NCBI GenBank assembly: GCA_902764415.1
Contig: CACWVU010000009.1
Coordinates: forward strand, 3,438 to 67,437
Length of the DNA stretch: 64,000 nucleotides
Direction of reading: 5' to 3'
DNA from: an uncultured bacterium
GTDB lineage: Bacteria > Verrucomicrobiota > Kiritimatiellia > RFP12 > UBA1067
The notes under the pieces: generated by a model
The model's database searches: none
Seen by the model: only the letters and a program-made list of their open reading frames with translations
What the model was told of the DNA's origin: nothing
Program-made: the position numbers and the translations under genes
Shown here: positions 1 to 64,000 of the stretch, in pieces
Position numbering within the stretch: the stretch's first letter is position 1
Layout of the letters: each line of letters starts with the position of its first letter

Positions 1-481
1 GATGTCCCCTGCAATTTATAGTCGCATACTTTCATATCCTTGACTTCCGCCATAAACTCATCCAGACATTTCCTGTTTTTCGGTGAGTTATAAAAATCAG
101 ATAAATTCAACCCCGACATGAGCACATTTTTTTTTGTTTCAAAATACCAAATGCTCGTTCGCACATCCCCAGTTGGGCACCGAATTAAATATTTATCCTG
201 CAGCAGCAGCTCCAATGCCACGCTTTGCACATCTTTTGGATAATCATGCTTGTTGACAATCCACAAATCGTCAGCAATGCCACGAAAAACTACCTCTACT
301 GCGTTAGACTCTACACACCTTTCTTTTCTGAGCAAAGTCTTAATCGCCTCAATGTTGTGCTCCGCGCACAACTTGGAATACTCTCTATCACTTAGATTCC
401 CCAACTCGTCAGACCTCGCCGTCATTCCCCCGCAACACAACAAAATTAAATATGTCAAACCTACATATTTTTTTATCGCCA
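1..481 (-). CDS. Hypothetical lipoprotein-like protein, 3' end cut by window edge (absent from supplied ORF track)
   Basis: Own translation of the minus strand from ATG at 481-479 stays open to base 1: MAIKKYVGLTYLILLCCGGMTARSDELGNLSDREYSKLCAEHNIEAIK... Hydrophobic N-terminus with lipobox-like LLCCGG. Begins 2 nt after the stop (484-486) of the upstream gene. AT-rich relative to core. Confidence 0.45.
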
Positions 482-483
482 TT

Positions 484-1812
484 TCAGTTTCCTCCGTACG
501 TATTAACATTGTTTGTCGTTCTTCTTACCCATTTCCCAAATTTTCTTACAGTTACAGTGCCATCGCCCATCAATTCAAATTTCTGATTCCATCCACAAAG
601 GTCTTTCTCAATGCCACTACCAACAACCCTCCACTTCGCCGGAATGGGCCATTCAAAATTGCCACCGCCTAGCCAAGGCGCGGGAATTCCTGTTATTATC
701 GCAACATCCCAAGTTGACGGCCACTTATTTTCATAGTCAAGTGGGAACCACATGTCTGCACCATGCCCAATGTGTGATGGCGGAGGATTAACTTCCCAAT
801 ATCCAGTTGCGTTAACAGCATCTTTCCCGACCTCAACGCACTCCACATTATAAAAGGAAACAGTTTTGGGGCCAATATGAATTGGGTGCAATTTCATACC
901 CGCTCCAGATGAACCGACAGGCATACTATATACACCCGCAATTGTAGCATCTACAACCCCGCTAGGCTCAATTGTCGTAAAACTCTCCGACAAACTAATG
1001 CCTCTAACTACGCAGTTAACCGTAAACACCATAGCAGTTGCGGGTGCCGCTACACAAGTCGCACTGCCACGTATGGGAGAAATCGATGCCGCGCAATTCG
1101 CTGACCAAATCGCATCTGCAGTGGATGGAACAACAGCTCCATTCACCTCCTCGCCAACACCAAGAATCGTCCTGTTACGGTTTATAGGAATAGGAGACAC
1201 CGTCTCGAACAACAGCCTAAAAATCCTCACAATGCACGTGTCGGTATAATTCGTAACTATTCCCGACCGCGCCGTGACCGTATACTCGCCTGCCGTCAAC
1301 GCGTTTGGACTGAATGTTATCGAATTGCCGCGCCCGCTGATGCCGTCAGGGATACTTGACCAGACTGCCTCGCTGCCAGGGTAGCTGTCGTCCGTCAGCT
1401 TCAACGTGCAACTCGAAGCCTTCCAGCAGACATTCGTCTCGTCCGGCTCTATGTCAAGTTTCAGGACATAAACCCGTCCGGAAAACACGTCTTCGTTTCC
1501 AGATTCATCCTTGACCATGTACAAGCCACTCTCGCCAATGCCAAGATTCATCCTCCCGTTGGCGGGTATGACGAGATAATACGGACTGTTGGCCCTGACG
1601 CTGATGTCCGCCCTGAAAGACGGCTTGCCTACATTCCTCGTGGTGACATAGAAATCGGCCCCGACTGGAACGATGTCCTCCACCCCGTAGGTCGAACTGC
1701 TGACCGTGACATAGGCGTTCGCAGCCGTGACGGCTTGTGCATCGTAGCACAATAGCCCCACTGACAGCAAGGCGATTAAACTAAATCTCAGACTCCTCTC
1801 GTTGCGTAGCAT
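484..1812 (-). CDS. Secreted hypothetical protein
   Basis: ORF 484..1857. Internal Met at 1812 gives a classic signal peptide (MLRNERSLRFSLIALLSVGLLCYDAQA). No family recognised. Tightly packed with the next gene. Confidence 0.6.
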   Translation of the reverse strand: MLRNERSLRFSLIALLSVGLLCYDAQAVTAANAYVTVSSSTYGVEDIVPVGADFYVTTRNVGKPSFRADISVRANSPYYLVIPANGRMNLGIGESGLYMVKDESGNEDVFSGRVYVLKLDIEPDETNVCWKASSCTLKLTDDSYPGSEAVWSSIPDGISGRGNSITFSPNALTAGEYTVTARSGIVTNYTDTCIVRIFRLLFETVSPIPINRNRTILGVGEEVNGAVVPSTADAIWSANCAASISPIRGSATCVAAPATAMVFTVNCVVRGISLSESFTTIEPSGVVDATIAGVYSMPVGSSGAGMKLHPIHIGPKTVSFYNVECVEVGKDAVNATGYWEVNPPPSHIGHGADMWFPLDYENKWPSTWDVAIITGIPAPWLGGGNFEWPIPAKWRVVGSGIEKDLCGWNQKFELMGDGTVTVRKFGKWVRRTTNNVNTYGGN

Positions 1813-2073
1813 AGACTGACAAGGCCATTTTTGTGTTTTGTCGGTAGTATAGCACATTTCGATTTGGCCTGTAAAGCGGGCAACAGGAAAATCACGAATT
1901 ACAAATGGCCCCCGCAGCCCGGCTCCGCCGCGCCGCGCGGGCCATTTGCAATCGATTTGGCAGGTGCGCCACAGTCGTGCGCGCCATTTCCAGGCAATGC
2001 GCGGACACCCGACGGATTGCCGACGGGACCATTCCGAGCGTGTCTTGCGGGCAGCCCGGCCACCCGTTGCATT

Positions 2074-2400
2074 TCACAGCTTGAGGAACTCTCTGGACAT
2101 GTACCTGCGGGGGATTTCGTCGAGCGAGAGGACGATTCCCACGCGCATTATCGTATGGCGGATCAGCTCCGCCCATTTCACCTGCGTCATGTTCCTGTAT
2201 TTCTCCTTCTGCTGCATCGGCAGCAGACATCCGCTATTGAACAGCTGCCAGAGGTTGTGAGCTATCTGCATCAGCAGATATATGTTGCGGCTTGCCCTGG
2301 CCTTGTTGCAGAAGTTGTGCTCAAGCCCGTACCCTCCGTTCTTCTCGACGTGGAAGCTCGACTCGATGTCCCAGCGACGACACCCCCATTTCCCGATGTC
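2074..2400 (-). mobile_element. IS4-like (DDE_Tnp_1-type) transposase remnant, C-terminal part only
   Basis: The last 106 aa carry the hallmark GCRRWDIESSFHVEKNGGYGLEH (R-W-x-I-E-x-x-F block with the catalytic E of the DDE triad). No N-terminal DD half and no intact IS ends were seen. The 5' limit of the transposase-derived part is uncertain and may reach ~2700. Confidence 0.55.
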
Positions 2401-3444
2401 GTCGGCCTCCTTCCCGTCGCGCACCTCCAGGCTCGTGGCGAACTGCCCGCTGTACGGAGCCCCGTTGCTGTCGTCTTCCGCGACTTTCACGACGTTGAAC
2501 ACATGCCACTGGTCCGCGCCCCGCGTGATCTCGACGCCTGTCGCCCACGCGACCCTGCCGCACTCCACGCGCCTGCCGTGGGAGTCGTGTCTTACAAGCT
2601 TGCCCGAGCTCGACGGGTTCTGCTCCATCAGGTCGCGCGGCTCGCAGGTGATGGACACCGCGACAAGGGCATTCGTCCCGTCCTCGGTCCACCGCCCGTC
2701 CGCCGCGTCCGCGACATAGGGGATGAACGCGCCCTCGGACTCCTCCTTGTCCTCGCCCGCGCCGCCGATTGAGACGTCCACCTTCACGACCGTGAAGTTC
2801 GTCGTGCATGTGGCTGAGTCCGAGTGCCCGGAACCGTCGGAAACCGTCGCCGACACCGTCAGCGGCTCCGCCAGGAACGCGGCGCTGGCGGTGTCGTTGC
2901 TGGGCGCGAAGTAGCTCGCCTCCGCCGTGTCCGTGCGCCCGGTGAACGAGCAGATGCCGCAGTCCAACCAGGAATAGGACGTGCCGTCCGCAGCCGGATC
3001 GACTACCGCGCTCGCCGACCTCACGACACGGCTTTCCCGCCCTTCGTCGGTCCGGACGAGTCCGAGATAGTCTTCGCGGCGGATCGACAGCTCGTGGACG
3101 TCGACAACGGAATTGGTTGCCGCGCTGCAGACGCACCGGGAACAGCCATTGGATCCGACCACGCGGAAGGATATCCTCTGCCCCACGCCCTTGGCCATCG
3201 GCCCGGCCCAGACCGAAGCCGGAACGACGACGCCGGCGCCGGCCGCCCTCCAGCCATAGGACGTCGGATACGTGTCGATGTATTCCTTCACCACCTGTGG
3301 GTTGTGCGTGGCTCCGCATATCGGGCACGGGTGCCATGTCGTCACGATCACATGCACCCCGTTGGTCACCACCTCCACTGCCGAAGAAACCGAGACCTCC
3401 GTGTTGGTCTCCGGGAGCGCGTACAGCCTGAAAAGGAACTTCAC
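2074..3444 (-). pseudogene. Chimeric ORF: surface-protein-like N-terminal part fused in frame to a DDE transposase C-terminal fragment
   Basis: GTG start lies 6 nt downstream of a TGGTATAAT box, inside direct-repeat copy A. The N-terminal ~250 aa are Cys-rich, then S/T/D-rich and beta-like (TVSATVSDGSGHSDSATCTTNFTVVKVDVSIGG). The C-terminus is transposase-derived (next feature). These parts would not normally belong to one protein. Confidence 0.45.
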
Positions 3445-3522
3445 GCGCGAATTATACCATAATAGCGGTCAGAGGTATTTGGCGGTGAAGGACTCTTTGC
3501 AGGCGCGGACCTTGTCGATCGG
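3433..3522. repeat. Direct repeat copy A (90 bp): displaced uvrA 3' end (17 codons + stop), promoter, and first 4 codons (MKFL) of the downstream ORF
   Basis: Aligns base for base with 9345..9434 (offset 5912 bp) with 6 mismatches in 90. The minus strand of 3469-3522 reads [17 protein letters not shown], against the genuine uvrA end [17 protein letters not shown]. Confidence 0.9.
3451..3459 (-). promoter_or_regulatory. Extended -10 promoter TGGTATAAT, leaderless layout (6 nt to GTG at 3444)
   Basis: Plus strand attatacca. One of 14 copies of the same motif in the window. Confidence 0.5.
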
Positions 3523-3604
3523 AACTGCGAGGGAACGCCTCGGCGAGCATTTCAAATGCCAAAGACGCCAACAATAACAGACAACCAAGAGTTTTCATGC
3601 AAAG

Positions 3605-4588
3605 TTACTGCTTTTTGTTTAGATTGCGAAGAACAGCACGTAGAGAAGTGCCGTCTTCAATATTGGTATTGTTTTCAATCGGATTAAAACACCCATCGCT
3701 CAAGATCATGAACTCGGTATCGGACATCCATCGTCCAAGTATTTTCCCATAATGTGCTCCTGTTAAATGGCCTTGTTCGTCCACACGTGTACGCGTGCGA
3801 AACACTAAATACGAGTCGCTGTCAAGAAAATCCCAGTGTCTCGGCTGACCAGGACTTTGTTCGCTCACAAAGGAAAATGATGTTCGATATGTTGCATTTG
3901 AATTGGCTTCATATTCCGTTGTCAATCTCGAGGACTTGTCCTCTTTCATCAGATATGCACCGGCATAAGGATTATTCGTAAAAGATACATCCATAACATA
4001 TCTGTAATCATGCATGCCTCTTTCTTCCGAAGAAAACCTTAGCAGCACATCACAATTGCGTCCTTTCCCATATGGATAAGCCCAGTCGGCATATTCAAAG
4101 TCAAACCCAATCCATTTGTTAAATTCCGGGATGTGGCAACTGCGTAGCGAATCAGGGAATGCGCTAAGTTCTCCTGGATTTCGTATTTCTTTAAGTACTA
4201 CAGTTCGTTTTTCTCCATAAGGCAACCATTTCCCATCGGCTATCTGTGGCATAGCTTCTTTGATAGGATACGATATGGAGAACTCAGACGGATAGTATCC
4301 GCGTTTCCTAATGCCGCATCTAAGTCTGTGCGTACACTTCCCAATAACAACGTAGTCACCGTTCGTGTTGGTCGCGCCTTCTATCGAAGAAAAGTCGTTT
4401 AAACTATCGCCCGTTTGCATTCCGCCACGCAACCTGGCCTGCGGAACAGGATTCCCATTGGAATCCACAACATGCAAACAGATATTCACCTTTGCCCCAT
4501 TACGGGTCGCGTTGTAAAGTGTCAAATCCGGCTGTGCCGAAATCGCCATCAACGGAATGACGGCAAAGATGCGAAACGCTGTTTTCAT
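3605..4588 (-). CDS. Secreted hypothetical protein, paralog family B (copy 2)
   Basis: ORF 3605..4672. Met at 4588 gives signal peptide MKTAFRIFAVIPLMAISAQP. Shares motifs with the 5702..6772 product: KRGYYP/KGYYE; GFDFEYADWAYPYGKGRNCDV/KFDFLEGDWLPPHGVGKYSDM; FRTRTRVDEQGHLTGAHYGKILG/FRVRSRYDDMGNLIEAYYGKIYG. Confidence 0.65.
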   Translation of the reverse strand: MKTAFRIFAVIPLMAISAQPDLTLYNATRNGAKVNICLHVVDSNGNPVPQARLRGGMQTGDSLNDFSSIEGATNTNGDYVVIGKCTHRLRCGIRKRGYYPSEFSISYPIKEAMPQIADGKWLPYGEKRTVVLKEIRNPGELSAFPDSLRSCHIPEFNKWIGFDFEYADWAYPYGKGRNCDVLLRFSSEERGMHDYRYVMDVSFTNNPYAGAYLMKEDKSSRLTTEYEANSNATYRTSFSFVSEQSPGQPRHWDFLDSDSYLVFRTRTRVDEQGHLTGAHYGKILGRWMSDTEFMILSDGCFNPIENNTNIEDGTSLRAVLRNLNKKQ

Positions 4589-4700
4589 TGCATGTCTCCT
4601 CTTGTTACGAGTTGTTCGTAAAGTTTGTACACATAGAAATACGCCATGTCTTTCATGTCGGAATGAAGCCACGACTCTTCATTCCCCTTCATTCCCCCAA

Positions 4701-5624
4701 TTAAGGTTTCCTACGACCTTTTAAGGTCGCACCACTTTGTTCTCTTTCAATAGTTCTTCTTAATGCCGAGACAACATCATCCATGTTCGCCGCAGCCAGT
4801 TTAGGCACGAAATGATGCGATTCGTTGAGCAGCCGTAACGCGACATCTCTTCTCCGACACTCCATTGCGCCACAGACCATGTGATCATCCAATAACGCTA
4901 GCGACAGCCACGCACCTACCCCCGTAATTTCACCTGATTGACTGAATATCTTAAATTGTTTCGTTTCGTTTCCATCTGACGTAATTGCGCCACTGCCATA
5001 CACTATGTGCCTTGCGGCGCGTACATCTGCGAAATCAACGGCTGTCGCCTCCACAGTTAAAGCTTGATTCCGTGCTATACTCTTGGCTATCTGCCTTGCC
5101 CTATACAGCACTTCCCTTCTCTCGCCACAGACACTTACCAAAAACATTCCAGCCGTGAAACAAACGAACTTCGGCTGTTCAGCAGTCACAAACTCCGACA
5201 GAGCCGAATCCCAGTGTTTTTCACGAACGCATATGTCCCCAATGTCACCAAAGACGTCCATTTCCATCCTGGACAGCAGCAATTCCTTTGGCATTGAAGA
5301 GTTTGTTATTTCCGCGTAAAAACCCGAATACAATCTCGCACAAGTCGCAAACCTCATTATGCGTCCGCGCACAAGCGTGTTCGTCATTTTATCAGCCACC
5401 TTAAATTCAACGCCTATCCCTGAAGATGCTTCACGATGAATCGACGCCCATTGTTCGAGGACGTTGGTTGCCATAACACGCCCAGACACGAGAAACTGCC
5501 AACTCACGACTTCGCTGGACACACCAATTTGTTGAGCATCCCCATTGTCTTGCGAATAGCCTAAACATGGCAGCGCCAAACCGACAGTCAACATCAAAGC
5601 CCTGGGCAATAGATTTTTCTTCAT
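4701..5624 (-). CDS. Secreted/lipoprotein-like hypothetical protein (family A-like, copy 2?)
   Basis: N-terminus MKKNLLPRALMLTVGLALPCLGYSQ. Weak resemblance to the 7410..8135 product (NSSMPKELLLSRM..GDIGDICV vs TTSMPQDFMLGRL..LVGEFCI). No family recognised. Confidence 0.6.
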   Translation of the reverse strand: MKKNLLPRALMLTVGLALPCLGYSQDNGDAQQIGVSSEVVSWQFLVSGRVMATNVLEQWASIHREASSGIGVEFKVADKMTNTLVRGRIMRFATCARLYSGFYAEITNSSMPKELLLSRMEMDVFGDIGDICVREKHWDSALSEFVTAEQPKFVCFTAGMFLVSVCGERREVLYRARQIAKSIARNQALTVEATAVDFADVRAARHIVYGSGAITSDGNETKQFKIFSQSGEITGVGAWLSLALLDDHMVCGAMECRRRDVALRLLNESHHFVPKLAAANMDDVVSALRRTIEREQSGATLKGRRKP

Positions 5625-5701
5625 AGCATCAAAAGGGTCAGGTCACGGTACGGACGAAATCCAGTCTGCACTTGCCAACGTCTAAAGACAAGCATATGCA
5701 G

Positions 5702-6772
5702 TTATGGTTCTGGCCAACGCACTCCAATCGGTTCGTAATCCATGCGTAGTGGCTTTGTGCAAAGGTTGTTCTTCATGTCCCATTCAAGATTGCGGTCAAG
5801 TGATGTTGGGTTCAGATAATACAGGAAACTCGCGCCATTGAAACCGCTTTTGTCCGTCCCCCTGAATCTGAAATCGCCGTATATCTTGCCATAATACGCT
5901 TCAATAAGGTTACCCATGTCGTCGTATCTTGACCTAACACGAAAGCAGTAGCAGCAATCATCGTTGCTTTCCGTATAGTACTCAGGATATATTACAGGCC
6001 CTGATGTATTCTTCTTTCGTCGTCCAAATTGCATGACCTTTTCGGAAACATAGCCCGACTCTGGCGCAGTCCTGACTCTTATGCCACAGTTGGAACCTCT
6101 GACAGACTTTTCGACAAGGCCATTCCCCTTGCCAGGAAACTCAATCGCTGAAATGAAATCGTAGAATGTTGTCTTGTGACTTCTCCATATGTTCAATGCT
6201 TCGCCGACTTCCAGTTTCGTTGTGATCGTCATATCCGAATATTTACCTACTCCGTGTGGAGGCAGCCAATCACCTTCCAGAAAATCAAACTTCAACACGG
6301 CGTTGGTTCCGTCGAATCCTCCAACACTTTCGCGTCGGCCGTCCAATATGACACGATTGACATATAACGGAATGGGATGCGCCACGCGTTGAAGGGCTAC
6401 CGTGACGACAACATCCTCTGGTTGCCAGATTCTCAACAACGATCTTCTTGTATATTTCGTTCTTCCGCCATGTGCCGCTTCGTAATAACCTTTGGGTGCC
6501 TTATCAACCCAAATACTACTTCTGCCACAGTTTGTCTTTCCTGAAAGCCGACAAAAACCTTGCTTGTCCGTGAATCCCTCTGCTATGTCTGGATTAGCTG
6601 ATTCAGACCAAGCACGCCATCCAATGTCATCTTCAAAGTTTGCAACTATCTTTGCATCCGGCAAAGGAACATGGTTAACTGCATCCTCGACATAGATACT
6701 CAGATATGCTCTGTCGGCTCTTGCAAGGTAACATGCTAACACTACGTTGAACACTAGTATTGTCTTTTTCAC
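5702..6772 (-). CDS. Secreted hypothetical protein, paralog family B (copy 1)
   Basis: ORF 5702..6835. Preferred start is GTG at 6772 (VKKTILVFNVVLACYLARA, signal-like), overlapping the upstream stop as GTGA. Motifs shared with the 3605..4588 product. Confidence 0.6.
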   Translation of the reverse strand: MKKTILVFNVVLACYLARADRAYLSIYVEDAVNHVPLPDAKIVANFEDDIGWRAWSESANPDIAEGFTDKQGFCRLSGKTNCGRSSIWVDKAPKGYYEAAHGGRTKYTRRSLLRIWQPEDVVVTVALQRVAHPIPLYVNRVILDGRRESVGGFDGTNAVLKFDFLEGDWLPPHGVGKYSDMTITTKLEVGEALNIWRSHKTTFYDFISAIEFPGKGNGLVEKSVRGSNCGIRVRTAPESGYVSEKVMQFGRRKKNTSGPVIYPEYYTESNDDCCYCFRVRSRYDDMGNLIEAYYGKIYGDFRFRGTDKSGFNGASFLYYLNPTSLDRNLEWDMKNNLCTKPLRMDYEPIGVRWPEP

Positions 6773-7389
6773 TGGCTTTCTCCCGCTACGATTTTGTGGA
6801 ATATGAAATTGACATAAAAGAAGGCTACATTGCAAATGTCAGAATGATGCCATTGACGACGTCGCTGGACAATTCGCTCTGAAGGCCAGTATGACAATCC
6901 GTCGGGGGAAAGCTCTATGTTTCCATCAAGTACATTCACAATCGGATTTCTCCCCGCCGCGAAACTTGTCGCGGGTATTCCGTCACCCATGACCTTGTTC
7001 AATTCCGTTTGAGCAATTGAAATAGGATTTGTCTGGTGAAGCAAGGCATTGTCGAACTTGCGGAATAATATCGCGCGTTGGCGGAACTGCCTGGCGACGG
7101 ATCCCAGCTCGCCGTTGCCGGGGATGTACACGACCATAGGAAGCGGGTTCATCCCCACGGGCTTCGGGGTGAAGAGCAGCGCCTGGACTGCATTCGTCGG
7201 GTTGCAGTTCTCGTACGCGCGGAGGGAATAGAGCGCCATCTCCGCATTCGCCTCAGCCGACACTGCAAGCGGACGTACATTAGTCATCGGTGGCTTCATA
7301 TGTGACGCGGCAAAAGCCGTCACTTGCAATAACGCAACCGACAGAAGCGGCATCGCAGCACAAATTCGAATCATCATCCCCCACCCCAT
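6769..7389 (-). CDS. Exported hypothetical protein with alpha/beta-hydrolase-like N-terminal fragment (possibly truncated)
   Basis: Signal-like MMIRICAAMPLLSVALLQVTAFAAS. LLFTPKPVGMNPLPMVVYIPGNGELGS resembles the strand/oxyanion region of esterase/peptidase-type hydrolases. No GxSxG nucleophile motif follows. Confidence 0.35.
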   Translation of the reverse strand: MGWGMMIRICAAMPLLSVALLQVTAFAASHMKPPMTNVRPLAVSAEANAEMALYSLRAYENCNPTNAVQALLFTPKPVGMNPLPMVVYIPGNGELGSVARQFRQRAILFRKFDNALLHQTNPISIAQTELNKVMGDGIPATSFAAGRNPIVNVLDGNIELSPDGLSYWPSERIVQRRRQWHHSDICNVAFFYVNFIFHKIVAGESQ

Positions 7390-7409
7390 TTCTGCATTTC
7401 ATGCCCGAC

Positions 7410-8135
7410 TCAATGACCATCGCCTCCACGATTCCCTTTTGACGCCCACTTCCTGCATTCCTCTACCGAAGTGCCTTTTGCGTTCACACGCAGCGCAGCA
7501 TCCTCCATGCCTGAACCGGGCGGAAGGCTGCTCGCCTCCCGAAGAAGCGTGTCAAACGCAACTGCGACACCGTATAAACCCAGCTCTCTGCATCCTGCAG
7601 CATTTTCGGGGGATCCAAGCAGCGACAACGCCTTTCCGTTTCTGGCGAAGAGAATTAAATCACTACCAATCATATCCGCCTCGATCAGCTCCGTCCTGCC
7701 GCCGCCAACCCGGGCTATGCAAAATTCACCGACAAGGTTTGTTGATACGCCAAGTCTGCCAAGCATGAAATCCTGCGGCATTGAAGTGGTGAAGTGTTGC
7801 CGTAACATGGCATTCGCCGACTCACCAGGCAAAGACGACTCCCACAGGATTCCACTAACAATACGCTTCCCGCTTCTTGTGCATACGGTAAACTCGGTGA
7901 CGCTGGAGTACTTATTCTCTTCAGTGCGCAACTCAGACACATCATAGTCAAACAGCAGAAATCTCTGCTGTTTATGAGTGAACATGGGGCTTCCCTTGCG
8001 AAATGCTCCATTGTTGCGCAAAGCAAAATGGTCGACCGTCTTTTCGCGACAAACATCAAACGGATCTATAGTTTTGTCATTGGCAAAGAGAACCGCGCTG
8101 ACGGCCAGAATCGTGAACATTGGCGTGAATCTCAT
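7410..8135 (-). CDS. Secreted hypothetical protein (family A-like, copy 1?)
   Basis: Signal peptide MRFTPMFTILAVSAVLFANDK. No family recognised. Confidence 0.6.
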   Translation of the reverse strand: MRFTPMFTILAVSAVLFANDKTIDPFDVCREKTVDHFALRNNGAFRKGSPMFTHKQQRFLLFDYDVSELRTEENKYSSVTEFTVCTRSGKRIVSGILWESSLPGESANAMLRQHFTTSMPQDFMLGRLGVSTNLVGEFCIARVGGGRTELIEADMIGSDLILFARNGKALSLLGSPENAAGCRELGLYGVAVAFDTLLREASSLPPGSGMEDAALRVNAKGTSVEECRKWASKGNRGGDGH

Positions 8136-8150
8136 TAATTTCCCTCCTGT

Positions 8151-9356
8151 TTATTTGACAACCTGGACAGAAGTTGTGTAAATATTGCTTATTGTCCCGG
8201 CAGCATTTGCTTCGCTTGTCGTCGAGACATCAATGGCAACAGACACATATCCCACCTCGTCTAGAGAGCCAAGCTGCGGTCCAGCACAGGCATCAAACAC
8301 CTTTCCGCTCAACGAGACAAACATATGATTCAGAAATCTAGAGCGTTCCGGCTCCACAAGGTCAACACCTGTAAGTTTCTCGTTGTTGTATAAAGGGTAA
8401 AAGGGATTATTGCACATTCCCTCTCCAACGAGATTCAAAGGATTAATGTAACCAAATGGCATCATAAATCGACAATGCGCATTCACCCCAAACAAACGGG
8501 CGAGCGTAGCTACTCCGCCCGCCTGATCATAGCAGTTGACAACATTTCCACTTGTGTTGTGCTTCAAAGATGACTTGTTCATGTACTCCGTCAACCTGAA
8601 CTCAATTACGCCCGCAGTGCTCGACATATATTTCGGGCGCCCGGCCCCTGCAATTGCATTCGTCGCAACACCGATGTCGTACGTCAGCCCGTGCCCGCTG
8701 TGCAGATATGTCGTAATCGCCGCGAGCGCAGCCTTGTCCGTGTTTTTCCCCTGAGCGCCCGCCTTGACGATCGCGAACTCCAGCGCGTTCGTCCATGCGT
8801 TCTTCTGATTGCCGTAGTCGTTGGCCCAAGGCGGCTTGGGCTCGCCGAGTATCGTGTAGACGAGATGCGGGCCCGAGTCGTTCATCTTGCAGCCAGACTG
8901 GCCATTGACACTGTCCGCCGACCAATTCAAAACTCCCCCGCCGCTTCGGTCTATGCAGCCGAGCGTCCTGCTCGACATCGCGAACTCAACATATTCCGGC
9001 GACGAAACTCCCCCCGAAAACGCGATGTTTGTCGGCAGAAGGCTGGAAAGCGAACCGCCTGCCCCGGCACATGTCGCCCGTATCACTGCAGAAGTTATGA
9101 AGCCAGACGCCTCGAACCTCGCCTTCACGGTCGCCGCGCGGTTTGTCGTGTAGCAGAACGGTTCGTTCGTCACGACGCCGCCGGACTCAAACCACTCCCC
9201 GTCGGAAACGTCGATCCCCTCCGCATACGACCTTCTTATATTGATTGCATCACAAGTCGAAGATCCGGTGTCGTGGTTGAACTTGATGTTCGTCACGCGG
9301 AGCTTAACGCTGGTAAACTTTGCGACATCGACCGCGCCGCTTCTAAGGAACTTCAT
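8151..9356 (-). CDS. Hypothetical protein with putative transglutaminase-like Cys-His-Asp core
   Basis: ATG lies 6 nt after TGGTATAAT (leaderless layout). VVNCYDQAGGVATLARLFGVNAH ... FLNHMFVSLSGKVFDACAG has the order and spacing of transglutaminase-like cysteine peptidase cores (C, then H, then D). No signal peptide seen. The assignment is tentative. Confidence 0.6.
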   Translation of the reverse strand: MKFLRSGAVDVAKFTSVKLRVTNIKFNHDTGSSTCDAINIRRSYAEGIDVSDGEWFESGGVVTNEPFCYTTNRAATVKARFEASGFITSAVIRATCAGAGGSLSSLLPTNIAFSGGVSSPEYVEFAMSSRTLGCIDRSGGGVLNWSADSVNGQSGCKMNDSGPHLVYTILGEPKPPWANDYGNQKNAWTNALEFAIVKAGAQGKNTDKAALAAITTYLHSGHGLTYDIGVATNAIAGAGRPKYMSSTAGVIEFRLTEYMNKSSLKHNTSGNVVNCYDQAGGVATLARLFGVNAHCRFMMPFGYINPLNLVGEGMCNNPFYPLYNNEKLTGVDLVEPERSRFLNHMFVSLSGKVFDACAGPQLGSLDEVGYVSVAIDVSTTSEANAAGTISNIYTTSVQVVK

Positions 9357-9434
9357 GTGTGAATTATACCATAATTGCGGTCAAAGGTATTTGGCGGTGA
9401 AGGACTCTTTGCAGGCGCGGACCTGGTCGATCGG
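9345..9434. repeat. Direct repeat copy B (90 bp): genuine uvrA 3' end + promoter + MKFL start of 8151..9356
   Basis: See copy A; 84/90 identical. Confidence 0.9.
9363..9371 (-). promoter_or_regulatory. Extended -10 promoter TGGTATAAT, leaderless layout (6 nt to ATG at 9356)
   Basis: Plus strand attatacca, located between the uvrA stop (9381) and the next gene. Confidence 0.5.
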
Positions 9435-12275
9435 GCCTTCGCAGACGACGCGGCCGCCGGCGTCGCCGCCGCCGGGACCGAGGTCGACGATCCAGTCGGC
9501 GCACTTCATGACGTCGGTATTGTGCTCGATCACGATCACCGTGTTGCCCTGGTCCCGGAGGCGCAGGAGGAGCTTCATCAGCTTGGCGACGTCGTCGAAG
9601 TGGAGCCCGGTGGTGGGCTCGTCGAGGAGGTATAGGGTGCGTCCGGTCGAGCGCCGCGAAAGCTCCGTCGCGAGCTTGATGCGCTGGGCCTCGCCGCCGG
9701 AAAGGGTGGTGGCGCTCTGTCCGAGCTGGATGTAGCCGAGGCCGACGTCGTCGAGAGTGGCGAGCTTCCGCGCGAGCGAGGGGATCTTCGCGAAGAAGTC
9801 CTTCGCCTCGGCGACGGTCATCGCGAGAACGTCGGCGATGTTCCTGCCGGCGTAGGAAACTTCCAGCGTCTCGGCGTTGAAGCGGCGTCCGCCGCACTGC
9901 TCGCAGGTGACGTAGACGTCGGGCAGGAAGCTCATCTCCAGCTTGCGCACGCCGTCGCCGCCGCAGACCTCGCAGCGCCCGCCCTTGACGTTGAAGGAGA
10001 AGCGTCCGGCGGTGTAGCCGCGCGCGCGCGCCGCCTCGGTCTTCGCGAAGAGCTCGCGGATCTCGGAGAAGAACCCGACATAGGTGGCGGGATTGGAGCG
10101 CGGGGTGCGGCCGATCGGCGACTGGTCGATCTCGACGACCTTGTCGAAGTTCTCCGCGCCGTCGAGTTTCGCGAACTTCCCCGGCGTTTCCCGCGAGCGA
10201 TAGAAGCGGCGCATGAGCGCGCGCTTGAGCGTCTCGTCGACGAGCGTCGACTTGCCGGAGCCGGAGACGCCGGTTACCACCGTGAACGCGCCGACGGGGA
10301 AGTGCGCGGTGATGTTCTTCAGGTTGTGCTCGCGGCAGCCGGAGATGGTGAGGAAGCGTGGTTCGTGGTTCGCGGCTCGTGGCTCGCCTGCCCGCCGTAG
10401 CCTAGGCGAAGGCGGGTGGCTCGTAGCGCCGGCAACCTGCTTTCGTCCGGTCAGGTAGTCGGCGGTCAGCGACTTCGCCTTCAGGAGGCCCTTGAACGGG
10501 CCCTGGTACATGATTCGGCCGCCTTCGCGGCCGGCGCCGGGGCCAAGGTCGACAATCCAGTCCGCCGCGCGCATCATCTCCTCGTCGTGCTCGACGACGA
10601 CGACGGTGTTGCCGCGGTCGCGGAGTCCCTTGAGGGCGGAGATGAGCCGATCGTTGTCCCGCGGATGGAGTCCGATCGTCGGCTCGTCGAGAACGTAGAG
10701 GACCCCGGTCAGCCCCGAGCCGATCTGCGTTGCCAGGCGGATGCGCTGCATTTCGCCGCCGGAAAGCGACGAGGCCGCGCGGTCGAGAGTGAGGTAGTCG
10801 AGCCCGACGTCAAGCAGGAACTGGAGGCGGCGGCAGATCTCCGCCACGATTTCGCCCAGCCCCGAAAGGTTTGTTGCTTGGGGTGCGGTTTTTTTAGCCG
10901 CATAGGACGCAAAGGTCGCAAAGGGTGCGTTCTCTGCGTTCTTTGCGTTCTTTGCGGCTAAACACAACCCATTGAAGAAGGCTAGGGCTTCGCCGACCGG
11001 CATTGCCATCACCTCGACGATGGTCTTGTCGGCGACGGTGGCGGCGCGGGAGAATTCGTTGAGCCTCGCGCCGTGGCAGGTCGGGCAGGTGCGGTAGCTC
11101 TGGTACGCCTCCCACTTCGCGCGCGTCTCCTCGTCCTCCGCCTCCTCGAGCCGCTTCTGCAGCGTGGCGAGGACGCCCTCGAAGGGACGGTCGACGGAGC
11201 GCCAGGGCAGGATCAGGTCGTCCTTGAACCCGTGCATGAGGTCGTGGCGGAACTTTGCGGGCAGTTTTTCGTAGGGAGTGGAGAGCTTCACCTTGTACTG
11301 GCGCGCGATCTGCTCGAGGAGCGCGTTGTAGTACATGATCGCGTTGTGTCCGGCGCGGCGCCAGGGGTGGATGCACTCGCGCAGGGGAAGCGTGCGGTCG
11401 GGCACGACGAGCTCCTCGTCGAAATAGTAGAGGTGGCCGAGGCCTGAACAGGTCGGGCACGCGCCGTAGGGCGAGTTGAAGGAGAACGACCGCGGCTTCA
11501 ATTCGTCGAAGGAAAGCCCGCACTCGACGCAGGCGTTGAGCTCGGAGAACACGGTCGGACGGTCGGGCTTGTCCGCCAGCTCCATCGACATCACTCCCTT
11601 GCCGGTCTTGAGGGCCAACTCTACCGAGTCGGTGAGGCGGGTGCGGTCGCAGGGAAGGACAAGCCGGTCGACGACGACGTCGATCGTGTGGGCCTTCTTC
11701 TTGTCGAGCGCGGGCGCTTCCTCGATCGGATACACCGCGCCGTCGACGCGCACGCGGGCGAAGCCGCCGCGCGCGAGCGCGGCGATCGTCTCCTCGTGGC
11801 GTCCCTTCTTGCCCTTGACGACCGGCGCGTAGAGGATTATCCGGCCCGGCTCCCCGGCGGCGAGGGTGTCCACGATCTGCTCGGCCGACTGCTTCGTCAC
11901 CGGCCGGCCGCACTTCGGGCAGTGGGGCGTCGCCGCCGACCCGTAGAGGATGCGCAGGTAGTCGTGGATCTCGGTGACGGTGGCGACGATCGAGCGCGGG
12001 TTGCCGCTGGTGGTGCGCTGCTCGATCGAGATCGCTGGCGACAGTCCCTCGATGCGCTCGACGTCCGGCTTCTGCATCCGGTCGAGGAACTGCCGCGCGT
12101 AGGCGGAGAGCGACTCGACGTAGCGGCGCTGGCCTTCGGCGTAGAGGGTGTCGAAGGCGAGGGACGACTTGCCCGAGCCGGAAAGCCCGGTGACCACGGT
12201 GAGCGAGTCGCGGGGGATGACGACGTCCACGCCCTTGAGGTTGTGGACCTTCGCGTTCCTGATGGTGATGTCCAT
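9381..12275 (-). CDS. uvrA: Excinuclease ABC subunit A
   Basis: [63 protein letters not shown], second ABC module [13 protein letters not shown], signature [12 protein letters not shown] / [12 protein letters not shown], zinc-finger cysteines. Starts 3 nt after the rho stop. Contains two repeat-derived in-frame insertions (see repeats). Confidence 0.97.
10359..10386. repeat. Four tandem heptamers (minus strand CGAGCCA CGAGCCG CGAACCA CGAACCA) inside uvrA, followed by a small hairpin and a fifth unit at 10417-10423
   Basis: Plus strand tggttcg tggttcg cggctcg tggctcg, then cccgcc(10391-96)...ggcggg(10411-16), then tggctcg. Encodes the linker ...[23 protein letters not shown], which is about 12 aa longer than the E. 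coli UvrA linker as I recall it. Confidence 0.8.
10894..10961. repeat. 68-bp imperfect palindrome (hairpin-capable element) inserted in frame in uvrA
   Basis: Perfect 9-bp termini ttagccgca ... tgcggctaa. The inner arms pair over about 30 bp and are built from 9-mers (gcgttcttt x3 on one arm, cgcaaagg x2 on the other). Encodes [23 protein letters not shown] within a roughly 26-aa excess relative to E. coli UvrA between FFNxLxL and the conserved RLxFLxxVGL. Confidence 0.8.
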
Positions 12276-12278
12276 CGT

Positions 12279-13808
12279 CTACTGCAGGTTCTTCAGGTCG
12301 AGCGCGAGCAGGAACTGCGGGTTCGACTGGGTTTTCTTGAGCGAGTTCAGCACCGACTTCATGGCGCTTTCTGAGCCGGCGGCGGCGAGGTAGCGGCGGA
12401 GCGCCCAGGTCTTCTCGAGCTCAAGCGGGTCGAGGAGGAGGTCCTCCTTGCGGGTGCCGGACTTCTCGATGTCGATCGCCGGGAAGATGCGCTTGTCGGC
12501 GAGGCCGCGGTCGAGCACGATCTCCATGTTGCCGGTGCCCTTGAACTCCTCGAAGATCACCTCGTCCATGCGCGAGCCGGTGTCGACGAGGCCGGTGGCG
12601 ATGATGGTGAGCGAGCCGCCGCCCTCGATGTTGCGGGCCGCGCCGAAGAAGCGCTTGGGGCGGTGCATCGCGAGCGCGTCGACGCCGCCGGTGAGGATCT
12701 TGCCCGAGTGCGGCTGTACCGTGTTGTAGGCGCGGGCCATGCGCGTCAGCGAGTCCATGAGGATGATCACGTCGCGGCCGTTCTCCACCTGGCGCTTGGA
12801 CATCTCCAGCACCATCTCGGTGACGTTGACGTGGTGCTGCGGCTCCTCGTCGAAGGTGGAGGAGAGCACCATCGCCTTCGTGTTGCGCTGCATGTCGGTG
12901 ACCTCCTCCGGGCGCTCGTCGATGAGCAGGATGATGAGCATCGCCTCGGGGTGGTTCTTCGAGATGGCGTTGGCCATCTTCTGGAGGAGGACGGTCTTGC
13001 CCACGCGCGGCGGCGCGATGATGAGCCCGCGCTGGCCGAAGCCGATGGGCGTGAAGAGGTCGACGACGCGGGTCGAGAACTCCTTGGGGTCGGTCTCGAG
13101 GATTATCCGCCGCGTCGGGAACGTCGCCGTGAGGTTCTCGAAGTGGATGACGCGCGCGGCGGCGGACGGCTCCTTGCCGTTCACCGAGACCACGGCGCCG
13201 AGGCAGAAGAAGCGGTCGCGGTCGCGCGGGTCGCGCACCGGTCCCTCGACGATGTCGCCGGTGCGGAGCGCGTGGCGGCGGATCTGCTGCTGGGTCACGA
13301 ACACGTCCTCGGGGCAGGCGAGGAAGTTGTTCTTCGCGGAGCGCAGGAAGCCGTGGCCCTCGCGCACGATCTCCAGGCAGCCGGAGGCGAGCACCGCGCC
13401 GCCGCGGGCGAGGTAGGAGCGGATTGCCGCGAAGATGAGCTCGTGCTTGCGGTAGCTGCCGAGCTCCTCGGGGTCGGCGCCGGGCATCATCCGCTCGACG
13501 ATGGCGGGCGCCGGCCAGGTCTGGATGTCGGCGAGGCGGTGTTCCGGCAGCTCGGGGTTGCGGTTGGGGTTTACGACCGGCGCCGACTCGGCGGCGACTG
13601 GCTCGGGCGGGAGCGGCGCGTTGAGGAGGGGATTCACCGACTCCTCGCCGTTCGCCCCGCGGATCGGGGAGCCGTTGGGTTTCGCCTGGCCGGGCGTGCG
13701 GTTGAACTTCTTGAACGTGCGGTACTGCCTGGGTTTCGCCGGGCCGTTTTGGCGGGCGCCGCCCTTGGGCGGCACTGCGCCCGCGAAAACATCTAGTTCT
13801 TCGGACAT
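12279..13808 (-). CDS. rho: Transcription termination factor Rho (with ~90-aa low-complexity N-terminal extension)
   Basis: RNA-binding domain [15 protein letters not shown]; Walker [13 protein letters not shown]; LIDERPEEV; C-terminal [24 protein letters not shown]. The N-terminus is N/P/G/K-rich. Confidence 0.97.
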
Positions 13809-13893
13809 GTTGGGTCTTGGGGTTTGGGGTTGGGGTTTGCCATGTCGCCTGTCGCGATTCAGCTACCTGCGACTAGGCGGCAACAAAGGCATT
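13809..13893 (-). promoter_or_regulatory. rho 5' leader with a 31-nt C-rich, almost G-free tract abutting the start codon (rut-like); G-quadruplex motif on the opposite strand
   Basis: Minus strand ...ggCAAACCCCAACCCCAAACCCCAAGACCCAAC-ATG. Plus strand 13812-13835 is GGG-tctt-GGGG-ttt-GGGG-tt-GGGG. Confidence 0.5.
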
Positions 13894-13900
13894 GGTGCGT

Positions 13901-13909
13901 ATTATACCA
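13901..13909 (-). promoter_or_regulatory. Extended -10 promoter TGGTATAAT(ACGC) for rho
   Basis: Plus strand attatacca, about 90 nt upstream of the rho ATG. Confidence 0.55.
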
Positions 13910-13936
13910 TATTCGTGGTTCGCGATTCGTGATTCG
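13910..13936. repeat. Heptamer array (minus strand CGAATCA CGAATCG CGAACCA CGAATAT) immediately upstream of the rho -10 box
   Basis: 7-bp periodicity read directly. The same CGAACCA..CGAATAT-(G/C)TATAAT arrangement occurs at the parC promoter. Confidence 0.75.
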
Positions 13937-13942
13937 CAATTT

Positions 13943-14617
13943 TTACTGGACGAAGTAGTAGAGGCGCTGGATGTCGAGGGGGAAGAGGTCCGGGACCTTG
14001 CCCTCGAGTGCTGCGGCAATGCGGCGGTCGCAGCAGGTGAAGCGCACCTGGGCGCCGAGCGCGTCCGCGACGGCCTGCGCGTAGGGGACGGACTCGGCGA
14101 CGTCCTTCGGCCGCGTCTGCTGGCCGAGGTTGGTGTTGTTGACGACGCCGGTGAAGTGGATGCCGGCGGCGGCCTCGATCTCGCGCAGCGTCGCGACGGC
14201 GTCGGCGGGCGTGCGGGTGAGCGGGCGCGACGCGTTCACGACCGCGAGCATGTCGTAGTCGCCTTCGGCGAGGATGTCGCCGGTCCAGCGGCCGAGCGCG
14301 AGCGCGCCGCGGTCGTCGCCGCCGACGTCCATAACCACGTGCGTCGAGCGGTCGGCGACGAGCGCGTAGATCTCCTTCGGGAGCGCGGGGAAGTCCACGT
14401 TCGAGTTCGCGAAGGGCGAGACGACGAGTCCGATCCCCTCCTCGGCGAGCGCCGCGGCGCTGTCCTTGGTGCGGAAATACGGGTTGACGATGTCGAGGTC
14501 GGCGATGCACGTCCGCAGACCGGCGCGGGCGAGCGCCCGCGCGTAGTTGAGCGCGATGTTGGTCTTGCCGCTGCCGTAGTGGCCGGCGAAGATGGTTACT
14601 CTGCGGGACGGGTCCAT
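13943..14617 (-). CDS. P-loop ATPase, MinD/ParA/Mrp-like (SIMIBI class)
   Basis: Deviant Walker A region FAGHYGSGKTNIALNYA. The start is taken at MDPSRR (14617) because the upstream MVYYAQ codons are the promoter box itself. Confidence 0.7.
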   Translation of the reverse strand: MDPSRRVTIFAGHYGSGKTNIALNYARALARAGLRTCIADLDIVNPYFRTKDSAAALAEEGIGLVVSPFANSNVDFPALPKEIYALVADRSTHVVMDVGGDDRGALALGRWTGDILAEGDYDMLAVVNASRPLTRTPADAVATLREIEAAAGIHFTGVVNNTNLGQQTRPKDVAESVPYAQAVADALGAQVRFTCCDRRIAAALEGKVPDLFPLDIQRLYYFVQ

Positions 14618-14625
14618 TTGCGCGT

Positions 14626-14634
14626 AGTATACCA
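14626..14634 (-). promoter_or_regulatory. Extended -10 promoter TGGTATACT(ACGC), near-leaderless (8 nt to ATG 14617)
   Basis: Plus strand agtatacca. Forms a palindrome with the divergent promoter at 14640-14648. Confidence 0.5.
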
Positions 14635-14639
14635 TTTTT

Positions 14640-14648
14640 TGGTATAAT
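14640..14648 (+). promoter_or_regulatory. Extended -10 promoter TGGTATAAT(ACGC) for the guaA-like operon
   Basis: tttttTGGTATAATacgc; 43-nt leader with aaggaaagg RBS before ATG 14692. Confidence 0.55.
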
Positions 14649-14691
14649 ACGCGTCAACGGCTTAAACCACATAAGGAAAGGTCAAAAGGAC

Positions 14692-15699
14692 ATGAACCAG
14701 GCAGAGAAGGAGCGCCTCGCCCGAGTCGGCAGGACGTTCAACGCAAAGAAGTACATTGCCGAGGAGATCGAGGCGATCAGGAAGCAGGTCGGCAACCGGA
14801 AGGTGCTGCTCGCGATGTCGGGCGGCGTCGACTCGTCCGTCTGCGCGGTGCTCCTGCAGAAGGCGATCGGCAAGCAGCTCGTCTGCGTGTTCGTCGACCA
14901 CGGCTGCATGCGCCTCAACGAGGCCAAGGCGGTGAAGAAGGTCTTCAAGGGCAAGTTCGGCATCAACCTCATCCAGATCGACGCCGAGGCCCGCTTCCTC
15001 AAGAAGGCGAAGGGCATCACCGACCCCGAGCTCAAGCGCAAGTGCATCGGCGGCGAGTTCATCAAGGTCTTCGCCGACGTCGCGCGCGACCTCAAGAAGA
15101 AGTTCGGCGACATCGACTTCCTCGGCCAGGGCACGATCTACCCCGACATCATCGAGTCTGGCGTCGGCGGCAACAAGGCGGTGAAGGCCCACCACAACGT
15201 GGGCGGGCTCCCGAAGGACATCATCTTCAAGGGCCTCGTCGAGCCGGTGAAGTACCTCTACAAGGACGAAGTGCGCAAGGTCGGCAAGCTCCTCGGCATC
15301 CCCGAGGAGATGGTCATGCGCCAGCCGTTCCCGGGCCCGGGCCTCGCGGTCCGCTGCATCGGCGAGCTCACCAAGGAGAAGCTCGACATCCTCCGCCAGG
15401 CGGACTTCATCTTCCGCGACGAGATGAAGAAGGCGAAGCTCGACAGGAAGGCGCAGCAGTTCTTCGCGATCAACTCGAACGTGAAGGCGGTCGGCGTCAA
15501 GAACGGCGCGCGCACCTACGGCTACGTGATCGCGATCCGCGCGATCTCCACGCAGCAGTTCGTCAAGGCCGGCGTCGTGGAGCTGCCGTTCAAGTTCGTG
15601 ACGAAGGTCGCCGAGAAGATCGCGACGAAGGTGAAGGGCGTCAACCGCGTGGTGTGGGACGTCACGCCGAAGCCGCCCGCCACCATCGAGTGGGAGTGA
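14692..15699 (+). CDS. guaA: GMP synthase, ATP pyrophosphatase subunit only (no glutaminase domain)
   Basis: PP-loop SGGVDSSV; CIGGEFIKVF; GQGTIYPDIIESG; HHNVGGLP; VEPVKYLYKDEVR; QPFPGPGLAVR; C-terminal KPPATIEWE. At 335 aa it matches the length of the subunit-B (stand-alone) form. Confidence 0.9.
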   Translation: MNQAEKERLARVGRTFNAKKYIAEEIEAIRKQVGNRKVLLAMSGGVDSSVCAVLLQKAIGKQLVCVFVDHGCMRLNEAKAVKKVFKGKFGINLIQIDAEARFLKKAKGITDPELKRKCIGGEFIKVFADVARDLKKKFGDIDFLGQGTIYPDIIESGVGGNKAVKAHHNVGGLPKDIIFKGLVEPVKYLYKDEVRKVGKLLGIPEEMVMRQPFPGPGLAVRCIGELTKEKLDILRQADFIFRDEMKKAKLDRKAQQFFAINSNVKAVGVKNGARTYGYVIAIRAISTQQFVKAGVVELPFKFVTKVAEKIATKVKGVNRVVWDVTPKPPATIEWE

Positions 15700-15709
15700 C
15701 CTCTCCGAG

Positions 15710-17098
15710 GTGAAGCGCTCGGCCAGGGCATGGACGCTGTTCGCGGCGACCCGCGTAGTCGGGCTCGCCGCGGACGTCTGCGCCGTCGGGGCGGCGTACT
15801 ACGGGGCGATCCTCCTCAGGTTCGACCTGCGCGCCCCGCGCTGGGGCTGGACGGCGGTGCTGACCAGTTTCTCGGTCGTCGCGCTCGTCCACGTCTTCGC
15901 CCTCGTCTTCTCCGGCTGCTACCGCCTCGCCTGGCGGCGCACACGCCTGAGGGACCTTTTGCGCTACTTCATTGCGACCGCGGCGGCATGCGCGGTGCTC
16001 ACCGGTCTCCGGTTCGTGCTGCCGGTGGAGAGCTATGCCCACGTGCGCCCGCCGTACTCGGTGACGCTCATCTGCTTCGTGCTCGCGTCGGTCGCGCTGG
16101 TAATCTGGCGCATCGCCTGGAGCTGGCTGTGGCAGTCGCGCGCGAGCGACGAGCAGCTCATCGAGCGGAGCGTGGCGAGGATGGACGCCGTGCCAGCCAC
16201 CGGGTTCATTTGCGGGCGCACGGTGATGGTGACCGGCGCCGGCGGGTCGATCGGCTCGGAGCTCGTGCGCCAGGTGCTCGCGGCGAAGCCGAAGCGGCTT
16301 TTGATGGTGGAGCGCGGCGAGAACGCGCTCTACCAGATCGAGCGCGAGGTGCGCTCGCTCTTCCCGGCGGCGGACGTCCGCGCGCTGATGAAGGACGTGA
16401 ACGACGTCGCCGCGATGCGCGAGATCTTCGCCGAGCACCGGCCCGAAATCGTCGTCCACGCCGCCGCCTACAAGCACGTGCCGATGGTGGAGGCGAACCC
16501 GGAGGAGGGCTGGCGCAACAACACCGAGGCGACGCGCTCGCTCGCGTCGCTCGCCCGCGAGTTCGGCGTGAGGCGGTTCGTCCTCATCTCCACCGACAAG
16601 GCGGTGAATCCGACTTCGGTGATGGGCAAGACCAAGCTCGCCGCGGAGCAGGCGGTGATGGAGCTCAACTGCGACTGCGCCGCCGAGTCGCTCGCGCCGC
16701 AGACGAGCTTCTGCGCGGTCAGGTTCGGCAACGTGTTCGGGTCCTCGGGCTCGGTGGTGCAGCTCTTCCGCGAGCAGATCCTCAACCGGCGGCCGGTGAC
16801 GGTGACGGACCCGGCGATGGAGCGCTACTTCATGACCGTCTCCGAGGCGGTGGGGCTGGTGTTGCAGGCGGCGAGCAGGCCCGAGAAGGCGATCTACACC
16901 CTGGACATGGGCGAGCCGGTGAGGATCCTCGACCTCGCCGAGGGGATGATCCGCCAGGCGGGGCTGAGGCCCTACGTGGACGTCCCGATCGTCTTCACCG
17001 GCGTCCGCCCCGGCGAGAAGCTGCGCGAGGAGCTGGACGTCTCGGACAAGTCGGCCTACAAGACCGACATGGCCAAGATCTACATCACGAAGGCTTAG
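15710..17098 (+). CDS. Membrane-anchored polysaccharide biosynthesis nucleotide-sugar dehydratase (CapD/WbpM/PglF-like)
   Basis: N-terminal TM segments, then Rossmann VTGAGGSIGSEL, AAAYKHVPMVE, STDKAVNPTSVMGKTK. Confidence 0.85.
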   Translation: MKRSARAWTLFAATRVVGLAADVCAVGAAYYGAILLRFDLRAPRWGWTAVLTSFSVVALVHVFALVFSGCYRLAWRRTRLRDLLRYFIATAAACAVLTGLRFVLPVESYAHVRPPYSVTLICFVLASVALVIWRIAWSWLWQSRASDEQLIERSVARMDAVPATGFICGRTVMVTGAGGSIGSELVRQVLAAKPKRLLMVERGENALYQIEREVRSLFPAADVRALMKDVNDVAAMREIFAEHRPEIVVHAAAYKHVPMVEANPEEGWRNNTEATRSLASLAREFGVRRFVLISTDKAVNPTSVMGKTKLAAEQAVMELNCDCAAESLAPQTSFCAVRFGNVFGSSGSVVQLFREQILNRRPVTVTDPAMERYFMTVSEAVGLVLQAASRPEKAIYTLDMGEPVRILDLAEGMIRQAGLRPYVDVPIVFTGVRPGEKLREELDVSDKSAYKTDMAKIYITKA

Positions 17099-17101
17099 GC
17101 C

Positions 17102-20100
17102 TCAGATTTCGTTGAGCCCGGGCTTGAGCTCGAGCGACTGGCCGCCGTAGACGAACCTGCCGGCGACGGGCGTCCGCACGGTGCCAGTGGCCTTGCCGTC
17201 CGTGAACTTGAGCTCAACCTCGATCCAGCCCTTCGGGTGCGGGTGCGACGCCTTGAGCTCGCCGAGCGGACCGGGGCACGGCGCGACGAGCACCTTCTCG
17301 AAGAACGGCGCGTCGGACCTGATGCCGGCGAGCCCGGTCTGCATGAACCAGATCGGGTGCGCGCCCCAGGCGTGGCAGTCGCTTCTCGACTCCTGCTGCC
17401 CGTTCTTGCCCTTGTCCGGCGCCTCCTGCGTCGTGGCGAGGCCCTTCTTCACGTAGTCGCGCCAGAGGTCGAGCCGCTTGAGGAAGAGGTCGCCGCGCCC
17501 GTACTTGAAATACGCCTCGAAGAGATAGTACGAGAAATACACGGTGCAGCGCTTGAGGTTCCTGTCCTCGACGAGGTGGCGGAACGCGGCGGCGGCCTTG
17601 TCCTCGGGCAGGACTTCGCCGACGAGCGCGAGCGCCTGCGCGTGCTCCGAGAAGTCCTTCTTTGCCGGCGTATCGGCGAGGAGGGAGCGCCTCGGGTCCC
17701 AGAACTTCTCGACGATCTTCGCCTTCAGCGCCGCCGACTTCTCCTCCCAGTACTTCGCCTGGAGCTCGTGGCCGAGCGCGCGCTCGACCGCCGCGGCGGA
17801 GCGCATGGCGAGGTTCCAGTAGAGGTTGAGCTCGGCGTTGACGCCGTCGCCGAAGCGGCAGCCGCGCGCGGTGCCGTCGCCGTCCCAGCCGTCCGTCCAG
17901 TCCATGAAGTTCCAGCCCGGCAGGTTCTCGAGCAGTCCGTCCCTGTTCTCGTAGTACTCCATGCCCGCCATCGACTTCCTGAGGCCGGGCAGCCGCGCGC
18001 GCAGCCACTCGCGGTCGGCGTGGTTCATCACGTAGTCGCCGTACATCAGGAGGTAGCAGAGCGTGTAGCTCGCGCCCTCCTGGAGCCCGCGCGTCGGATA
18101 GTTGAACGGACACTGTCCGTCGTCGCGCGTGTTGAGGTCGTAGATCTCGATCGCGCGCCTGATGATGCGGTCGTCGCGCGACATCGCGGAGAGGACGTTC
18201 AGCTGCACGCGCGTGTCGCCGGGATACATCTGCTGCTCGTAGAACGGACAGTCGAAGAGCATCTCGTGGCAGCACATCTGCATCGCGCGCGCGGAGATGC
18301 GGCGGATGTCGGCGAGGGACGCGTCGTCGGCCGACGAGAACGCGCTTTCCAGCTCCACCGGATAGCGCGACTCGATGAGCGCGACGGAGTCGACCGCGAG
18401 CGGCTCGTCGCCGGTCTCGACGTCTATCCTCACCCACTTGCCGCAGCGGAACCACGGAGCGGAGAAATGCGCCTTTTCGCGTCCGTCGGAGACGAACGTG
18501 TCGCCGAAGGCGTTCAGGTAGCGGCCGACGATCGCATCACGCGAGCCGGGCTCGCTCGTCTTGAGCTTGCTGTCGCCGCGCAGCGTCGCCTCGGCGAAGT
18601 TGAGCGAGAACTTCGCGCCCTTGCCGCCGGAGAGGACGACGTCCGGGTAGGCGCAGTAGTAGTTGCCGAGGTCCCACGCAAGCTGCATCTTCGTGCGCGC
18701 GGGGACGGTGAACGGCTTGGAGAGGTCGACCGTCTCCTTCGCCTCGTCCTCGGTGTAGACGTGGGGGCGGCGGAATTCCGTTCCCCTGGCGACCGCCTTG
18801 ACCCTGCCGGGCGTGCAGCGGATCTCGGTCTGGTCGGGGAGCTGCGAGGGGAAGAGCATCCACCCGGTCGTGCGGATGCCGTAGATGAACGGGCCGGGCA
18901 CGCCCGCGCTGCCGCGCACGACCTCCGGCTTCGTCCACTCGGCCGGCTCGCCGGAATACGGACCGCACCCGGTGATCTCGAACTGGTCGCCGCCGCCCCA
19001 GGGTCCGCCGTCCTTGCCGGCGGGGCGGATCCCGCCCACGCGCCCGACCCGCCAGTCGCCCTTCCCGGTCGTTAGAGCGCCGTCAAACGCGCCGTTCGCC
19101 TTGAAGATAAAACCGCCGCGATACGAAAGTTGCGCGAGCGGAGCCGAGTCGCCGAGGACCTGCACGTACGCCTCGAAGACGTGGCGCCCCGGCTTCAGGT
19201 CCGCGACGTAGGTCTGGTACTGCCAGTTCTCCACCGTGCCGCGGTTGGGACCGCGCGCGACGAACTCGCCGTCGAGGAGGAGCACGAAGCGCTCGTCGGC
19301 CGAGACGTCGAAGACGAGCGGGTCCGCACCTTCCGCGACCTCGAACTCGTTGCGGAACTTGACGAGGCAGAATCTTTCGTTCGCCGCGCCCGGCAGCCAC
19401 AGCCAGGACGCGTCGTCGATCGGCTGCACCTTGAGGATGTTGGTGTTGCCGCGGGTGACGCGAGCGTCGCGGAGGGCGCGGCGGACTGTGGCGCCGCCTT
19501 CGACGGCGTCCATCGCGGCGCTGCGGAGGACCTTCGCACGGCCGTCGTCGAGCCAGTCCGGCCGGTATTCGCACTTGCGCACGTCGGCGCCGAAGAGCTT
19601 GGCCGTCCATACCAGCCCCTGCAGGTACTGCCCCTGCCGGTTGAAGTGGAAGTCCGGACGGGTGAAGAGCTGGTTGCGGTCGTCGACGAACTCCGCCGCG
19701 GTGCCGACGGGAATGACCTCCAGGGCGTGCCGCTTCGCGAACGCGGCGTAGGCCGCCTTCAGCCGCGCATACATCTCGACCTGGTCGAAGCCGTATTTCC
19801 CGAGACGCCGGTCCCACGGCGGATAGCTCCACGTCTCCTGCACGACGATCTTCGCCTGCGGCGCGAGTTCGCGGATCTTCGCGACGAGCCTGTCGCCCTC
19901 GGGCTGGAACGTCGACGGGTTCCAGCTGTCGTGGCTCGCCTGCTGGACCGTCACCACGTCCCACTTCTCCATCGCCAGCGCGTCGGGGATGTTGGCGCGT
20001 CCGTCCGAGACCTCGGCCTTGCCGTCGGCAGTGCGGTCGAAGCGGTACGGCTTGAACGCGGCGTTGGTGGAGGCGACCACGTTGCTCCAGTGGCGCTTGA

Positions 20101-20311
20101 GCGAGCAGCCGGGGATGTAGAGCGAGCCGAGGTCGAGCTTGAGGCCCATCGACTTCGCGATCGGCGGCATCTCCTTCAGGTTGCAGATCGAGAAGCTGTT
20201 TCCGATCATCAGCACCTTGAGGGGTTTCTCTTCTGCGGCCGCGGCGGACTCGGCGGCGGGGGCGAACGACGCCACGGCGCACGCCGCGGCCAACAGGATG
20301 ATTTTCTTCAT
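17102..20311 (-). CDS. Secreted two-domain hydrolase: DUF4886/SGNH-like N-terminal domain + alpha-L-rhamnosidase-like (GH78-like six-hairpin) domain
   Basis: Signal peptide MKKIILLAAACAVASFAPAAE. VLMIGNSFSICNLKEMPPIA...LYIPGCSLKRHW is DUF4886-like. FDCPFYEQQMYPGDTRVQ and SRSDCHAWGAHPIWF are typical of the GH78-type (alpha/alpha)6 domain. Confidence 0.65.
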   Translation of the reverse strand: MKKIILLAAACAVASFAPAAESAAAAEEKPLKVLMIGNSFSICNLKEMPPIAKSMGLKLDLGSLYIPGCSLKRHWSNVVASTNAAFKPYRFDRTADGKAEVSDGRANIPDALAMEKWDVVTVQQASHDSWNPSTFQPEGDRLVAKIRELAPQAKIVVQETWSYPPWDRRLGKYGFDQVEMYARLKAAYAAFAKRHALEVIPVGTAAEFVDDRNQLFTRPDFHFNRQGQYLQGLVWTAKLFGADVRKCEYRPDWLDDGRAKVLRSAAMDAVEGGATVRRALRDARVTRGNTNILKVQPIDDASWLWLPGAANERFCLVKFRNEFEVAEGADPLVFDVSADERFVLLLDGEFVARGPNRGTVENWQYQTYVADLKPGRHVFEAYVQVLGDSAPLAQLSYRGGFIFKANGAFDGALTTGKGDWRVGRVGGIRPAGKDGGPWGGGDQFEITGCGPYSGEPAEWTKPEVVRGSAGVPGPFIYGIRTTGWMLFPSQLPDQTEIRCTPGRVKAVARGTEFRRPHVYTEDEAKETVDLSKPFTVPARTKMQLAWDLGNYYCAYPDVVLSGGKGAKFSLNFAEATLRGDSKLKTSEPGSRDAIVGRYLNAFGDTFVSDGREKAHFSAPWFRCGKWVRIDVETGDEPLAVDSVALIESRYPVELESAFSSADDASLADIRRISARAMQMCCHEMLFDCPFYEQQMYPGDTRVQLNVLSAMSRDDRIIRRAIEIYDLNTRDDGQCPFNYPTRGLQEGASYTLCYLLMYGDYVMNHADREWLRARLPGLRKSMAGMEYYENRDGLLENLPGWNFMDWTDGWDGDGTARGCRFGDGVNAELNLYWNLAMRSAAAVERALGHELQAKYWEEKSAALKAKIVEKFWDPRRSLLADTPAKKDFSEHAQALALVGEVLPEDKAAAAFRHLVEDRNLKRCTVYFSYYLFEAYFKYGRGDLFLKRLDLWRDYVKKGLATTQEAPDKGKNGQQESRSDCHAWGAHPIWFMQTGLAGIRSDAPFFEKVLVAPCPGPLGELKASHPHPKGWIEVELKFTDGKATGTVRTPVAGRFVYGGQSLELKPGLNEI

Positions 20312-20317
20312 GTGCGC

Positions 20318-20326
20318 ATTATACCA
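20318..20326 (-). promoter_or_regulatory. Extended -10 promoter TGGTATAAT, leaderless layout (6 nt to ATG 20311)
   Basis: Plus strand attatacca. Confidence 0.5.
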
Positions 20327-20349
20327 TAATTTTGGTCCTGGGGTTGTGG

Positions 20350-20370
20350 CGAACCACGAACCACGAATAT
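20350..20370. repeat. Heptamer array CGAACCA CGAACCA CGAATAT abutting the parC -10 box
   Basis: Read directly; same module as upstream of rho. Confidence 0.75.
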
Positions 20371-20378
20371 GCTATAAT
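20370..20378 (+). promoter_or_regulatory. Extended -10 promoter TGCTATAAT for parC
   Basis: gaatatGCTATAATacac; 31-nt leader to ATG 20410. Confidence 0.5.
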
Positions 20379-20409
20379 ACACATTCCAACAATTTCCAAA
20401 ACGAAGAAG

Positions 20410-22647
20410 ATGCCCAAGAAGAACCCAAAGAAGACGTCCCAGCCGCCCAGCCTGTTCGAGACCCTCGATCTGTTCCAGCCCGCCGCAGGCGCGGCAGGCG
20501 GCAAGCCGGCCGCCAAGAGCCCCGCACCCAAGGCCCCGAGCCCCGAGCAACGAACCACGAACCACGAACCACGAACCACGCCTCCAGACCTGTCGCTCAC
20601 CGGCTCCGGCCCGATGCGCGACCTCTACGACTTCAACTTCCGCCAGTACTCCGCCTACGTCATCTGCTCGCGCGCCATCCCTGCCGTCGAGGACGGGCTC
20701 AAGCCGGTGCAGCGCCGCATCCTCCACTCGCTTTGGGAGAAGGACGACGGCCGCTACACCAAGGTCGCCAACATCGTCGGCCACGCCATGCAGTACCATC
20801 CGCACGGCGACGCCTCGATCGGCGACGCGATCGTGGTGCTGGCGAACAAGCTCTGGGGCGAGGGCCGCGGCTACCTCATCGACGGCCAGGGCAACTACGG
20901 CTCGCTCTACACCGGCATGCCCCACGCGGCGACGCGCTACATCGAGTGCCGCCTCACCGCGCTCGCCCGCGACCACGTTTTCAACCCCAAGACCACCGCC
21001 TACGTGGACAGCTACGACGGCCGCAACAAGGAGCCGGTCTACCTGCCCTCGAAGCTGCCGCTGCTGCTGATGCTGGGCGCGGACGGCATCGCCGTCGGCC
21101 TCTCCACCGCCATCCTGCCGCACAACTTCGTCGAGCTCCTCGAGGCGGAGATCGCCGTCATCCAGAAGAAGCCGTTCGAGCTTCTGCCCGATTTCCAGCT
21201 CGGCGGGATCATGGACGCGAGCGACTACCAGGACGGCCTCGGCAAGGTGAAGGTCCGCGCGCGCATCGACGCCTCCGAGAAGGGCAAGCTCGTCATCACC
21301 GAGCTGCCCTGGGGCGAGACCACCGACACCATCTCGGAGTCGATCGAGGACGCCGTCAAGAAGAAGAAGGTGTCCGTCCGCAAGATCCACGACCTCACCA
21401 GCGAGTCGGTCCGCATCGAGCTCGAGCTCGCCGCCGGCGCCTCGCCGGAGAAGACCATGACCGCGCTCTACGCCTTCACCAGCTGCGAGAAGTCGATCTC
21501 GTCGCGCCCGGTGGTGCTCGTCGACGGCCGCCCGAGGCTGATGAAGGTGTCGGAGATCCTCCGCGCCAACGTCGAGCGGCTCATGGAGCTCACGAAGCGC
21601 GAGCAGGAGATCAGGCTCGGCGAGCTCGACGACCTTTTCCACGCGCGCACGCTCGACCGCATCTTCATCGAGGAGCGCATCTACAAGCGCATCGAGTCCG
21701 AAAAGACCATGGAGGGCGTGCGCGAGGCGGTCCGCACCGGGTTTGCGCCCCACATGAAGGAGCTGCGCCGTAAGGAGATCTCCGACGACGACATCGAGCG
21801 GCTCCTCAAGCTGCAGATCCGCCGCATCTCCCAGTTCGACATCGACCGCAACCGCGCCGAGATCAAGGCCATCCGCGACGAGGAGGCGCAGGTGAAGGAC
21901 AACCTAGTCCACCTCCGCGCCTTCACCGTCTCCTACCTCAAGGGACTCGTCAGGGACTACCGCAAGAAGTACCCGCGCTGCACCCAGGTCGCCAGGAGTG
22001 CCTTCAAGGAGGTGGACGTGCGCGCCATCACCGCCACGGAGCTCACCATCCGCTGGGACAAGGAGAACCACTACCTCGGCTCCGGGGTCCGCGGCGGCGA
22101 GGAGCTCTTCAAGTGCTCCTCGCTTGACGAGCTCATCCTCGTCTGGCGCGACGGGCGCTTCCGGAAGATCCAGCCCGAGGACAAGACCTTCGTCGACAAG
22201 GACCTCATCCAGGTCATCCGCTACGACCAGGAGAAGGACCGCGACTCGCGCACCTTCACCTGCGTCTACGAGGAGGGCGGCTACGGCTTCAGCTACATCA
22301 AGCGCTTCGCCTTCGGCGGGCTCATCCGCAACAAGGAGTACCGCCTCGCGCCGGAGAAGCCGAAGTCGAAGGTGCTGCTGTTCGCCGAAGGCTGCCAGGA
22401 GACGCTCTACGTGAAGTACAAGCCGGCGAAGGGCCAGAAGATCCACCAGCAGCACTTCCACCCCCTCGAGCTCGTCGACCGCGTCAACCGCGAGACCGGC
22501 AAGGCCGAGAAGCAGGAGGTGGTGCCGGTCCGCGCCGCCGGTGCCAAGGGCAAGCAGCTCACCACCAAGCCCATCGCGCGCCTCGGCTTCTCCAAGGGTT
22601 CGTGGTGGGACGACTCCGAGCCGCCTTCCAAGGGCGTGCTCGACTGA
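20410..22647 (+). CDS. parC: DNA topoisomerase IV subunit A (Bacteroidota-type ParC-like)
   Basis: YSAYVICSRAIPAVEDGLKPVQRRILHSLWEKDDGRYTKVANIVGHAMQYHPHGDASIGDA; catalytic Tyr motif AATRYIECRL. Start placed at the first ATG after the promoter, with an alternative Met at 20614. The N-terminal ~65 aa are low complexity and include the heptamer array. Confidence 0.85.
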   Translation: MPKKNPKKTSQPPSLFETLDLFQPAAGAAGGKPAAKSPAPKAPSPEQRTTNHEPRTTPPDLSLTGSGPMRDLYDFNFRQYSAYVICSRAIPAVEDGLKPVQRRILHSLWEKDDGRYTKVANIVGHAMQYHPHGDASIGDAIVVLANKLWGEGRGYLIDGQGNYGSLYTGMPHAATRYIECRLTALARDHVFNPKTTAYVDSYDGRNKEPVYLPSKLPLLLMLGADGIAVGLSTAILPHNFVELLEAEIAVIQKKPFELLPDFQLGGIMDASDYQDGLGKVKVRARIDASEKGKLVITELPWGETTDTISESIEDAVKKKKVSVRKIHDLTSESVRIELELAAGASPEKTMTALYAFTSCEKSISSRPVVLVDGRPRLMKVSEILRANVERLMELTKREQEIRLGELDDLFHARTLDRIFIEERIYKRIESEKTMEGVREAVRTGFAPHMKELRRKEISDDDIERLLKLQIRRISQFDIDRNRAEIKAIRDEEAQVKDNLVHLRAFTVSYLKGLVRDYRKKYPRCTQVARSAFKEVDVRAITATELTIRWDKENHYLGSGVRGGEELFKCSSLDELILVWRDGRFRKIQPEDKTFVDKDLIQVIRYDQEKDRDSRTFTCVYEEGGYGFSYIKRFAFGGLIRNKEYRLAPEKPKSKVLLFAEGCQETLYVKYKPAKGQKIHQQHFHPLELVDRVNRETGKAEKQEVVPVRAAGAKGKQLTTKPIARLGFSKGSWWDDSEPPSKGVLD
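20551..20578. repeat. Four perfect tandem CGAACCA heptamers inside the parC N-terminal extension
   Basis: cgaacca x4, encoding QRTTNHEPRTT. The same NHEPR peptide appears in the uvrA insertion. Confidence 0.85.
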
Positions 22648-22682
22648 CCGATGGCATGCCGAGGTGACGAGGAACCGGACAG

Positions 22683-23747
22683 ATGATCGGAGCGGATAGA
22701 TTCGTCGAAGCGCTGAAGGCCGCGGGGGTCGACTTCTTCACCGGCGTCCCGGACTCGCTGCTGAAGTCGTTCTGCGCGTATGTCACCGACACCTGCGGCG
22801 GCAGCCACGTAATCGCCGCGAACGAAGGCGGCGCGGTCGGGCTGGCCGCCGGGCACTATCTGGCCACGGGGAACCCCGCGCTCGTCTACATGCAGAACTC
22901 TGGGCAGGGCAACGCGGTGAATCCGCTCTGCAGCCTCGCCGACCCCGACGTCTATTCCATCCCGATGGTGCTGCTCGTCGGATGGCGCGGCGAGCCGGGC
23001 GTGAAGGACGAGCCCCAGCACGTCAAGCAGGGCAAGGTGACGATTCCACTCTTCGAGACGCTCGGCATCCCGGCCGAGATCCTTCCGGACGACGACGAAT
23101 CCGCGGCGGATGCGGTGCGGAGGATGGCCGGCCTGGCCAGGGCCGAGTCGCGCCCGGTCGCGCTCGTCGTCCGCAAGGGGCTTTTCGCCGAATACAGGCT
23201 CCGGGACAGGAGGCCGGACATCGCGGCGCTTCCGCGCGAGCAGGCGATCGAGGACATATTGAAGTCGCTGCCGGAAGGCGCGGTCGTCGTCTCGACCACC
23301 GGCATGATCTCCCGCGAGGTGTACGAGACGCGCGAGCGGCTCGGGCAGGACCACTCGCGCGACTTCCTGACCGTCGGCTCGATGGGGCACGCGGTCATGA
23401 TCGCGCTCGGGATCGCCAGGGCGCAGCCGAACCGCCGCGTCTTCTGCCTCGACGGCGACGGCGCGAGCATAATGCAGATGGGCAACATGGCGATCGCCGG
23501 ACAGTCCGGGTGCGGGAACCTGACGCACATCGTCCTCAACAACGCGGCGCACGATTCCGTCGGCGGACAGCCGACCGTCGGCGGCGCGATTGGCCTTTCC
23601 GCGATCGCGGAATCATGCGGCTACAACCGCCCCGGCTCGCCGGTGTTCAGGGAAATCAGGGTCGCCAAGGGCGCGCGCGGCGACCTGGGCCGTCCGAAGG
23701 AACCGCCGCAGGCGAACAAGAAGCTGTTCATGGGGACGCTGGCGTAG
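22683..23747 (+). CDS. aepY: Phosphonopyruvate decarboxylase
   Basis: ThDP enzyme: N-terminal FTGVPDS..., ThDP motif CLDGDGASIMQMG...LNNAAHDSVGGQPT, C-terminal KGARGDLGRP..NKKLFM typical of Ppd. Clustered with the PEP mutase gene. Confidence 0.85.
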   Translation: MIGADRFVEALKAAGVDFFTGVPDSLLKSFCAYVTDTCGGSHVIAANEGGAVGLAAGHYLATGNPALVYMQNSGQGNAVNPLCSLADPDVYSIPMVLLVGWRGEPGVKDEPQHVKQGKVTIPLFETLGIPAEILPDDDESAADAVRRMAGLARAESRPVALVVRKGLFAEYRLRDRRPDIAALPREQAIEDILKSLPEGAVVVSTTGMISREVYETRERLGQDHSRDFLTVGSMGHAVMIALGIARAQPNRRVFCLDGDGASIMQMGNMAIAGQSGCGNLTHIVLNNAAHDSVGGQPTVGGAIGLSAIAESCGYNRPGSPVFREIRVAKGARGDLGRPKEPPQANKKLFMGTLA

Positions 23748-24452
23748 ATGGGGGAAGTCGCGATATTGATGGCGGCGGGGCTTGGCAGCCGCATGAAGCC
23801 GCTGACCGACACGGTGGCCAAGCCGCTGGTCAGGGTGAACGGCGTGCCGCTGATCGAGACCGTGATCGCGGCGCTGGAGAAGCGCGGCGTTTCCGACATC
23901 TACGTCGTGACCGGCTACAGGGCGGAGCAGTTCGACGCGCTGGCCGCAGCCCATGGAAACGTCAGCCTGGTGCACAACGCGGAGTACGCGACGAAGAACA
24001 ACCTCAATTCCATTGCCGTGGCGGCCGACAGGATGGGCGAGTCCGACTGCTTCGTCTGCGAGGCCGACCTGTTCGTCCCCTCGCCCGACGTCCTGTGCCG
24101 GAACCTCGTCCAGTCGGGCTATTTCGGCAAGATGGTCGCCGGCCATTCGGACGACTGGGTGTTCGACACGGACGCCAAGGGCAGGATTACGCGAATCGGG
24201 AAGGGCGGCGACGACTGCTTCAACATGGTCGGCATCAGCTACTTCAGGCAGCCTGACGCCGCCAGGATCGCCGCGGCGGTTCGAGAGGCCGCCAAGGATC
24301 CCGGGAACGCGCAGCTGTTCTGGGACGAGGTCGTCGACCGCCTGGTGAAGGACGGCGAACTGGATCTGGCTGTGCACGAGGTCGCGCCCGGCGAGATCGT
24401 CGAGTGCGACACGGTGGAGGACCTGAGAAAACTGGAGCTGGAGCTGAAATGA
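23748..24452 (+). CDS. LicC/PntC-like nucleotidyltransferase (putative AEP cytidylyltransferase)
   Basis: AILMAAGLGSRMKPLTDTVAKPLVRVNG (GxGxR NTP-transferase loop), about 230 aa, inside the phosphonate operon. Confidence 0.65.
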   Translation: MGEVAILMAAGLGSRMKPLTDTVAKPLVRVNGVPLIETVIAALEKRGVSDIYVVTGYRAEQFDALAAAHGNVSLVHNAEYATKNNLNSIAVAADRMGESDCFVCEADLFVPSPDVLCRNLVQSGYFGKMVAGHSDDWVFDTDAKGRITRIGKGGDDCFNMVGISYFRQPDAARIAAAVREAAKDPGNAQLFWDEVVDRLVKDGELDLAVHEVAPGEIVECDTVEDLRKLELELK

Positions 24453-25570
24453 ACATCAAACGCAACATTCTGCTGAATCCGGGGCCGGCCACGACATCGG
24501 ACTCCGTGAAACTGGCCCAGGTCGTCCCCGACATCTGCCCGCGCGAAAGGGATTTCGCAGTCCTCATGCAGGGACTCCGCCGCGACCTGGTGCGGATCGT
24601 CCACGGCGACGAACGCTACACGAGCGTCCTTTTCTGTGGTTCCGGCACCATGAACATGGATGTCTGCCTGAACTCGCTGCTGCCGGCGGGGAAGAAGGTC
24701 CTGGTCGCCAACAACGGCGCGTACTCCGCGCGCGCGGTCGAGATCTGCGAGGCGTACGGCCTTCCCCACGTCAATCTCAGGCTGCCGGTGGAGCGCCCGG
24801 TCGACGTGGACGCGGTGGAAAGGGCGCTGGCGGACGATCCCGACGTCGCGCTCGTCTACACCACCCACCACGAAACCGGTTCCGGCGTGCTGAATCCGAT
24901 CCGCGAGATCGGGGCCGCGGCGCACCGCCGCGGATGCACGTTCGTCGTCGACACCACCTCGACGTACGCGATGCGCCCGATCAACATCGTGGAGGACAAC
25001 GTCGATTTCCTGATGGCAAGCGCGCAGAAGGGCCTTCAGTCGATGACGGGGCTCTCGTTCGTCGTCGGGCGCGAGGACAAGATCCGCGAATCCGCCGCGT
25101 TCCCGCGGCGTTCATACTACTGCAACCTCTTCCTGCAGTACGACTATTTCGAGAAGACCGGCGAGATGCATTTCACGCCGCCTGTCCAGACGGTCTACGC
25201 GACGCTCCAGGCGCTCCGGGAGTACTGGGCCGAGGGCGAAGAGGCCAAGTGGGCGCGCCATACGCGCGTGTTCGAGGCGATCCACAGGGGGCTTGCCGAG
25301 CTCGGCTTCAGGGACCTCGTCAGGCGCGAGTACCAGAGCGGGCTGGTCGTGTCCGTGTGCTATCCGGACGATCCCAACTGGTCGTTCGAGAAGGTCCACG
25401 ACTACTGCTATGAACGCGGCTTCACCATCTATCCCGGCAAGGTCGGTTCCGCCAGGACGTTCCGCCTCTGCGCGCTCGGGCAGATCGACGAGCCCGACAT
25501 CGCGGCGTTCTTCAAGGTGCTGAAGGCCGCTCTTCAGGAATACAAGATCGAGGTGAGGTACAATGGATAG
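24449..25570 (+). CDS. aepZ: 2-aminoethylphosphonate:pyruvate aminotransferase
   Basis: Class V aminotransferase: LLNPGPATTSDSV, PLP-lysine context MASAQKGLQSMTGLSFV. ATG overlaps the previous stop (ATGA). The ORF-track start at 24404 was rejected. Confidence 0.8.
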   Translation: MNIKRNILLNPGPATTSDSVKLAQVVPDICPRERDFAVLMQGLRRDLVRIVHGDERYTSVLFCGSGTMNMDVCLNSLLPAGKKVLVANNGAYSARAVEICEAYGLPHVNLRLPVERPVDVDAVERALADDPDVALVYTTHHETGSGVLNPIREIGAAAHRRGCTFVVDTTSTYAMRPINIVEDNVDFLMASAQKGLQSMTGLSFVVGREDKIRESAAFPRRSYYCNLFLQYDYFEKTGEMHFTPPVQTVYATLQALREYWAEGEEAKWARHTRVFEAIHRGLAELGFRDLVRREYQSGLVVSVCYPDDPNWSFEKVHDYCYERGFTIYPGKVGSARTFRLCALGQIDEPDIAAFFKVLKAALQEYKIEVRYNG

Positions 25571-26867
25571 GAAAGTCTACACCTGTTTCTGCACGGCCGT
25601 AATCCACAAGGGGCACCTCAACATCATCAGCGAGGCGCGGAAGCTCGGCGAGGTGACGGTCGGCGTCCTCTCCGACGAGGCGATGATCCGCTACAACCGC
25701 TTCCCGACCTGCACGTTCGAGGAGCGCGTCGCGGCCGCCAGGAGCATCGAGGGGGTGGCCAACGTCGTCGTCCAGAAGGACATGATGTACGACGAGGTGA
25801 TCGCCGAGCTGCGGCCGGACTACGTGATCCACGGCGACAACTGGTGCAACCCCGAGGCGCCGGAGTTCTTCATCCGCCAGAACGTCGAGTCGTGCCTCGC
25901 GAAGTACGGCGGCAGGATCGTCGACGTGCCCTACACGTTCGATCCGGAGGTGAAGCGCATCGACGACCTCGACCGCGAGCGGCTTGCCATGCCGGAGTTC
26001 CGCCGGCGGCGGCTCAGGCAGCTCATCCGGCTCTGCCCGATCGTCAAGACGATCGAGGCGCATTCGGGGCTGACCGGGCTCATCGCGGAGAAGACGGTCG
26101 TGCGCCAGGCGGACGGACGCCTCGACCAGTTCGACGCGATGTGGGTGTCGTCGCTCTGCGATTCCACCGCCAAGGGCAAGCCGGACATCGAGATCGTCGA
26201 CATGTCCTCGCGGCTGCGCACCATCGACGACATCATGGAGGTCACCACCAAGCCCATCATCCTCGACGGCGACACGGGCGGCCTCGCCGAGCATTTCGTC
26301 TACAACGTCCGGACGCTGGAGCGCATCGGCGTGTCGGCCGTGATCATCGAGGACAAGTGCGGGCTCAAGAAGAACTCGCTCTTCGGCACCGAGGTCAGTC
26401 AGACCCAGGACTCCATCGATAACTTCTGCGCCAAGATCGCCGCGGGCAAGGACGCGCTCCGCACCAAGGAGTTCATGGTCATCGCCCGCTGCGAGTCGCT
26501 GATCCTCGAGCGGGGGATGGACGACGCGCTCGACCGCTGCCGCGCCTATGTCGCCGCCGGGGCCGACGGCATCATGATCCATTCCCGCAAGAAGGACCCG
26601 GCCGAGATTCTCGAGTTCTGCGACAGGTTCCGCGCCGCGGACGCCGCCACGCCGATCGTGGTCGTCCCGACCTCGTTCAACACGGTGACGGAGGCGGAGC
26701 TCGCCGCGCACGGGGTGAACATCTGCATCTACGCCAACCAGCTCACCCGCGCCGCGTTCCCGGCGATGCAGTCCGTCGCGCAGGACCTGCTGAAGTACCA
26801 CCGGGCGCTGGAGGTCGACTCCAGGCTGATGCCCTTCAAGAAGATCATAACCCTGATCGACGGCTGA
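25563..26867 (+). CDS. aepX: Phosphoenolpyruvate phosphomutase with N-terminal cytidylyltransferase-like domain
   Basis: HxGH motif (CTAVIHKGHLNII) followed by the PEP mutase core: EAHSGLTGLIAE, WVSSLCDSTAKGKPD, ILDGDTGG, VIIEDKCGLKKNSLFG, IARCES. Confidence 0.85.
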   Translation: MDRKVYTCFCTAVIHKGHLNIISEARKLGEVTVGVLSDEAMIRYNRFPTCTFEERVAAARSIEGVANVVVQKDMMYDEVIAELRPDYVIHGDNWCNPEAPEFFIRQNVESCLAKYGGRIVDVPYTFDPEVKRIDDLDRERLAMPEFRRRRLRQLIRLCPIVKTIEAHSGLTGLIAEKTVVRQADGRLDQFDAMWVSSLCDSTAKGKPDIEIVDMSSRLRTIDDIMEVTTKPIILDGDTGGLAEHFVYNVRTLERIGVSAVIIEDKCGLKKNSLFGTEVSQTQDSIDNFCAKIAAGKDALRTKEFMVIARCESLILERGMDDALDRCRAYVAAGADGIMIHSRKKDPAEILEFCDRFRAADAATPIVVVPTSFNTVTEAELAAHGVNICIYANQLTRAAFPAMQSVAQDLLKYHRALEVDSRLMPFKKIITLIDG

Positions 26868-26869
26868 GG

Positions 26870-28762
26870 ATGGAGTATCTGGTCCAGTTCTTCGCCTGGC
26901 TGATGGAATGGTGCCATTCCTGGTGTCCGAACTACTGGGCGGACATCGTGATCTTCACCTTCCTCACCAAGATCCTCCAGTTCCCGGTTTCGCTGTGGTG
27001 CCAGGTGAACAGCCTGAAGATGGTGTCGCTGATGCCGGTCTCCAACCGGATAAAGATGGAGCACTACGGCGACGGCGACGCCATCGGCGAGGAGACGGCG
27101 GCGCTTTTCAGGCGGGAGAAGTACCACCCGATGCTTTCGCTCGTGCCGCTGGCGATCCAGATCGTCATCCTGATGGCGTTCGTCAAGGTGATCTACGGCA
27201 TCGGCGACAGGCTCACGGTGCCCGGAGCCGCCAAGCCGCTGATCGCCTGCGTGCCCTGGACGGACGGCGGGCTTGCCTGGCTAATGCCGCTCTTTGCCGG
27301 GGCGGCGGCGTGGCTGCTGGGATACACCCAGAACATATTCAACCCCCTGCAGCACGAGCAGACCAGAACCCAGCAGATGGTCACCAACGGCATATCCATC
27401 TGCATCTCCCTGTTCCTCGGCTGCTTCGTCGCGGCCGGCGTGGGGCTGTACTGGGCGACCAGCAACCTGTTCTCGATCCTGGTGCAGCTCTGCGAAAACC
27501 TCGTCATCCCCCCGAAAAAGCACGTGGACTACCATGCCCTCCGGCGTTCGCAGGCCGAGCTGAGGAAATTCGAGGAGGGGCTTAAGAAGCGGTCCGTGGC
27601 GTCGCCGGAGGACCGGAAGCGCGAGAAGGCGGACTACAAGCGCTTTTTCAACGTGGTCAACAAGCATCTCGTGTTCTATGCCGAGGGCGGCGGATACTAC
27701 CGGTATTTCCGGAGCGTGATCGAGTGGCTGCTGGCCCACTCGAACGTGACCATACACTACGTGACCAACGATCCCCGGGACGCCGTCTTCGACATGGCGG
27801 CCGCGAATCCGCACATCCGCGCCTACTACATCGGGCAGATGAAGATCATCCCGCTCATGATGCGGATGGACGCCGACATGGTGGTGATGACGACGCCGGA
27901 CCTGAACACCTACCAGATAAAGCGCTCGTACGTCCGCAAGGACATCGAGTACGTCTACCTCGACCACGGCCCGACGAGCGTCCACATGTGCTACCGCAAG
28001 GGCGCCTTCGACCATTTCGACACCATCATGGCGAACGGGCCTTTCCAGGTCGCCGAGCACCGCGCCACGGAGAAGCTCTACGGGCTCAAGGCGAAGAAGA
28101 TGGTGGAGTCCGGCTATCCGATGCTGGACACGCTGCTGGCCGAGCCGGCGGCGAAGCGGGCGTCCGGCGGCCGGCGCATTATGATCGCGCCGTCGTACCA
28201 GAAGGACTGCATACCGGATTCGTGCCTGCACGAGCTTGTCGACGCGGTGACCGCGGCCAATCCCGGCTGCACGGTGGTGTTCCGTCCGCATCCGCAGTAC
28301 GTGCGCCGCTTCCCCGCGAAGATGCAGGCGATAGTGGAGCGGTATGCGGGACGGCAGGACGTCGTCATGGAGACGGACTTCTCGAAGCCGTCGACGATGG
28401 ATCAGTCGGACGTGCTCATCACCGACTGGTCGGGCATCGCCTACGAGTACGCCTTCAGGACGAAGCGCCCCGTCGTCTTCGTCGACACGCCGATGAAGGT
28501 GATCAATCCCGACTGGGAGCGGCTGGGGATCGTGCCGACGGACATCTCCTTCCGCAACGAAGTCGGCGTGTCGGTGCCGCTTGCCGACATCCCCGCCGCC
28601 GGCAGGGCCGTCGCGGACATGCTCGCGCACCCGGACCGGTTCGCCGCCAGGATCGAAAACCTGCTCCGGACGCAGTTCTTCAATCCCGGCCACGCGGGCG
28701 AGGTGGCGGGTAGATACATTCTCGAATCGTTGATCAACCGCAGGAAAGGAACAAGGAAATGA
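26870..28762 (+). CDS. Fusion: YidC/Oxa1-like membrane domain + TagB/TagF-like (CDP-glycerol glycerophosphotransferase family) domain
   Basis: N-terminal: ADIVIFTFLTKILQFPVSLWCQVNSLKM...YHPMLSLVPLAIQIVILMAF...AAGVGLYWATSNLFSILVQ (YidC signatures). C-terminal: IMIAPSYQ, FRPHPQ, SDVLITDWSGIAYEYAFRTKRPVVFVD (Glyphos_transf signatures). Confidence 0.7.
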   Translation: MEYLVQFFAWLMEWCHSWCPNYWADIVIFTFLTKILQFPVSLWCQVNSLKMVSLMPVSNRIKMEHYGDGDAIGEETAALFRREKYHPMLSLVPLAIQIVILMAFVKVIYGIGDRLTVPGAAKPLIACVPWTDGGLAWLMPLFAGAAAWLLGYTQNIFNPLQHEQTRTQQMVTNGISICISLFLGCFVAAGVGLYWATSNLFSILVQLCENLVIPPKKHVDYHALRRSQAELRKFEEGLKKRSVASPEDRKREKADYKRFFNVVNKHLVFYAEGGGYYRYFRSVIEWLLAHSNVTIHYVTNDPRDAVFDMAAANPHIRAYYIGQMKIIPLMMRMDADMVVMTTPDLNTYQIKRSYVRKDIEYVYLDHGPTSVHMCYRKGAFDHFDTIMANGPFQVAEHRATEKLYGLKAKKMVESGYPMLDTLLAEPAAKRASGGRRIMIAPSYQKDCIPDSCLHELVDAVTAANPGCTVVFRPHPQYVRRFPAKMQAIVERYAGRQDVVMETDFSKPSTMDQSDVLITDWSGIAYEYAFRTKRPVVFVDTPMKVINPDWERLGIVPTDISFRNEVGVSVPLADIPAAGRAVADMLAHPDRFAARIENLLRTQFFNPGHAGEVAGRYILESLINRRKGTRK

Positions 28763-28950
28763 TGTTCGCGTACATCGACCCATCCGTCATGTCCTACACC
28801 GTGCAGGCGATCGCCGGAGTGGCGATTGCGCTCGGCGTTGTGTTCGGCGTCGTCTGGCGCCGGATCAAGAAGGGGACCAACAAGGTGCTTCGCCGCGACG
28901 AAAACGCCGGCAAGGAAGTCGAGGAAGAGATAAAGATGACGAACACCTGA
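28759..28950 (+). CDS. Small single-pass membrane protein
   Basis: 63 aa with a TM helix (VQAIAGVAIALGVVFGVVW) and a charged tail. Start overlaps the upstream stop (ATGA). Confidence 0.45.
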   Translation: MMFAYIDPSVMSYTVQAIAGVAIALGVVFGVVWRRIKKGTNKVLRRDENAGKEVEEEIKMTNT

Positions 28951-28957
28951 GGCAGCC

Positions 28958-30592
28958 ATGACCATCAAGCCCCTTATCCCCTCTGTCGCCGTCGCGGCAG
29001 CCGTCGCGGCGGTCGTGACGGTCATCCTGCCGCTGCAGTCCTTTCTCGGCAACGAGTCGTTGTATCCGTTCGGCATCGGCCGGCTCTCCGTCGAGCTCGG
29101 AGTGGCCTTCGCGGCGGCGACGGCGGTCTTCGCCGCGCTTTTCGCGGTCGTCGGCCGTCGCGGACGCGGCGTGGCGCAGTGGCTCGCCGTCGCGGCGGCC
29201 GCCTGCGCGTACCTGGAGGCCGGTCCGCTGTCGGCCGGGCTGCCGGAGATCAACGGCGCGTTCGCGCCGGAGCTGGCCGTCGCGTCGCGCGGCGTCTGGG
29301 ACTGCTGCGCCTGGGCGGTGCTCCTGGCCGGCGGGCTGGCGGCGGCGCGGTGGCTGCCGGGCCGCGCGCACATCGCGGCGGCGGCGCTCGCGGCGCTTGC
29401 GCTCGCCTCCCTGTTCGACGTCAAACGCGACGGCGGCGCCTCGCCGGCCGCCTCGCTGGGCGGCGGACTTTCGCGCGGCTTCGAGTGGCAGCTGGACGTG
29501 GTGGAGAACTTCCGGCTTTCGCGCGAGCGCAACGTGCTCGTGTTCATCCAGGACTCGATGCCGGGCAGCGTCTCGACCGACATCGTGAAATCCTCGCCCG
29601 ACCTCGCCGCGAAGTTCCCAGGGTTCGTGGCGTTCACGAACAACGTCGGGATGCACGACTGCACCAAGCGCGGACTGCCGGGGCTCATGACGGGCAGGTA
29701 CTTCGATCCGCTCTCCTCCTCGAAGGCGGAGTATCCGATGTCGATATACGGCGCGGATTCGTTCCTCATGCCTTACGTGGAGTCCGGGGCGGAGGTGTCG
29801 TTCGCGCCGGACTTCCTTCCCTACGGCTACACCAACGCGAAGGTGGAGAAGCGCGCGAAGGTCACGGGGCACCAGAAGCACGGATGGGCCGCGCTGCTCA
29901 GGCGCTCGAAGGAGGTGCCGTACCTGAGCCTCTTCGACGTCACTGTGTTCAGGATCGCGCCGTACCTGGCGAAGGCCCCGTTCCTCTACGCGAAGATCCG
30001 GCACGACCCGATGTTCGGACAGGACGAGTCGAACTTCTGGTACGAGCACGCGATGTATCCGCGCCTTGCCGCCGCCGGGTTCACGTCGGCGAAGACCGTG
30101 CTTGGGGTGTTCCACACCCGCGGCGCCCACCCGCCGCTCGTCTTCGACCGCGACGGACGCCGTCTCGGCACGGTCGGCTGGGGCAGCAAGTCGCTTCCTG
30201 ACCTGGTGCGGAATCCGCTTTACAACCTTGCCCGGCTGATGGACGCCCTGCGCGAGAAGGGCGTGTACGACAAGTCCCTCGTCGTCGTCGTCGCGGACCA
30301 CGGCGTAGGCATTGCGCCGCACACCCCTCCCCACCATCCGTCCGAGTCGGCGATACTGTGGGTGAAGCCCGAGGGCGCGTCCGGTCCGCTCGCGTACTGC
30401 GGCACACCGACCGGGTACTCCAGAATCGCCGCGTTCATGAGGTCCGCGGCGGCTGGCAGCCCGAGCGCCGCGGACGCCGAGGCGGCGCTTCGCGAGGAGG
30501 ACCGGCTCTTCAGATACCAGGACGCCGACGACCGCTACCACGACATCGTGGTCAGCCCGGACGGCGGCATCGTCTATACGAGGGATTATTGA
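28958..30592 (+). CDS. Membrane-anchored alkaline-phosphatase-superfamily transferase (LtaS/EptA/sulfatase-like)
   Basis: About 5 N-terminal TM helices, then NVLVFIQDSMPG...HDCTKRGLPGLMTG...LVVVVADHGV, typical of the sulfatase/phosphoethanolamine-transferase fold. Confidence 0.65.
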   Translation: MTIKPLIPSVAVAAAVAAVVTVILPLQSFLGNESLYPFGIGRLSVELGVAFAAATAVFAALFAVVGRRGRGVAQWLAVAAAACAYLEAGPLSAGLPEINGAFAPELAVASRGVWDCCAWAVLLAGGLAAARWLPGRAHIAAAALAALALASLFDVKRDGGASPAASLGGGLSRGFEWQLDVVENFRLSRERNVLVFIQDSMPGSVSTDIVKSSPDLAAKFPGFVAFTNNVGMHDCTKRGLPGLMTGRYFDPLSSSKAEYPMSIYGADSFLMPYVESGAEVSFAPDFLPYGYTNAKVEKRAKVTGHQKHGWAALLRRSKEVPYLSLFDVTVFRIAPYLAKAPFLYAKIRHDPMFGQDESNFWYEHAMYPRLAAAGFTSAKTVLGVFHTRGAHPPLVFDRDGRRLGTVGWGSKSLPDLVRNPLYNLARLMDALREKGVYDKSLVVVVADHGVGIAPHTPPHHPSESAILWVKPEGASGPLAYCGTPTGYSRIAAFMRSAAAGSPSAADAEAALREEDRLFRYQDADDRYHDIVVSPDGGIVYTRDY

Positions 30593-30740
30593 TGCAAGGG
30601 CTCATGGGCGCGTACGGCAATATGCCGTCGGCGACGATGACCCAGCCCACCGGATTCGTGTCAGGAATGTGCAAGAGCACATGAAATTCATGTCAAAAAT
30701 CATTGCAATCGGCAATGACTTGATTTTCGGAGGAGATATT

Positions 30741-30749
30741 TGATATACT
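30741..30749 (+). promoter_or_regulatory. Extended -10 promoter TGATATACT(ACGC) for rpsT
   Basis: tttGATATACTacgcgcc; 36-nt leader. Confidence 0.45.
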
Positions 30750-30785
30750 ACGCGCCGAACATTCCCAAAAAAGGACAAATAGAAA

Positions 30786-31073
30786 ATGGCTAACATCAAG
30801 GGCGGCCGCGCCGCCAGGAAACGCGATCGCCAGAACGAGAAGGCCCGCAAGCGCAACTCCGTCTGCAAGGCCAAGCTCCACGACGCGCACAAGAAGCTGT
30901 TCAAGGCCGCCGACGCGAGCGACCGCGCAACGGCCGAGAAGAAGTTCAAGGAGTTCGTCTCCGGTCTCGACAAGGCGGTCAAGAAGGGCATCATCGCCAA
31001 GAACACCGCCGACCGCAAGAAGTCCCGCGCCCAGCTGAAACTCAACAAGATGGCTAAGGCCGAGGCGAAGTAA
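30786..31073 (+). CDS. rpsT: 30S ribosomal protein S20
   Basis: [24 protein letters not shown]... Basic 95-aa protein with the S20 N-terminal signature. Confidence 0.88.
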
Positions 31074-31102
31074 ACTACGGAGAGAACGGGAATGTGATGT
31101 TG

Positions 31103-31146
31103 AAGGACATCGGAATGCAGTCCATTCTGGTGTCCTTTTCGCTTTT
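31103..31146 (+). terminator. Putative intrinsic terminator after rpsT
   Basis: Stem aaggaca (31103-09) / tgtcctt (31131-37) with a nested loop hairpin, followed by ttcgctttt. Confidence 0.45.
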
Positions 31147-31179
31147 ACCGAAGCAAAGAAAAGAAAGGAAGGAAAGAAA

Positions 31180-32496
31180 ATGGACAAGATGACACTCCGC
31201 GACGTGGACCTCAAGGGCAAGCGCGTCGTGATGCGCGTGGACTTCAACGTGCCGATGGCCAAGGACGGCTCCGGCAAGATCACCGACGACACCCGCATCG
31301 TGGCGGCGCTGCCGTCGATCAAGTACGTCCTGGAGCAGGGCGGCTCGCTCGTCCTCATGAGCCACCTCGGCCGCCCGAAGGGCGTGAAGCTCGGCGCCGC
31401 GCCGAACCCCGACAACGCGGCGTTCACCCTGAAGCCGGTCGCCGAGGCGCTCTCGGCGAAGCTCGGGATCGAGGTGAAGTTCGTCCCTGACTGCATGGCG
31501 GCCGACGACGTCGTCAAGGCGCTCAAGCCCGGCGAGGTCGCGCTCCTCGAGAACACCCGCTTCTACAAGGCCGAGGACGGCAAGGTTAAGAAGGACGACG
31601 ACAAGAAGGGCATCCACCTGAGCGACGAGGAGTTCGCCGCGAAGAAGGCGGAGCTCAAGGCGCAGCGCGTCGAGATGTCGAAGAAGCTCGCCTCCTACGG
31701 CGACATCTACTGCAACGACGCGTTCGGCACCGCCCACCGCGCCCACGCCTCCACCGCCGTCATCGCCGACTACATCCAGCCCGCGGTCAGCGGCTTCCTG
31801 CTCGAGAAGGAGATCCAGTTCCTCGGCGACGCGGTCGAGAAACCGGTCCGCCCGTTCGTGGCGATCCTCGGCGGCGCGAAGGTGTCTGACAAGCTCGCGG
31901 TCGTCAAGGCGCTCCTCGACAAGGTCGACACGCTCATCATCGGCGGCGGCATGGCCTACACCTTCAAGAAGGCCCAGGGCATCAAGATCGGCAACTCGCT
32001 CTGCGAGGACGACCAGGTCGCCTACTGCAAGGAGATGCTCGCGGCGGCCGCGGCGAAGGGAATCAAGATCCTCCTCCCGGTCGACAACGTGATCGCGAAC
32101 AAGTTCCCGGAGACCAAGGACGCCTCCGACATCGAGATGAAGACGGTCGAGGGCGACATCCCCGACGGCTGGATGGGCCTCGACATCGGGCCTAAGTCGG
32201 TCGCGCTCTTCGCCGATGCGCTCAGGGACGCGAAGACGGTGGTCTGGAACGGCCCGATGGGCTGCTTCGAGTTCGCGCCGCTCTCCAAGGGCACCTACGG
32301 CGTGTGCGACGCGGTCGCGACGGTGAAGGCGAACGGCGGCGTCTCCATCATCGGCGGCGGCGACTCGGTGAGCGCCGTCAAGAAGTCCGGCAAGGCGGCC
32401 GAGATGAGCCATGTCTCCACCGGCGGCGGCGCGTCGCTCGAGTTCCTCGAGGGCAAGACGCTCCCCGGCGTCGCGGCCCTCACCGCGAAGAAGTAA
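31180..32496 (+). CDS. pgk: Phosphoglycerate kinase (long form)
   Basis: [13 protein letters not shown]; SHLGRPKG; [15 protein letters not shown]; GGGDS; [13 protein letters not shown]. Preceded by a ~30-nt polypurine RBS region. Confidence 0.97.
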
Positions 32497-32525
32497 GATT
32501 CTCGGCCGAGGCGGCTTAAGCCCAG

Positions 32526-32568
32526 GTGCGCTACGCGAAGATCTGCTCCGCGTAGCGCACTTGATTTT
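32526..32568 (+). terminator. Intrinsic terminator after pgk
   Basis: Perfect 12-bp stem gtgcgctacgcg / cgcgtagcgcac, 11-nt loop, then ttgatttt. Confidence 0.75.
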
Positions 32569-32576
32569 GGTATAAT
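32568..32576 (+). promoter_or_regulatory. Extended -10 promoter TGGTATAAT(ACGC) for the regulator gene
   Basis: gattttGGTATAATacgc; about 65-nt leader to GTG 32643. Confidence 0.5.
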
Positions 32577-32642
32577 ACGCGCATGTGAGGCTCATATACA
32601 GAAGGGCCTGCCCCTCTTGTCCCCCTCAACCGACCTCAACCA

Positions 32643-33728
32643 GTGAAGACCCCGAATAATGCCAGCGGCGCCAAGTACCGCAAAATCGTCGACAGGCTGC
32701 GGAGCGAGATCCTCGCCGGCAAGTATCCGCCCGGAGATGCGTTTCCGTCCCTGAAGATGCTCTGCCGCAGGTTCGGGGTGTCGTATCTCACCGCGGTCAA
32801 GGCGCTGGAGGCGCTCAAGGAGCTGGGGCTCGTCAAGTCGCAGAACGGCGTCGGGACGTTCGTTGCGCGCCGGGTGGCGACCATCGGCCTCATAGTGCCG
32901 ATGCTGAAGCAGGCCGAGATCTACCCGCCCATCTGCCAGGAGTTCTCGCGCCTCTGCCTCGAAAAAGGCGTCGCCATCGACTTCGCCGACATCTCGTCGC
33001 TCCGCTCCGACCGGGTGCGCCCAGTCGTCGTCGCGGCCGCGAGGCGCATGGCCGCGGGCGGCGTGTCCGGCGTCGTGTTCCATCCGGTGAACTTCGGCGG
33101 CGACGCGGCGAAGACGAACCGCGAGGTGCTGCGCATCCTCGGCGACGCCGGCGTCCCGGTCGTCATCCTCGACGCGGACGTAGAGCCGGCGCCCGGCGAC
33201 GGCCGCTTCGACTTCGTGGGTGTCGACAACTTCGAGATCGGCAAGTTCGTCGGCCGCCACGTCATCGAGCGCGGTGCGCGGACGGTGGCGTTCGTCGCCT
33301 GGTCGGACATGAACGACAATTCGCGCCGGCGGCTGGACGGGCTTAGGGCGGCGATCTCCGAGAAGCGCGGCGTCAGGTTCGCCGGCAGCAGCATGTACAC
33401 CCAGGACGGCGCGAAGCTGGCGGACAAGTGGGCGCGCAGACTGCCCGACGCGGTAGTCTGCACGAGCGACCTTGTGGCGGCGAACGTGCTGAAGCTGCTC
33501 AGGCGGATCGGGAAGCGGTGCCCGCAGGACGTCCTCGTGACCGGCGTTGACGACGTCGCCCTCGCGACGCTCGTCTCGCCGACGATCACCACAGTCCGCC
33601 AGCCTTGTGCGGAAATCGCCGCCACGGCCTTCGAGACGCTGTTCTGGCGCTTCGACAACCCGGACAAGGAGAAGCGCCGCATCATGGTCGCCGCCGAACT
33701 CGTCGTCCGCGAGTCTACCGCCCGCTGA
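32643..33728 (+). CDS. Transcriptional regulator, GntR-type wHTH + LacI/PBP-type sugar-binding domain (AraR-like architecture)
   Basis: YRKIVDRLRSEILAGKYPPGDAFPSLKMLCRRFGVSYLTAVKALEALKELGLVKSQNGVGTFV, then a periplasmic-binding-protein-like core (..VTGVDDVALATLVSPTITTVRQP). Confidence 0.8.
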   Translation: MKTPNNASGAKYRKIVDRLRSEILAGKYPPGDAFPSLKMLCRRFGVSYLTAVKALEALKELGLVKSQNGVGTFVARRVATIGLIVPMLKQAEIYPPICQEFSRLCLEKGVAIDFADISSLRSDRVRPVVVAAARRMAAGGVSGVVFHPVNFGGDAAKTNREVLRILGDAGVPVVILDADVEPAPGDGRFDFVGVDNFEIGKFVGRHVIERGARTVAFVAWSDMNDNSRRRLDGLRAAISEKRGVRFAGSSMYTQDGAKLADKWARRLPDAVVCTSDLVAANVLKLLRRIGKRCPQDVLVTGVDDVALATLVSPTITTVRQPCAEIAATAFETLFWRFDNPDKEKRRIMVAAELVVRESTAR

Positions 33729-33778
33729 CCGCGGAGCAGAAACCGCTATATATAGGTAGCCCACGCGCGGCGGGAATA

Positions 33779-33787
33779 TAGTATAAT
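33779..33787 (+). promoter_or_regulatory. -10 promoter TAGTATAAT, leaderless layout (7 nt to ATG 33795)
   Basis: ggaataTAGTATAATtcacgacATG. Confidence 0.45.
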
Positions 33788-33794
33788 TCACGAC

Positions 33795-36362
33795 ATGAAG
33801 AACTACCTTATGCTGTTCGCGGCGGCTGCGGTCGCCGTTGGCGCGCTTGGCGCGTCCGCAGAAATCAACCCCGTCATGCCGTTTCTCGCGGTGACGGGAC
33901 GTCCCACCGACGCCGAACTCGGGCGCAAGGTCGCCGCGCTCAAGGCCGACGGCTTCGACCAGTTCCTCATCTACGCGAGGAGCGGCCTCCAGTACAAGTA
34001 CATGGGCGAGGAGTGGCTCCACGCCGTCGAGACGCTCTGCCGCGAGGCCGAGGCGAACGGCATGAAGGTGTGGCTCTACGACGAGTACAACTGGCCGAGC
34101 GGCACCTGCAAGGGACGCGTCCCCGCCGCCGACGAGCGCTTCCGCTACAGCGAGTGGGCGGTCTATCCGAAGAAGGAGGGCGGCTTCAGCTGGGAAGTGA
34201 CCATGGCGCCGCAAGGATGGGTGAACGTCTGCGAGCCGGAGGCGATCCGCCTCTTCATCAAGATGACGCACGAGGTCTACGAGCAGCGCCTCGCGAAGTA
34301 CTTCGCCTCGAAGACCATCCTCGGCATCTTCACCGACGAGCCCGGCCACCACACCGACGTCGTCCTGAAGCCCAACTGCCGCATCCACTTCCGCCGCTGG
34401 ATCGGCATGGAGGACGAATACCGCGCCGAGACCGGGCGCGACTTCCGCGCCGACGTCGAGCGCTTTCTCGCGGACAGCACCGCCGTCGAGGTGTGGCCGG
34501 TCTACACGAAGCTGATGGGGCGGCGCTTCCGCACCGGCTACTTCGACCAGATCCGCGCCTGGTGCGACAAGGTGGGCATTCTCTCCACCGGCCACATGAT
34601 CAGCGAGAACGGACCCTGGGGCGCGTGCCTCTGCAACGGCGATCCGCTGCTGGCGCTCAAGGGCGAGTCGCTGCCGGGCATCGACGAGATCTTTTCGTGG
34701 GCAAGCCTCGGCAAGGGCTACGATGTGCGGAAGTCAGAGCCGGAGTGGCTGACCTTCGCGACGGCGCAGCACGCGACCTCGCGCAACCGGAACGGCGGCC
34801 TCATCGAGCTCTACGGCTGCGGCCCGAACGACATGACGCCGGCGCGGATGCGCCAGATGGTGTGGCTGGCGGCGCTCCACGGCATCGACCACTACCTGAC
34901 GGCCCTGCAGGTCATGGACCAGCGCGGGCTCGTCGAGAAGCACGGCTACCTTTCGCCGCTCATGGAAGGCCAGCCCTGGCACGGGGAGATGGCGGACTTC
35001 TTCGCCGACGCAAAGCGCGCGGCGCGGCTTGGCCGCCGCCAGGACACGGTGTACCAGGTGGCGGTGCGCTATCCGCGCCGCGAAGGCTCGATCGCGTGCA
35101 TGGCGCGGTGGAAATGCCCGCGGGTCGAGTGGCTGCTGCGCGAACTTGACGGCCGGCAGATTTCGGTCGACTTGCTTTCGGACGAGGAGACGTCCGACCT
35201 GCCGATTGTCTTCGAGGCGAAGGATGCCAACTGCTTTGTCGACGCGAAGAGCGGCACTGTCTTCACCAACATGACCGAGGCCGGGCGCTGGGCATGGGAG
35301 CGCACATCGCGGCGCGTCCGCTTCCTGGAGCAGGACGGAACGCCGGCCGATGGACTCATCGTCCGCGAATGGGCGGACGGCACCATCGCCGCGCTCGACA
35401 TGATGTGCAACGGGCCGCGTCAGCTCGTCGCCGTGTCGGGAGACGTCCGCCGTCCCTGCGTAATCCAGTCGCGCGACGTGCTGGTGCTCGGTCCGGGCGA
35501 AATGCCGCCGCCGCCGTCCGCGCCGGCAACGCCGCTCAAGCTCGGGCGCCTCGACTACAAGCTTGACCGCGACTCCGTCTTCCGCATGCCGTTCGCGGAG
35601 AGCGGCGAGGCGCGCTTCACGGTCGCGGAGGGCGTCGGCGGCGTGCGGCTCGTGTTGCGGACATGCGCGATGTCGTATGCTGTGACGGCCTCGGGGCGCC
35701 CGGTGGACGACGGCGAGGGCGAACCGCCGAACGAGCAGGTTCTCAGGCACACGGCGGTTCCCTACCGCTTCGAGCTGGACGGCAAGCCGATTGCCGCGGA
35801 GCGTCCCTGCACTTCGCTGCCGGTCGAGTTCCAGCCGCTTTACGCCGAGACGGCGCCGCTGGAGCTGAAGCCGGGCGAGCACGTGCTGCGGCTTGTCGCG
35901 GGCGAGCCGGACGTCAACTACTTCCTGCCGGCGGCGTTCGCGGCAGGTGCGTTCGCGAGCAAGGGCGGCGTCCTTCAGCCGCTGCCGGCGACGCTCGCGC
36001 CGGGCGCCGTTGCCGAGCAGGGCCTCGCTGGATTCTGCGGCGCGGTCACCTACACGCTCGACGGCGTGGAGATCCCTGAGGGCACGGCGGCGCTGGTGCT
36101 TGACGTCGGCAATGCCTTCGCGCACGTGCGCTGGAACGGTGCCGACCTTGGCACGCGCGCGTGGGGGGAGTATACCTGGCAGCTGCCTGCCGGCGCGGCG
36201 GCGCGCGGTCGCCTCGAAGTGACGGTCTACACGAATGTCCTGAACATCTTCGGCGACCATGAGCGAGCGGGCGCGAAGTGGGACGTGAAGTTCTGGAATC
36301 CCCAGCACGACGCCGATTCCACCCCCGGCCTCTTTTCCGTCGGCTTTATCAACAAGGAGTGA
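33795..36362 (+). CDS. Secreted protein, probable glycoside hydrolase of unassigned family
   Basis: Signal peptide MKNYLMLFAAAAVAVGALGASAE. N-terminal TIM-barrel-like segment (..FDQFLIYARSGLQYKYMGEEW..GMKVWLYDEYNWPSG). The context (sugar-type regulator upstream) suggests a carbohydrate-active enzyme, but I cannot assign a family by eye. Confidence 0.55.
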   Translation: MKNYLMLFAAAAVAVGALGASAEINPVMPFLAVTGRPTDAELGRKVAALKADGFDQFLIYARSGLQYKYMGEEWLHAVETLCREAEANGMKVWLYDEYNWPSGTCKGRVPAADERFRYSEWAVYPKKEGGFSWEVTMAPQGWVNVCEPEAIRLFIKMTHEVYEQRLAKYFASKTILGIFTDEPGHHTDVVLKPNCRIHFRRWIGMEDEYRAETGRDFRADVERFLADSTAVEVWPVYTKLMGRRFRTGYFDQIRAWCDKVGILSTGHMISENGPWGACLCNGDPLLALKGESLPGIDEIFSWASLGKGYDVRKSEPEWLTFATAQHATSRNRNGGLIELYGCGPNDMTPARMRQMVWLAALHGIDHYLTALQVMDQRGLVEKHGYLSPLMEGQPWHGEMADFFADAKRAARLGRRQDTVYQVAVRYPRREGSIACMARWKCPRVEWLLRELDGRQISVDLLSDEETSDLPIVFEAKDANCFVDAKSGTVFTNMTEAGRWAWERTSRRVRFLEQDGTPADGLIVREWADGTIAALDMMCNGPRQLVAVSGDVRRPCVIQSRDVLVLGPGEMPPPPSAPATPLKLGRLDYKLDRDSVFRMPFAESGEARFTVAEGVGGVRLVLRTCAMSYAVTASGRPVDDGEGEPPNEQVLRHTAVPYRFELDGKPIAAERPCTSLPVEFQPLYAETAPLELKPGEHVLRLVAGEPDVNYFLPAAFAAGAFASKGGVLQPLPATLAPGAVAEQGLAGFCGAVTYTLDGVEIPEGTAALVLDVGNAFAHVRWNGADLGTRAWGEYTWQLPAGAAARGRLEVTVYTNVLNIFGDHERAGAKWDVKFWNPQHDADSTPGLFSVGFINKE

Positions 36363-36367
36363 CAACA

Positions 36368-38284
36368 ATGAAAATGACCATGACGAAATACGTTTTTGCC
36401 GCGGTGGCCGCCGCGTCCATGCTGACCGCCGCCACGGCGACGGCAGACACCACCTCGCGCACGGTGCGCATCGCCGCCGTGAACTATGCGGGCGGCGTGG
36501 CGGCTTCGGTGGACGTGGCCGTCTCGGCCGGGGCCGACCCCATCAGCCTCTATGCCGTGCATGGTGCCGCAGACCAAGGCGCGAACATCGGCGCCTGGGA
36601 CCATATCGACCCCGTGGCCGTGGTTCCAGCAAGCGAAGTCGAGCAGACCTTTACCTACAATTTGAGATATCCGCGCGACGCCTTCTACCGCTTCATGCTG
36701 GCCACCTTCTCCTCGCCCTTTAAGAAGCAGCTCGCCTTCCTCAAGTCAACTGGTTCTGAGTATTTCGTCCTCGGCGGCAAATGTCCCAACCAAGACTGGC
36801 GCGTCCTCGCGGATGTCGAGTTCGACAGGTTGGCTTCAGGTGTGTCCGAAGGATTCTGGGGAGCCAGAAAGGCGGCGCGTGACTCGGCATTCCTCTGCCT
36901 GAGCCAGGGCGGTGCCGCGATACGTTTTGACATGGCGGGCGGGACGCCATTGTGGGCCGGCTCAAAAGACATCAAGTTCCAGATTGACGAGTCGAACCAT
37001 GGCGTGAGTATCGTGACTGCGCATAATGGCAGCATGGAAACGGTCAAAGTCAGCCACGATTCCTTCACGTCGCCGTGCCCGATGGCTCTTTTCGCCGTCA
37101 ACTCCAACGGATCGCCCACCGCGCTGAATCCTGGAACGATGACTCTTTATAGCTTCAAAGTGTGGACGAACCGGACGGACGAAGCCTCGCTTATCTACAA
37201 TCTTGTCCCCTGCGTCAAGAACGATGACACCGTGACCTTCTACAACCGGGTGGACGGGAGCTTCCTGCCGGTGACGAGCGGAACGTTCGGCTACAACGAA
37301 GCAGACGTAGTCGCTCCGACGGTTGGCGATTCAACGGTTGCCGCCTGTTCCGAACTCTTGGCCGTGGACAAGCACATCCTTGCAGCATCCATCGTGCGGC
37401 GCAACGATGTGCTGACGGCCAACCTTTCGCTCACGCCAGGACTGGGCACGAATAAAGTCGCGGTCGCGTATGGCGCGGCGGACTGCGGCGAAAACCCAGC
37501 GCACTGGGACAACTGCGCGATGCTGGGAATTGCCGCGCCCGAAGCGAGTTCTTTCTCAAGCGCACTGCCATTTGACTGGACCAATTCAGTTCGCTGCGTC
37601 CGGTTCTTCACCGTTGGGGCTTCGGATACAGTTGGCGACAAGCTGCTCCGGTCCTCGGGAACGCAGTATATCGTGACGGACTATACGCCGACGGGTCGGA
37701 CCAAGCTCGGGGCAAGGCTGGCGTTTATCGATACCGGGGCTTCGACGACTGTCATGTGGTCTGGCCGCGAGTCCGCCGGGGCCAAGTCATTCAACATGCT
37801 GCTGCTTAACACCAATAATCTCAGGTTTGATTACGCCAACAAGATTGGAAACAATATGTTTATCGTGCCAGCCGAAGGCCTGACTCTGCACACGGCATCG
37901 ATGGGCGGCGCATTGTGCGCATTAGACGGCACGGAAAAGACGATAACCGACGCGACCGTGACCGACTTCACCGCTGGTGCGCCGCTGACTTTCTTCGCCA
38001 TGAACACCGCCGATACAATTTCCTCTATCTCGTGCGTCGCGTTCGCCGAGGTGAAGGTGTGGTCCGACTTCGAGGACTCCAGTTCGCTGATCCTGCATCT
38101 TCTGCCGGCGGTGCAGGACGGCCAGTGCGGCTTCCGCGACATCCTGGAAGGCGGCAGGTTCTATCCCAACAGCGCCGAATCCGGCAACGACTTCGAAGTC
38201 CTATATCCTAATCTCAATGTCCACTCCGTCTCCGATCCGATTTCCAGCTCCGCCGGCACCGGCACGGCCATATACCTCATCTAG
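36368..38284 (+). CDS. Secreted hypothetical protein with an internal two-fold domain duplication
   Basis: Start at MKMTMTKYVFAAVAAASMLTAATATA (signal peptide). Two ~190-aa repeats: LKSTGSEYFVL..IRFDMA..LFAVNSNG..LYSFKVW..SLIYNLVP..G.FLP versus LRSSGTQYIVT..LRFDYA..FFAMNTAD..FAEVKVW..SLILHLLP..GRFYP. Lower GC than its neighbours. Confidence 0.65.
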   Translation: MKMTMTKYVFAAVAAASMLTAATATADTTSRTVRIAAVNYAGGVAASVDVAVSAGADPISLYAVHGAADQGANIGAWDHIDPVAVVPASEVEQTFTYNLRYPRDAFYRFMLATFSSPFKKQLAFLKSTGSEYFVLGGKCPNQDWRVLADVEFDRLASGVSEGFWGARKAARDSAFLCLSQGGAAIRFDMAGGTPLWAGSKDIKFQIDESNHGVSIVTAHNGSMETVKVSHDSFTSPCPMALFAVNSNGSPTALNPGTMTLYSFKVWTNRTDEASLIYNLVPCVKNDDTVTFYNRVDGSFLPVTSGTFGYNEADVVAPTVGDSTVAACSELLAVDKHILAASIVRRNDVLTANLSLTPGLGTNKVAVAYGAADCGENPAHWDNCAMLGIAAPEASSFSSALPFDWTNSVRCVRFFTVGASDTVGDKLLRSSGTQYIVTDYTPTGRTKLGARLAFIDTGASTTVMWSGRESAGAKSFNMLLLNTNNLRFDYANKIGNNMFIVPAEGLTLHTASMGGALCALDGTEKTITDATVTDFTAGAPLTFFAMNTADTISSISCVAFAEVKVWSDFEDSSSLILHLLPAVQDGQCGFRDILEGGRFYPNSAESGNDFEVLYPNLNVHSVSDPISSSAGTGTAIYLI

Positions 38285-38632
38285 CCCGCCGCAGCGTTTC
38301 AAGTCGCCGGCGCACCATGGCACTCTCCGCGGCAGTTTGCGAATATCACCCGACCGAAGGTCGTCCGCAACGCGGATGCGCTGGCAGGTGTGCAGTTTTG
38401 GTGCGTCTCTGCCTGCTTTCTCACGGAGCTTCATTAAGCGGCGAAGCGGGGGAGTGGTGCGAGTGAATCGACGGGTGCGACTCGCCGTGTGAGTGATCCT
38501 GTGCGCAACCAGCGATAGGATTCAGGCTGCCAGGGTGAGCCAGGCTGGTTGTCATAAGCGCGGAAGGCGACAAAGTCACCCGCGACGAGACCGAGCACCA
38601 GCTCCCCCGCGCCGCCGCGACCCACCTGTTTT

Positions 38633-38641
38633 TGGTATAAT
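38633..38641 (+). promoter_or_regulatory. Extended -10 promoter TGGTATAAT(ACGC), near-leaderless (9 nt to ATG 38651)
   Basis: gtttttGGTATAATacgcaccatATG. Confidence 0.5.
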
Positions 38642-38650
38642 ACGCACCAT

Positions 38651-39949
38651 ATGAAAGACCTGAAAGAAGCTTACCGGACCATCGAGGCGGACCACTTCGC
38701 GCCCGCGATGGAGATATCGTTCATCAACGGCGCGGCGCGCTCCACGCTCCGCTATGAGAAGGTCACGTGGTCGATCGGCGGCGAGGACAAGGGCCTCAGG
38801 TACGGCGAGAACCCCGGCCAGGAGGCCGCGCTCTACAAGCTCGTCAACGGGAACCTCGTCCTTGGCGACGTCGAGATGCTCCAGCCGGGCCAGTACCTCG
38901 CGTCCGTCCCCGAGCTGCTCCAGTCCGGCAAGCACCCCGGCAAGACGAACGTCACCGACACCGACAACGCGCTCAACATCCTCCGGTACCTGATGGACAA
39001 GCCGACCGCGGTCATCGTCAAGCACAACAACCCGTGCGGCGTCGCGACCGGCTCCACCCTCGCCGAGGCGTACTTCCGCGCGAACAAGGCGGACCGCCTC
39101 GCCGCGTTCGGCGGCGCGATCGCGCTTAACCGCGACTGCGACCTGGAGACCGCGAAGCTCATCGTCGAGAACTACGCCGAGGTGGTGGTCGCGCCCGACT
39201 TCGCGCCCGGCGTGATGGACCTCTTCGCCACCAAGAAGAACCTCCGCGTCTTCCGCATCAGGAACATGGCGCGGCTCACGGACTTCGTAGCGAAGCACGT
39301 CATCGACTTCAAGTCGCTCATCGACGGCGGCATAGTGGCGCAGACCTCGTTCAGCGCGAACGCCCGCAAGCCCGAGGACTTCATGCCCGCCTACTGCAAC
39401 CGCAAGGTCACCGACAAGGCGACGGGCGAAGTCCGCTACGAGGAGCACAAGATCAAGCGCCTGCCGACCGCGAAGGAGTACGAGGACCTCGTGTTCGGCT
39501 GGCTCGTCGAGGCCGGCGTCACCTCCAACTCCGTTCTCTACGTCAAGGACGGCGCGACGGTCGGCATCGGCACCGGCGAGCAGGACCGCGTCGGCGTCGC
39601 CGAGATCGCGCGCGACAAGGCGTACACCAAGCACGCGGACTGGATCGCGTGGGAAAAGTACCAGCTGCCGTTCAACGACCTCAGGCTCAAGTTCGGCGAG
39701 GACGACGGCGCGAAGAAGCAGGCCGAGATCATGGAGCAGACGAAGTCCGAGAAGGGCGGGCTCCCAGGCTGCGCGATGGTCTCCGACGCGTTCTTCCCGT
39801 TCCGCGACGGCGCCGAGGTGGGCATCCGCGAGGGCATCACCTCGATCGTCCAGCCCGGCGGCGCGATCCGCGACTGGGACGTGATCGACTGCTGCAACGA
39901 CGCGGGCGTGGCGATGGTCTTCACCGGCCAGCGCTCGTTCCGCCACTGA
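38651..39949 (+). CDS. AICAR transformylase-domain protein (PurH-like, lacking the N-terminal MGS/IMP cyclohydrolase domain)
   Basis: LRYGENPGQ; VKHNNPCGVA; AFGGAIALN; MVSDAFFPFRDG; IVQPGGAIRD. Confidence 0.8.
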   Translation: MKDLKEAYRTIEADHFAPAMEISFINGAARSTLRYEKVTWSIGGEDKGLRYGENPGQEAALYKLVNGNLVLGDVEMLQPGQYLASVPELLQSGKHPGKTNVTDTDNALNILRYLMDKPTAVIVKHNNPCGVATGSTLAEAYFRANKADRLAAFGGAIALNRDCDLETAKLIVENYAEVVVAPDFAPGVMDLFATKKNLRVFRIRNMARLTDFVAKHVIDFKSLIDGGIVAQTSFSANARKPEDFMPAYCNRKVTDKATGEVRYEEHKIKRLPTAKEYEDLVFGWLVEAGVTSNSVLYVKDGATVGIGTGEQDRVGVAEIARDKAYTKHADWIAWEKYQLPFNDLRLKFGEDDGAKKQAEIMEQTKSEKGGLPGCAMVSDAFFPFRDGAEVGIREGITSIVQPGGAIRDWDVIDCCNDAGVAMVFTGQRSFRH

Positions 39950-39962
39950 TACGGAGGCCGAG

Positions 39963-40370
39963 ATGAAGAACGACTGCGTGTTCTGCGCGATCGCCGCGGG
40001 CGAGATTCCGTGCTTCAAGGTGTTCGAGGACGACTTCGCCCTCGCCTACCTGGACATCAACCCGTTCTCCGAGGGCCACACCCTCGTCATCCCCAAGGCA
40101 CACACGACCGGGCTCCTGGACACGCCCGAGGAGACACTCGCCGCGCTGCTTGCGCGGGTGAAGAAGGTCGCCGCGCACCTCAAGACCGCGCTCGGCTGCG
40201 ACGGATTCCACATCCTGCAGAACAACGGCGCGGCGGCTGGGCAGACGGTCGGCCACATCCACTTCCACATCGTGCCGCGGCGCGAAGGCGACCCGATCGA
40301 GTTCGCGAACCGCCCCGGCGACATGGAGCATCTCAAGGCGCTCGCCGCGCGAATCGGCGTCTGCCGCTGA
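39963..40370 (+). CDS. HIT-family nucleotide hydrolase/transferase
   Basis: CVFCAI..., histidine triad [10 protein letters not shown]. Confidence 0.88.
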
Positions 40371-41359
40371 TGCGGACTTTCCTCGAGGGACTGGCGTCGT
40401 TCGTCTCGCCCTGCGTGCTGCCGCTGGTGCCGGTGTACCTGGTCTACTTCGCGGCAGGGGACGCCGGCAAGGTCCGCACCGCCGTGCGCGCGCTCGCGTT
40501 CGTGGCCGGGTTCACGGCGGTGTTCGTGGCGCTCGGCGTGGCGGCGGGGACGCTCGGCGACGCGCTTGCCGCGCACCGCCGCCAGGTCGAGGTGGTCTGC
40601 GGCGTTGTGGTGGCGCTGCTGGGCCTTGGGTTCCTGGGGCTCTTCCGGCTGCCGTCGCTTGGCCGCATGCGCAAGGTGGAGGTGCGCGGGGTGGCGTCCG
40701 CCTTCCTTTTCGGAGTCGTCTTCTCGCTCTGCCTCTCACCGTGCGTGGGCGCGTTCCTTGCCGCGGCGCTGCTGGAGGCGGCGAGCGAGGGCGGGGCGGT
40801 TGCCGGCGGCATCAAGCTGGCCGTCTATTCGGCAGGGCTCGGGGTGCCGCTGGTCCTTTCCGCGCTGCTTGTCGACCAGCTCAAGGGCGCGCTTAAGTTC
40901 CTGCACGAGCGGGCGAAGGCGGTCAACGCCGTGTGCGGCGTGCTGCTGATTGCGTTTGGCGCGAGCATGGCGCTGCCGGGTTGCTCTTCGCAGGAGGCCA
41001 AGCCAGCGACGGAGGTTTCCGCCGCCGAGGCGCTGGCGGAGGCCGTGCCGCCGGAGGTGGAGGTCGTCGGCGAGGAGGCGTTCGAGCGCGAGGTGCTGGC
41101 GGAGGATGGCCCGGTGCTGGTGGACTTCTGGGCGCCCTGGTGCGGTCCCTGCCGGCAGATGGCGCCGGTGGTCGCCGAGATCGCGCGCTCCGGCAAGGCC
41201 AAGGTGGTTAAGGTGAACGTGGACGAGAACCGCGAGCTGGCCATGCGCTACGGCATCCGCGGCATTCCGGCGTTCAAGCTCTTCCGCGGCGGCAAGGTCG
41301 AGCGCGAGGCGCTCGGCAGCCAGTCCCGCAAGGGCCTCGAGGAGGCTCTCGGGCTCTAG
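40370..41359 (+). CDS. CcdA/DsbD-type thiol:disulfide transporter fused to a C-terminal thioredoxin domain
   Basis: Start ATG overlaps the HIT stop (TGATG). TM-embedded cysteines ([11 protein letters not shown]; [10 protein letters not shown]). C-terminal [14 protein letters not shown] thioredoxin motif. Confidence 0.82.
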
Positions 41360-41387
41360 CGCCGATTTGCGCGCTGGGGCGGGTTTT

Positions 41388-41396
41388 TGGTATACT
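41388..41396 (+). promoter_or_regulatory. Extended -10 promoter TGGTATACT(ACGC), near-leaderless (8 nt to ATG 41405)
   Basis: gtttttGGTATACTacgccgaaATG. Confidence 0.5.
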
Positions 41397-41404
41397 ACGC
41401 CGAA

Positions 41405-41932
41405 ATGCCTGCGAAGAAGAGAGATCCGCGTCCAAGCTGGGACGAATACTTCATGGACATCGCGCGCGTGGTGTCGCGGCGGTCGAACTGCAGCCGCCGC
41501 AGCGTCGGCGCGGTGATCATGAAGGAGAACCACATCCTCTCCACCGGCTACAACGGCACGCCGCGCCGGGTGAAGAACTGCTTCGAGGGCGGCTGCCCGC
41601 GCTGCGCCGGCAAGGCGAAGTCCGGCTCGCACCTGGACGAGTGCATCTGCTCCCATGCCGAGCAGAACGCGATCTGCCTGGCGGCGGAGCACGGCAACTC
41701 CATCGGCGGCGGCACCATCTACGTGACCATCTCGCCGTGCCTCACCTGCGCGAAGATGATCGTCAACGCCGGCCTCGCCGAGGTGGTGTACGGCGGCGAC
41801 TACGCGTTCCTCGACGTCGTCGGCGCGCTCTTCCGCGAGGCGGGCGTCAAGTACCGCCGGTTTGAGCCCGGCGCCAGGAAGTCGACAGTTTCAAAACCCA
41901 AAACAATTACCAAAGGGAGAAAAGGAAAATGA
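41405..41932 (+). CDS. dCMP deaminase (ComEB-type)
   Basis: SWDEYFMDIA; zinc ligands CSHAEQNA and SPCLTCAKMI. The MVYYAE codons of the ORF track are the promoter box. Confidence 0.88.
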   Translation: MPAKKRDPRPSWDEYFMDIARVVSRRSNCSRRSVGAVIMKENHILSTGYNGTPRRVKNCFEGGCPRCAGKAKSGSHLDECICSHAEQNAICLAAEHGNSIGGGTIYVTISPCLTCAKMIVNAGLAEVVYGGDYAFLDVVGALFREAGVKYRRFEPGARKSTVSKPKTITKGRKGK

Positions 41933-42690
41933 GCAGAAGGAAAATCATCGCCGGCAACTGGAAGATGAACGTCAAGCCGTCCGAGACGGCGGCGCTCGTG
42001 AAGGCCGTCGCCGAGGCCACCAAGGACTTCACGTCGGTCGAGGTCGTGTGCTGCACGCCCGCGATCGACGTCCCCGCCGCGGTCGCCGCGGCCGCCGGCA
42101 CGCAGGTCGGCGTCGGCACCGAGAACTGCCACTGGGAGGACCACGGCGCGTTCACCGGCGAGATCTCGACCGGGATGATCCTCGACGCCGGCGCCAAGTA
42201 CGTGATCGTCGGCCACTCCGAGCGCCGCCAGTACTTCGGCGAGACGGACGAGACGGTCAACAAGCGCGCGCGCGCGGCGATCGCCGCCGGGCTCACCGCC
42301 ATCGTCTGCATCGGCGAGACGCTCGAGGAGCGCGAGGCCGGCAAGCTCAACGAGGTCATCGAGCGCCAGATGAAGGTCGGCCTCGCCGGCGTCACCGCCG
42401 CCGACTGCGCGAAGCTCGTGATCGCCTACGAGCCGGTCTGGGCGATCGGCACCGGCAAGACCGCGACGCCCGACCAGGCGCAGGAGGTGCACGCGCTCAT
42501 CCGCGCCACCCTCGCCGGGCTCGTCGGCGCCGAGACGGCCGAGACCGTCCGCATCCAGTACGGCGGCTCGATGAAGCCGTCGAACGCGGCGGAGCTGCTT
42601 GCCAAGAAGGACATCGACGGCGGCCTCATCGGCGGCGCGGCGCTCAAGGCGGCCGACTTCGCCGGCATCGTCGCGGCGGCCAACGCCTGA
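41929..42690 (+). CDS. tpiA: Triosephosphate isomerase
   Basis: IAGNWKMN; VIVGHSERR; AYEPVWAIGTG; QYGGS. Confidence 0.96.
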   Translation: MSRRKIIAGNWKMNVKPSETAALVKAVAEATKDFTSVEVVCCTPAIDVPAAVAAAAGTQVGVGTENCHWEDHGAFTGEISTGMILDAGAKYVIVGHSERRQYFGETDETVNKRARAAIAAGLTAIVCIGETLEEREAGKLNEVIERQMKVGLAGVTAADCAKLVIAYEPVWAIGTGKTATPDQAQEVHALIRATLAGLVGAETAETVRIQYGGSMKPSNAAELLAKKDIDGGLIGGAALKAADFAGIVAAANA

Positions 42691-42719
42691 GCATCGCCGC
42701 GGCGGCGGGAGGGAAGATA

Positions 42720-43340
42720 ATGACTGGATTCGCTGAGTTCGTTCGTCCGCGCGGATGCGCGGCAGTTCTCCTCTGCCTCGCCGCCGCGGGCTGCTTCGAC
42801 GAGCCGACGCCGGCGTACAAGACGGTGCCGGAGGGCGCGCGCGTCTACCTGCACGACCAGGGGCTGAAGGACCTCTCGTCCTGCCAGGACGCGCTCCGCC
42901 CGGACGTCGTCGACTACCTCAACCTCGACCGCAACCAGCTCACCAACGTCGACGCGGTAGCGTCGCTCACCGGTCTCAAGTGGCTCCGGCTCAACGAGAA
43001 CCGGCTTGCCGCGCTCCCTGACCTCTCGGGGCTGAAGAAGCTGCGCCGCGTCTACCTCAGGAACAACAAGTTCACCCAGGTGCCGGAGACGCTGAAGGAC
43101 CTCCCGGAGCTCACCGACCTCGACATCTCCTGGAACGACGTCACGGAGGTGCCGGATTGGCTCGCGAAGCGCGAGGGGCTCGAGAACCTCTCCTTCACCC
43201 ACACCAAGATCAAGCTCCTGCCGGACGACCTCAGCGCGTGGCGCTCGCTCAAGAGCCTCCAGCTCGGCGACCTGGACCTCAACCCGGCCGAGCTGTCGCG
43301 CATCCGCGCGGCGCTGCCGGACGTGGCCATCGTCTTCTGA
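42720..43340 (+). CDS. Leucine-rich-repeat lipoprotein
   Basis: Lipobox LLCLAAAGC. At least five LxxLxLxxNxL repeats (YLNLDRNQLTNV, WLRLNENRLAAL, VYLRNNKFTQV, DLDISWNDVTEV...). The ORF-track N-terminus (41862) was rejected as a shadow of tpiA. Confidence 0.75.
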   Translation: MTGFAEFVRPRGCAAVLLCLAAAGCFDEPTPAYKTVPEGARVYLHDQGLKDLSSCQDALRPDVVDYLNLDRNQLTNVDAVASLTGLKWLRLNENRLAALPDLSGLKKLRRVYLRNNKFTQVPETLKDLPELTDLDISWNDVTEVPDWLAKREGLENLSFTHTKIKLLPDDLSAWRSLKSLQLGDLDLNPAELSRIRAALPDVAIVF

Positions 43341-43348
43341 CGCGCGCC

Positions 43349-43666
43349 ATGAGGCGGGAGCGCGTCGAGATTCCGGCGGCGGGCGGCGAGGCGCCGCTCG
43401 CCGTGGACGCAGACGTCGCGGAGACCTTCGCCGAACGCGCCCGCGGCCTCATCGCGCGCCCGGCCCCGGCGCCGGGCCGCGGACTGCTAATTCCGCGCTG
43501 CAACGCCATCCACACCCTCTTCATGCGCTACCCGATCGACGCCGTCTTCCTCGACCGCGCGGGCCGCGTCGTCCGGCGCGTCCGCGGCATCCGGCCCTGG
43601 CGTTTTTTCGTCTGGGGAGGCTGGCGCGCCTGCCAAGTCCTCGAAATTTCTCCCGGGGCGATTTGA
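43349..43666 (+). CDS. DUF192-family protein
   Basis: ERARGLIAR...GLLIPRCNAIHTLFMRYPIDAVFLD resembles the DUF192 core; 105 aa. Confidence 0.55.
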   Translation: MRRERVEIPAAGGEAPLAVDADVAETFAERARGLIARPAPAPGRGLLIPRCNAIHTLFMRYPIDAVFLDRAGRVVRRVRGIRPWRFFVWGGWRACQVLEISPGAI

Positions 43667-43683
43667 CCTAAGCGGCACATTTA

Positions 43684-43692
43684 TGGTATTAT
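43684..43692 (+). promoter_or_regulatory. Extended -10 promoter TGGTATTAT(ACGC) for nusA-infB
   Basis: tttaTGGTATTATacgc; ~80-nt leader with AAGGAG RBS before ATG 43774. Confidence 0.5.
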
Positions 43693-43773
43693 ACGCAAGT
43701 TTTCGGCGATCCAGCGGGTCGATCCGTGGGGTTTCTGTTACAAAATGAAAAAAGAAAAGGCAAGGAGCTTCAG

Positions 43774-45063
43774 ATGGCGATGAACAATCAGCTGTTGGCG
43801 GTGGTCCAGCACATCGAGAACGAGCGCGGCGTGAGCCGCGAGATCGTGCTGACCGCGATCGAGGCGGCGATTCAGCAGGCTGCGAAGAAAAACGCGAACG
43901 TGACGAACGACGTGAAGGTGGTGATCGACCGCAAGGACCTCTCGCTGCACGTCTACGACAAGCTGGTCTGCTCCGACGAGGACACCGGCCCCGGCTTCAT
44001 CCCGCTGGCGACCGCGGCGCGCTACAACCACGGCAACCCGGTGAAGGAGGGGCAGACGATCACCATCGAGATGCCGGCCTCGCGGCTCGGGCGCATCGCG
44101 GCGCAGACCTCGCGGCAGCTGATCATGCAGAAGATCCGCGACGCCGAGCGCAGCAACGTCTTCTCCGAGTACAAGGACCGCGTCGGCGACATCGTCTCCG
44201 GTACGGTGAGCGCGATCTCCCGCCGCGACACCTACGTGACCGTGGGCAAGACCGAGATGCTGCTGCCGGGCAAGGAGCGCATCCCCACCGAGAACTACCA
44301 GGTCGGCGACCCCATCAAGGCGATCATCAAGCGCGTGGAGCAGGATCCGGCGAAGGGCCCGAGCGTGATCCTGAGCCGCACCGACCCGAAGTTCGTGGAG
44401 GCGCTCTTCCGCCTCGAGGTCAGCGAGATCGCCGACGGCGTGGTGGAGATCATGGGCGTGAGCCGCGACCCGGGCTACCGGGCGAAGCTCGCGGTGCGCA
44501 CCTCGAACGAGAACGTCGACCCCGTGGGCGCGTGCGTGGGCCAGCGCGGCAGCCGGGTGCGGACGATCGTGGACGAGCTGAACGGCGAGAAGATCGACAT
44601 CGTGCGCTGGAACGAGGACATCCGCCAGTACGTGGTCGGGGCGCTGGCGCCGGCGAGGCTCGAGTCGATCGAGGTCGACCCGGTCGAGCCGAACACGGTG
44701 CACGTGGTGGTGGCGTCCGACCAGTATTCGCTGGCGATCGGCAAGCGCGGCCAGAACGTCAAGCTGACCTCGAAGCTCACCGGCTGGCACGTCGAGGTGA
44801 AGCGCTCGATGGCGACGGCGTCCTTCGAGGACCAGAAGGCGGAGGCGATCAAGGAGCTCGCGGAGATGTTCTCGGTGTCGATCGCGGCGGCCACCAAGAT
44901 GGCCGACGCCGGCTTCCTCGACGTCGAGGGCATCGCCGACGCCGACGAGGCGAGCTTCATCGCCTCCTCCGGGCTCGACGAAGTGCAGGCCAAGGGCGTC
45001 TATGCCGCCGCCAAGGCGGTGGCGGCGCTGACTTCCGGCAAGGCCGACGTCGAGGACAAGTAG
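43774..45063 (+). CDS. nusA: Transcription termination/antitermination factor NusA
   Basis: Start at MAMNNQLLAVVQHIENERGVS. S1 domain GDIVSGTV; KH domains GACVGQRGSRVRTIVDELNGEKIDIV and AIGKRGQNVKLTSKLTGW. Confidence 0.95.
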   Translation: MAMNNQLLAVVQHIENERGVSREIVLTAIEAAIQQAAKKNANVTNDVKVVIDRKDLSLHVYDKLVCSDEDTGPGFIPLATAARYNHGNPVKEGQTITIEMPASRLGRIAAQTSRQLIMQKIRDAERSNVFSEYKDRVGDIVSGTVSAISRRDTYVTVGKTEMLLPGKERIPTENYQVGDPIKAIIKRVEQDPAKGPSVILSRTDPKFVEALFRLEVSEIADGVVEIMGVSRDPGYRAKLAVRTSNENVDPVGACVGQRGSRVRTIVDELNGEKIDIVRWNEDIRQYVVGALAPARLESIEVDPVEPNTVHVVVASDQYSLAIGKRGQNVKLTSKLTGWHVEVKRSMATASFEDQKAEAIKELAEMFSVSIAAATKMADAGFLDVEGIADADEASFIASSGLDEVQAKGVYAAAKAVAALTSGKADVEDK

Positions 45064-45112
45064 GACCGGCCTGGGGCGAAGCGCGACCAAACGACTTACG
45101 GGGGCCATCGCA

Positions 45113-47593
45113 ATGAGAGTATACGAACTGGCGAAAGAGGCGGGCGTGACGAGCGCCGACGTCATCAAGGCGGCGGAGGCCGCCGGCATCGCCGTCACGA
45201 GCGCGATCAGCGCGGTCGACGGGTCAGACGCCGACCGTCTGCGCGGGGCGCTGGCGGCCGGCGGCTCGGGTGCGCTCGCGAAGCGCGAGGACAAGCGGCG
45301 CCGCGCGGCGGAGCTCAACGCGAAGTTCTTCGCCGAGCAGAGCGCGAAGCTCGCCGAGCACCTGCGCGTCGCCAAGGCGGCGGCGGAGGGCGGCAAGCAG
45401 CCCGCGGCAAAGCCGGCGGACGCCGCGCCCGCGGTGAAGCCAGAGCCCGAGTCCGCGGCGAAGCCGGCGGAGGCCGAGAAGCCCGCCGCGCCCGCGAAGC
45501 CGACGATCCGCATGGCGCCCGGCTACAAGCCGAAGACCGCCGGCGCCGCGCCCGCGTTCGCCAAGACCGGCCTCACCCACGCCGGCTTCAAGCCGCTCCA
45601 GAAGGCGAAGCCGGCCCCCTCGATCTCCATCTCCGTCGCCGCGCCGCCGAAGCCCAAGCCGCCGAAGCCGGTCAGCTACGACGACGACTACGAGCGCGGC
45701 AACCGCAAGGGCAAGAAGGACCGCGAGGGGCAGAAGAGCTTCGACAAGCGCGTGCCGCGCGTCGCCCAGGTGGTGCCGCAGCAGGGCGGCAGGATCTCGG
45801 TGGACGAGACCAACCGCGAGATCTCCATCCGCGGCGCGGTGATCGTGAAGGACCTCGCCGCCAAGCTGAACATCAAGCCCAACCGGCTCATCGCCGACCT
45901 GATGGGGCTGAAGATCCTCGCCTCCATCAACCAGCGCGTCGAGCCCGACGTCGCCACCAAGGTGGCCGAGAAGTACGGCTTCAAGGTGACGATCGAGCAC
46001 GCGCGCGACAAGGCGGCCGCGAAGCCGGTCCTGAAGGCGATCGACGCGGACGACCTCATCCCCGAGGATCCGCCCGAGACGCTGCGCCCGCGCGCGCCGG
46101 TGATCACATTCCTCGGCCACGTCGACCACGGCAAGACCACGCTGATGGACTACATCCGCAAGGAGCACGTCGCCGCGGGCGAGGCCGGCGGCATCACCCA
46201 GCAGATCTCCGCCTACCAGGTGGACGTCGCCGGGCGCAAGATCACCTTCCTCGACACCCCCGGCCACGCCGCCTTCAGCGCGATGCGCGCGCGCGGCGCC
46301 CAGATCACCGACATCGCCGTCCTCATCATCGCGGCGGACGACGGCATCATGCCCCAGACCGAGGAGTGCATCAAGGTCTGCCGCCAGGCCGGCGTCCAGA
46401 TCATGGTGGCGATCACCAAGTGCGACAAGCCCACCGCCAACGTCGACCGCGTCAAGCAGCAGCTGCAGAAGCGCGGCCTCACGCCAGAGGACTGGGGCGG
46501 CGACATCATCTGCTGCCCGGTCTCCGGCGTCTCCGGCGAGGGCGTGGACGCGCTCTTGGAGAATATCCTCGTCCAGGCCGAGGTGCTGGAGCTCCAGGCC
46601 AACCCCAACCGCCGCGCAAACGGCTTCGTGATCGAGTCCGAGCTGCAGCAGGGCCTCGGCCCCTGCGCCACGCTGCTCGTCACCGGCGGCACGCTCAAGG
46701 TGGGCGACGCCATCCTCATCGGCGAGCACTTCGGCAAGGTGCGCGCGCTCATCGACGACCGCGGCCGCCGCGTCAAGGAGGCTCCGCCGGCGACGCCGGT
46801 GAAGTGCACGGGCCTCTCGGGCGTCCCCGAAGCCGGCGCCGAGTTCCGCGTGATGCTCGACGAGAAGCGCGCGCGCACCCTCGCCGAGCAGACGGCGCAG
46901 GAGAAGAAGGAGGAGGCGCTCGCCAACTCCAAGACCGTCACCCTCGACGCGCTCATGAGCGCGATGGCGGCGGAGGGCCAGCGCGAGCTCAACGTCATCG
47001 TCAAGTCCGACACCCAGGGCTCGCTCGAGGCGATCGTCCAGGCGCTCAACGAGATCAAGTCCGACAAGGTCTCGCTCAACGTCATCGGCACCGGCACCGG
47101 CAACGTCTCGCTCACCGACGTCAAGTCCGCCGCCGCCGGCAAGGCGGTGATCGTCGGCTTCGACATCGGCAATGACGCGGGCGTGCAGAACCAGGCCCGC
47201 CACGACGGCGTCAGGATCAACTCCTTCCGCATCATCTACGAGCTCATCGACCACGTCAAGAGCTGCATGCTCGACCTGCTGCCGCCGGAGTACAAGGAGG
47301 TGGTGCTCGGCCACGCCGAGATCAAGGCCATCTACGACATCGGCAAGCTCGGCAAGATCGCCGGCTCCCAGATGCTCGACGGCCGCCTCGTCGCCAAGGA
47401 GAAGTACCGCATCCTGCGCAACGGCGAGAAGGTGTGGGACGGCAAGGTGCAGACCCTGCGCCACTTCAAGGACGAGGTCAAGGAGGTCGCCGGCCAGCAG
47501 GAGTGCGGCGTGTGCTTCGCCGGCTACGAGGGCTTCCAGACCGGCGACACGATCGAATGCTACTCGCTCGAGGAGCTGCCGCGCTCGCTGTGA
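45113..47593 (+). CDS. infB: Translation initiation factor IF-2
   Basis: G domain GHVDHGKTTL, DTPGHAAF, TKCD. A/K/P-rich N-terminal region. Confidence 0.97.
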   Translation: MRVYELAKEAGVTSADVIKAAEAAGIAVTSAISAVDGSDADRLRGALAAGGSGALAKREDKRRRAAELNAKFFAEQSAKLAEHLRVAKAAAEGGKQPAAKPADAAPAVKPEPESAAKPAEAEKPAAPAKPTIRMAPGYKPKTAGAAPAFAKTGLTHAGFKPLQKAKPAPSISISVAAPPKPKPPKPVSYDDDYERGNRKGKKDREGQKSFDKRVPRVAQVVPQQGGRISVDETNREISIRGAVIVKDLAAKLNIKPNRLIADLMGLKILASINQRVEPDVATKVAEKYGFKVTIEHARDKAAAKPVLKAIDADDLIPEDPPETLRPRAPVITFLGHVDHGKTTLMDYIRKEHVAAGEAGGITQQISAYQVDVAGRKITFLDTPGHAAFSAMRARGAQITDIAVLIIAADDGIMPQTEECIKVCRQAGVQIMVAITKCDKPTANVDRVKQQLQKRGLTPEDWGGDIICCPVSGVSGEGVDALLENILVQAEVLELQANPNRRANGFVIESELQQGLGPCATLLVTGGTLKVGDAILIGEHFGKVRALIDDRGRRVKEAPPATPVKCTGLSGVPEAGAEFRVMLDEKRARTLAEQTAQEKKEEALANSKTVTLDALMSAMAAEGQRELNVIVKSDTQGSLEAIVQALNEIKSDKVSLNVIGTGTGNVSLTDVKSAAAGKAVIVGFDIGNDAGVQNQARHDGVRINSFRIIYELIDHVKSCMLDLLPPEYKEVVLGHAEIKAIYDIGKLGKIAGSQMLDGRLVAKEKYRILRNGEKVWDGKVQTLRHFKDEVKEVAGQQECGVCFAGYEGFQTGDTIECYSLEELPRSL

Positions 47594-50130
47594 GCCGCGC
47601 GGCCTTCCTCGTCGCCTTCGCCGCCGCGGCGCTTTCCGCGGCGGCCGGCGTTTGCCCTGCGCCGTTCGCCGAGGCGGTGGTGCCGGACGACGCGAGCGAG
47701 AGCCAGCTCTACGCCGCCGCCGAGTTCGCCGCCTACCACGGGCGCATCGCCGGCGGCCGGGTCGAGGTGGTCCGCGCCTCCGTCGCCACCAACGCCGTCC
47801 GCCGCCTGCGCATCGAAACCGCCGCGGACGCGGACGGTCTCGGCGAGGACGGCTTCCGCCTCGTCTCCGGGGACGGCTCCGACCTGCTCGTCGTCGCCTC
47901 GGCGGCGCGCGGCTGCCTCTACGGCGTCTACGAGGCGCTGGAGCGCTTCGGCGGCGTGAGGTGGTACTCGAGCAGCTGCGAATCGGTGCCGAAGAGGGCG
48001 CGGCTGGAGATTCCCGCCGGACTCGACGAAGTCCAGCTCCCCGCGTTCGAGATGCGCCAGTGCCTCTGGTCGGACGTTATCGCCCACCCCGACTTCGCCG
48101 CGCGCCTCCGCATGAACGGCTTCAGCCACGCCCGGTCCGCCTCGGCGAAGTACGGCGGCGACTCCTACCGCTTCGGAGGCGGGCTTTCGAGCTGCCACAC
48201 CTTCAACACGCTGCTGCCGCCCGAGCAGTACTTCGACGCCCACCCCGAGTACTTCTCCATGGTCGGCGGCAGGAGGCTGAAGGAGCACACCCAGCTATGC
48301 CTCACCAACCCGGACGTCCTCGCGATCGTCATCTCCAACGTCCTCGCGCGCATCCGCGCCGACCCCGGGGCGAAGTTCTACGGGGTGAGCCAGAACGACT
48401 GGTTCAACGGCTGCGAGTGCCCGCGCTGCGCCGCGGTCGACGCCGAGGAGGAGTCGCGCGCCGGCACGATGGTCCGCTTCGTCAACGCCGTCGCCGAGGC
48501 GGTCGAGCGCGAGTTCCCCGGCGTGCTGATCGAGACCCTCGCCTACCAGTACACCCGCCGCCCGCCGAAGAAGACGCGCCTGAGGCGCAACGTCGTCCCC
48601 TGCCTCTGCACCATCGAGTGCGACTTCGCCCACCCCATCGCCGGCGGCGTGTACCCCGAGACCGCGTCCTTCCGCCGCGACATCGACGGCTGGGCTGCCC
48701 AGACCGACGCCCTCTACCTCTGGGACTACACCACCTGCTTCAGCTCCTATCCCCAGGTGTTCCCCAACGGCGGCGTGCTGCAGGAGAACCTCAGGTTCTT
48801 CCGCGACCACAGTGTGAAGATGATGTTCGAGCAGGGCGCCTACCAGGGCTCCCACGCCCACTTCGCCGAGCTGAAGTCATGGCTGCTCGCCAAGCTGATG
48901 TGGAACCCGGACCAGCCGCTCGGCCCGCTCCTCGACGACTTCTTTGGCGGCTTCTACGGCAAGGCCGCGTCCGTCGTCCGCGCCGACTACGAGGACGCCG
49001 TCGCGCGCTACGCCGCGCGTCCGGACGTCCCGCTCTCGATCTTCGACAACTGCCGGCTCGCCGCGCTCGGCGAGGACTACTTCGCCGCCGCCGAGGAAAG
49101 GCGCCGCGCCGCGCTCGACATTGCCGCGGCCGACGGCGCCGAGCGCCTGCGCAACGTGAAGGCGTGGGCGTTCTCGGTCGACTTCACCCGCTTCGCGAGG
49201 CTGATGGCGAAGGGACGGAGCACGCCGGCCGAGGAGCGGCTCTACGCGGAGCTGGCCGACCGCCTCCGCGGCGAACTCGACGCGTCGCCGTCCATCCGCC
49301 TCGCCGAGAACGGCGAGGCCAACCGGCGGTTCGCCGACGCCATCCGCGCCGCCGCGCCGCGCCGCGCCCTTGCGCGCGAAAACCTCCTCGCCCACCGCGG
49401 CATGAGCGAAGACGCGCCCGAGAACACGCCGAGCGCCTACCGCCGCGCGGTCGAGCGCGGCTTCGGCTTCGAGTGCGACGTCTACCTCACCCGCGACGGA
49501 CGCGTCTTCAGCTTCCACGACCCGACGCTGAAGCGCATCGCCGGCATCGACAAGCGCTGCGCCGACTGCACCTGGGACGAGGTGAAGGACCTCGACGTCG
49601 GCAGCTGGAAGGGGAAGGAGTGGGCGAACGAGCGGCCGTGCCTCTTTGAGGACATCCTCGCCCTTGCGCGCGAAGGCAGGCTCGTCGAGGTGGACGTCAA
49701 GGCCGGGCCGGAGATCGTCCCGGCGATCAAGCGCCTCGTCGAGTCGCAGACCAACGCGACGCCGCGCAACCTCGTCTTCGCCTCGGCGCGGTCGGAGACA
49801 ATCGCGGCGCTCCGCGCGGCGATGCCGGACTTCCAGGCGTGGATGGGCGTCACCTGCCGCCGCGGATGGGGGCGGAAGGACCCGCCGCGTCCGGTCGAGG
49901 AGGCGCTGGAGATCGTCCGGCGCTCGAAGGCGACCGGCGTCGCGCTCCAGTTCAACCCGGCAATCGTCACCGCGGACTACATCGCCGCCTTCCACCGGGC
50001 AGGGTACTATGTCAACGTCTGGACCGTGGACGACGCCAAGTCGGCGCTGCTCGCAATCGAGCGCGGCGCCGACACCGTCACCTCCAACCGCCCCAGCCAG
50101 CTGCTGGAAGAGTCTCGGCCACAGCAATAG
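47590..50130 (+). CDS. Secreted fusion: DUF4838 (GH20-like) domain + glycerophosphodiester phosphodiesterase (GDPD) domain
   Basis: GTG overlapping the infB stop (GTGA) gives signal-like VSRAAFLVAFAAAALSAAAG; the start is uncertain. GCLYGVYEALERFGGVRWY and CECPRC are typical of DUF4838. The C-terminal LLAHRGMSEDAPENTPSAYRRAVERGFGFECDVYLTRDG is a GDPD signature. Confidence 0.7.
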   Translation: MSRAAFLVAFAAAALSAAAGVCPAPFAEAVVPDDASESQLYAAAEFAAYHGRIAGGRVEVVRASVATNAVRRLRIETAADADGLGEDGFRLVSGDGSDLLVVASAARGCLYGVYEALERFGGVRWYSSSCESVPKRARLEIPAGLDEVQLPAFEMRQCLWSDVIAHPDFAARLRMNGFSHARSASAKYGGDSYRFGGGLSSCHTFNTLLPPEQYFDAHPEYFSMVGGRRLKEHTQLCLTNPDVLAIVISNVLARIRADPGAKFYGVSQNDWFNGCECPRCAAVDAEEESRAGTMVRFVNAVAEAVEREFPGVLIETLAYQYTRRPPKKTRLRRNVVPCLCTIECDFAHPIAGGVYPETASFRRDIDGWAAQTDALYLWDYTTCFSSYPQVFPNGGVLQENLRFFRDHSVKMMFEQGAYQGSHAHFAELKSWLLAKLMWNPDQPLGPLLDDFFGGFYGKAASVVRADYEDAVARYAARPDVPLSIFDNCRLAALGEDYFAAAEERRRAALDIAAADGAERLRNVKAWAFSVDFTRFARLMAKGRSTPAEERLYAELADRLRGELDASPSIRLAENGEANRRFADAIRAAAPRRALARENLLAHRGMSEDAPENTPSAYRRAVERGFGFECDVYLTRDGRVFSFHDPTLKRIAGIDKRCADCTWDEVKDLDVGSWKGKEWANERPCLFEDILALAREGRLVEVDVKAGPEIVPAIKRLVESQTNATPRNLVFASARSETIAALRAAMPDFQAWMGVTCRRGWGRKDPPRPVEEALEIVRRSKATGVALQFNPAIVTADYIAAFHRAGYYVNVWTVDDAKSALLAIERGADTVTSNRPSQLLEESRPQQ

Positions 50131-50177
50131 GCATCTGGGCACGATTCCCCAAACCACGCGCCGCGAGCCGTGAAATT

Positions 50178-50186
50178 TGGTATAAT
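50178..50186 (+). promoter_or_regulatory. Extended -10 promoter TGGTATAAT at the core/island junction (no obvious core gene downstream)
   Basis: aaatTTGGTATAATatgc. GC content drops immediately downstream. The next long ORF is hsdM, 160 nt away. Confidence 0.4.
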
Positions 50187-50346
50187 ATGCGCCAGTGAGC
50201 CTGAACAACACCATACGCATGTGCTCTGCCGTGCTGTCTACCATTTCCGCCGCGTCGGCGACGGATATAGGTGACATAAGGAGGTAATAGGATGAGTGCG
50301 GCATTGGTGTCGTGTACATGTAAGTCAAAAATGCTATATACACATA

Positions 50347-51966
50347 ATGGCGCAGCTTGAACATATAGAGGCGATTGAGAAGCGGCTTTGGAGCGCGGCG
50401 GATACGCTGCGGGCGAATTCCAATTTCGCCGCGAACGAGTTTTTTATGCCCGTGATGGGGCTTATCTTCCTTCGCCATGCCTACAGCCGGTATCTGGCGG
50501 TGAAGGACGAGGTGGTCAAGTCGCTGCCGTCGCGGGGCGGTAAGACGCGCGAGCCGACGAAGGAGGACTTCTCCGCGAAGGGTGCCGTGTTTCTCCGTCC
50601 GGAGGCGCAGTTCGACTATCTTGTCTCGCTGCCCGATTCCGCCAATCGTGCCGAGGCCATCATCAGCGCGATGGAGTCCATCGAGGCGGACTACGAATCG
50701 CTGAAGGGCGTTCTGCCGAAGGAGGAATACAACGAGCTGGACAACGAAATTCTCGGACAGCTCCTGCGCAAGCTGAATCCCGAAGAGCTGAAGAATATGT
50801 CGGGCGACGTGTTCGGGCGCATCTACGAATACTTCCTCACGCAGTTCGCCGGCACCAAGGCGCATGACGGCGGCGAGTTCTTCACGCCCATTTCGCTCGT
50901 CTCATTCATCGCCAAGGTGCTAGAGACGGATTCGGGAATCGTCCTCGATCCGGCCTGCGGGTCGGGCGGCATGTTCGTGCAGTCCGCCCGCGTCGTCGAA
51001 CGCCAGAACGAGAACCCCACGGAGAAGCTGACGTTCTTCGGGATGGAGAAGAACGCGACGACGATCCGTCTGGCGAAGATGAACCTGGCCGTTCACGGTC
51101 TGGAAGGCGACATCAAAAAGGCAATCACCTATTACGAAGACCCGCACGAACTGATTGGCAAGGTCGATTTCGTGATGGCGAATCCGCCGTTCAACGTGGA
51201 TGAAATCGACGCGGACAAGATCAAGAACGATCCCCGTCTTCCGTTCGGGCTTCCGAGCGTGAACGACAAAGGCAAGGTCTCGAACGGCAATTACGTCTGG
51301 ATCAGCTACTTCTACAGCTACCTGAACGAACATGGCCGCGCCGGATTCGTGATGGCGGCTGGCGCGGAGTCTGCGGGACGCGGCGACGCGCTCGTCCGGC
51401 GGAAGCTGATCGAGACGGGGGACGTCGATGTGATGGTCTCCATCCGCTCGAACTTCTTCTACACGCGGACGGTCCCGTGCGTCCTGTGGTTCCTGAATCG
51501 TGCGAAGAAGACGAAGGAGCAGAAGAATATCGTGCTGATGATTGACGCGCGGAACGTCTATCGCAAGGTGACGCGCAAGATCAACGACTTCTCGCCCGAG
51601 CAGGAACAGAACCTCTTGGCCATCGTGTGGCTATATCGCGGCGAGACGAAACGCTACAAGGAACTTTTGTCGCATTACCGAAAGAACGGAGAGGACGAGG
51701 CGGCGGACTGGCTGGAGGAACGCTTCCTAGATGGCAAGTACCGTGATGTGGAAGGGCTGGTCAAGGCCGTCACGCGAGAGGAGATCGCGGCAAACGACTG
51801 GTCGCTCACACCGGGCCGCTACGTGGGCGTAGCCGAGACGGACGACAACGATGAGGACTTCGCTGAGAAATTCGCGGCACTCCACGAGGAACTGCGCAAG
51901 CTGAACGCCGAGGCTGCAACGCTCGCCAAGAAGATCGACGCCAACTTCAAGGAGCTGATGGGATGA
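50347..51966 (+). CDS. hsdM: Type I restriction-modification system, methyltransferase subunit
   Basis: HsdM N-domain LWSAADTLRANSNFAANEFFMPVMGLIFLRH; SAM motif VLDPACGSGGMF; catalytic VMANPPFNV. Confidence 0.92.
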   Translation: MAQLEHIEAIEKRLWSAADTLRANSNFAANEFFMPVMGLIFLRHAYSRYLAVKDEVVKSLPSRGGKTREPTKEDFSAKGAVFLRPEAQFDYLVSLPDSANRAEAIISAMESIEADYESLKGVLPKEEYNELDNEILGQLLRKLNPEELKNMSGDVFGRIYEYFLTQFAGTKAHDGGEFFTPISLVSFIAKVLETDSGIVLDPACGSGGMFVQSARVVERQNENPTEKLTFFGMEKNATTIRLAKMNLAVHGLEGDIKKAITYYEDPHELIGKVDFVMANPPFNVDEIDADKIKNDPRLPFGLPSVNDKGKVSNGNYVWISYFYSYLNEHGRAGFVMAAGAESAGRGDALVRRKLIETGDVDVMVSIRSNFFYTRTVPCVLWFLNRAKKTKEQKNIVLMIDARNVYRKVTRKINDFSPEQEQNLLAIVWLYRGETKRYKELLSHYRKNGEDEAADWLEERFLDGKYRDVEGLVKAVTREEIAANDWSLTPGRYVGVAETDDNDEDFAEKFAALHEELRKLNAEAATLAKKIDANFKELMG

Positions 51967-53759
51967 GATGGACGATTGAACAGCTTAAGTCCGTTCGTGA
52001 ATCGGAGGACAAGGTCGAATTTAAACGCGGCGAGGGCGGAAACATTGCGTATGATGGCGGATCTCGAATAAAGCCAGCTGAAAGGCGGCGTTGTATTCTG
52101 GGGTATGTAATTGCTTTATGTAACGAAAACGGCGGATCTCTCGTCATTGGGATGGATGACAAGTATCCGCATTGTGTAATCGGCACTAAGCAAGCCGAGA
52201 GCGCGTTGGGGGATCTGGAAGCGCACATATACCGGGATACTGGCATTCGACCAGAGGTATATGAGCTCTTTGAGAATGAGGCTGAAAAGGAAGGTCGCGT
52301 CGTTGTGATTGATGTGCCGCCTCGTCCAATTGGCCGTGTTTATAAGTTTGAAGACGTGGCGCTAATGCGTGTGGGTGAAGAACTTAAGCCGATGTCTGAC
52401 GAATGTTATTGCCGAATTGTTCAAGAGCAGGAGCCAGACTTTTCCCAGCAGATATGCGAGGGTGTGGACATTCTTGATCTTGATGACGAAGCAATTTCCG
52501 TCATGCGTAAGAAGTATGCGGAGAAGCAACACAACCAGAAGTTCCTCACGCTTGACAAATTGCAAATCTTGACGGATCTTGACTTGGTGCGCGATGACCA
52601 TGTCACGAACGCTGCCGTCCTGCTTTTGGGGAAAGAGAAAATTATTAGGGAACGGATTCCTCAGGCTGCCGTGATGATTGAATATCGGTCTGCCGAGTCG
52701 CGTATACCATTTGACAATCGAGTGGAATACCGCAAACCGTTCTTCTTGATGATTGATGAGTTGTGGCATGACATTAATCTCCGTAATGGAGGATTCTCGG
52801 TTAAGGAGGGGCCCTATATCTTTACAGTTCCATATTTCAATGAAGAGGTTATCCGTGAGTCTATCAACAATGCGATAGCACACCGCGATTATCGCCGTCA
52901 GAGTGAGACGGTGATTAAGCTTTATCCCGAGAAGATGACGATTATCAATGCCGGAGGATTTCCAAACGGCGTGACAGTTGGAAATCTTCTGACTGTGCCC
53001 AGTACACCGCGAAATCGTCTTCTGGCGGATGTCTTGTCCAAGACTGGCGTCGTGGAACGTTCAGGCCAAGGCGTGGACAAGATTTATTACAATACACTTT
53101 CGGAAGGAAAGGAGGCGCCGGACTATTCGGGAAGTGATGACTTTAAGGTCGAACTGACGCTGTCGGCAACAATGAAGGATCGCGGATTTGCATTGTTCAT
53201 TGAGTCTGTCCAACAGACTTTGCCAGACAATCGCAAGCTTTCGGTTCTTGAGATCCTGACGTTGTCGAAAATCCGTGACGGTGTACCCTCGCCTCAACTT
53301 GATAAAGACATCCTGCACAAGTTGCTGGAGCGGAATCTGATCGAGAAACGAGGGAAGACGAGGGGGATGTCGTATATTTTGGGGCGCAGTTACTATGATT
53401 TTACAGGAGACCTTGCGGAGTATCAAAGGCGGAGTGAATGGGGGCAGGATCAAATGCTTTCGGTAATATTGCCTTTGTTTGGTAAGGTAAGAGCCGCCAA
53501 AATGGGTGATTTTGCCAAACTGCTTGAAGGTCACATGACCCGTCGCCAGATACGCGTTGGCATCCAGAAATTCGTGGATGTTGGAATTTTGGTTTCTGAA
53601 GGGACTGGTGCCGGAACGCGCTATAGCCTAAGCGAGACATACAAGGAGAGGACAAAAATATTGGATGAAGCGCTTATTATTGGATTGAAGGAGATTGCTA
53701 AAAGGGAATGGCCAGAAAAAGGCCAAGAAACAGGTGAGAAAGAGGGAGAAAAAGCCTAA
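51963..53759 (+). CDS. AlbA_2 (divergent AAA/Schlafen-like) + HATPase_c_4 domain protein with C-terminal wHTH-like region
   Basis: ESEDKVEFKRGEGG...YVIALCNENGGSLVIGMDD (AlbA_2). RESINNAIAHRDYRRQSETVIKLYPEKMTIINAGGFP...TPRNRLLADVLSKTGVVERSGQGVDKIY (HATPase_c_4). Start overlaps the hsdM stop (ATGA). Confidence 0.8.
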   Translation: MRWTIEQLKSVRESEDKVEFKRGEGGNIAYDGGSRIKPAERRRCILGYVIALCNENGGSLVIGMDDKYPHCVIGTKQAESALGDLEAHIYRDTGIRPEVYELFENEAEKEGRVVVIDVPPRPIGRVYKFEDVALMRVGEELKPMSDECYCRIVQEQEPDFSQQICEGVDILDLDDEAISVMRKKYAEKQHNQKFLTLDKLQILTDLDLVRDDHVTNAAVLLLGKEKIIRERIPQAAVMIEYRSAESRIPFDNRVEYRKPFFLMIDELWHDINLRNGGFSVKEGPYIFTVPYFNEEVIRESINNAIAHRDYRRQSETVIKLYPEKMTIINAGGFPNGVTVGNLLTVPSTPRNRLLADVLSKTGVVERSGQGVDKIYYNTLSEGKEAPDYSGSDDFKVELTLSATMKDRGFALFIESVQQTLPDNRKLSVLEILTLSKIRDGVPSPQLDKDILHKLLERNLIEKRGKTRGMSYILGRSYYDFTGDLAEYQRRSEWGQDQMLSVILPLFGKVRAAKMGDFAKLLEGHMTRRQIRVGIQKFVDVGILVSEGTGAGTRYSLSETYKERTKILDEALIIGLKEIAKREWPEKGQETGEKEGEKA

Positions 53760-53853
53760 ACCGGCCGACGTAAATGCCAATAATTGCGATTATTCGCATA
53801 AATAATTCAGTTAGAAATGTCCAAGCAATGTCCAATTTGAAGTGGTAGAAGAG

Positions 53854-55119
53854 ATGAAAATCGTAGAACGCGAGATAAATGGCAGGAAAGGATGTGACAA
53901 AAGGCATGATGTCTCTTGTCGCATGCCTCATCGTGCCTCTGGTCTAACGTCTCGCGCCCCGTGGCCGAAGGTGAAGTTGGAGGCAATCGGTAAGGTCATT
54001 ACAGGTATGACACCACCGACAAAGCATCAGGCTTACTATGGCGATGATTATTTGTTTGTAACTCCTTCGGATCTTGGTTTTGATTCGTACTTCATTTCTA
54101 AAACCGAGAGGTGTGTATCACAACAAGGGTACGAGAAGTATCGCAACCGCTTTATTCCTGCAATGTCGACGATGTACACTTGCATTGGATCGACAATCGG
54201 TAAAATAGGACTAAGTCGAGAGACGGTTTTAACAAATCAACAAATTAATTCGATCATCCCAAATGATGCACATGACGCAAGGTTTGTTTATTATTTGATG
54301 CGGTCGTTAACAAACGAGATACGTGCACTTAATGCAGGTTGTGCAGTGCCGATAATTAATAAAGGCGATTTTGAAAATATTGATGTGCCATTAGTCCCTC
54401 TCCCCGTCCAGCGGCGGATTGCCGACATTCTTTCCGCGTATGACGACTTGATCGAGAACAACCGCCGCCGCATCGCCATCCTTGAAGAGACCGCGCGCCT
54501 CTCCTACCGCAAGTGGTTCGGCGGGGCGAATACCGCCCGCACAGCCACGCTGGGGGAGATTTGCCAAGCATTTGGCGGCGGCACGCCGAAAACGACCTCT
54601 CCTGAATTCTGGGATGGTGATATTCCGTGGGTTGTCCCCACAGATATAACGCGTAACACATGCCTTGCATTACTTGATACAGAACGAAAGATCACCGCCT
54701 TGGGGTTACAGAAGTCATCAGCAAAGATGCTTCCCGCTAATGCTATTCTTATGACCAGCCGTGCTTCTGTTGGCTATTTCGGCATGGCAGATTTTCCTGT
54801 TTGCACGAATCAGGGATTCATAAGCATTGTTCCTAACAACGATTCGTGGCGGTGGTATCTGCTTTTTAATTTGATGTTGCGTGTTGAAGAAATTCGCAGC
54901 AATGCCAAGGGCTCGACATTCCCCGAAATCAGCAGAGCCAGATTCAGAAGTATGGATGTTGCTATTCCTGATGACAATGCCTTGATTGAGTTTAACAGAG
55001 CTGTTGAACCGCTTATGCAACAAGTTCGGATTCTTGCCAAGCAATCCGCCGCTCTTGCCGCCGCCCGCGACATGCTGTTGCCGAGGTTGATGAACAACAA
55101 ATTAAGAAAGGATGCATGA
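53854..55119 (+). CDS. hsdS: Type I restriction-modification system, specificity subunit
   Basis: Two target-recognition domains separated by the conserved helix LPVQRRIADILSAYDDLIENNRRRIAILEETARLSYRKWF. C-terminal conserved helix ..AARDMLLPRLMN. Start uncertain (53842 GTG, 53854 ATG or 53926 ATG). Confidence 0.88.
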   Translation: MKIVEREINGRKGCDKRHDVSCRMPHRASGLTSRAPWPKVKLEAIGKVITGMTPPTKHQAYYGDDYLFVTPSDLGFDSYFISKTERCVSQQGYEKYRNRFIPAMSTMYTCIGSTIGKIGLSRETVLTNQQINSIIPNDAHDARFVYYLMRSLTNEIRALNAGCAVPIINKGDFENIDVPLVPLPVQRRIADILSAYDDLIENNRRRIAILEETARLSYRKWFGGANTARTATLGEICQAFGGGTPKTTSPEFWDGDIPWVVPTDITRNTCLALLDTERKITALGLQKSSAKMLPANAILMTSRASVGYFGMADFPVCTNQGFISIVPNNDSWRWYLLFNLMLRVEEIRSNAKGSTFPEISRARFRSMDVAIPDDNALIEFNRAVEPLMQQVRILAKQSAALAAARDMLLPRLMNNKLRKDA

Positions 55120-55120
55120 C

Positions 55121-56530
55121 ATGGAAATTACAGTTGGTTACCTTGACGAGGAACGCGTCAAACTTTGGTCGGAATTAAATGCCGTCAAAAAAGCACTGGA
55201 CGAAGCGGTTGCAAAATTGTCGCAAACAGACAAGGCTACGGTTTCGTCCATTCAGAGCTTAGGACAGGCGCTCGAGAGTAAGATTGCAGCAGTAAAGAAG
55301 ATCGCAGATGAAAAGACGCCTGAAGATGTGCAAACGGCGAGTAGGGCGGCGCAAGAAGTTGTCAAGATCAAGAACGATGTCCAGGCACTTCAAAAGGATA
55401 CTGAAGAGCACCGTTCCCGTTTGACAGCAGCGAAAAATGCATTGAAACGAATACAGGGCATCTCGGACAATTGTGATGCTTCAAGCAAAGAAGTTGAAGG
55501 GAATAGGGTAAAGATTGCGGAAGCAACAAAATCTATTGATGCATATCTTGCACAACTTGGCGAAAGAAAAGCTGCAATAGATGATATGATGACCAAGATA
55601 TCGGCCGCGACGGCGTCAAGTGCAGAAAAATCTCAAGAAGTCGCGAATTTAAAGGCACAGGTTGGTAATGCAACGTCCGAAATATCTGCCGCGAGGCAGA
55701 AAATACAAGAATTGCAGGCCGCTTTTGACGGGTTGAAGGAAAAACAAGATGCAGTATTCAATGATTCCAAAGAGACATTGGGTAATTTGAGTTCTGAGAA
55801 TCAAAGTAGATTTGATAAGCTTTATACAACTAGTGAGAAGCAGATAAAGGAACTGGAAGAGCGCATTAATAAGCTGTTGCCTGGTGCCACTTCACTTTCC
55901 TTATCGTCAGCCTTTGAAAAACGGAAGAAAGCGGTAGAAAGAAACAAATGGTGGTGGGCAACTTTGCTTATCGCATCGGCTGGTGGAATAGTGTACTTTG
56001 GGTGGTGGTCATTATCACTAATGATGAACAATATGGCGTCTACACAGTCTGCTGGACTGCCGTTGTCAACAATCCCAATAAGAATAATGATTATTGCCGG
56101 ACTTGTTATAATTGAGGAGTTTGCGCGACGCAACTACAATGTTAGTTCGCGTCTTGCTGAAGCGTATGCGTATAAAGAGGCGATTGCGCAGTCGTATGTT
56201 GGCTTTAAGAAGGAGCTAGCAGATATTGATTTACCACCTCGCAGAGAAGGTGATATTGTAAAGTCTATTGCGGTATTAGCAGATACATTTTTACAGAAGA
56301 TTGGAGATGAACCAGGCAAGAAAGTTTTTGACAAAGAGAAACCTGCTCTTGGTGTTATGCAGGCCATATCAAAGATGAGTGGACAAGAAGATGTATCTCA
56401 AGATAATAAGGTACAGATTGTTGCAACGGCCACAACGTTCTTGTCAAAGATATCGTGGCCTATCGTTGCTATGGTGACTGTTCTGGCAATAGCAGGATGC
56501 ATAATTACATGGCTTGCGATGCGAGGGTAG
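55121..56530 (+). CDS. Coiled-coil protein (~270 aa) with a C-terminal membrane module (TM hairpin + terminal TM helix); no family recognised
   Basis: Long heptad-like, E/K/A/Q-rich N-terminal half. TM segments WWWATLLIASAGGIVYFGWWSLSLMM, IPIRIMIIAGLVIIEEF and WPIVAMVTVLAIAGCIITWLAM. AAAGGA lies 8 nt before ATG 55121 (alternative ATG at 55112 overlaps the hsdS end). Lowest-GC gene of the island by eye. Confidence 0.7.
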   Translation: MEITVGYLDEERVKLWSELNAVKKALDEAVAKLSQTDKATVSSIQSLGQALESKIAAVKKIADEKTPEDVQTASRAAQEVVKIKNDVQALQKDTEEHRSRLTAAKNALKRIQGISDNCDASSKEVEGNRVKIAEATKSIDAYLAQLGERKAAIDDMMTKISAATASSAEKSQEVANLKAQVGNATSEISAARQKIQELQAAFDGLKEKQDAVFNDSKETLGNLSSENQSRFDKLYTTSEKQIKELEERINKLLPGATSLSLSSAFEKRKKAVERNKWWWATLLIASAGGIVYFGWWSLSLMMNNMASTQSAGLPLSTIPIRIMIIAGLVIIEEFARRNYNVSSRLAEAYAYKEAIAQSYVGFKKELADIDLPPRREGDIVKSIAVLADTFLQKIGDEPGKKVFDKEKPALGVMQAISKMSGQEDVSQDNKVQIVATATTFLSKISWPIVAMVTVLAIAGCIITWLAMRG

Positions 56531-56655
56531 TTTTATCATAGCGGATAGCCTATGACCTGCCGAATCTCCATAATCAGTGCACAGCATGCGTTAGAAAGGG
56601 ATTTTAAGTCCCTTGCCGATTGTCGCCACACGGAAACGCGCAGTCTGGAGGTGTC

Positions 56656-56883
56656 ATGAGCCAGAAAATCTCCATACGTTTTTACAATGACCGCGAGGTG
56701 CGGGTGGTGTGGGACGATGCGGGTTCAAAGTGGTGGTTCTCCGTGCTGGATATCGTCGCCGCCATCAACCGTGAACCCGACTACGCCAAGACGCGAAACT
56801 ACTGGAAATGGTTGAAGGCAAAGCTGAGGCGCGAGGACAGTCAACTGGTTAGCGCCACTACCCAAAGGAGCGAACTGACATGA
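56656..56883 (+). CDS. Bro-N-like small protein (75 aa)
   Basis: GGAGG lies 4 nt upstream of ATG 56656. ISIRFYNDREVRVVWDDAGSKWWFSVLDIVAAINREPDYAKTRNYWKWLKAKL matches the N-terminal pattern of Bro-N/RhuM-type DNA-binding proteins but stops early. The stop overlaps the helicase start (ATGA). Confidence 0.6.
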   Translation: MSQKISIRFYNDREVRVVWDDAGSKWWFSVLDIVAAINREPDYAKTRNYWKWLKAKLRREDSQLVSATTQRSELT

Positions 56884-59078
56884 TAACGCGTGAACAGGCT
56901 GTGGAGATGTTGCGTCGGGGAATCGGGCGCAATGATGCCGATTTTCGCGATGGTCAGTGGGAGGCGATAGACGGTATTTTGAACCATCGGCGTCAGCTGG
57001 TCGTTCAGCGGACGGGGTGGGGCAAGAGCATGATCTATTTTCTTGCCGCGCGGTTCCTGCGCATGGAAAGGCGCGGCATGACGTTGCTGGTGTCTCCGCT
57101 CTTGGCGCTCATGCGGAACCAGATCGCAGCGGCCCAGCGCGTGGGGATTGTTTGTGACACGATCAATTCAACAAACCGCGATCAATGGCCGGAGATCGAG
57201 GCGCGTGTGATTTCGGGGGCGTGCGACTTTCTGATTGTCGCCCCGGAGCGGTTTGCCAATGAAGAGTTTTGCGTCAATGTGCTTGATCGGATCAAGAACA
57301 ACATCGGGCTTCTCGTCGTTGACGAAGCGCATTGCGTGTCCGATTGGGGACACGATTTCCGTCCCGACTACAAGAAGATATCGAATCTCCTTAAAGGGCT
57401 TCCGCCCAATATGCCTGTCTTGGCAACGACGGCCACGGCGAACATGCGGGTCGTTCGTGATGTCGAGGCACAGCTGGGAGGGCGCGTTGATGTTTCTCGC
57501 GGTAGTCTCGTCCGCAAGAGCTTGTTCCTGCAGAACATCCGTCTCCGCACGCAGGAAGAGCGTCTGGCATGGCTGGCAGAGACGCTGAAAAACAGGATAG
57601 CCGGTTCGGGCGTGGTCTACGCCCTGACGATTCGTGACGCCGAGCGGGTCGCCAGGTGGCTGCGCATGAACGGGCTTTCGGCGTATGCCTATTCGTCTGG
57701 CGCGATGCCGCCGGAAGACATGGACGCGGCATTGCGCGAAGAGCTTGAAGACTCGGAGACGTGGAAGACCGCTGCAAAAGACGAGGCGCGGAGTAATGCC
57801 TATCGCATGTTCCTGGAGGATTTGCTGCTGAAGAACAGGATCAGGGCCCTTGTGGCGACATCGGCGCTGAGCATGGGGTTCGACAAGCCCGATCTGACGT
57901 TTGTCATCCATTATCAGCGTCCGAAGTCGGTGGTGGACTACTATCAGCAAGTCGGGCGCGCGGGGCGCGGCGTCGATTTCGCGTACGGTATTCTGCTGAA
58001 TGGCGACGAGGACGACGAAATCGCCGGATACTTCATCAAGAGCGCATTCCCCAAAGAGCGGGATGTGAAGGAGATGTTGAGCGCCATTGGCGAGAGCGAC
58101 GAAGGATTGTCGATCGTTGAACTAATGGCGCGCATGAACGTGCGGCGCAGCAAGATCGAACAGGCTCTCAAGTTTGTGATGTCCGAGAACCCGTCTCCAG
58201 TCGTGAAGGTGAAGTCAAAGTATGTGGCAACGCCGTTCCTGTCGCAATACGAACTGCCGGCGGCGAACATCCAGCGTCTTACGGACATACGACATCAGGA
58301 ATTGGCGCGAATGGATGAATACGTGAAGACGGGGGATTGCCTCATGAAATTCCTCTGTTCCGAATTGGACAGCCCTGCCGACGAGCCGTCATGCCAGCGG
58401 TGTGGCAATTGCCGTCCGCAGGAGGCCTTGCCGACAGGTTGTGATACTTCTCTTGCGCAAAAGGCCGCCGAGTTTCTGAACAAGTCCGATTTGCCGATAA
58501 CGCCGCGCAGGCAATGGGCAGATGCGGCGACGGCGGCGACGGCGTTTGGGATCGCGGTGAAGAAGAGCATTCCCGCCGCGTTAATCATGGAGGAAGGGCG
58601 CGCGTTGTCCGTCTATGGCGCTGGCGGCCTTGGGCGACTTGTGCCCCAGGGGAAATACAGGACAACGCCGCCGCGCTTTGACGACCGGCTTGTCGAGGCA
58701 AGTGCCGAGCTTCTTGCGAGGTGGAGCCCTGAAAATTGGCCGGAATGGGTGACATGCGTTCCGTCGCGCAGAACGCCGACTCTTGTTCCTGATTTCGCGC
58801 GGCGTTTGGCGGCGAAATTGAGATTGCCGTTTGTCGAGTGCCTGCGCAAGGTGAAGGATACTCCGCCCCAGAAGGAAATGGAAAACTCGTCCTTCCAGCA
58901 GAACAATCTCATCGAGGCGTTCGAGGTTGTCTGTAAGCCGCCGGCAGGGGTGTGCCTGCTTGTGGACGACATGGTGGATTCAAAATGGACTTTAACAATT
59001 GCGGCGGCGATGCTGCTAAAGGCCGGAGCGGCGTCCGTGGTGCCGTTCGCGCTGGCCGATTCTTCAGGAGGAGAGTGA
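56880..59078 (+). CDS. RecQ-family SF2 helicase fused to a C-terminal ComF/ComFC-type phosphoribosyltransferase-like domain
   Basis: RTGWGKS (motif I); VVDEAHCVSDWGHDFRPDY (DEAH + RecQ motif); ATTATAN; QQVGRAGR; CQRCGNC zinc finger. C-terminal WVTCVPSRRTPTLVPDFARRLAAKLRLPF...PPQKEMENSSFQQNNLIEAFEV...VCLLVDDMVDSKWTLTIAAAMLLKAGAASVVPFALA (ComF-like PRTase). Confidence 0.85.
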   Translation: MITREQAVEMLRRGIGRNDADFRDGQWEAIDGILNHRRQLVVQRTGWGKSMIYFLAARFLRMERRGMTLLVSPLLALMRNQIAAAQRVGIVCDTINSTNRDQWPEIEARVISGACDFLIVAPERFANEEFCVNVLDRIKNNIGLLVVDEAHCVSDWGHDFRPDYKKISNLLKGLPPNMPVLATTATANMRVVRDVEAQLGGRVDVSRGSLVRKSLFLQNIRLRTQEERLAWLAETLKNRIAGSGVVYALTIRDAERVARWLRMNGLSAYAYSSGAMPPEDMDAALREELEDSETWKTAAKDEARSNAYRMFLEDLLLKNRIRALVATSALSMGFDKPDLTFVIHYQRPKSVVDYYQQVGRAGRGVDFAYGILLNGDEDDEIAGYFIKSAFPKERDVKEMLSAIGESDEGLSIVELMARMNVRRSKIEQALKFVMSENPSPVVKVKSKYVATPFLSQYELPAANIQRLTDIRHQELARMDEYVKTGDCLMKFLCSELDSPADEPSCQRCGNCRPQEALPTGCDTSLAQKAAEFLNKSDLPITPRRQWADAATAATAFGIAVKKSIPAALIMEEGRALSVYGAGGLGRLVPQGKYRTTPPRFDDRLVEASAELLARWSPENWPEWVTCVPSRRTPTLVPDFARRLAAKLRLPFVECLRKVKDTPPQKEMENSSFQQNNLIEAFEVVCKPPAGVCLLVDDMVDSKWTLTIAAAMLLKAGAASVVPFALADSSGGE

Positions 59079-59079
59079 A

Positions 59080-60399
59080 ATGACGGACATGGATTTTAGC
59101 ATTTCCGAGGACACGCAGGCGACGTTGCTGCTCTGCGGTACCTTGGGCAAGGACAATGGGTCGGCTCGTCCGCTGACTCTGCCGCAGTACAACGCCGTCG
59201 TACAGGCGCTGGTTTCTCTTGACAAGCGACCGTCCGATTTGCTGCATGAGGGTGGGCTTGCCGAGACGATTTGCTCGATGCCAGTGGAGAACGCAAGGTT
59301 GAAGGAACCGGCATCGGCAGGTCGGTTGAAAACCTTGTTGGATAGGGGTTTCGCGCTGTCGATGGCCTTGAATCGGTGGGCGCAATACGGAGTGCGTCCG
59401 ATCGGGCGCGGAGACGGTCTCTATCCGGCACGAATGAAACTGTATCTGAAGGGCAAGGCCCCTGCCATTTTGTATTACGCGGGGAGCGATCAGCTTTTGA
59501 CTGGCGGCGGCATGGCGTTTGTCGGGTCGCGGAACATTTCTGACGAGGCGACGGAGGCAATCCGGCGTGTCGTTCGCGAGTGCCTCGATGCCAACATGCC
59601 CATTGTGTCTGGAGGGGCAAGAGGAGCCGACCAAACTTCCATGCGTACGGCGTTTGAGTGCGGGGGAAGCGTCATCGCGGCATTGCCCGGAGATTTGCTG
59701 AAGACATGCCTTGCGCATGAGAACCGTGAAGCCATTGGTGCAGGAAGGGTTTTGTTGTTTTCCGCTGTCGATCCAGACGAGCGTTTCACGCCGATCAATG
59801 CGATGGATCGCAACAAGTATATTTATGCAATGGCAGATTATGCGTTCGTGGCGCAGTCTGATACGAAGGGCGGAACGTGGACTGGCGCCGTGGAAGAACT
59901 GAAGCGCCCCGAACACCATCCTGTGTTTGTCTATATGGGACGTTCACGCGTCGAGGGGTGTGCGAAGCTTGTCGCGCAGGGGGGCGTTGCATGGACGCCG
60001 TCTGACACTTTGCAGCCAATGCTTGAAAAGGGTGCGGCAACTGCAAATAAACCTACCAAAGCATTACAACCGTCGTTGTTTGATTTTGCGGCGACGCGTA
60101 CGGATGAAGAACATAAAGAGGATATGGCGCTACGACAAGTCTCCGAGCCGAGGGTCAGACAGAGAAGACGTTGCGGAAAAGCATTGATCCTGACGGGTAT
60201 TTTTCGCCAAAGGGATGGAAGATGTTGCTTGATAAGGCCTGTGCCGAAGGGAAATTGGCGCGAACGGAAAAGCCCAAGAAGCGCGGGAAGCCAGACGTCC
60301 TCTATGTGGGGCTCCAAAACGAGGGATGAACATGAGCGTCTATACCGAAGACAATCTGGTGCAGAAGACGACTGCGGAGTATCTGGTCAATTCGCTTGA
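59080..60399 (+). CDS. DprA/Smf-like (SLOG-fold) protein; 3' end probably frameshifted (plausible C-terminus in the +2 frame ends at 60329)
   Basis: GGAGG RBS inside the recQ 3' end. Rossmann core GGGMAFVGSRNISDEATEAI...MPIVSGGARGADQTSM...VIAALPGDL...MDRNKYIYAMADYAFVAQSDTKGGTWTGAVE. After about 60110, frame 0 becomes R/C/W-rich nonsense and overlaps hsdR. The +2 frame reads ...GQTEKTLRKSIDPDGYFSPKGWKMLLDKACAEGKLARTEKPKKRGKPDVLYVGLQNEG*. Confidence 0.7.
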   Translation: MTDMDFSISEDTQATLLLCGTLGKDNGSARPLTLPQYNAVVQALVSLDKRPSDLLHEGGLAETICSMPVENARLKEPASAGRLKTLLDRGFALSMALNRWAQYGVRPIGRGDGLYPARMKLYLKGKAPAILYYAGSDQLLTGGGMAFVGSRNISDEATEAIRRVVRECLDANMPIVSGGARGADQTSMRTAFECGGSVIAALPGDLLKTCLAHENREAIGAGRVLLFSAVDPDERFTPINAMDRNKYIYAMADYAFVAQSDTKGGTWTGAVEELKRPEHHPVFVYMGRSRVEGCAKLVAQGGVAWTPSDTLQPMLEKGAATANKPTKALQPSLFDFAATRTDEEHKEDMALRQVSEPRVRQRRRCGKALILTGIFRQRDGRCCLIRPVPKGNWRERKSPRSAGSQTSSMWGSKTRDEHERLYRRQSGAEDDCGVSGQFA

Positions 60400-63300
60400 C
60401 TGGAACGAGAGCGTCTATGCCATGCAGGAGGTCTTCGGCACGGCGGGGACGCTGGGGCGCGTTGACGAGGGCGAGGTGCTGCTTGTGCGCTATCTCCGAC
60501 CTGCGCTCGAAAAACTGAATCCAGGTCTGCCCGCCGCTGCATACGACGATGCCGTCCGCATCCTTGCGGACACTTCCGTCTCGATGGGACTTGACGCCAT
60601 CAACCGCGAGAAGTACAAGCTTCTTCTCGACGGCATCCCCGTTCGCTACACGGCGGCGGACGGCACGAAGAAAAAGGCGGCGTTGCGCGTCTTCGACTTC
60701 GACGATCCGGACAAGAATCATTTCCTCTGCGTACGCGAACTGTGGTTGCGCGGTTCGCTCGGCCGTCGCCGCCGTGCGGATGTCGTCGGGTTCGTGAACG
60801 GCGTGCCGCTCGTCTTCATGGAGCTGAAGAACGTCACGAAGGACATCTCCATTGCCTACCGCGACAACTTCTGCGATTACCGCAAGGTCGTACCGCAGAT
60901 ATTCCACTTCAACGCGTTCGTGATTCTCGCAAACGGCATCGATGCGAAGATCGGTACGCACTCCGCCAAGTTCAAGTTCTTCCATGCCTGGAAGCGTCTT
61001 TCCGAGGATGAACCGGGTGCGGTGGACATGGAGACGTTGTTGAAGGGGTCATGTTCCAAGGCGAATCTGCTCGACCTCTTCGAGAATTTCATCGTCTATG
61101 ACGAGTCGGCGGGAGCCGTGGCGAAGATCCTCGCCCGCAACCACCAGTTCCTTGGAGTGAACCGCGCGGTAGAGGCGGTGCGCAACCGCAAGGGCACGGA
61201 TGGCAAGCTGGGCGTGTTCTGGCACACGCAGGGTTCGGGCAAGAGCTATTCGATGGTCTATTTCACGCGCAAGGTGCACCGCAAGCTCGGCGGGAACTTC
61301 ACGTTCCTGATCCTGACCGATCGCGATGAGCTGGATACTCAGATCTACAAGACGTTCGCGGGATGCGGAGTTGTCGACAACGACAAGGACGAATGCCGCG
61401 CCGCGAGCGGGGCGCATCTGAAAGCGCTCTTGGGTCAGCACAAGAGCCATGTGTTCTCGCTCATCCAGAAGTTCAACGAGGAGGTGCGCCCCGGCGAGGC
61501 CTACACCACGCGCGACGACGTGATCGTCATCTCCGACGAGGCACATCGGACGCAATACGGGCTTCTGGCGCTCAACATGCGCAACGCCTTGCCGAACGCG
61601 GGGTATATCGGGTTCACGGGAACGCCGCTCTTCAAGGGGGACGAGCTGACGAAGCAGGTGTTCGGGGACTACGTGTCCAGATACGATTTCCAGCGGGCGG
61701 TGGACGACGGGGCGACGGTACCGCTCTACTATGACGCGCGCGGGGAGAAGCTCAACGTCGCCACGCAGGACATCAACGAGAAGATTGCCGAGAAACTGGC
61801 GGCATTTGAGGCGGAGGACGTGGATGTCGCCGAGAAGCTGGAGTCTGAACTGAAGCGCGACTACCACGTCATTACGGCGAAAAAACGTCTTGATCAGATC
61901 GCCCGCGATTTCGTGCGGCACTATTCCGCGTCGTGGGAGAACGGCAAGGCGATGTTCGTGTGCATCGACAAGATCACATGCGTGAAGATGTACGACCTCA
62001 TCTCAAAGTATTGGGACGAGGAAACGAGGTCGCTGGAGGCGAAGCTCTACGCCACGGAGGACGAGCAGGAAGAGCAATTCCTCCGGCGACAGGTGGCGTG
62101 GATGACGGAGACGGTCAAGGCCGTCATTGTCAGCGAAGAACAGAACGAGGACGAGAAGTTCGCCAAGTGGGGGCTGGACATCCTGCCGCACCGCAGGGTG
62201 ATGAAGGAAGGGATGAGTCTGCCCGAGTCGTTCAAGTCAAAGCTGGAGTATGTGGGGCGAGACCGCATGGATGTTGACGAGGCCTTCAAGGCGGATGAGC
62301 ATCCGTTCCGCATCGCCATCGTTTGCGCCATGTGGCTGACGGGGTTCGACGTGCCGTCCTTGGGTACGCTCTATCTCGACAAGCCGCTCAAGGCGCACAC
62401 GCTCATGCAGGCCATTGCCCGCGCGAACCGCGTGAACGAGGGCAAGAACAACGGCCTGATCGTCGATTACTGCGGCATTCTCAAGAACCTGCGTCAGGCA
62501 TTGGCGACCTTTGCCGGGGGAACGGGCGTGTTGGGCACGGAAGGCTGCGAGACGGATCCCGTGAAACCGGAGGAGGACTTGCTGGCGGAACTCGACGAGG
62601 CGATCCGATTGGTACGGGAATGGCTGGAAACGCATGGCGCTTCGCTGACGGCGATCATGGAATCGGACGGTTTTGCCAAGAACGCGGCCATCAACGCTGC
62701 GAAGGAGGCAGCGAACGAGAACGACGAGACACGCAAGCGCTTCGAGGTGTTGTGCCGTGCGTGCTTCGCCAAGTTCAAGGCGTGCATCACATTCGCGGGC
62801 GTTAACCGCTATCGCGGCGAATACGCGGCGATTCGCGTCATCTACATGAGCCTTCAGCAGGGGAAGGCAGATGCCGACATCTCGGACATCATGCGTGAAC
62901 TGCAGAAAATTGTGGATGAGGCTATTGTGCCGCAGGAAGCCGTTGGCGACGAACGTGCACCATACGACATCAGCCGCATCGACTTCGAGCGGTTGAGACA
63001 GGAATTCGCCACGTCCAAGTCGAAGCGTACCGCCGTACAGTCGATGAAGGCGACGGTTGAGGCGAAACTTGCCGCGCTCTTGGCGCGCAATCCCCTGCGC
63101 ACGGATTTCCAGCGGCGATACGAGGAGATTGTCGCCGCCTACAACAGCGAGAAGGACCGGCAGACGATTGAGCAGACGTTCGAGGCGCTCTTGAAGTTCA
63201 TCGCCGAGATGTCGGAAGAGGAGGAGCGTGCGGTCCGGGTAGGGCTCGATGAAGAAACGCTGGCGATCTACGACCTCTTGAAGAAACCGGCGTTGTCAAA

Positions 63301-63571
63301 GGCGGATACGGGAAAGATCAAGGCCGTAGCCAAGAACCTATTGGAGAAGCTGAAGGCGGAGAAGCTTGCCGTCAGCCACTGGCGCGACAAGGAAAGTACG
63401 CGAGACGGCGTGAAGAAGCAGATTCGCGATTTTCTTTTTTCCGACGCGACTGGCTTGCCCGCCGCCTATACGGATACGGAAATCGATGTAAAGACGAATG
63501 TCGTCTTTCGGCATATCTACGAGGTCTATCCCGTTTTGCCGTCGCCGTACTACGGACGCAAGAGCGCATAG
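60332..63571 (+). CDS. hsdR: Type I restriction enzyme, endonuclease/translocase subunit
   Basis: Nuclease region RADVVGFVNGVPLVFMELKN; motor motifs WHTQGSGKS, ISDEAHRTQYG, GFTGTPLF. GAGGG lies 6 nt before ATG 60332 (alternative ATG at 60326). Confidence 0.93.
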   Translation: MSVYTEDNLVQKTTAEYLVNSLDWNESVYAMQEVFGTAGTLGRVDEGEVLLVRYLRPALEKLNPGLPAAAYDDAVRILADTSVSMGLDAINREKYKLLLDGIPVRYTAADGTKKKAALRVFDFDDPDKNHFLCVRELWLRGSLGRRRRADVVGFVNGVPLVFMELKNVTKDISIAYRDNFCDYRKVVPQIFHFNAFVILANGIDAKIGTHSAKFKFFHAWKRLSEDEPGAVDMETLLKGSCSKANLLDLFENFIVYDESAGAVAKILARNHQFLGVNRAVEAVRNRKGTDGKLGVFWHTQGSGKSYSMVYFTRKVHRKLGGNFTFLILTDRDELDTQIYKTFAGCGVVDNDKDECRAASGAHLKALLGQHKSHVFSLIQKFNEEVRPGEAYTTRDDVIVISDEAHRTQYGLLALNMRNALPNAGYIGFTGTPLFKGDELTKQVFGDYVSRYDFQRAVDDGATVPLYYDARGEKLNVATQDINEKIAEKLAAFEAEDVDVAEKLESELKRDYHVITAKKRLDQIARDFVRHYSASWENGKAMFVCIDKITCVKMYDLISKYWDEETRSLEAKLYATEDEQEEQFLRRQVAWMTETVKAVIVSEEQNEDEKFAKWGLDILPHRRVMKEGMSLPESFKSKLEYVGRDRMDVDEAFKADEHPFRIAIVCAMWLTGFDVPSLGTLYLDKPLKAHTLMQAIARANRVNEGKNNGLIVDYCGILKNLRQALATFAGGTGVLGTEGCETDPVKPEEDLLAELDEAIRLVREWLETHGASLTAIMESDGFAKNAAINAAKEAANENDETRKRFEVLCRACFAKFKACITFAGVNRYRGEYAAIRVIYMSLQQGKADADISDIMRELQKIVDEAIVPQEAVGDERAPYDISRIDFERLRQEFATSKSKRTAVQSMKATVEAKLAALLARNPLRTDFQRRYEEIVAAYNSEKDRQTIEQTFEALLKFIAEMSEEEERAVRVGLDEETLAIYDLLKKPALSKADTGKIKAVAKNLLEKLKAEKLAVSHWRDKESTRDGVKKQIRDFLFSDATGLPAAYTDTEIDVKTNVVFRHIYEVYPVLPSPYYGRKSA

Positions 63572-63585
63572 AATGGGCATTTTGA

Positions 63586-64000
63586 ATGGCAAGCGACTTC
63601 AAGAAACTTTCCGACAAGGTCAAGCCGCGCGAGCAATTGCGCGACGCTGTGTCACCGTCCGAACTGAAGCCGGAGGCGCTGCTGGCGATTTTGTTGCGCA
63701 CGGGGGCGGCGGGTTGCAACGTCCTGGAGACGGCGCGGCGTCTCGTCGATGCGTTTGGTTCCGTGGCGGAGCTCGTCAAGAGCGACTGGCGCACGCTCGA
63801 CCGGCACATCCGCGAATACAACGAACTGCACCCCGAACGGAAGATCAAGGGCGTTGGGCAGCTCAAGATGCTGGAACTCGCGGCGGCGTTCGAACTTGTG
63901 CGGAGGGGGTATGAGATCGACGGCGAGGACATCCGCCGGATCAAGATTGCCAAGCCGGAGGATTCATACCGCATCTTCCGCGAGGCGGCGCTCGTGGGGG
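63586..64000 (+). CDS. RadC-like (JAB/MPN family) protein, N-terminal part, truncated by window edge (absent from ORF track)
   Basis: Own translation: MASDFKKLSDKVKPREQLRDAVSPSELKPEALLAILLRTGAAGCNVLETARRLVDAFGSVAELVKSDWRTLDRHI...IKGVGQLKMLELAAAFELVRRG. This is the typical RadC N-terminal HhH region (ELLAILLRTG, GIGxxKAxxLxAAxEL). Confidence 0.65.
   Translation, partial: MASDFKKLSDKVKPREQLRDAVSPSELKPEALLAILLRTGAAGCNVLETARRLVDAFGSVAELVKSDWRTLDRHIREYNELHPERKIKGVGQLKMLELAAAFELVRRGYEIDGEDIRRIKIAKPEDSYRIFREAALVG

Follow-up and report, generated by a model that had tools for sequence, protein, structure and literature searches.

The gene lying immediately 3' of hsdS in the 64,000-nucleotide stretch of DNA analysed here (the window), hereafter the target, is, as judged from its sequence, a genuine gene whose product is predicted to be a membrane-anchored helical protein. 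Its family, apparently large, horizontally spread and without a database name, is found repeatedly within R-M and BREX operons, which makes the target a credible candidate for a stand-alone phage-defence gene. The reading that we favour, with a probability of about one half, is that the target would travel with defence loci as an autonomous single gene, mobile by horizontal transfer, and act as an Abi-type inner-membrane effector. The suggestion of an independent Abi-type gene riding in an R-M operon, made in the initial annotation, fits this reading, since the target occurs alone and co-oriented in numerous unrelated defence loci as well as mobile islets, and is patchy among relatives. It is now recognised that new anti-phage systems can be found among the genes nested within restriction and BREX operons, and little is understood of defences that act at the membrane; here, a large superfamily with neither name nor structure, marked by a sharply conserved juxtamembrane motif, recurs in the same slot of unrelated modification-based systems. 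If a role in defence were shown, it would constitute a common new class of membrane effectors and might also provide a general means of sensing anti-restriction attack.

The island carrying the target includes the following genes:

50296..51966, + strand: hsdM (Pfam N6_Mtase and HsdM_N)
53842..55119, + strand: hsdS, type I specificity subunit, immediately upstream of the target (Pfam Methylase_S, E 6.6e-43)
55121..56530, + strand: the target gene, 469 aa (ORF list and translation)
56880-59078, + strand: PsyrT (PADLOC 1.1e-264, 878 bits)
59080-60399, + strand: PsyrA (PADLOC 2.9e-91, 305 bits)
60326..63571, + strand: hsdR (Pfam HSDR_N, SWI2_SNF2, T1R_D3-like, T1RH-like_C)

The target frame (55112/55121-56530, + strand) is uninterrupted by stops. 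Since all homologues in the alignment (n=69) begin at the methionine of an 'ME[IV]T' N-terminus, we place the start at ATG 55121, ahead of which a Shine-Dalgarno-like motif, AAGAAAGG, is found at 55105-55111. This ATG begins 1 nt after the hsdS stop codon (TGA, 55117-55119), bearing out the first half of an earlier remark that the start abuts or overlaps that stop, while the alternative ATG at 55112 would give an 8-nt overlap with hsdS. The low GC content first noticed by eye was confirmed by computation: with 0.436, the target is the minimum of the island (hsdS 0.478, AlbA_2 gene 0.479, psyrT 0.582, hsdM 0.584, hsdR 0.59) and stands 26 points below the core (~0.70; 0.695 for infB). A promoter and terminator scan around the target gave nothing decisive.

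The protein is made of a ~250-aa coiled-coil-like N-domain, a long helical hairpin with a membrane-crossing tip, a conserved juxtamembrane helix and, at the C-terminus in this subfamily, one more TM helix. Its parts are given below with the residue numbering of the ORF starting at 55112 (P0001), in which the true methionine of the target is residue 4:

55121..55873, + strand: N-terminal cytoplasmic helical, heptad-rich domain, residues 4-254 (AF2 secondary structure, heptad analysis, alignment)
55865..56341, + strand: conserved core module of the superfamily, residues 252-410 (profile search, column conservation, AF2)
55955..56026, + strand: TM1, residues 282-305 (W280-M305 as hairpin helix), WATLLIASAGGIVYFGWWSLSLMM (sequence; inside modelled helix H12-64)
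56072..56125, + strand: TM2, about residues 321-338 (I321-F337), IPIRIMIIAGLVIIEEFA (Kyte-Doolittle peak 2.17, conservation)
56126..56218, + strand: juxtamembrane helix after TM2, residues 339-369, RRNYNVSSRLAEAYAYKEAIAQSYVGFKKEL (conservation, AF2)
56447..56521, + strand: C-terminal TM3, about residues 446-470 (Kyte-Doolittle peak 2.48)

The N-domain had been described as an uninterrupted coiled coil of ~270 aa. It is indeed heptad-rich, with a periodicity that is significant overall (reached by 4 of 1,000 shuffles) and a strong register in only ~35% of 28-residue windows, but the AF2 model contains three long helices (8-67, 71-170 and 177-255) instead of a single one, and the breaks between them fall at conserved KTP and SQE sites. 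Other parts of the domain are also conserved, as seen from the motifs YLDEERVKLW, KTPEDVQTA.RAAQE and QEVANLKAQ. The N-domain evolves faster than the rest of the protein, the identity between homologues being 29-37% in this domain versus 46-55% in the C-terminal half.

The core module is composed of a LLPGATS..L..AF..RK pre-membrane helix, TM1, TM2, a R..RLxExYAYKEA..G.K helix and a L...L..(D/E)PG element. The Trp-flanked TM hairpin and the terminal TM helix proposed in the initial annotation are both recovered by sequence, hydrophobicity and AF2. TM1, preceded by the basic stretch RKKAVERNK, has a lower Kyte-Doolittle hydrophobicity than TM2 and TM3, and in TM2 R324 is conserved at 91% and EE335-336 are invariant within the close family. 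The juxtamembrane helix (H72-125 in the AF2 model), which runs on from the TM2 helix, shows the highest conservation of all motifs in the superfamily, with E350, Y352, K355 and G364 conserved at 97-99% (229 sequences). R347 and P257/G258 are also counted among the invariant residues. The segment RLAEAYAYKEAIAQSYVGFKKEL, previously called amphipathic, is not clearly so (hydrophobic moment 0.09-0.27); it corresponds to this most conserved motif and is modelled as an extension of the TM2 helix. TM3 is kept in the target subfamily but in only ~40-45% of the superfamily members (alignment occupancy 0.44-0.48 in this region, with 93 of 230 members matching through). The confidence of the AF2 monomer models is moderate, with a pLDDT of 66.6 for the full-length protein and of 76.6 for the C-terminal module, reaching ~89 over the hairpin.

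We define the superfamily as 'LLPGATS - 2TM - RLxExYAYKEA', namely a variable helical N-domain followed by a C-terminal module made of a conserved pre-TM helix, a TM hairpin and a post-TM helix; the target shows this arrangement, and the core residues are conserved at 81-99% among 229 members. Close homologues of the target number 69, of ~460 aa each, with identities down to 33%. Because the profile of the C-terminal module matches 1,884 clusters (50% identity) at E<=1e-3, of which 537 at E<=1e-10, the superfamily appears large as well as unannotated. In the phylum, the target gene is patchy, being present in 10 of 401 genomes, in none of the three other species of the genus and in none of the 17 genomes searched in the family.

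Scans of the target against Pfam, NCBIfam and PADLOC returned no naming model and only coiled-coil noise, and likewise only coiled-coil stretches were obtained for distant superfamily members with Pfam and PADLOC; the sequences matched outside the family are of generic coiled-coil type (SMC, Mce, MCPsignal, ZorA tail). Eight C-terminal modules compared with Pfam at E<=10 gave no recurrent family. PADLOC v2.0.0, including its PDC/HEC models, the CBASS/Pycsar TM effectors and ZorA, gave no match over the defining domain, its matches being restricted to coiled-coil stretches of ZorA, JetC, LmuB, DruC and PbeC. When the full-length and C-terminal AF2 models were submitted to Foldseek against PDB and BFVD, nothing was found at E<=1e-3; the top matches (apoA-IV, Vipp1, PPE41 and BAR domains) are generic helical hairpins, and the Vipp1/PspA rows were given no weight. 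A profile search of PDB sequences gave no match, a search for homologous proteins with the superfamily profile gave few matches and no informative names, and the literature searched contained no named system with the target architecture. The sole viral link is phrog_34659 in PHROGs, which weakly matches the core module (E 1.3e-6), and neither tblastn of phage records nor a scan of viral contigs detected relatives of the target.

About 14 of ~27 genomic contexts, window included, touch R-M or BREX; this is a raw count without matched background, drawn from a small and partly non-independent sample in which L016, L065, L067 and L070 represent one R-M lineage. In type I systems, the gene orders are S-target (window, L032, L061), S-target-R (L018), M-x-target-S (L016, L065, L067, L070) and M-S-target (L047). 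In BREX, the target lies directly 3' of brxL in L014 and between an unknown gene and pglZ in L033. Further copies are associated with type ISP R-M (L043), an Eco57I/MmeI-like enzyme (L041), an N6-MTase (L044) and C5-MTases with HNH (L017). Embedding of the target inside the R-M or BREX operon, in the same orientation, was tested and observed in the window and in L014, L016, L018, L032, L033, L043, L047, L061, L065, L067 and L070, with a tight packing in these loci (gaps of 1-70 nt). The remaining contexts are a TIR/DUF4747 island (L007), PycTM with ParE (L036), Fic (L038), integrase islands (L011, L042) and, for about one fifth of the contexts, surroundings with no recognisable defence gene (L013, L039, L045, L046, L072). 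Some copies are plasmid-borne, and every location of the target is a variable islet, a plasmid or a defence operon.

Under the favoured reading, the target would be an abortive-infection-type back-up effector. Its fast-evolving N-terminal helical domain may respond either to a cue from the phage or to the neighbouring modification-based system failing or being inhibited, and the signal would be relayed via a conserved juxtamembrane stalk in which LLPGATS..F..RK is paired with RLxExYAYKEA. Oligomerised TM hairpins would in turn disturb the inner membrane, through ion leak or depolarisation, and the infected cell would be arrested. The faster divergence of the N-domain compared with the membrane module is what would be expected if the former were the sensor and the latter the effector. 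The conserved polar residues are located in cytoplasmic juxtamembrane helices, outside the bilayer, and therefore a pore is not the sole reading of this module.

Known systems provide points of comparison. Of the genes found embedded in R-M and BREX, most belong to defence (10.1101/2024.01.29.577857), and the 'guilt-by-embedding' candidates (PADLOC PDC/HEC; 10.1101/2024.01.29.577857) follow the same logic as the target, nested in type I R-M or BREX, although unlike them the target matches no PADLOC v2.0.0 model. ZorA of Zorya, a defence protein, is also membrane-anchored with a long coiled coil, and ZorA1 is the best PADLOC match of the target (E 2.7e-8); however, this match is confined to the coiled-coil tail (profile positions 421-651 of 699), outside the MotA-like channel domain, and the target has a reversed domain order and no ZorB partner. 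RonA (Ronin, E. coli ECOR55) is a membrane toxin that HsdMS restrains and anti-restriction proteins release, proposed to stop growth via the inner membrane once these proteins strike HsdMS (10.1101/2023.04.06.535777). Both RonA and the target are membrane proteins whose genes are packed against hsdS/hsdM, with BREX linkage in both cases. Compared by description, they differ in that RonA has 61 aa, one TM helix, a constant linkage to hsdMS and experimental support, whereas the target, of 469 aa, combines a large helical domain with three TM helices and often has no R-M nearby. PrrC is a further precedent for an effector guarded by R-M (10.1101/2023.04.06.535777). The PrrC/RloC anticodon nucleases occupy, like the target, a slot between the hsd genes of type I operons, and share with what is proposed for it the concept of an Abi back-up guarded by a restriction enzyme; they are soluble ABC-ATPase/nuclease proteins while the target is membrane-embedded, and neither ABC ATPase nor anticodon nuclease domains were found in it with Pfam, NCBIfam and PADLOC.

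With RonA and PrrC as experimental precedents, it is possible, though unlikely, that the target is not autonomous but a guard for modification-based immunity (anti-anti-restriction, Ronin/PrrC-like), the neighbouring HsdMS or BREX methyltransferase complex restraining it until an Ocr/ArdA-type anti-restriction protein frees it as a membrane toxin. In about half of the contexts, the target lies within an R-M or BREX operon or adjoins one, co-oriented and tightly packed, and it does so in distant members as well as in four kinds of system, in line with such a control. However, a 69%-identical copy (65% in the N-domain) is found in the TIR/DUF4747 island with no R-M nearby, and other copies are carried by plasmids or by small islets that lack R-M. 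Moreover, HsdMS, type ISP and BREX are structurally dissimilar, and one common binding interface is therefore unlikely. Extending this control to the LLPGATS-2TM-YAYKEA superfamily as a whole (~1,900 clusters), as a general membrane 'guard' of modification-based immunity (type I, ISP and IIG R-M, BREX) that would collapse membrane energetics once phage anti-restriction factors disable it, is a doubtful proposal; if it were true, the superfamily would amount to the equivalent of RonA and PrrC among large proteins, widespread and so far missed by annotation.

A non-suicidal role appears improbable. The target could be a tether or scaffold placing restriction or BREX complexes on the inner membrane at the site of phage-DNA entry, or else an entry-exclusion or mobile-element maintenance factor. 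With its hairpin anchor, the long helical domain in the cytoplasm is scaffold-like, the conserved residues do not line a pore but lie on the cytoplasmic side next to the membrane, and DNA-modification systems are often linked to the target. Yet several contexts contain neither R-M nor BREX, and the searches of phage records and viral contigs gave no relatives besides the weak phrog_34659 match.

The initial annotation had proposed that the target might serve the RecQ-PRTase/DprA(SLOG) module next to it as a SLATT-like membrane output, a view that we now consider very improbable. The target does lie 350 bp upstream of this module on the same strand, and its two-helix membrane hairpin between cytoplasmic helices resembles that of SLATT, both being candidates for conflict systems. 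SLATT 2-TM effector domains (Pfam SLATT_1-6, DUF4231) were reportedly described by Burroughs et al. in 2015. No Pfam SLATT model matched eight diverse C-terminal modules at E<=10, the full protein at E<=0.01 or ten distant members, and PF18181 gave no match in the six-frame translation of the genome that contains the window. Comparison by hhalign with 12 SLATT_1 domains, the only SLATT family so compared, gave probabilities of 1.1% (8-sequence profile) and 4.8% (229-sequence profile), and the BFVD SLATT protein aligned to the target model with an E of 0.12 and a TM-score of 0.18. The expected association with SMODS/SLOG enzymes is also lacking, as the DprA-like neighbour (PsyrA) is present in the window alone among the contexts examined.

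The helicase-PRTase/DprA module itself (56880..60399) was identified by PADLOC as PsyrTA (RqlHI), a known self-contained two-gene system. In the sister island L032, whose hsdM and hsdR are 93-94% identical to those of the window, the target is kept and PsyrTA is absent, and PsyrT and PsyrA are absent from all of the ~26 other target contexts. Thus, the co-occurrence of target homologues with RecQ-PRTase and DprA-like genes is limited to the window, and, on these comparisons, PsyrTA is a separate cargo of which the target is independent. The island holds three separate cargo modules (the AlbA_2 gene, the target and PsyrTA) and not one composite system. An apparent PsyrA 'remnant' in L032, a 25-aa match over the hsdR 5' end, was read as hsdR DNA in another frame because the psyrA frame of the window overlaps hsdR at this place.

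Although all matches outside the family are to generic coiled coils, it is highly improbable that the target is an ordinary coiled-coil membrane protein, of the envelope, chemoreceptor-like or housekeeping, present in the island by chance, given the absence of the gene from the genus and family genomes searched, its GC far below that of the core and its location, which is in every case a variable islet, a plasmid or a defence operon.

Finally, a small downstream ORF was considered as a partner of the target and rejected, as the 73-aa ORF 3' of a 70%-identical homologue is unrelated to the 75-aa ORF of the window. The latter ORF, which neighbours the target, matches the N-terminus of PDC-S04 in PADLOC.

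The plus-strand reading frame at 55112-56530 is intact, and its product counted from the ATG at 55121 comprises 469 aa; we assigned the start to this codon because every close homologue in the homologue alignment begins with 'ME[IV]T' (residues are numbered from 55112, the initiator Met being residue 4). The sequence AAGAAAGG lies at 55105-55111, 5' of the start, and the hsdS stop codon (TGA, 55117-55119) is separated from it by a gap of 1 nt. The initial annotation, which had the gene abutting or overlapping hsdS and showing the lowest GC of the island, was accurate on abutment and on composition: GC is 0.436, against 0.478 for hsdS, 0.479 for the AlbA_2 gene, 0.58-0.59 for hsdM, psyrT and hsdR, and about 0.70 for core genes. 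The island is organized as follows.

50296-51966: hsdM, first in order
Between hsdM and hsdS: SLFN_AlbA_2/HATPase_c_4 gene
53842-55119: hsdS, directly 5' of the gene under study
55121-56530, plus strand: the gene under study
56656-56883, plus strand: 75-aa ORF, 3' of the gene under study
56880-59078: psyrT (PADLOC, 878 bits)
59080-60399: psyrA (PADLOC, 305 bits)
60326-63571: hsdR, last in order

The N-terminal 250 aa are helical, with three long helices (8-67, 71-170 and 177-255) in the AF2 model. Their 3.5-residue hydrophobic periodicity is significant, being matched by 0.4% of shuffles, but a strong heptad register is kept in just about one third of 28-residue windows, so the heptad-like character read by eye holds and its uninterrupted run does not. 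The membrane part is as first described, a Trp-flanked hairpin followed by a terminal TM helix:

282-305: TM1, Trp-flanked, preceded by RKKAVERNK
Between TM1 and TM2: loop of 16 residues
321-338: TM2
Between TM2 and TM3: cytoplasmic stretch of about 105 residues
446-470: TM3

The positive-inside rule suggests an N-in, C-out topology. The segment after the hairpin that had been called amphipathic has a hydrophobic moment of only 0.09-0.27, and is better described as the signature helix of a superfamily of unnamed proteins sharing an LLPGATS - 2TM - RLxExYAYKEA core.

A word-indexed search with residues 262-472 matched 69 proteins, nearly all of about 460 aa and with identity down to 33%. An HMM of the C-terminal module, built from eight sequences of independent loci and scored against 1.84 billion representative proteins, matched 1,884 clusters at E<=1e-3; the number falls to 537 with a cut-off of 1e-10 and to 34 with one of 1e-30. 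Conservation over 229 members defines a core of I252, LLPGATS (255-261), L264, F268, R271, K272 and W282 before the hairpin, R324 in the hairpin, then R340, R347, L348, E350, Y352, A353, Y354, K355, E356, G364 and K366, and finally L389, L394, P401 and G402. The N-domain upstream of this core is anywhere between about 110 and about 370 residues long, and TM3 is found in less than half of the members. The helical domain is plastic in length, since a 571-aa homologue (P0045, L011:8001-9716) carries an insertion of about 110 residues within it, apparently the helical repeat duplicated internally, and others, such as the 365-aa P0065, carry deletions. In Pfam, NCBIfam and PADLOC we found no model for the close family or for ten distant members, and the single PHROGs relative is phrog_34659 (unknown function, E 1.3e-6). 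An AF2 model of the module from 63 sequences (pLDDT 76.6, pTM 0.60) contains two helices of about 53 residues (12-64 and 72-125, module numbering) joined by a 7-residue loop. Judging from this secondary structure, the module would form a long hairpin with TM1/TM2 at its tip and the two conserved helices paired in its cytoplasmic half. It gave no significant fold match in PDB or BFVD and no sequence match among PDB entries. Because the conserved polar residues lie in cytoplasmic juxtamembrane helices, outside the bilayer, a membrane-perturbing step can only be inferred.

To place the gene, about 27 distinct contexts were surveyed. The identical island occurs in many metagenomes at a constant position, after infB and a DUF4838-GDPD gene. 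A sister type I R-M island (L032, RUG14463 contig) shares 94% identity in HsdM and 93% in HsdR with the window but only 60% in HsdS; it keeps the gene (80% identical), lacks PsyrTA and has an AlbA_2-like gene downstream of the homologue. Comparison with window 50296-63571 shows that cargo and specificity subunit are swapped inside one R-M lineage. In the sister island, a 251-aa Zn-ribbon/23S_rRNA_IVP-like gene replaces the AlbA_2 gene between hsdM and hsdS.

Further contexts of the close family
L061: hsdS, homologue
L018: hsdS, homologue, hsdR
L016, L065, L067, L070: hsdM, small gene, homologue, hsdS; hsdR further on
L014: brxL, homologue (gap 15 nt)
L033 (7144-15384), BREX-type: 709-aa protein without Pfam match (its gene overlapping the homologue's start by 20 nt), homologue, pglZ, brxL
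L017: three C5-methyltransferase genes and an HNH gene adjoining
L035, L068: CoiA-like nuclease and ResIII helicase adjoining
L007-L010: DUF4747, TIR/SEFIR protein and DUF2971 adjoining; no R-M
L011: integrase island with PIN_12 and DUF87
L013, L064, L072: no recognisable neighbour genes

Contexts of distant members
L047: hsdM, hsdS, homologue
L044: N6-MTase adjoining
L043: directly 3' of a 1,736-aa type ISP enzyme
L041 (4835-6151): Eco57I/MmeI-like enzyme adjoining
L042: integrase adjoining
L048: AAA_15/21 ATPase adjoining
L036 (8001-10775): directly 5' of a gene for PycTM, a Pycsar effector, and of a 293-aa gene without Pfam match
L038: Fic adjoining
Further members: Xanthomonas and Agrobacterium plasmids
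L039, L045, L046: no recognisable neighbour genes

The L041 homologue is split by one in-frame TAG into ORFs of 336 and 92 aa, which could reflect either pseudogenization or a fault in the assembly. The L036 islet lies between argJ and topoisomerase VI genes, with a ParE toxin gene nearby.

R-M or BREX is touched in roughly 14 of the 27 contexts. The module was present in 10 of 401 genomes of the phylum sample, in none of three other species of the genus and in none of 17 genomes of the family, and neither phage records nor viral contigs yielded a relative. These data are consistent with a mobile passenger of defence loci, consisting of a single gene and preferring modification-based systems, and the genomic context supports the earlier alternative of an independent Abi-type passenger. 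According to a published general principle, most genes nested within type I R-M and BREX loci serve in defence (10.1101/2024.01.29.577857); the gene is absent from the PADLOC candidates derived from that study, and is a new, unnamed candidate of this known kind.

A serious rival is that the protein is an effector restrained by HsdMS and guarding it, by analogy with RonA and PrrC, experimental precedents in which such an effector is freed by Ocr or ArdA (10.1101/2023.04.06.535777). However, the TIR-island copy is 69% identical overall and 65% in the N-domain and has no R-M nearby, which argues against an obligate guard and favours autonomy; the same protein, putative sensor domain included, appears to work in loci devoid of R-M. 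Identity is 29-37% in the N-domain and 46-55% in the membrane module, so the former diverges more rapidly, as a sensor-plus-effector arrangement would predict, although relaxed coiled-coil constraint would give the same pattern.

The gene had also been proposed as the output of the adjacent helicase-PRTase/DprA pair, but the PADLOC matches identify this pair as PsyrTA, a known toxin-antitoxin defence system seen among the approximately 27 contexts in the window only, and the proposal is not supported. As for the suggested SLATT domain, SLATT HMMs matched neither the protein, the eight C-terminal modules nor ten distant members, and hhalign gave the 12 genuine SLATT_1 domains that PF18181 detects among 301 genomes of the phylum (none in the window's own genome) a probability of 1.1% against the eight-sequence alignment, rising to 4.8% with the superfamily profile of 229 sequences; the suggestion is not supported, and the protein has no recognisable SLATT domain.

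Around PsyrTA, the 75-aa ORF matches PADLOC candidate PDC-S04 over its N-terminal 70 of 292 positions only (E 1.1e-32) and phrog_15286 over positions 3-67 of 274; it resembles a remnant left by truncation, or else an N-domain that stands alone, and may have been cut by the arrival of PsyrTA. Its stop codon and the psyrT start codon overlap in an ATGA at 56880. At the other end, the psyrA frame extends 74 nt into hsdR (60326-60399), and the hsdR 5' end, read in the psyrA frame, probably accounts for a 25-aa 'psyrA' match in the sister island.

Follow-up and report, generated by a model that had tools for sequence, protein, structure and literature searches.

The toxin-antitoxin and anti-phage system PsyrTA, for which the name RqlHI is also in use, has been described in the literature (Sberro 2013; Russell & Mulvey 2015; Millman 2022). 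RqlH on its own elicits the SOS response, filamentation and growth arrest; this toxicity depends on the aspartate of the PRPP loop and is lost in the D663A variant, and RqlI binds and neutralizes RqlH (PMC4670107). Among Gram-positive bacteria, it is common to find an RqlH orthologue but no RqlI (PMC4670107). PsyrTA is one of the two-gene toxin-antitoxin systems that Millman et al. report to be involved in phage resistance, and no delta-psyrA transformants were recovered, with toxicity as a possible cause (bioRxiv 10.1101/2022.05.11.491447). PsyrTA of another host provides phage protection; in a native-host study, E. coli PsyrTA gave no protection against the phages tested. In the sister system ShosTA, toxicity requires PRPP binding, the antitoxin is labile, and sensing of ssDNA/RecA has been proposed (PMC11961720, PMC12961424). 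That defence genes can be embedded in restriction-modification (R-M) operons of type I and in BREX operons has likewise been described.

In the window, i.e., the whole 64,000-nucleotide stretch analysed, two adjacent genes very probably form an anti-phage module of the toxin-antitoxin type, PsyrTA (RqlHI), as cargo inside a type I R-M operon of a high-GC Kiritimatiellia genome. The features of the locus are as follows.

50296–51966, plus strand: hsdM, type I methyltransferase (Pfam N6_Mtase 7e-76, HsdM_N; PADLOC MTase_I, 799 bits)
51963–53759, plus strand: cargo gene between hsdM and hsdS, 598 aa (Pfam SLFN_AlbA_2 and HATPase_c_4; phrog_12156, 2e-35)
53842–55119, plus strand: hsdS, specificity subunit of the type I enzyme (Pfam Methylase_S in two stretches, 7e-43; PADLOC Specificity_I)
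55112–56530, plus strand: cargo gene between hsdS and the Fic remnant, 472 aa (N-terminal coiled coil, hydrophobic C-terminal half)
56656–56883, plus strand: 75-aa ORF, 5' remnant of a Bro-N-like/Fic gene (PDC-S04 profile)
56880–59078, plus strand: psyrT, rqlH-type toxin, 732 aa (RecQ-like SF2 helicase core, Zn-binding module, C-terminal PRTase domain)
58558–59075, plus strand: PRTase domain of PsyrT, approximately aa 560-732 (Pribosyltran, Prs PRPP-loop match, Foldseek, invariant residues)
59080–60151, plus strand: psyrA, antitoxin of the rqlI type; part still in its native frame, residues 1-357 (N-terminal region, then DprA/SLOG Rossmann domain)
60151–60152, plus strand: junction of a 79-nt deletion in psyrA relative to contigs L001 and L002 (blastn, direct sequence comparison)
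60152–60399, plus strand: Arg-rich out-of-frame tail, about 81 aa, of the frameshifted psyrA ORF (ORF list, translation)
60152–60329, plus strand: codons of the C-terminal winged-helix/HTH of PsyrA, stranded in another frame (translation equal to the C-terminus of P0001)
60332–63571, plus strand: hsdR, restriction subunit of the type I enzyme, 1079 aa if started at the same ATG as in L001 (L001 gene call; Pfam HSDR_N, SWI2_SNF2, T1R_D3-like and T1RH-like_C; PADLOC REase_I, 545 bits)

The identity of the pair follows from comparison with the PADLOC models. PsyrT matches the PsyrT model with 878 bits (E 1e-264), its residues 4-731 covering profile positions 5-687 of 689, and PsyrA matches the PsyrA model with 305 bits (residues 8-355 on positions 3-344 of 398). 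Because canonical E. coli RqlH and RqlI score 1065 and 671 bits against these models, the models represent the RqlH/RqlI family. The psyrT product is 47-49% identical to E. coli PsyrT/RqlH, and psyrA lies immediately 3' of psyrT in 35 of 36 psyrT loci among GTDB species representatives. A gene-neighbourhood survey had been proposed in an earlier, sequence-only reading of this DNA. That reading had taken the gene set to be unnamed, and had itself set down an existing name as an outcome against it; this claim falls, since both genes match PsyrT and PsyrA and the system is published.

The 732-aa PsyrT carries the motifs RTGWGKS (aa 44), VVDEAHCVSDWGHDFRPDY (aa 146), QQVGRAGR (aa 356) and CQRCGNC (aa 505). 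Pfam detects DEAD (2e-24) and Helicase_C (1e-11), with RecQ_Zn_bind under its cut-off (2e-4), and the AF2 model (pLDDT 89) resembles RecQ catalytic cores. These motifs, domains and model bear out the RecQ-type helicase that had been read at 56880-59078. PsyrT scores 225 bits against recQ_fam (cut-off 219.8) and 264 bits against the recQ equivalog, under the cut-off of 640. Walker A K49, DEAH D148 and motif VI are intact, and K49, D148, D696 and D697, which were mapped onto RqlH numbering, are invariant among 71 homologues. The protein is identical to that encoded on L001.

C-terminal to the helicase, PsyrT has a type I PRTase fold whose PRPP loop is intact. This loop, VCLLVDDMVDSKWTL, spans aa 691-705 (58950-58994); D697 corresponds to RqlH D663, and W703 and T704 are, like the two aspartates, invariant across the 71 homologues. 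The Pribosyltran match of the whole protein is under the cut-off (4e-4; 20 bits versus 26.3). With the isolated C-terminus the match reaches 1.8e-5, and a profile built from 30 PsyrT C-termini matches the PRPP loop of PRPP synthetases (Prs; 5e-5). Modelled with AF2, the last 213 aa (pLDDT 93.7) resemble type I PRTases, with Foldseek matches to PurF, APRT, ComF and ShosT. The best superpositions are those on H. pylori ComF (7p0h; TMq 0.52, rmsd 4.0) and ShosT (8zvd; TMq 0.50, rmsd 3.1), the NCBIfam GntX/ComF match is weak (1.2e-4), and PGAP labels an IS-separated copy of the domain 'ComF family protein'. The PRTase fold with a ComF-like flavour, as initially perceived, was thus correctly recognized.

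The psyrA ORF begins at 59080, 1 nt past the psyrT stop, and encodes the motifs GMAFVGSRNISDEA (144), VSGGARGADQTSM (176), MDRNKYIYAMADY (242) and KGGTWTG (263). Its Pfam match to DNA_processg_A (5e-31) agrees with the DprA/Smf-type protein noted at this position; against the dprA equivalog it scores 82.7 bits, with a cut-off of 191. The end of the gene had been placed at 60329, and the frameshift overlooked. The ORF that starts at 59080 in fact ends at 60399, and 60329 is a stop in another frame; only relatives without the 79-nt deletion have the two frames as one. The deletion removes the KAPYCVETNADVYSVVLPLLLAATAKK codons and shifts the frame. The references, L001 and L002, are metagenome contigs from other samples, about 99.97% identical to the window and both free of the deletion. 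Residues 1-357 are 100% identical to the intact protein P0001, which reaches position 392 of the 398 in the PsyrA profile, compared with 344 for the window copy. Translation of 60152-60329 yields the C-terminus of P0001 (GQTEKTLRKSIDPDGYFSP.GWKMLLDKACAEGKLARTEKPKKRGKPDVLYVGLQNEG), and the stop of this stranded frame (60327-60329) lies 2 nt ahead of the hsdR ATG at 60332. The Arg-rich tail extends 68 nt beyond the hsdR start codon, and in a profile search the frameshifted protein gave no family match past residue 355.

The deletion costs PsyrA only its C-terminal winged-helix/HTH domain. In E. coli, the C-terminal HTH of RqlI is not needed to neutralize RqlH, i.e., RqlI 1-320, which lacks it, neutralizes fully (PMC4670107), and the parts of RqlI required for activity, its N-terminal and DprA regions, are covered by the native 357 residues. 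By analogy with this dispensable HTH, the psyrA product of the window is probably still a working antitoxin. The stability, DNA binding or autoregulation of the shortened protein is possibly altered, and the 81-aa junk tail might destabilize it.

The 75-aa ORF upstream of psyrT had been read as a Bro-N-like component of the system. Its GGAGG, 6 nt 5' of the ATG, and the ATGA overlap with the psyrT start are as described; its role as a system part did not survive. The ORF equals positions 1-70 of the 292-aa PDC-S04 (1e-32), a Bro-N/Fic candidate defence family, and is therefore a fragment. By itself it has no Pfam match, Bro-N included, even at E<=10, while some homologues of about 125 aa carry PF02498. 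A Fic ORF at L010 spans PDC-S04 positions 78-290, and L011 has an internally deleted version of the PDC-S04 gene immediately before hsdR. Among the other psyrT loci examined, the ORF was found 5' of psyrT only in the near-identical contig L001. Judged by its sequence, it is the leftover 5' end of a Fic gene and no PsyrTA component, supplying at most translational coupling.

The location within a type I R-M locus was confirmed by hsdM, hsdS and hsdR. The true hsdM start is likely the ATG near 50347; the MTase_I alignment begins at residue 19. The 472-aa cargo protein gives weak coiled-coil-type matches and has full-length homologues of about 460 aa, and its C-terminal 313 aa weakly match AbiZ (1.6e-5). 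GC content falls from about 70% to 45-60% at about 50.1 kb of the window, which marks an acquired island. The order hsdM-hsdS-psyrT-psyrA-hsdR is found in 53 of 5,426 complete E. coli genomes and in three Kiritimatiellia MAGs (L012-L014), where the linkage of PsyrTA to hsdR is kept while the upstream cargo varies. The Kiritimatiellia and E. coli loci share one R-M family (hsdM 70%, hsdR 61% identical). Their embedded PsyrT proteins are 47% identical, whereas embedded and stand-alone E. coli proteins (RqlH) are 60% identical; since the embedded E. coli PsyrT is closer to stand-alone RqlH, repeated capture at the same R-M site is suggested. L001 no longer has hsdM or hsdS, and the neighbouring gene there has lost its 5' end. 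Elsewhere, psyrT of L005 is frameshifted inside the PRTase domain, and some E. coli psyrTA copies are split by ISEc52.

In intact copies, the psyrA stop lies 2 nt ahead of the hsdR start. Because promoter and terminator scans performed no better than chance, it is solely from spacing that we judge PsyrTA to be probably co-transcribed with the type I R-M genes. PsyrTA might even be functionally coupled to the enzyme, guard-like as PrrC is for EcoprrI, rather than independent cargo; its trigger would then be anti-restriction inhibition of the restriction complex, or DNA ends or ssDNA produced by HsdR. The 2-nt gap, the hsdS-psyrTA-hsdR position common to both groups, the apparent repeated capture and the linkage retained in L012-L014 speak for such coupling. 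However, 32 of the 36 GTDB psyrT loci adjoin no R-M system, about 1,625 E. coli genomes have stand-alone RqlHI between gntU and yhgN, and PsyrTA also occurs within a BREX operon (L006) and at housekeeping sites. The hsdS-hsdR gap, moreover, also houses ABC-3C genes, a Fic gene, an AAA_13 ATPase and a trypsin-like peptidase, and such unrelated cargo fits a generic insertion hotspot. We thus regard a coupled guard as distinctly unlikely. It is also unlikely, if slightly less so, that the pair is mainly an addiction module, stabilizing the island by post-segregational killing with little direct effect on phages. RqlHI does act as a toxin-antitoxin pair, delta-psyrA could not be transformed, native E. 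coli PsyrTA was without detectable protection in one study, and the island around the pair is acquired and low in GC; yet Millman et al. assign PsyrTA to phage resistance, the pair recurs within dedicated defence operons, and the two roles are not exclusive.

With psyrA frameshifted, the module could be partly disabled. That it is decaying, the deletion being a first inactivation step or an assembly artefact and the regulated pair no longer working, we doubt to the same degree as an addiction role. The two near-identical contigs lack the deletion, and L005, the ISEc52 insertions and L001 offer precedents for decay; against this, psyrT is intact, a dead antitoxin beside it should be lethal or strongly counter-selected, and the retained PsyrA residues include what RqlI needs. 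A competence-like ComFA/ComFC/DprA triad rebuilt on a RecQ scaffold, as first proposed, which would process ssDNA or handle a nucleotide signal with the Bro-N ORF as third part, is highly improbable. The ComF superposition, the GntX/ComF match and the DprA domain of the partner reflect resemblance only: the helicase belongs to the RecQ family and is no ComFA, the score for the dprA equivalog is under the cut-off, ShosT superposes equally well, the third part is a Fic fragment, no competence genes lie near psyrTA, and a signal-sensor or effector pair is absent. The tests run gave no support for a nucleotide-derived signal being made or sensed. Just as improbable is a housekeeping role in DNA repair, with an RqlH-type helicase and its regulatory partner next to R-M genes by chance. 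Stand-alone RqlH, as in mycobacteria and commonly in Gram-positive bacteria, and the intact RecQ-family motifs would suit it, but the genome has 70% GC while the island is low in GC, the pair is inside a defence operon, its position differs between relatives, and PsyrT scores under the cut-off of the recQ equivalog.

PsyrTA identity and R-M embedding are consistent with the defence-island context and defence role originally suggested. As an anti-phage module, PsyrTA could operate as follows. In the uninfected cell, PsyrA would restrain the helicase-tethered PRTase of PsyrT. Infection would lift this restraint through host shut-off and antitoxin decay or, alternatively, phage ssDNA or replication intermediates would engage the DprA-like protein or the helicase. 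The freed PRTase might then use or bind PRPP, thereby disturbing nucleotide metabolism and DNA replication and aborting the infection. The type I enzyme would act first, on unmodified DNA, with PsyrTA as a co-inherited second layer.

Steps borrowed from ShosTA may not transfer, in that ShosA does not bind ShosT, whereas RqlI does bind RqlH. The gene pair and its embedding in type I R-M are already known; because the helicase/PRTase and DprA-like pair already bears the name PsyrTA, the finding is an ordinary one.

The gene pair at 56880-59078 (psyrT) and 59080 onward (psyrA) was compared with the PADLOC profiles. The 732-aa product of psyrT matches the PsyrT model PDLC03928 with 878 bits (E 1e-264), residues 4-731 aligning to positions 5-687 of 689, that is, over both the helicase and the PRTase. 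The downstream protein scores 305 bits on the PsyrA model and matches Pfam DNA_processg_A at 5e-31. Canonical E. coli RqlH and RqlI reach 1065 and 671 bits on the same PADLOC models, so these models stand for the RqlHI/PsyrTA family. On the same strand, 1 nt lies between the psyrT stop and the start of psyrA. We regard it as very secure that the pair is PsyrTA/RqlHI, a known and already catalogued defence system. PsyrTA came to light as a toxin-antitoxin pair in shotgun cloning (Sberro 2013); RqlH and RqlI were dissected in ExPEC (Russell & Mulvey 2015, PMC4670107), and PsyrTA is listed among the toxin-antitoxin systems involved in phage resistance (Millman 2022). The sequence-only reading had recognised no named system here. 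Given the full-length matches and the published PsyrTA, that claim was wrong, and the reading had itself named an existing catalogue entry as grounds for giving it up. The striking combination of a RecQ-PRTase fusion and a DprA-like protein is one that PADLOC or DefenseFinder would label automatically. The genes from 50.3 to 63.6 kb, where the + strand holds all substantial genes, are the following.

Genes of the type I R-M region (window positions)
50296-51966, + strand, hsdM, type I methyltransferase (Pfam, PADLOC)
51963-53759, + strand, cargo gene, 598-aa SLFN_AlbA_2/HATPase_c_4 protein
53842-55119, + strand, hsdS, type I specificity subunit (Pfam, PADLOC)
55112-56530, + strand, cargo gene, 472-aa coiled-coil and hydrophobic protein
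56656-56883, + strand, small ORF, 75 aa
56880-59078, + strand, psyrT, 732 aa
59080-60399, + strand, psyrA, 439-aa ORF
60332-63571, + strand, hsdR, type I restriction subunit (Pfam, PADLOC)

All motifs quoted in the sequence-only reading lie where it placed them in both proteins, and the small ORF has the GGAGG ribosome-binding site and ATGA overlap described. The domain calls (helicase, PRTase and DprA) were borne out by Pfam, by a C-terminal profile compared with the PDB, and by AF2 models with fold searches. In the psyrT product, Pfam recognises DEAD and Helicase_C, with RecQ_Zn_bind sub-threshold; Walker A, DEAH, motif VI and the Zn-binding module of a RecQ-like SF2 core are all present, and TIGR00614 (recQ_fam) gives 225 bits against a cut-off of 219.8. 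By sequence and by fold the protein resembles RecQ and BLM structures. A model of full-length PsyrT (pLDDT 89) matches the catalytic cores of RecQ, BLM and RECQ1; Foldseek with this model returned RecQ cores only, and PRTase neighbours emerged from a separate model of the C-terminus.

The Pfam family Pribosyltran is sub-threshold, with 20 bits for full PsyrT and 24.5 bits (1.8e-5) for the isolated C-terminus. A profile of the C-termini of 30 PsyrT homologues matched the PRPP loop of PRPP synthetases (Prs) in the PDB at 5e-5, and for the AF2 model of the last 213 residues (pLDDT 93.7) the fold search returned PurF, APRT and other PRTases of type I. Of the superpositions, the most complete at low rmsd were those with H. 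pylori ComF (7p0h; TMq 0.52, rmsd 4.0 over 168 columns), by which the domain has a ComFC-like PRTase fold, and with ShosT, a defence toxin (8zvd; rmsd 3.1 over 162 columns). This domain is matched about equally well by ComF, ShosT and generic PRTases, and the GntX/ComF NCBIfam model reaches 1.2e-4, below its cut-off. The residues of RqlH that have been tested by mutagenesis (K49, D148 and D663) correspond to K49, D148 and D697 in the window protein and are invariant in 71 homologues. A PDB sequence search for a solved PsyrT or PsyrA structure found none, only RecQ-family and DprA entries. Some PsyrT homologues with 64-66% identity (P0265, P0267 and P0270) are 964-1084 aa long rather than ~732 aa, which implies an extra fused domain.

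Several other assignments were weighed. A housekeeping RecQ fails on equivalog thresholds (TIGR01389, 264 vs 640.2 bits; PRK11057, 191.6 vs 1015 bits) and on genomic context; no RQC or HRDC Pfam domain was found in PsyrT at E<=0.01, and the C-terminus is a PRTase instead. DpdF, the helicase of the Dpd 7-deazaguanine DNA modification cluster, is rejected at 129.7 bits on NF041063 against a 550-bit cut-off, and the PADLOC DpdF models give PsyrT at most 285 bits, as against 878 for the PsyrT model. Two DpdF-labelled PADLOC models, PDLC02869 and PDLC02866 (74 and 255 positions), match the Zn-module/PRTase end of PsyrT and not its helicase region, and the 74-position model gives E. coli RqlH 178 bits; both may have been built from PsyrT-like fragments and could cause mislabelling. 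Membership of ShosTA is likewise unsupported, since the ShosA model covers only the DprA core of the window PsyrA with 87 bits, far below the 305 bits of the PsyrA model, and the N-terminal part of the toxin is a RecQ helicase. Nor is the antitoxin a bona fide DprA: it scores 82.7 vs 191.15 bits on TIGR00732 and 37.5 vs 495 bits on PRK10736, and passes the domain-level Pfam model only. The proposal of a ComFA/ComFC/DprA-like triad, acting on DNA or through a nucleotide signal, fails: the helicase belongs to another family, the dprA equivalog threshold is not reached, and the system already has a name. What is present is a RecQ-family helicase fused to a PRTase, and its neighbours are hsd genes and defence-type cargo. 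The observation itself is thus confirmed with two corrections, whereas its interpretation is partly supported: the defence role and the domains stood, and the novelty did not.

One correction concerns the end of psyrA, which had been placed at 60329. The ORF from 59080 in fact stops at 60399, with an Arg-rich tail without family match, and 60329 is the stop of another frame, the translation of which resembles genuine protein; the frameshift had been missed. The best database relative of the window PsyrA, P0001 (442 aa), shares all of the first ~360 residues (100% identity) and runs on from there in that other frame. Its two source contigs, from two different samples, agree with the window at 99.96-100% identity over 1.9-4.7 kb on each side, and carry 79 extra nt between window positions 60151 and 60152. 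That is, the window psyrA has a 79-nt deletion, by which 27 codons' worth of sequence is gone and the frame is shifted. The C-terminal winged-helix/HTH domain (~345-398 of the PsyrA profile) is thereby lost: coverage of the profile extends to 344 of 398 positions in the window and to 392 in the intact sibling P0001. Because the frame is unbroken in the near-identical contigs, which differ by a simple deletion, programmed frameshifting was rejected. Pfam searches at E<=10 with the PsyrA N-terminus and the lost C-terminal peptide gave no matches, so that the HTH label rests on homologues and literature. Downstream of the deletion, the sole substitution between the window and the near-identical (~99.97%) metagenome contigs L001 and L002 is C>A at 60210, which in the old frame would be Q>K within the lost winged-helix domain; other homologues have K there.

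Without its C-terminal 80-residue HTH, RqlI (residues 1-320) still neutralises RqlH fully (Russell & Mulvey, PMC4670107). Because it is dispensable for neutralisation, the HTH/winged-helix is not a system-defining requirement. The window psyrT is intact and identical to the L001 copy. The frameshift could be taken as a sign that the module is decaying in this genome, which is possible, but the intact toxin speaks for a still functional antitoxin. The simplest reading is that the window psyrA is a tolerated antitoxin variant, in which case a natural allele without HTH beside an intact toxin mirrors in vivo the truncation experiment with RqlI 1-320. The variant may differ in stability or in DNA binding, or the deletion may be an artefact of assembly. 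The extended ORF runs 68 nt beyond the hsdR start, and this overrun may disturb translational coupling. In another locus (L005 2202-6101, MAG GCA_024712465.1), psyrT is frameshifted within the PRTase domain, for which reason the locus was left out of the query alignment for the locus scan; its psyrA encodes 576 aa with a duplicated C-terminal winged-helix module, and two 23S_rRNA_IVP/bAvd-like genes flank the pair, which lies as an insertion between fliR and flhB.

The other correction concerns the 75-aa ORF, which had been taken as a Bro-N-like part of the system. It has no Pfam match of its own at E<=10, and the Bro-N label therefore rests on homologues and literature; the Bro-N Pfam domain is present in some homologues of ~125 aa, which their sources name 'cell filamentation protein'. 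The ORF corresponds to positions 1-70 of the 292-aa PADLOC candidate PDC-S04, a Bro-N-like plus Fic defence protein, and to the N-terminus of a 274-position PHROG. The remainder of PDC-S04 is a Fic domain, covered at positions 78-290 by a Fic ORF in a compared locus (L010) and absent in the window, so that only the beginning of PDC-S04 is present here. A related type I R-M locus (L011) has an internally deleted Fic version directly before hsdR, a 101-aa ORF made up of the N-terminal 73 and the last 27 residues. Upstream of psyrT, the 75-aa ORF was absent in the other psyrT loci examined, except the near-identical L001. From the PDC-S04 match, the L010 and L011 comparison and this absence, the ORF is by sequence the 5' stump of a Fic-family cargo gene and not a PsyrTA component. 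A conserved third component was also sought in the Fic remnant and the coiled-coil gene, and neither was found in 36 psyrT loci. That a Fic gene was the original occupant of the slot we infer from one locus. The ~225-nt Fic 5' block of L011 shares 84% identity with the window and has different DNA on either side; such a block could be an anchor at which recombination exchanges cargo. The Fic N-terminal fragment also occurs in L007/L008 (7001-12426), as an 89-aa copy with 82% aa identity that lies just upstream of a Cas12-type (RuvC_1/NUC)-cas4-cas1 locus, another defence-island boundary.

All three type I R-M subunits, hsdM, hsdS and hsdR, have Pfam and PADLOC matches and lie on one strand. 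GC content is ~70% in the flank, whose genes extend up to 50130, and falls sharply to 45-60% from ~50.1 kb across the R-M block, which is therefore seen as an acquired island. Its right end lies beyond 64000; a RadC-like gene (UPF0758_N + RadC) stands 3' of hsdR in L001 (8766-9524) and L002, and by collinearity begins at ~63586 in the window, cut by the window end (63586-64000). A tRNA scan and an Rfam scan of the window found no tRNA gene, RNA element or tRNA integration site. Consensus scans for promoters and terminators over 50-64 kb gave counts equal to shuffled expectation, so no operon boundaries can be claimed. The nearest relatives are MAGs of Kiritimatiellia, two of which come from goat omasum and yak rumen; PsyrTA is recorded here in Kiritimatiellia from gut and rumen samples.

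A survey of homologue neighbourhoods, proposed in the sequence-only reading, bore out the DprA-like partner, psyrA lying directly downstream of psyrT in 35 of 36 loci in a scan of GTDB species representatives; the sites themselves are variable. Three Kiritimatiellia MAGs (L012-L014) keep the order hsdM...hsdS...psyrT-psyrA-hsdR with different cargo between hsdM and psyrT, including PDC-S02 (YhcG/DUF1016), caspase-like proteins, an AAA_13 ATPase (PDC-S06) and the trypsin-like PDC-S45. Among more distant copies, those of L003/L004 stand alone beside ilvC, that of L005 is placed between genes for flagellar export, and that of L006 lies within a BREX operon. In this lineage, then, the type I R-M operon serves as a multi-slot cargo site, which holds PsyrTA, the SLFN/AlbA_2 gene, a coiled-coil membrane protein and the Fic remnant in the window, and in relatives also ABC-3C genes. 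In L011 (362-7893), a Top1-type Zn-ribbon gene lies between hsdM and hsdS, and the hsdS-hsdR gap contains an ABC-3C-like cassette (CTD10, MC6/MC7, DUF2326) with the internally deleted Fic gene. The SLFN_AlbA_2 + HATPase_c_4 gene overlaps the hsdM stop in the window, and a homologue directly follows psyrA in the BREX operon of Pontiellaceae bacterium B1224 (L006 10329-12041); the psyrTA and SLFN_AlbA_2 cargos therefore co-occur in two different host systems. The 472-aa protein (55112-56530) belongs to a family of ~460-aa proteins (1,482 matches at E<=0.001), with weak coiled-coil matches to ZorA, JetC and LmuB and a weak AbiZ match (1.6e-5) for its C-terminal half. Within its gene, at window position 55403, the homology to L001 (1-1631) begins; the L001 DNA upstream of that point has a CapD-like polysaccharide gene and no hsdM or hsdS.

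The same hsdM-hsdS-psyrT-psyrA-hsdR block occurs in 53 of 5,426 complete E. coli genomes, with layout and insertion point identical to the window (for example strain 2/0, NZ_CP023853, annotated hsdM-hsdS-RecQ family helicase-DprA-hsdR). Its proteins are 70% (HsdM), 61% (HsdR), 47% (PsyrT) and 36% (PsyrA) identical to those of the window. About 1,625 further E. coli genomes carry stand-alone RqlHI between gntU and yhgN. A composite R-M-PsyrTA unit might have moved between phyla as a whole, but the embedded E. coli PsyrT is 60% identical to E. coli stand-alone RqlH vs 47% to the window protein, so this was rejected and the two embeddings are probably independent events. In two E. coli genomes, NZ_CP124405 (H20, H30 and H31) and NZ_CM190149 (H21), the IS3-family element ISEc52 interrupts the embedded block; in the former it lies within psyrT, and PGAP labels the separated PRTase piece 'ComF family protein'.

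In ExPEC, RqlH alone causes SOS induction, filamentation and growth arrest; its toxicity requires the PRPP-loop aspartate D663, helicase-dead mutants are still harmful, and RqlI binds and neutralises it (PMC4670107). In the sister system ShosTA, toxicity requires PRPP binding and the toxin upsets purine metabolism, and the labile antitoxin binds ssDNA and RecA (PMC11961720, PMC12961424). The window has an intact RecQ-type motor joined to a likewise intact PRTase fold for PRPP binding, and after it a partner of DprA/SLOG fold. In a mechanism built on these elements, infection would lower or divert PsyrA, the helicase-tethered PRTase would then turn active, and nucleotide metabolism and replication would collapse, aborting the infection. 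The type I enzyme would act as the first layer against unmodified DNA, and PsyrTA as the second.

Repeated capture at hsdS/hsdR suggests a closer tie, in which PsyrTA guards the R-M system in the manner of PrrC, but most PsyrTA copies have no R-M neighbour and the hsdS/hsdR slot houses many unrelated cargos. We consider it improbable that repeated, independent capture at this junction of one type I R-M family, in Kiritimatiellia and E. coli, reflects functional coupling, with PsyrTA as a guard of the restriction enzyme triggered by anti-restriction proteins or by HsdR-made DNA ends or ssDNA, and with the HTH-less psyrA retuning that coupling. A pure addiction role is compatible with the toxin-antitoxin behaviour and with one negative phage test in a native host. 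For work on PRTase activity and the phage trigger, the window locus offers no easier access than the E. coli or Bacillus systems already available.

Compared with known systems, the window pair resembles competence in combining, within one functional neighbourhood, a helicase with proteins of PRTase and DprA fold, with ComF among the best fold matches; it differs in that no competence genes surround the window locus and that the phenotype of PsyrTA orthologues is toxicity and defence, not DNA uptake. Its embedding is a known kind of arrangement. Defence genes within type I R-M and BREX operons have been described ('guilt-by-embedding', Payne 2024, bioRxiv 10.1101/2024.01.29.577857), and embedded type I R-M cases such as PrrC-EcoprrI and TgvAB (PMC11411939) share with the window cargo between hsd genes, on the same strand and with tight or overlapping junctions. 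In the window, several cargo slots are filled (hsdM-hsdS and hsdS-hsdR); for PrrC, functional dependence on the R-M complex has been shown, whereas PsyrTA is not known to have one, and most of its copies are not R-M-linked. The embedded E. coli PsyrTA sits in a related R-M family, but without the SLFN/AlbA_2 gene, the coiled-coil gene and the Fic remnant.

With ShosTA, the pair shares a PRTase-fold toxin, PRPP binding being needed for ShosT toxicity, and a DprA-like antitoxin (PMC11961720, PMC12961424). However, the N-terminal domain of ShosT is pyrophosphatase-like where PsyrT has a RecQ helicase, and RqlI binds its toxin RqlH, which ShosA does not do with ShosT. The likeness to PsyrTA/RqlHI extends to the two-gene order with the toxin upstream and abutting starts, to a toxin composed of a RecQ-like helicase, a Zn module and a C-terminal PRTase, and to the antitoxin plan of an N-terminal region and a DprA/SLOG domain, then an HTH. 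The window psyrA departs from this plan through its 79-nt frameshifting deletion. Relative to the E. coli proteins, the window PsyrT is 47-49% and PsyrA 33-36% identical, PsyrT is ~35 aa longer, and the pair lies between hsdS and hsdR rather than alone between gntU and yhgN. Toxicity of the toxin alone, its neutralisation and binding by the antitoxin, and phage protection are features of the PsyrTA orthologues.
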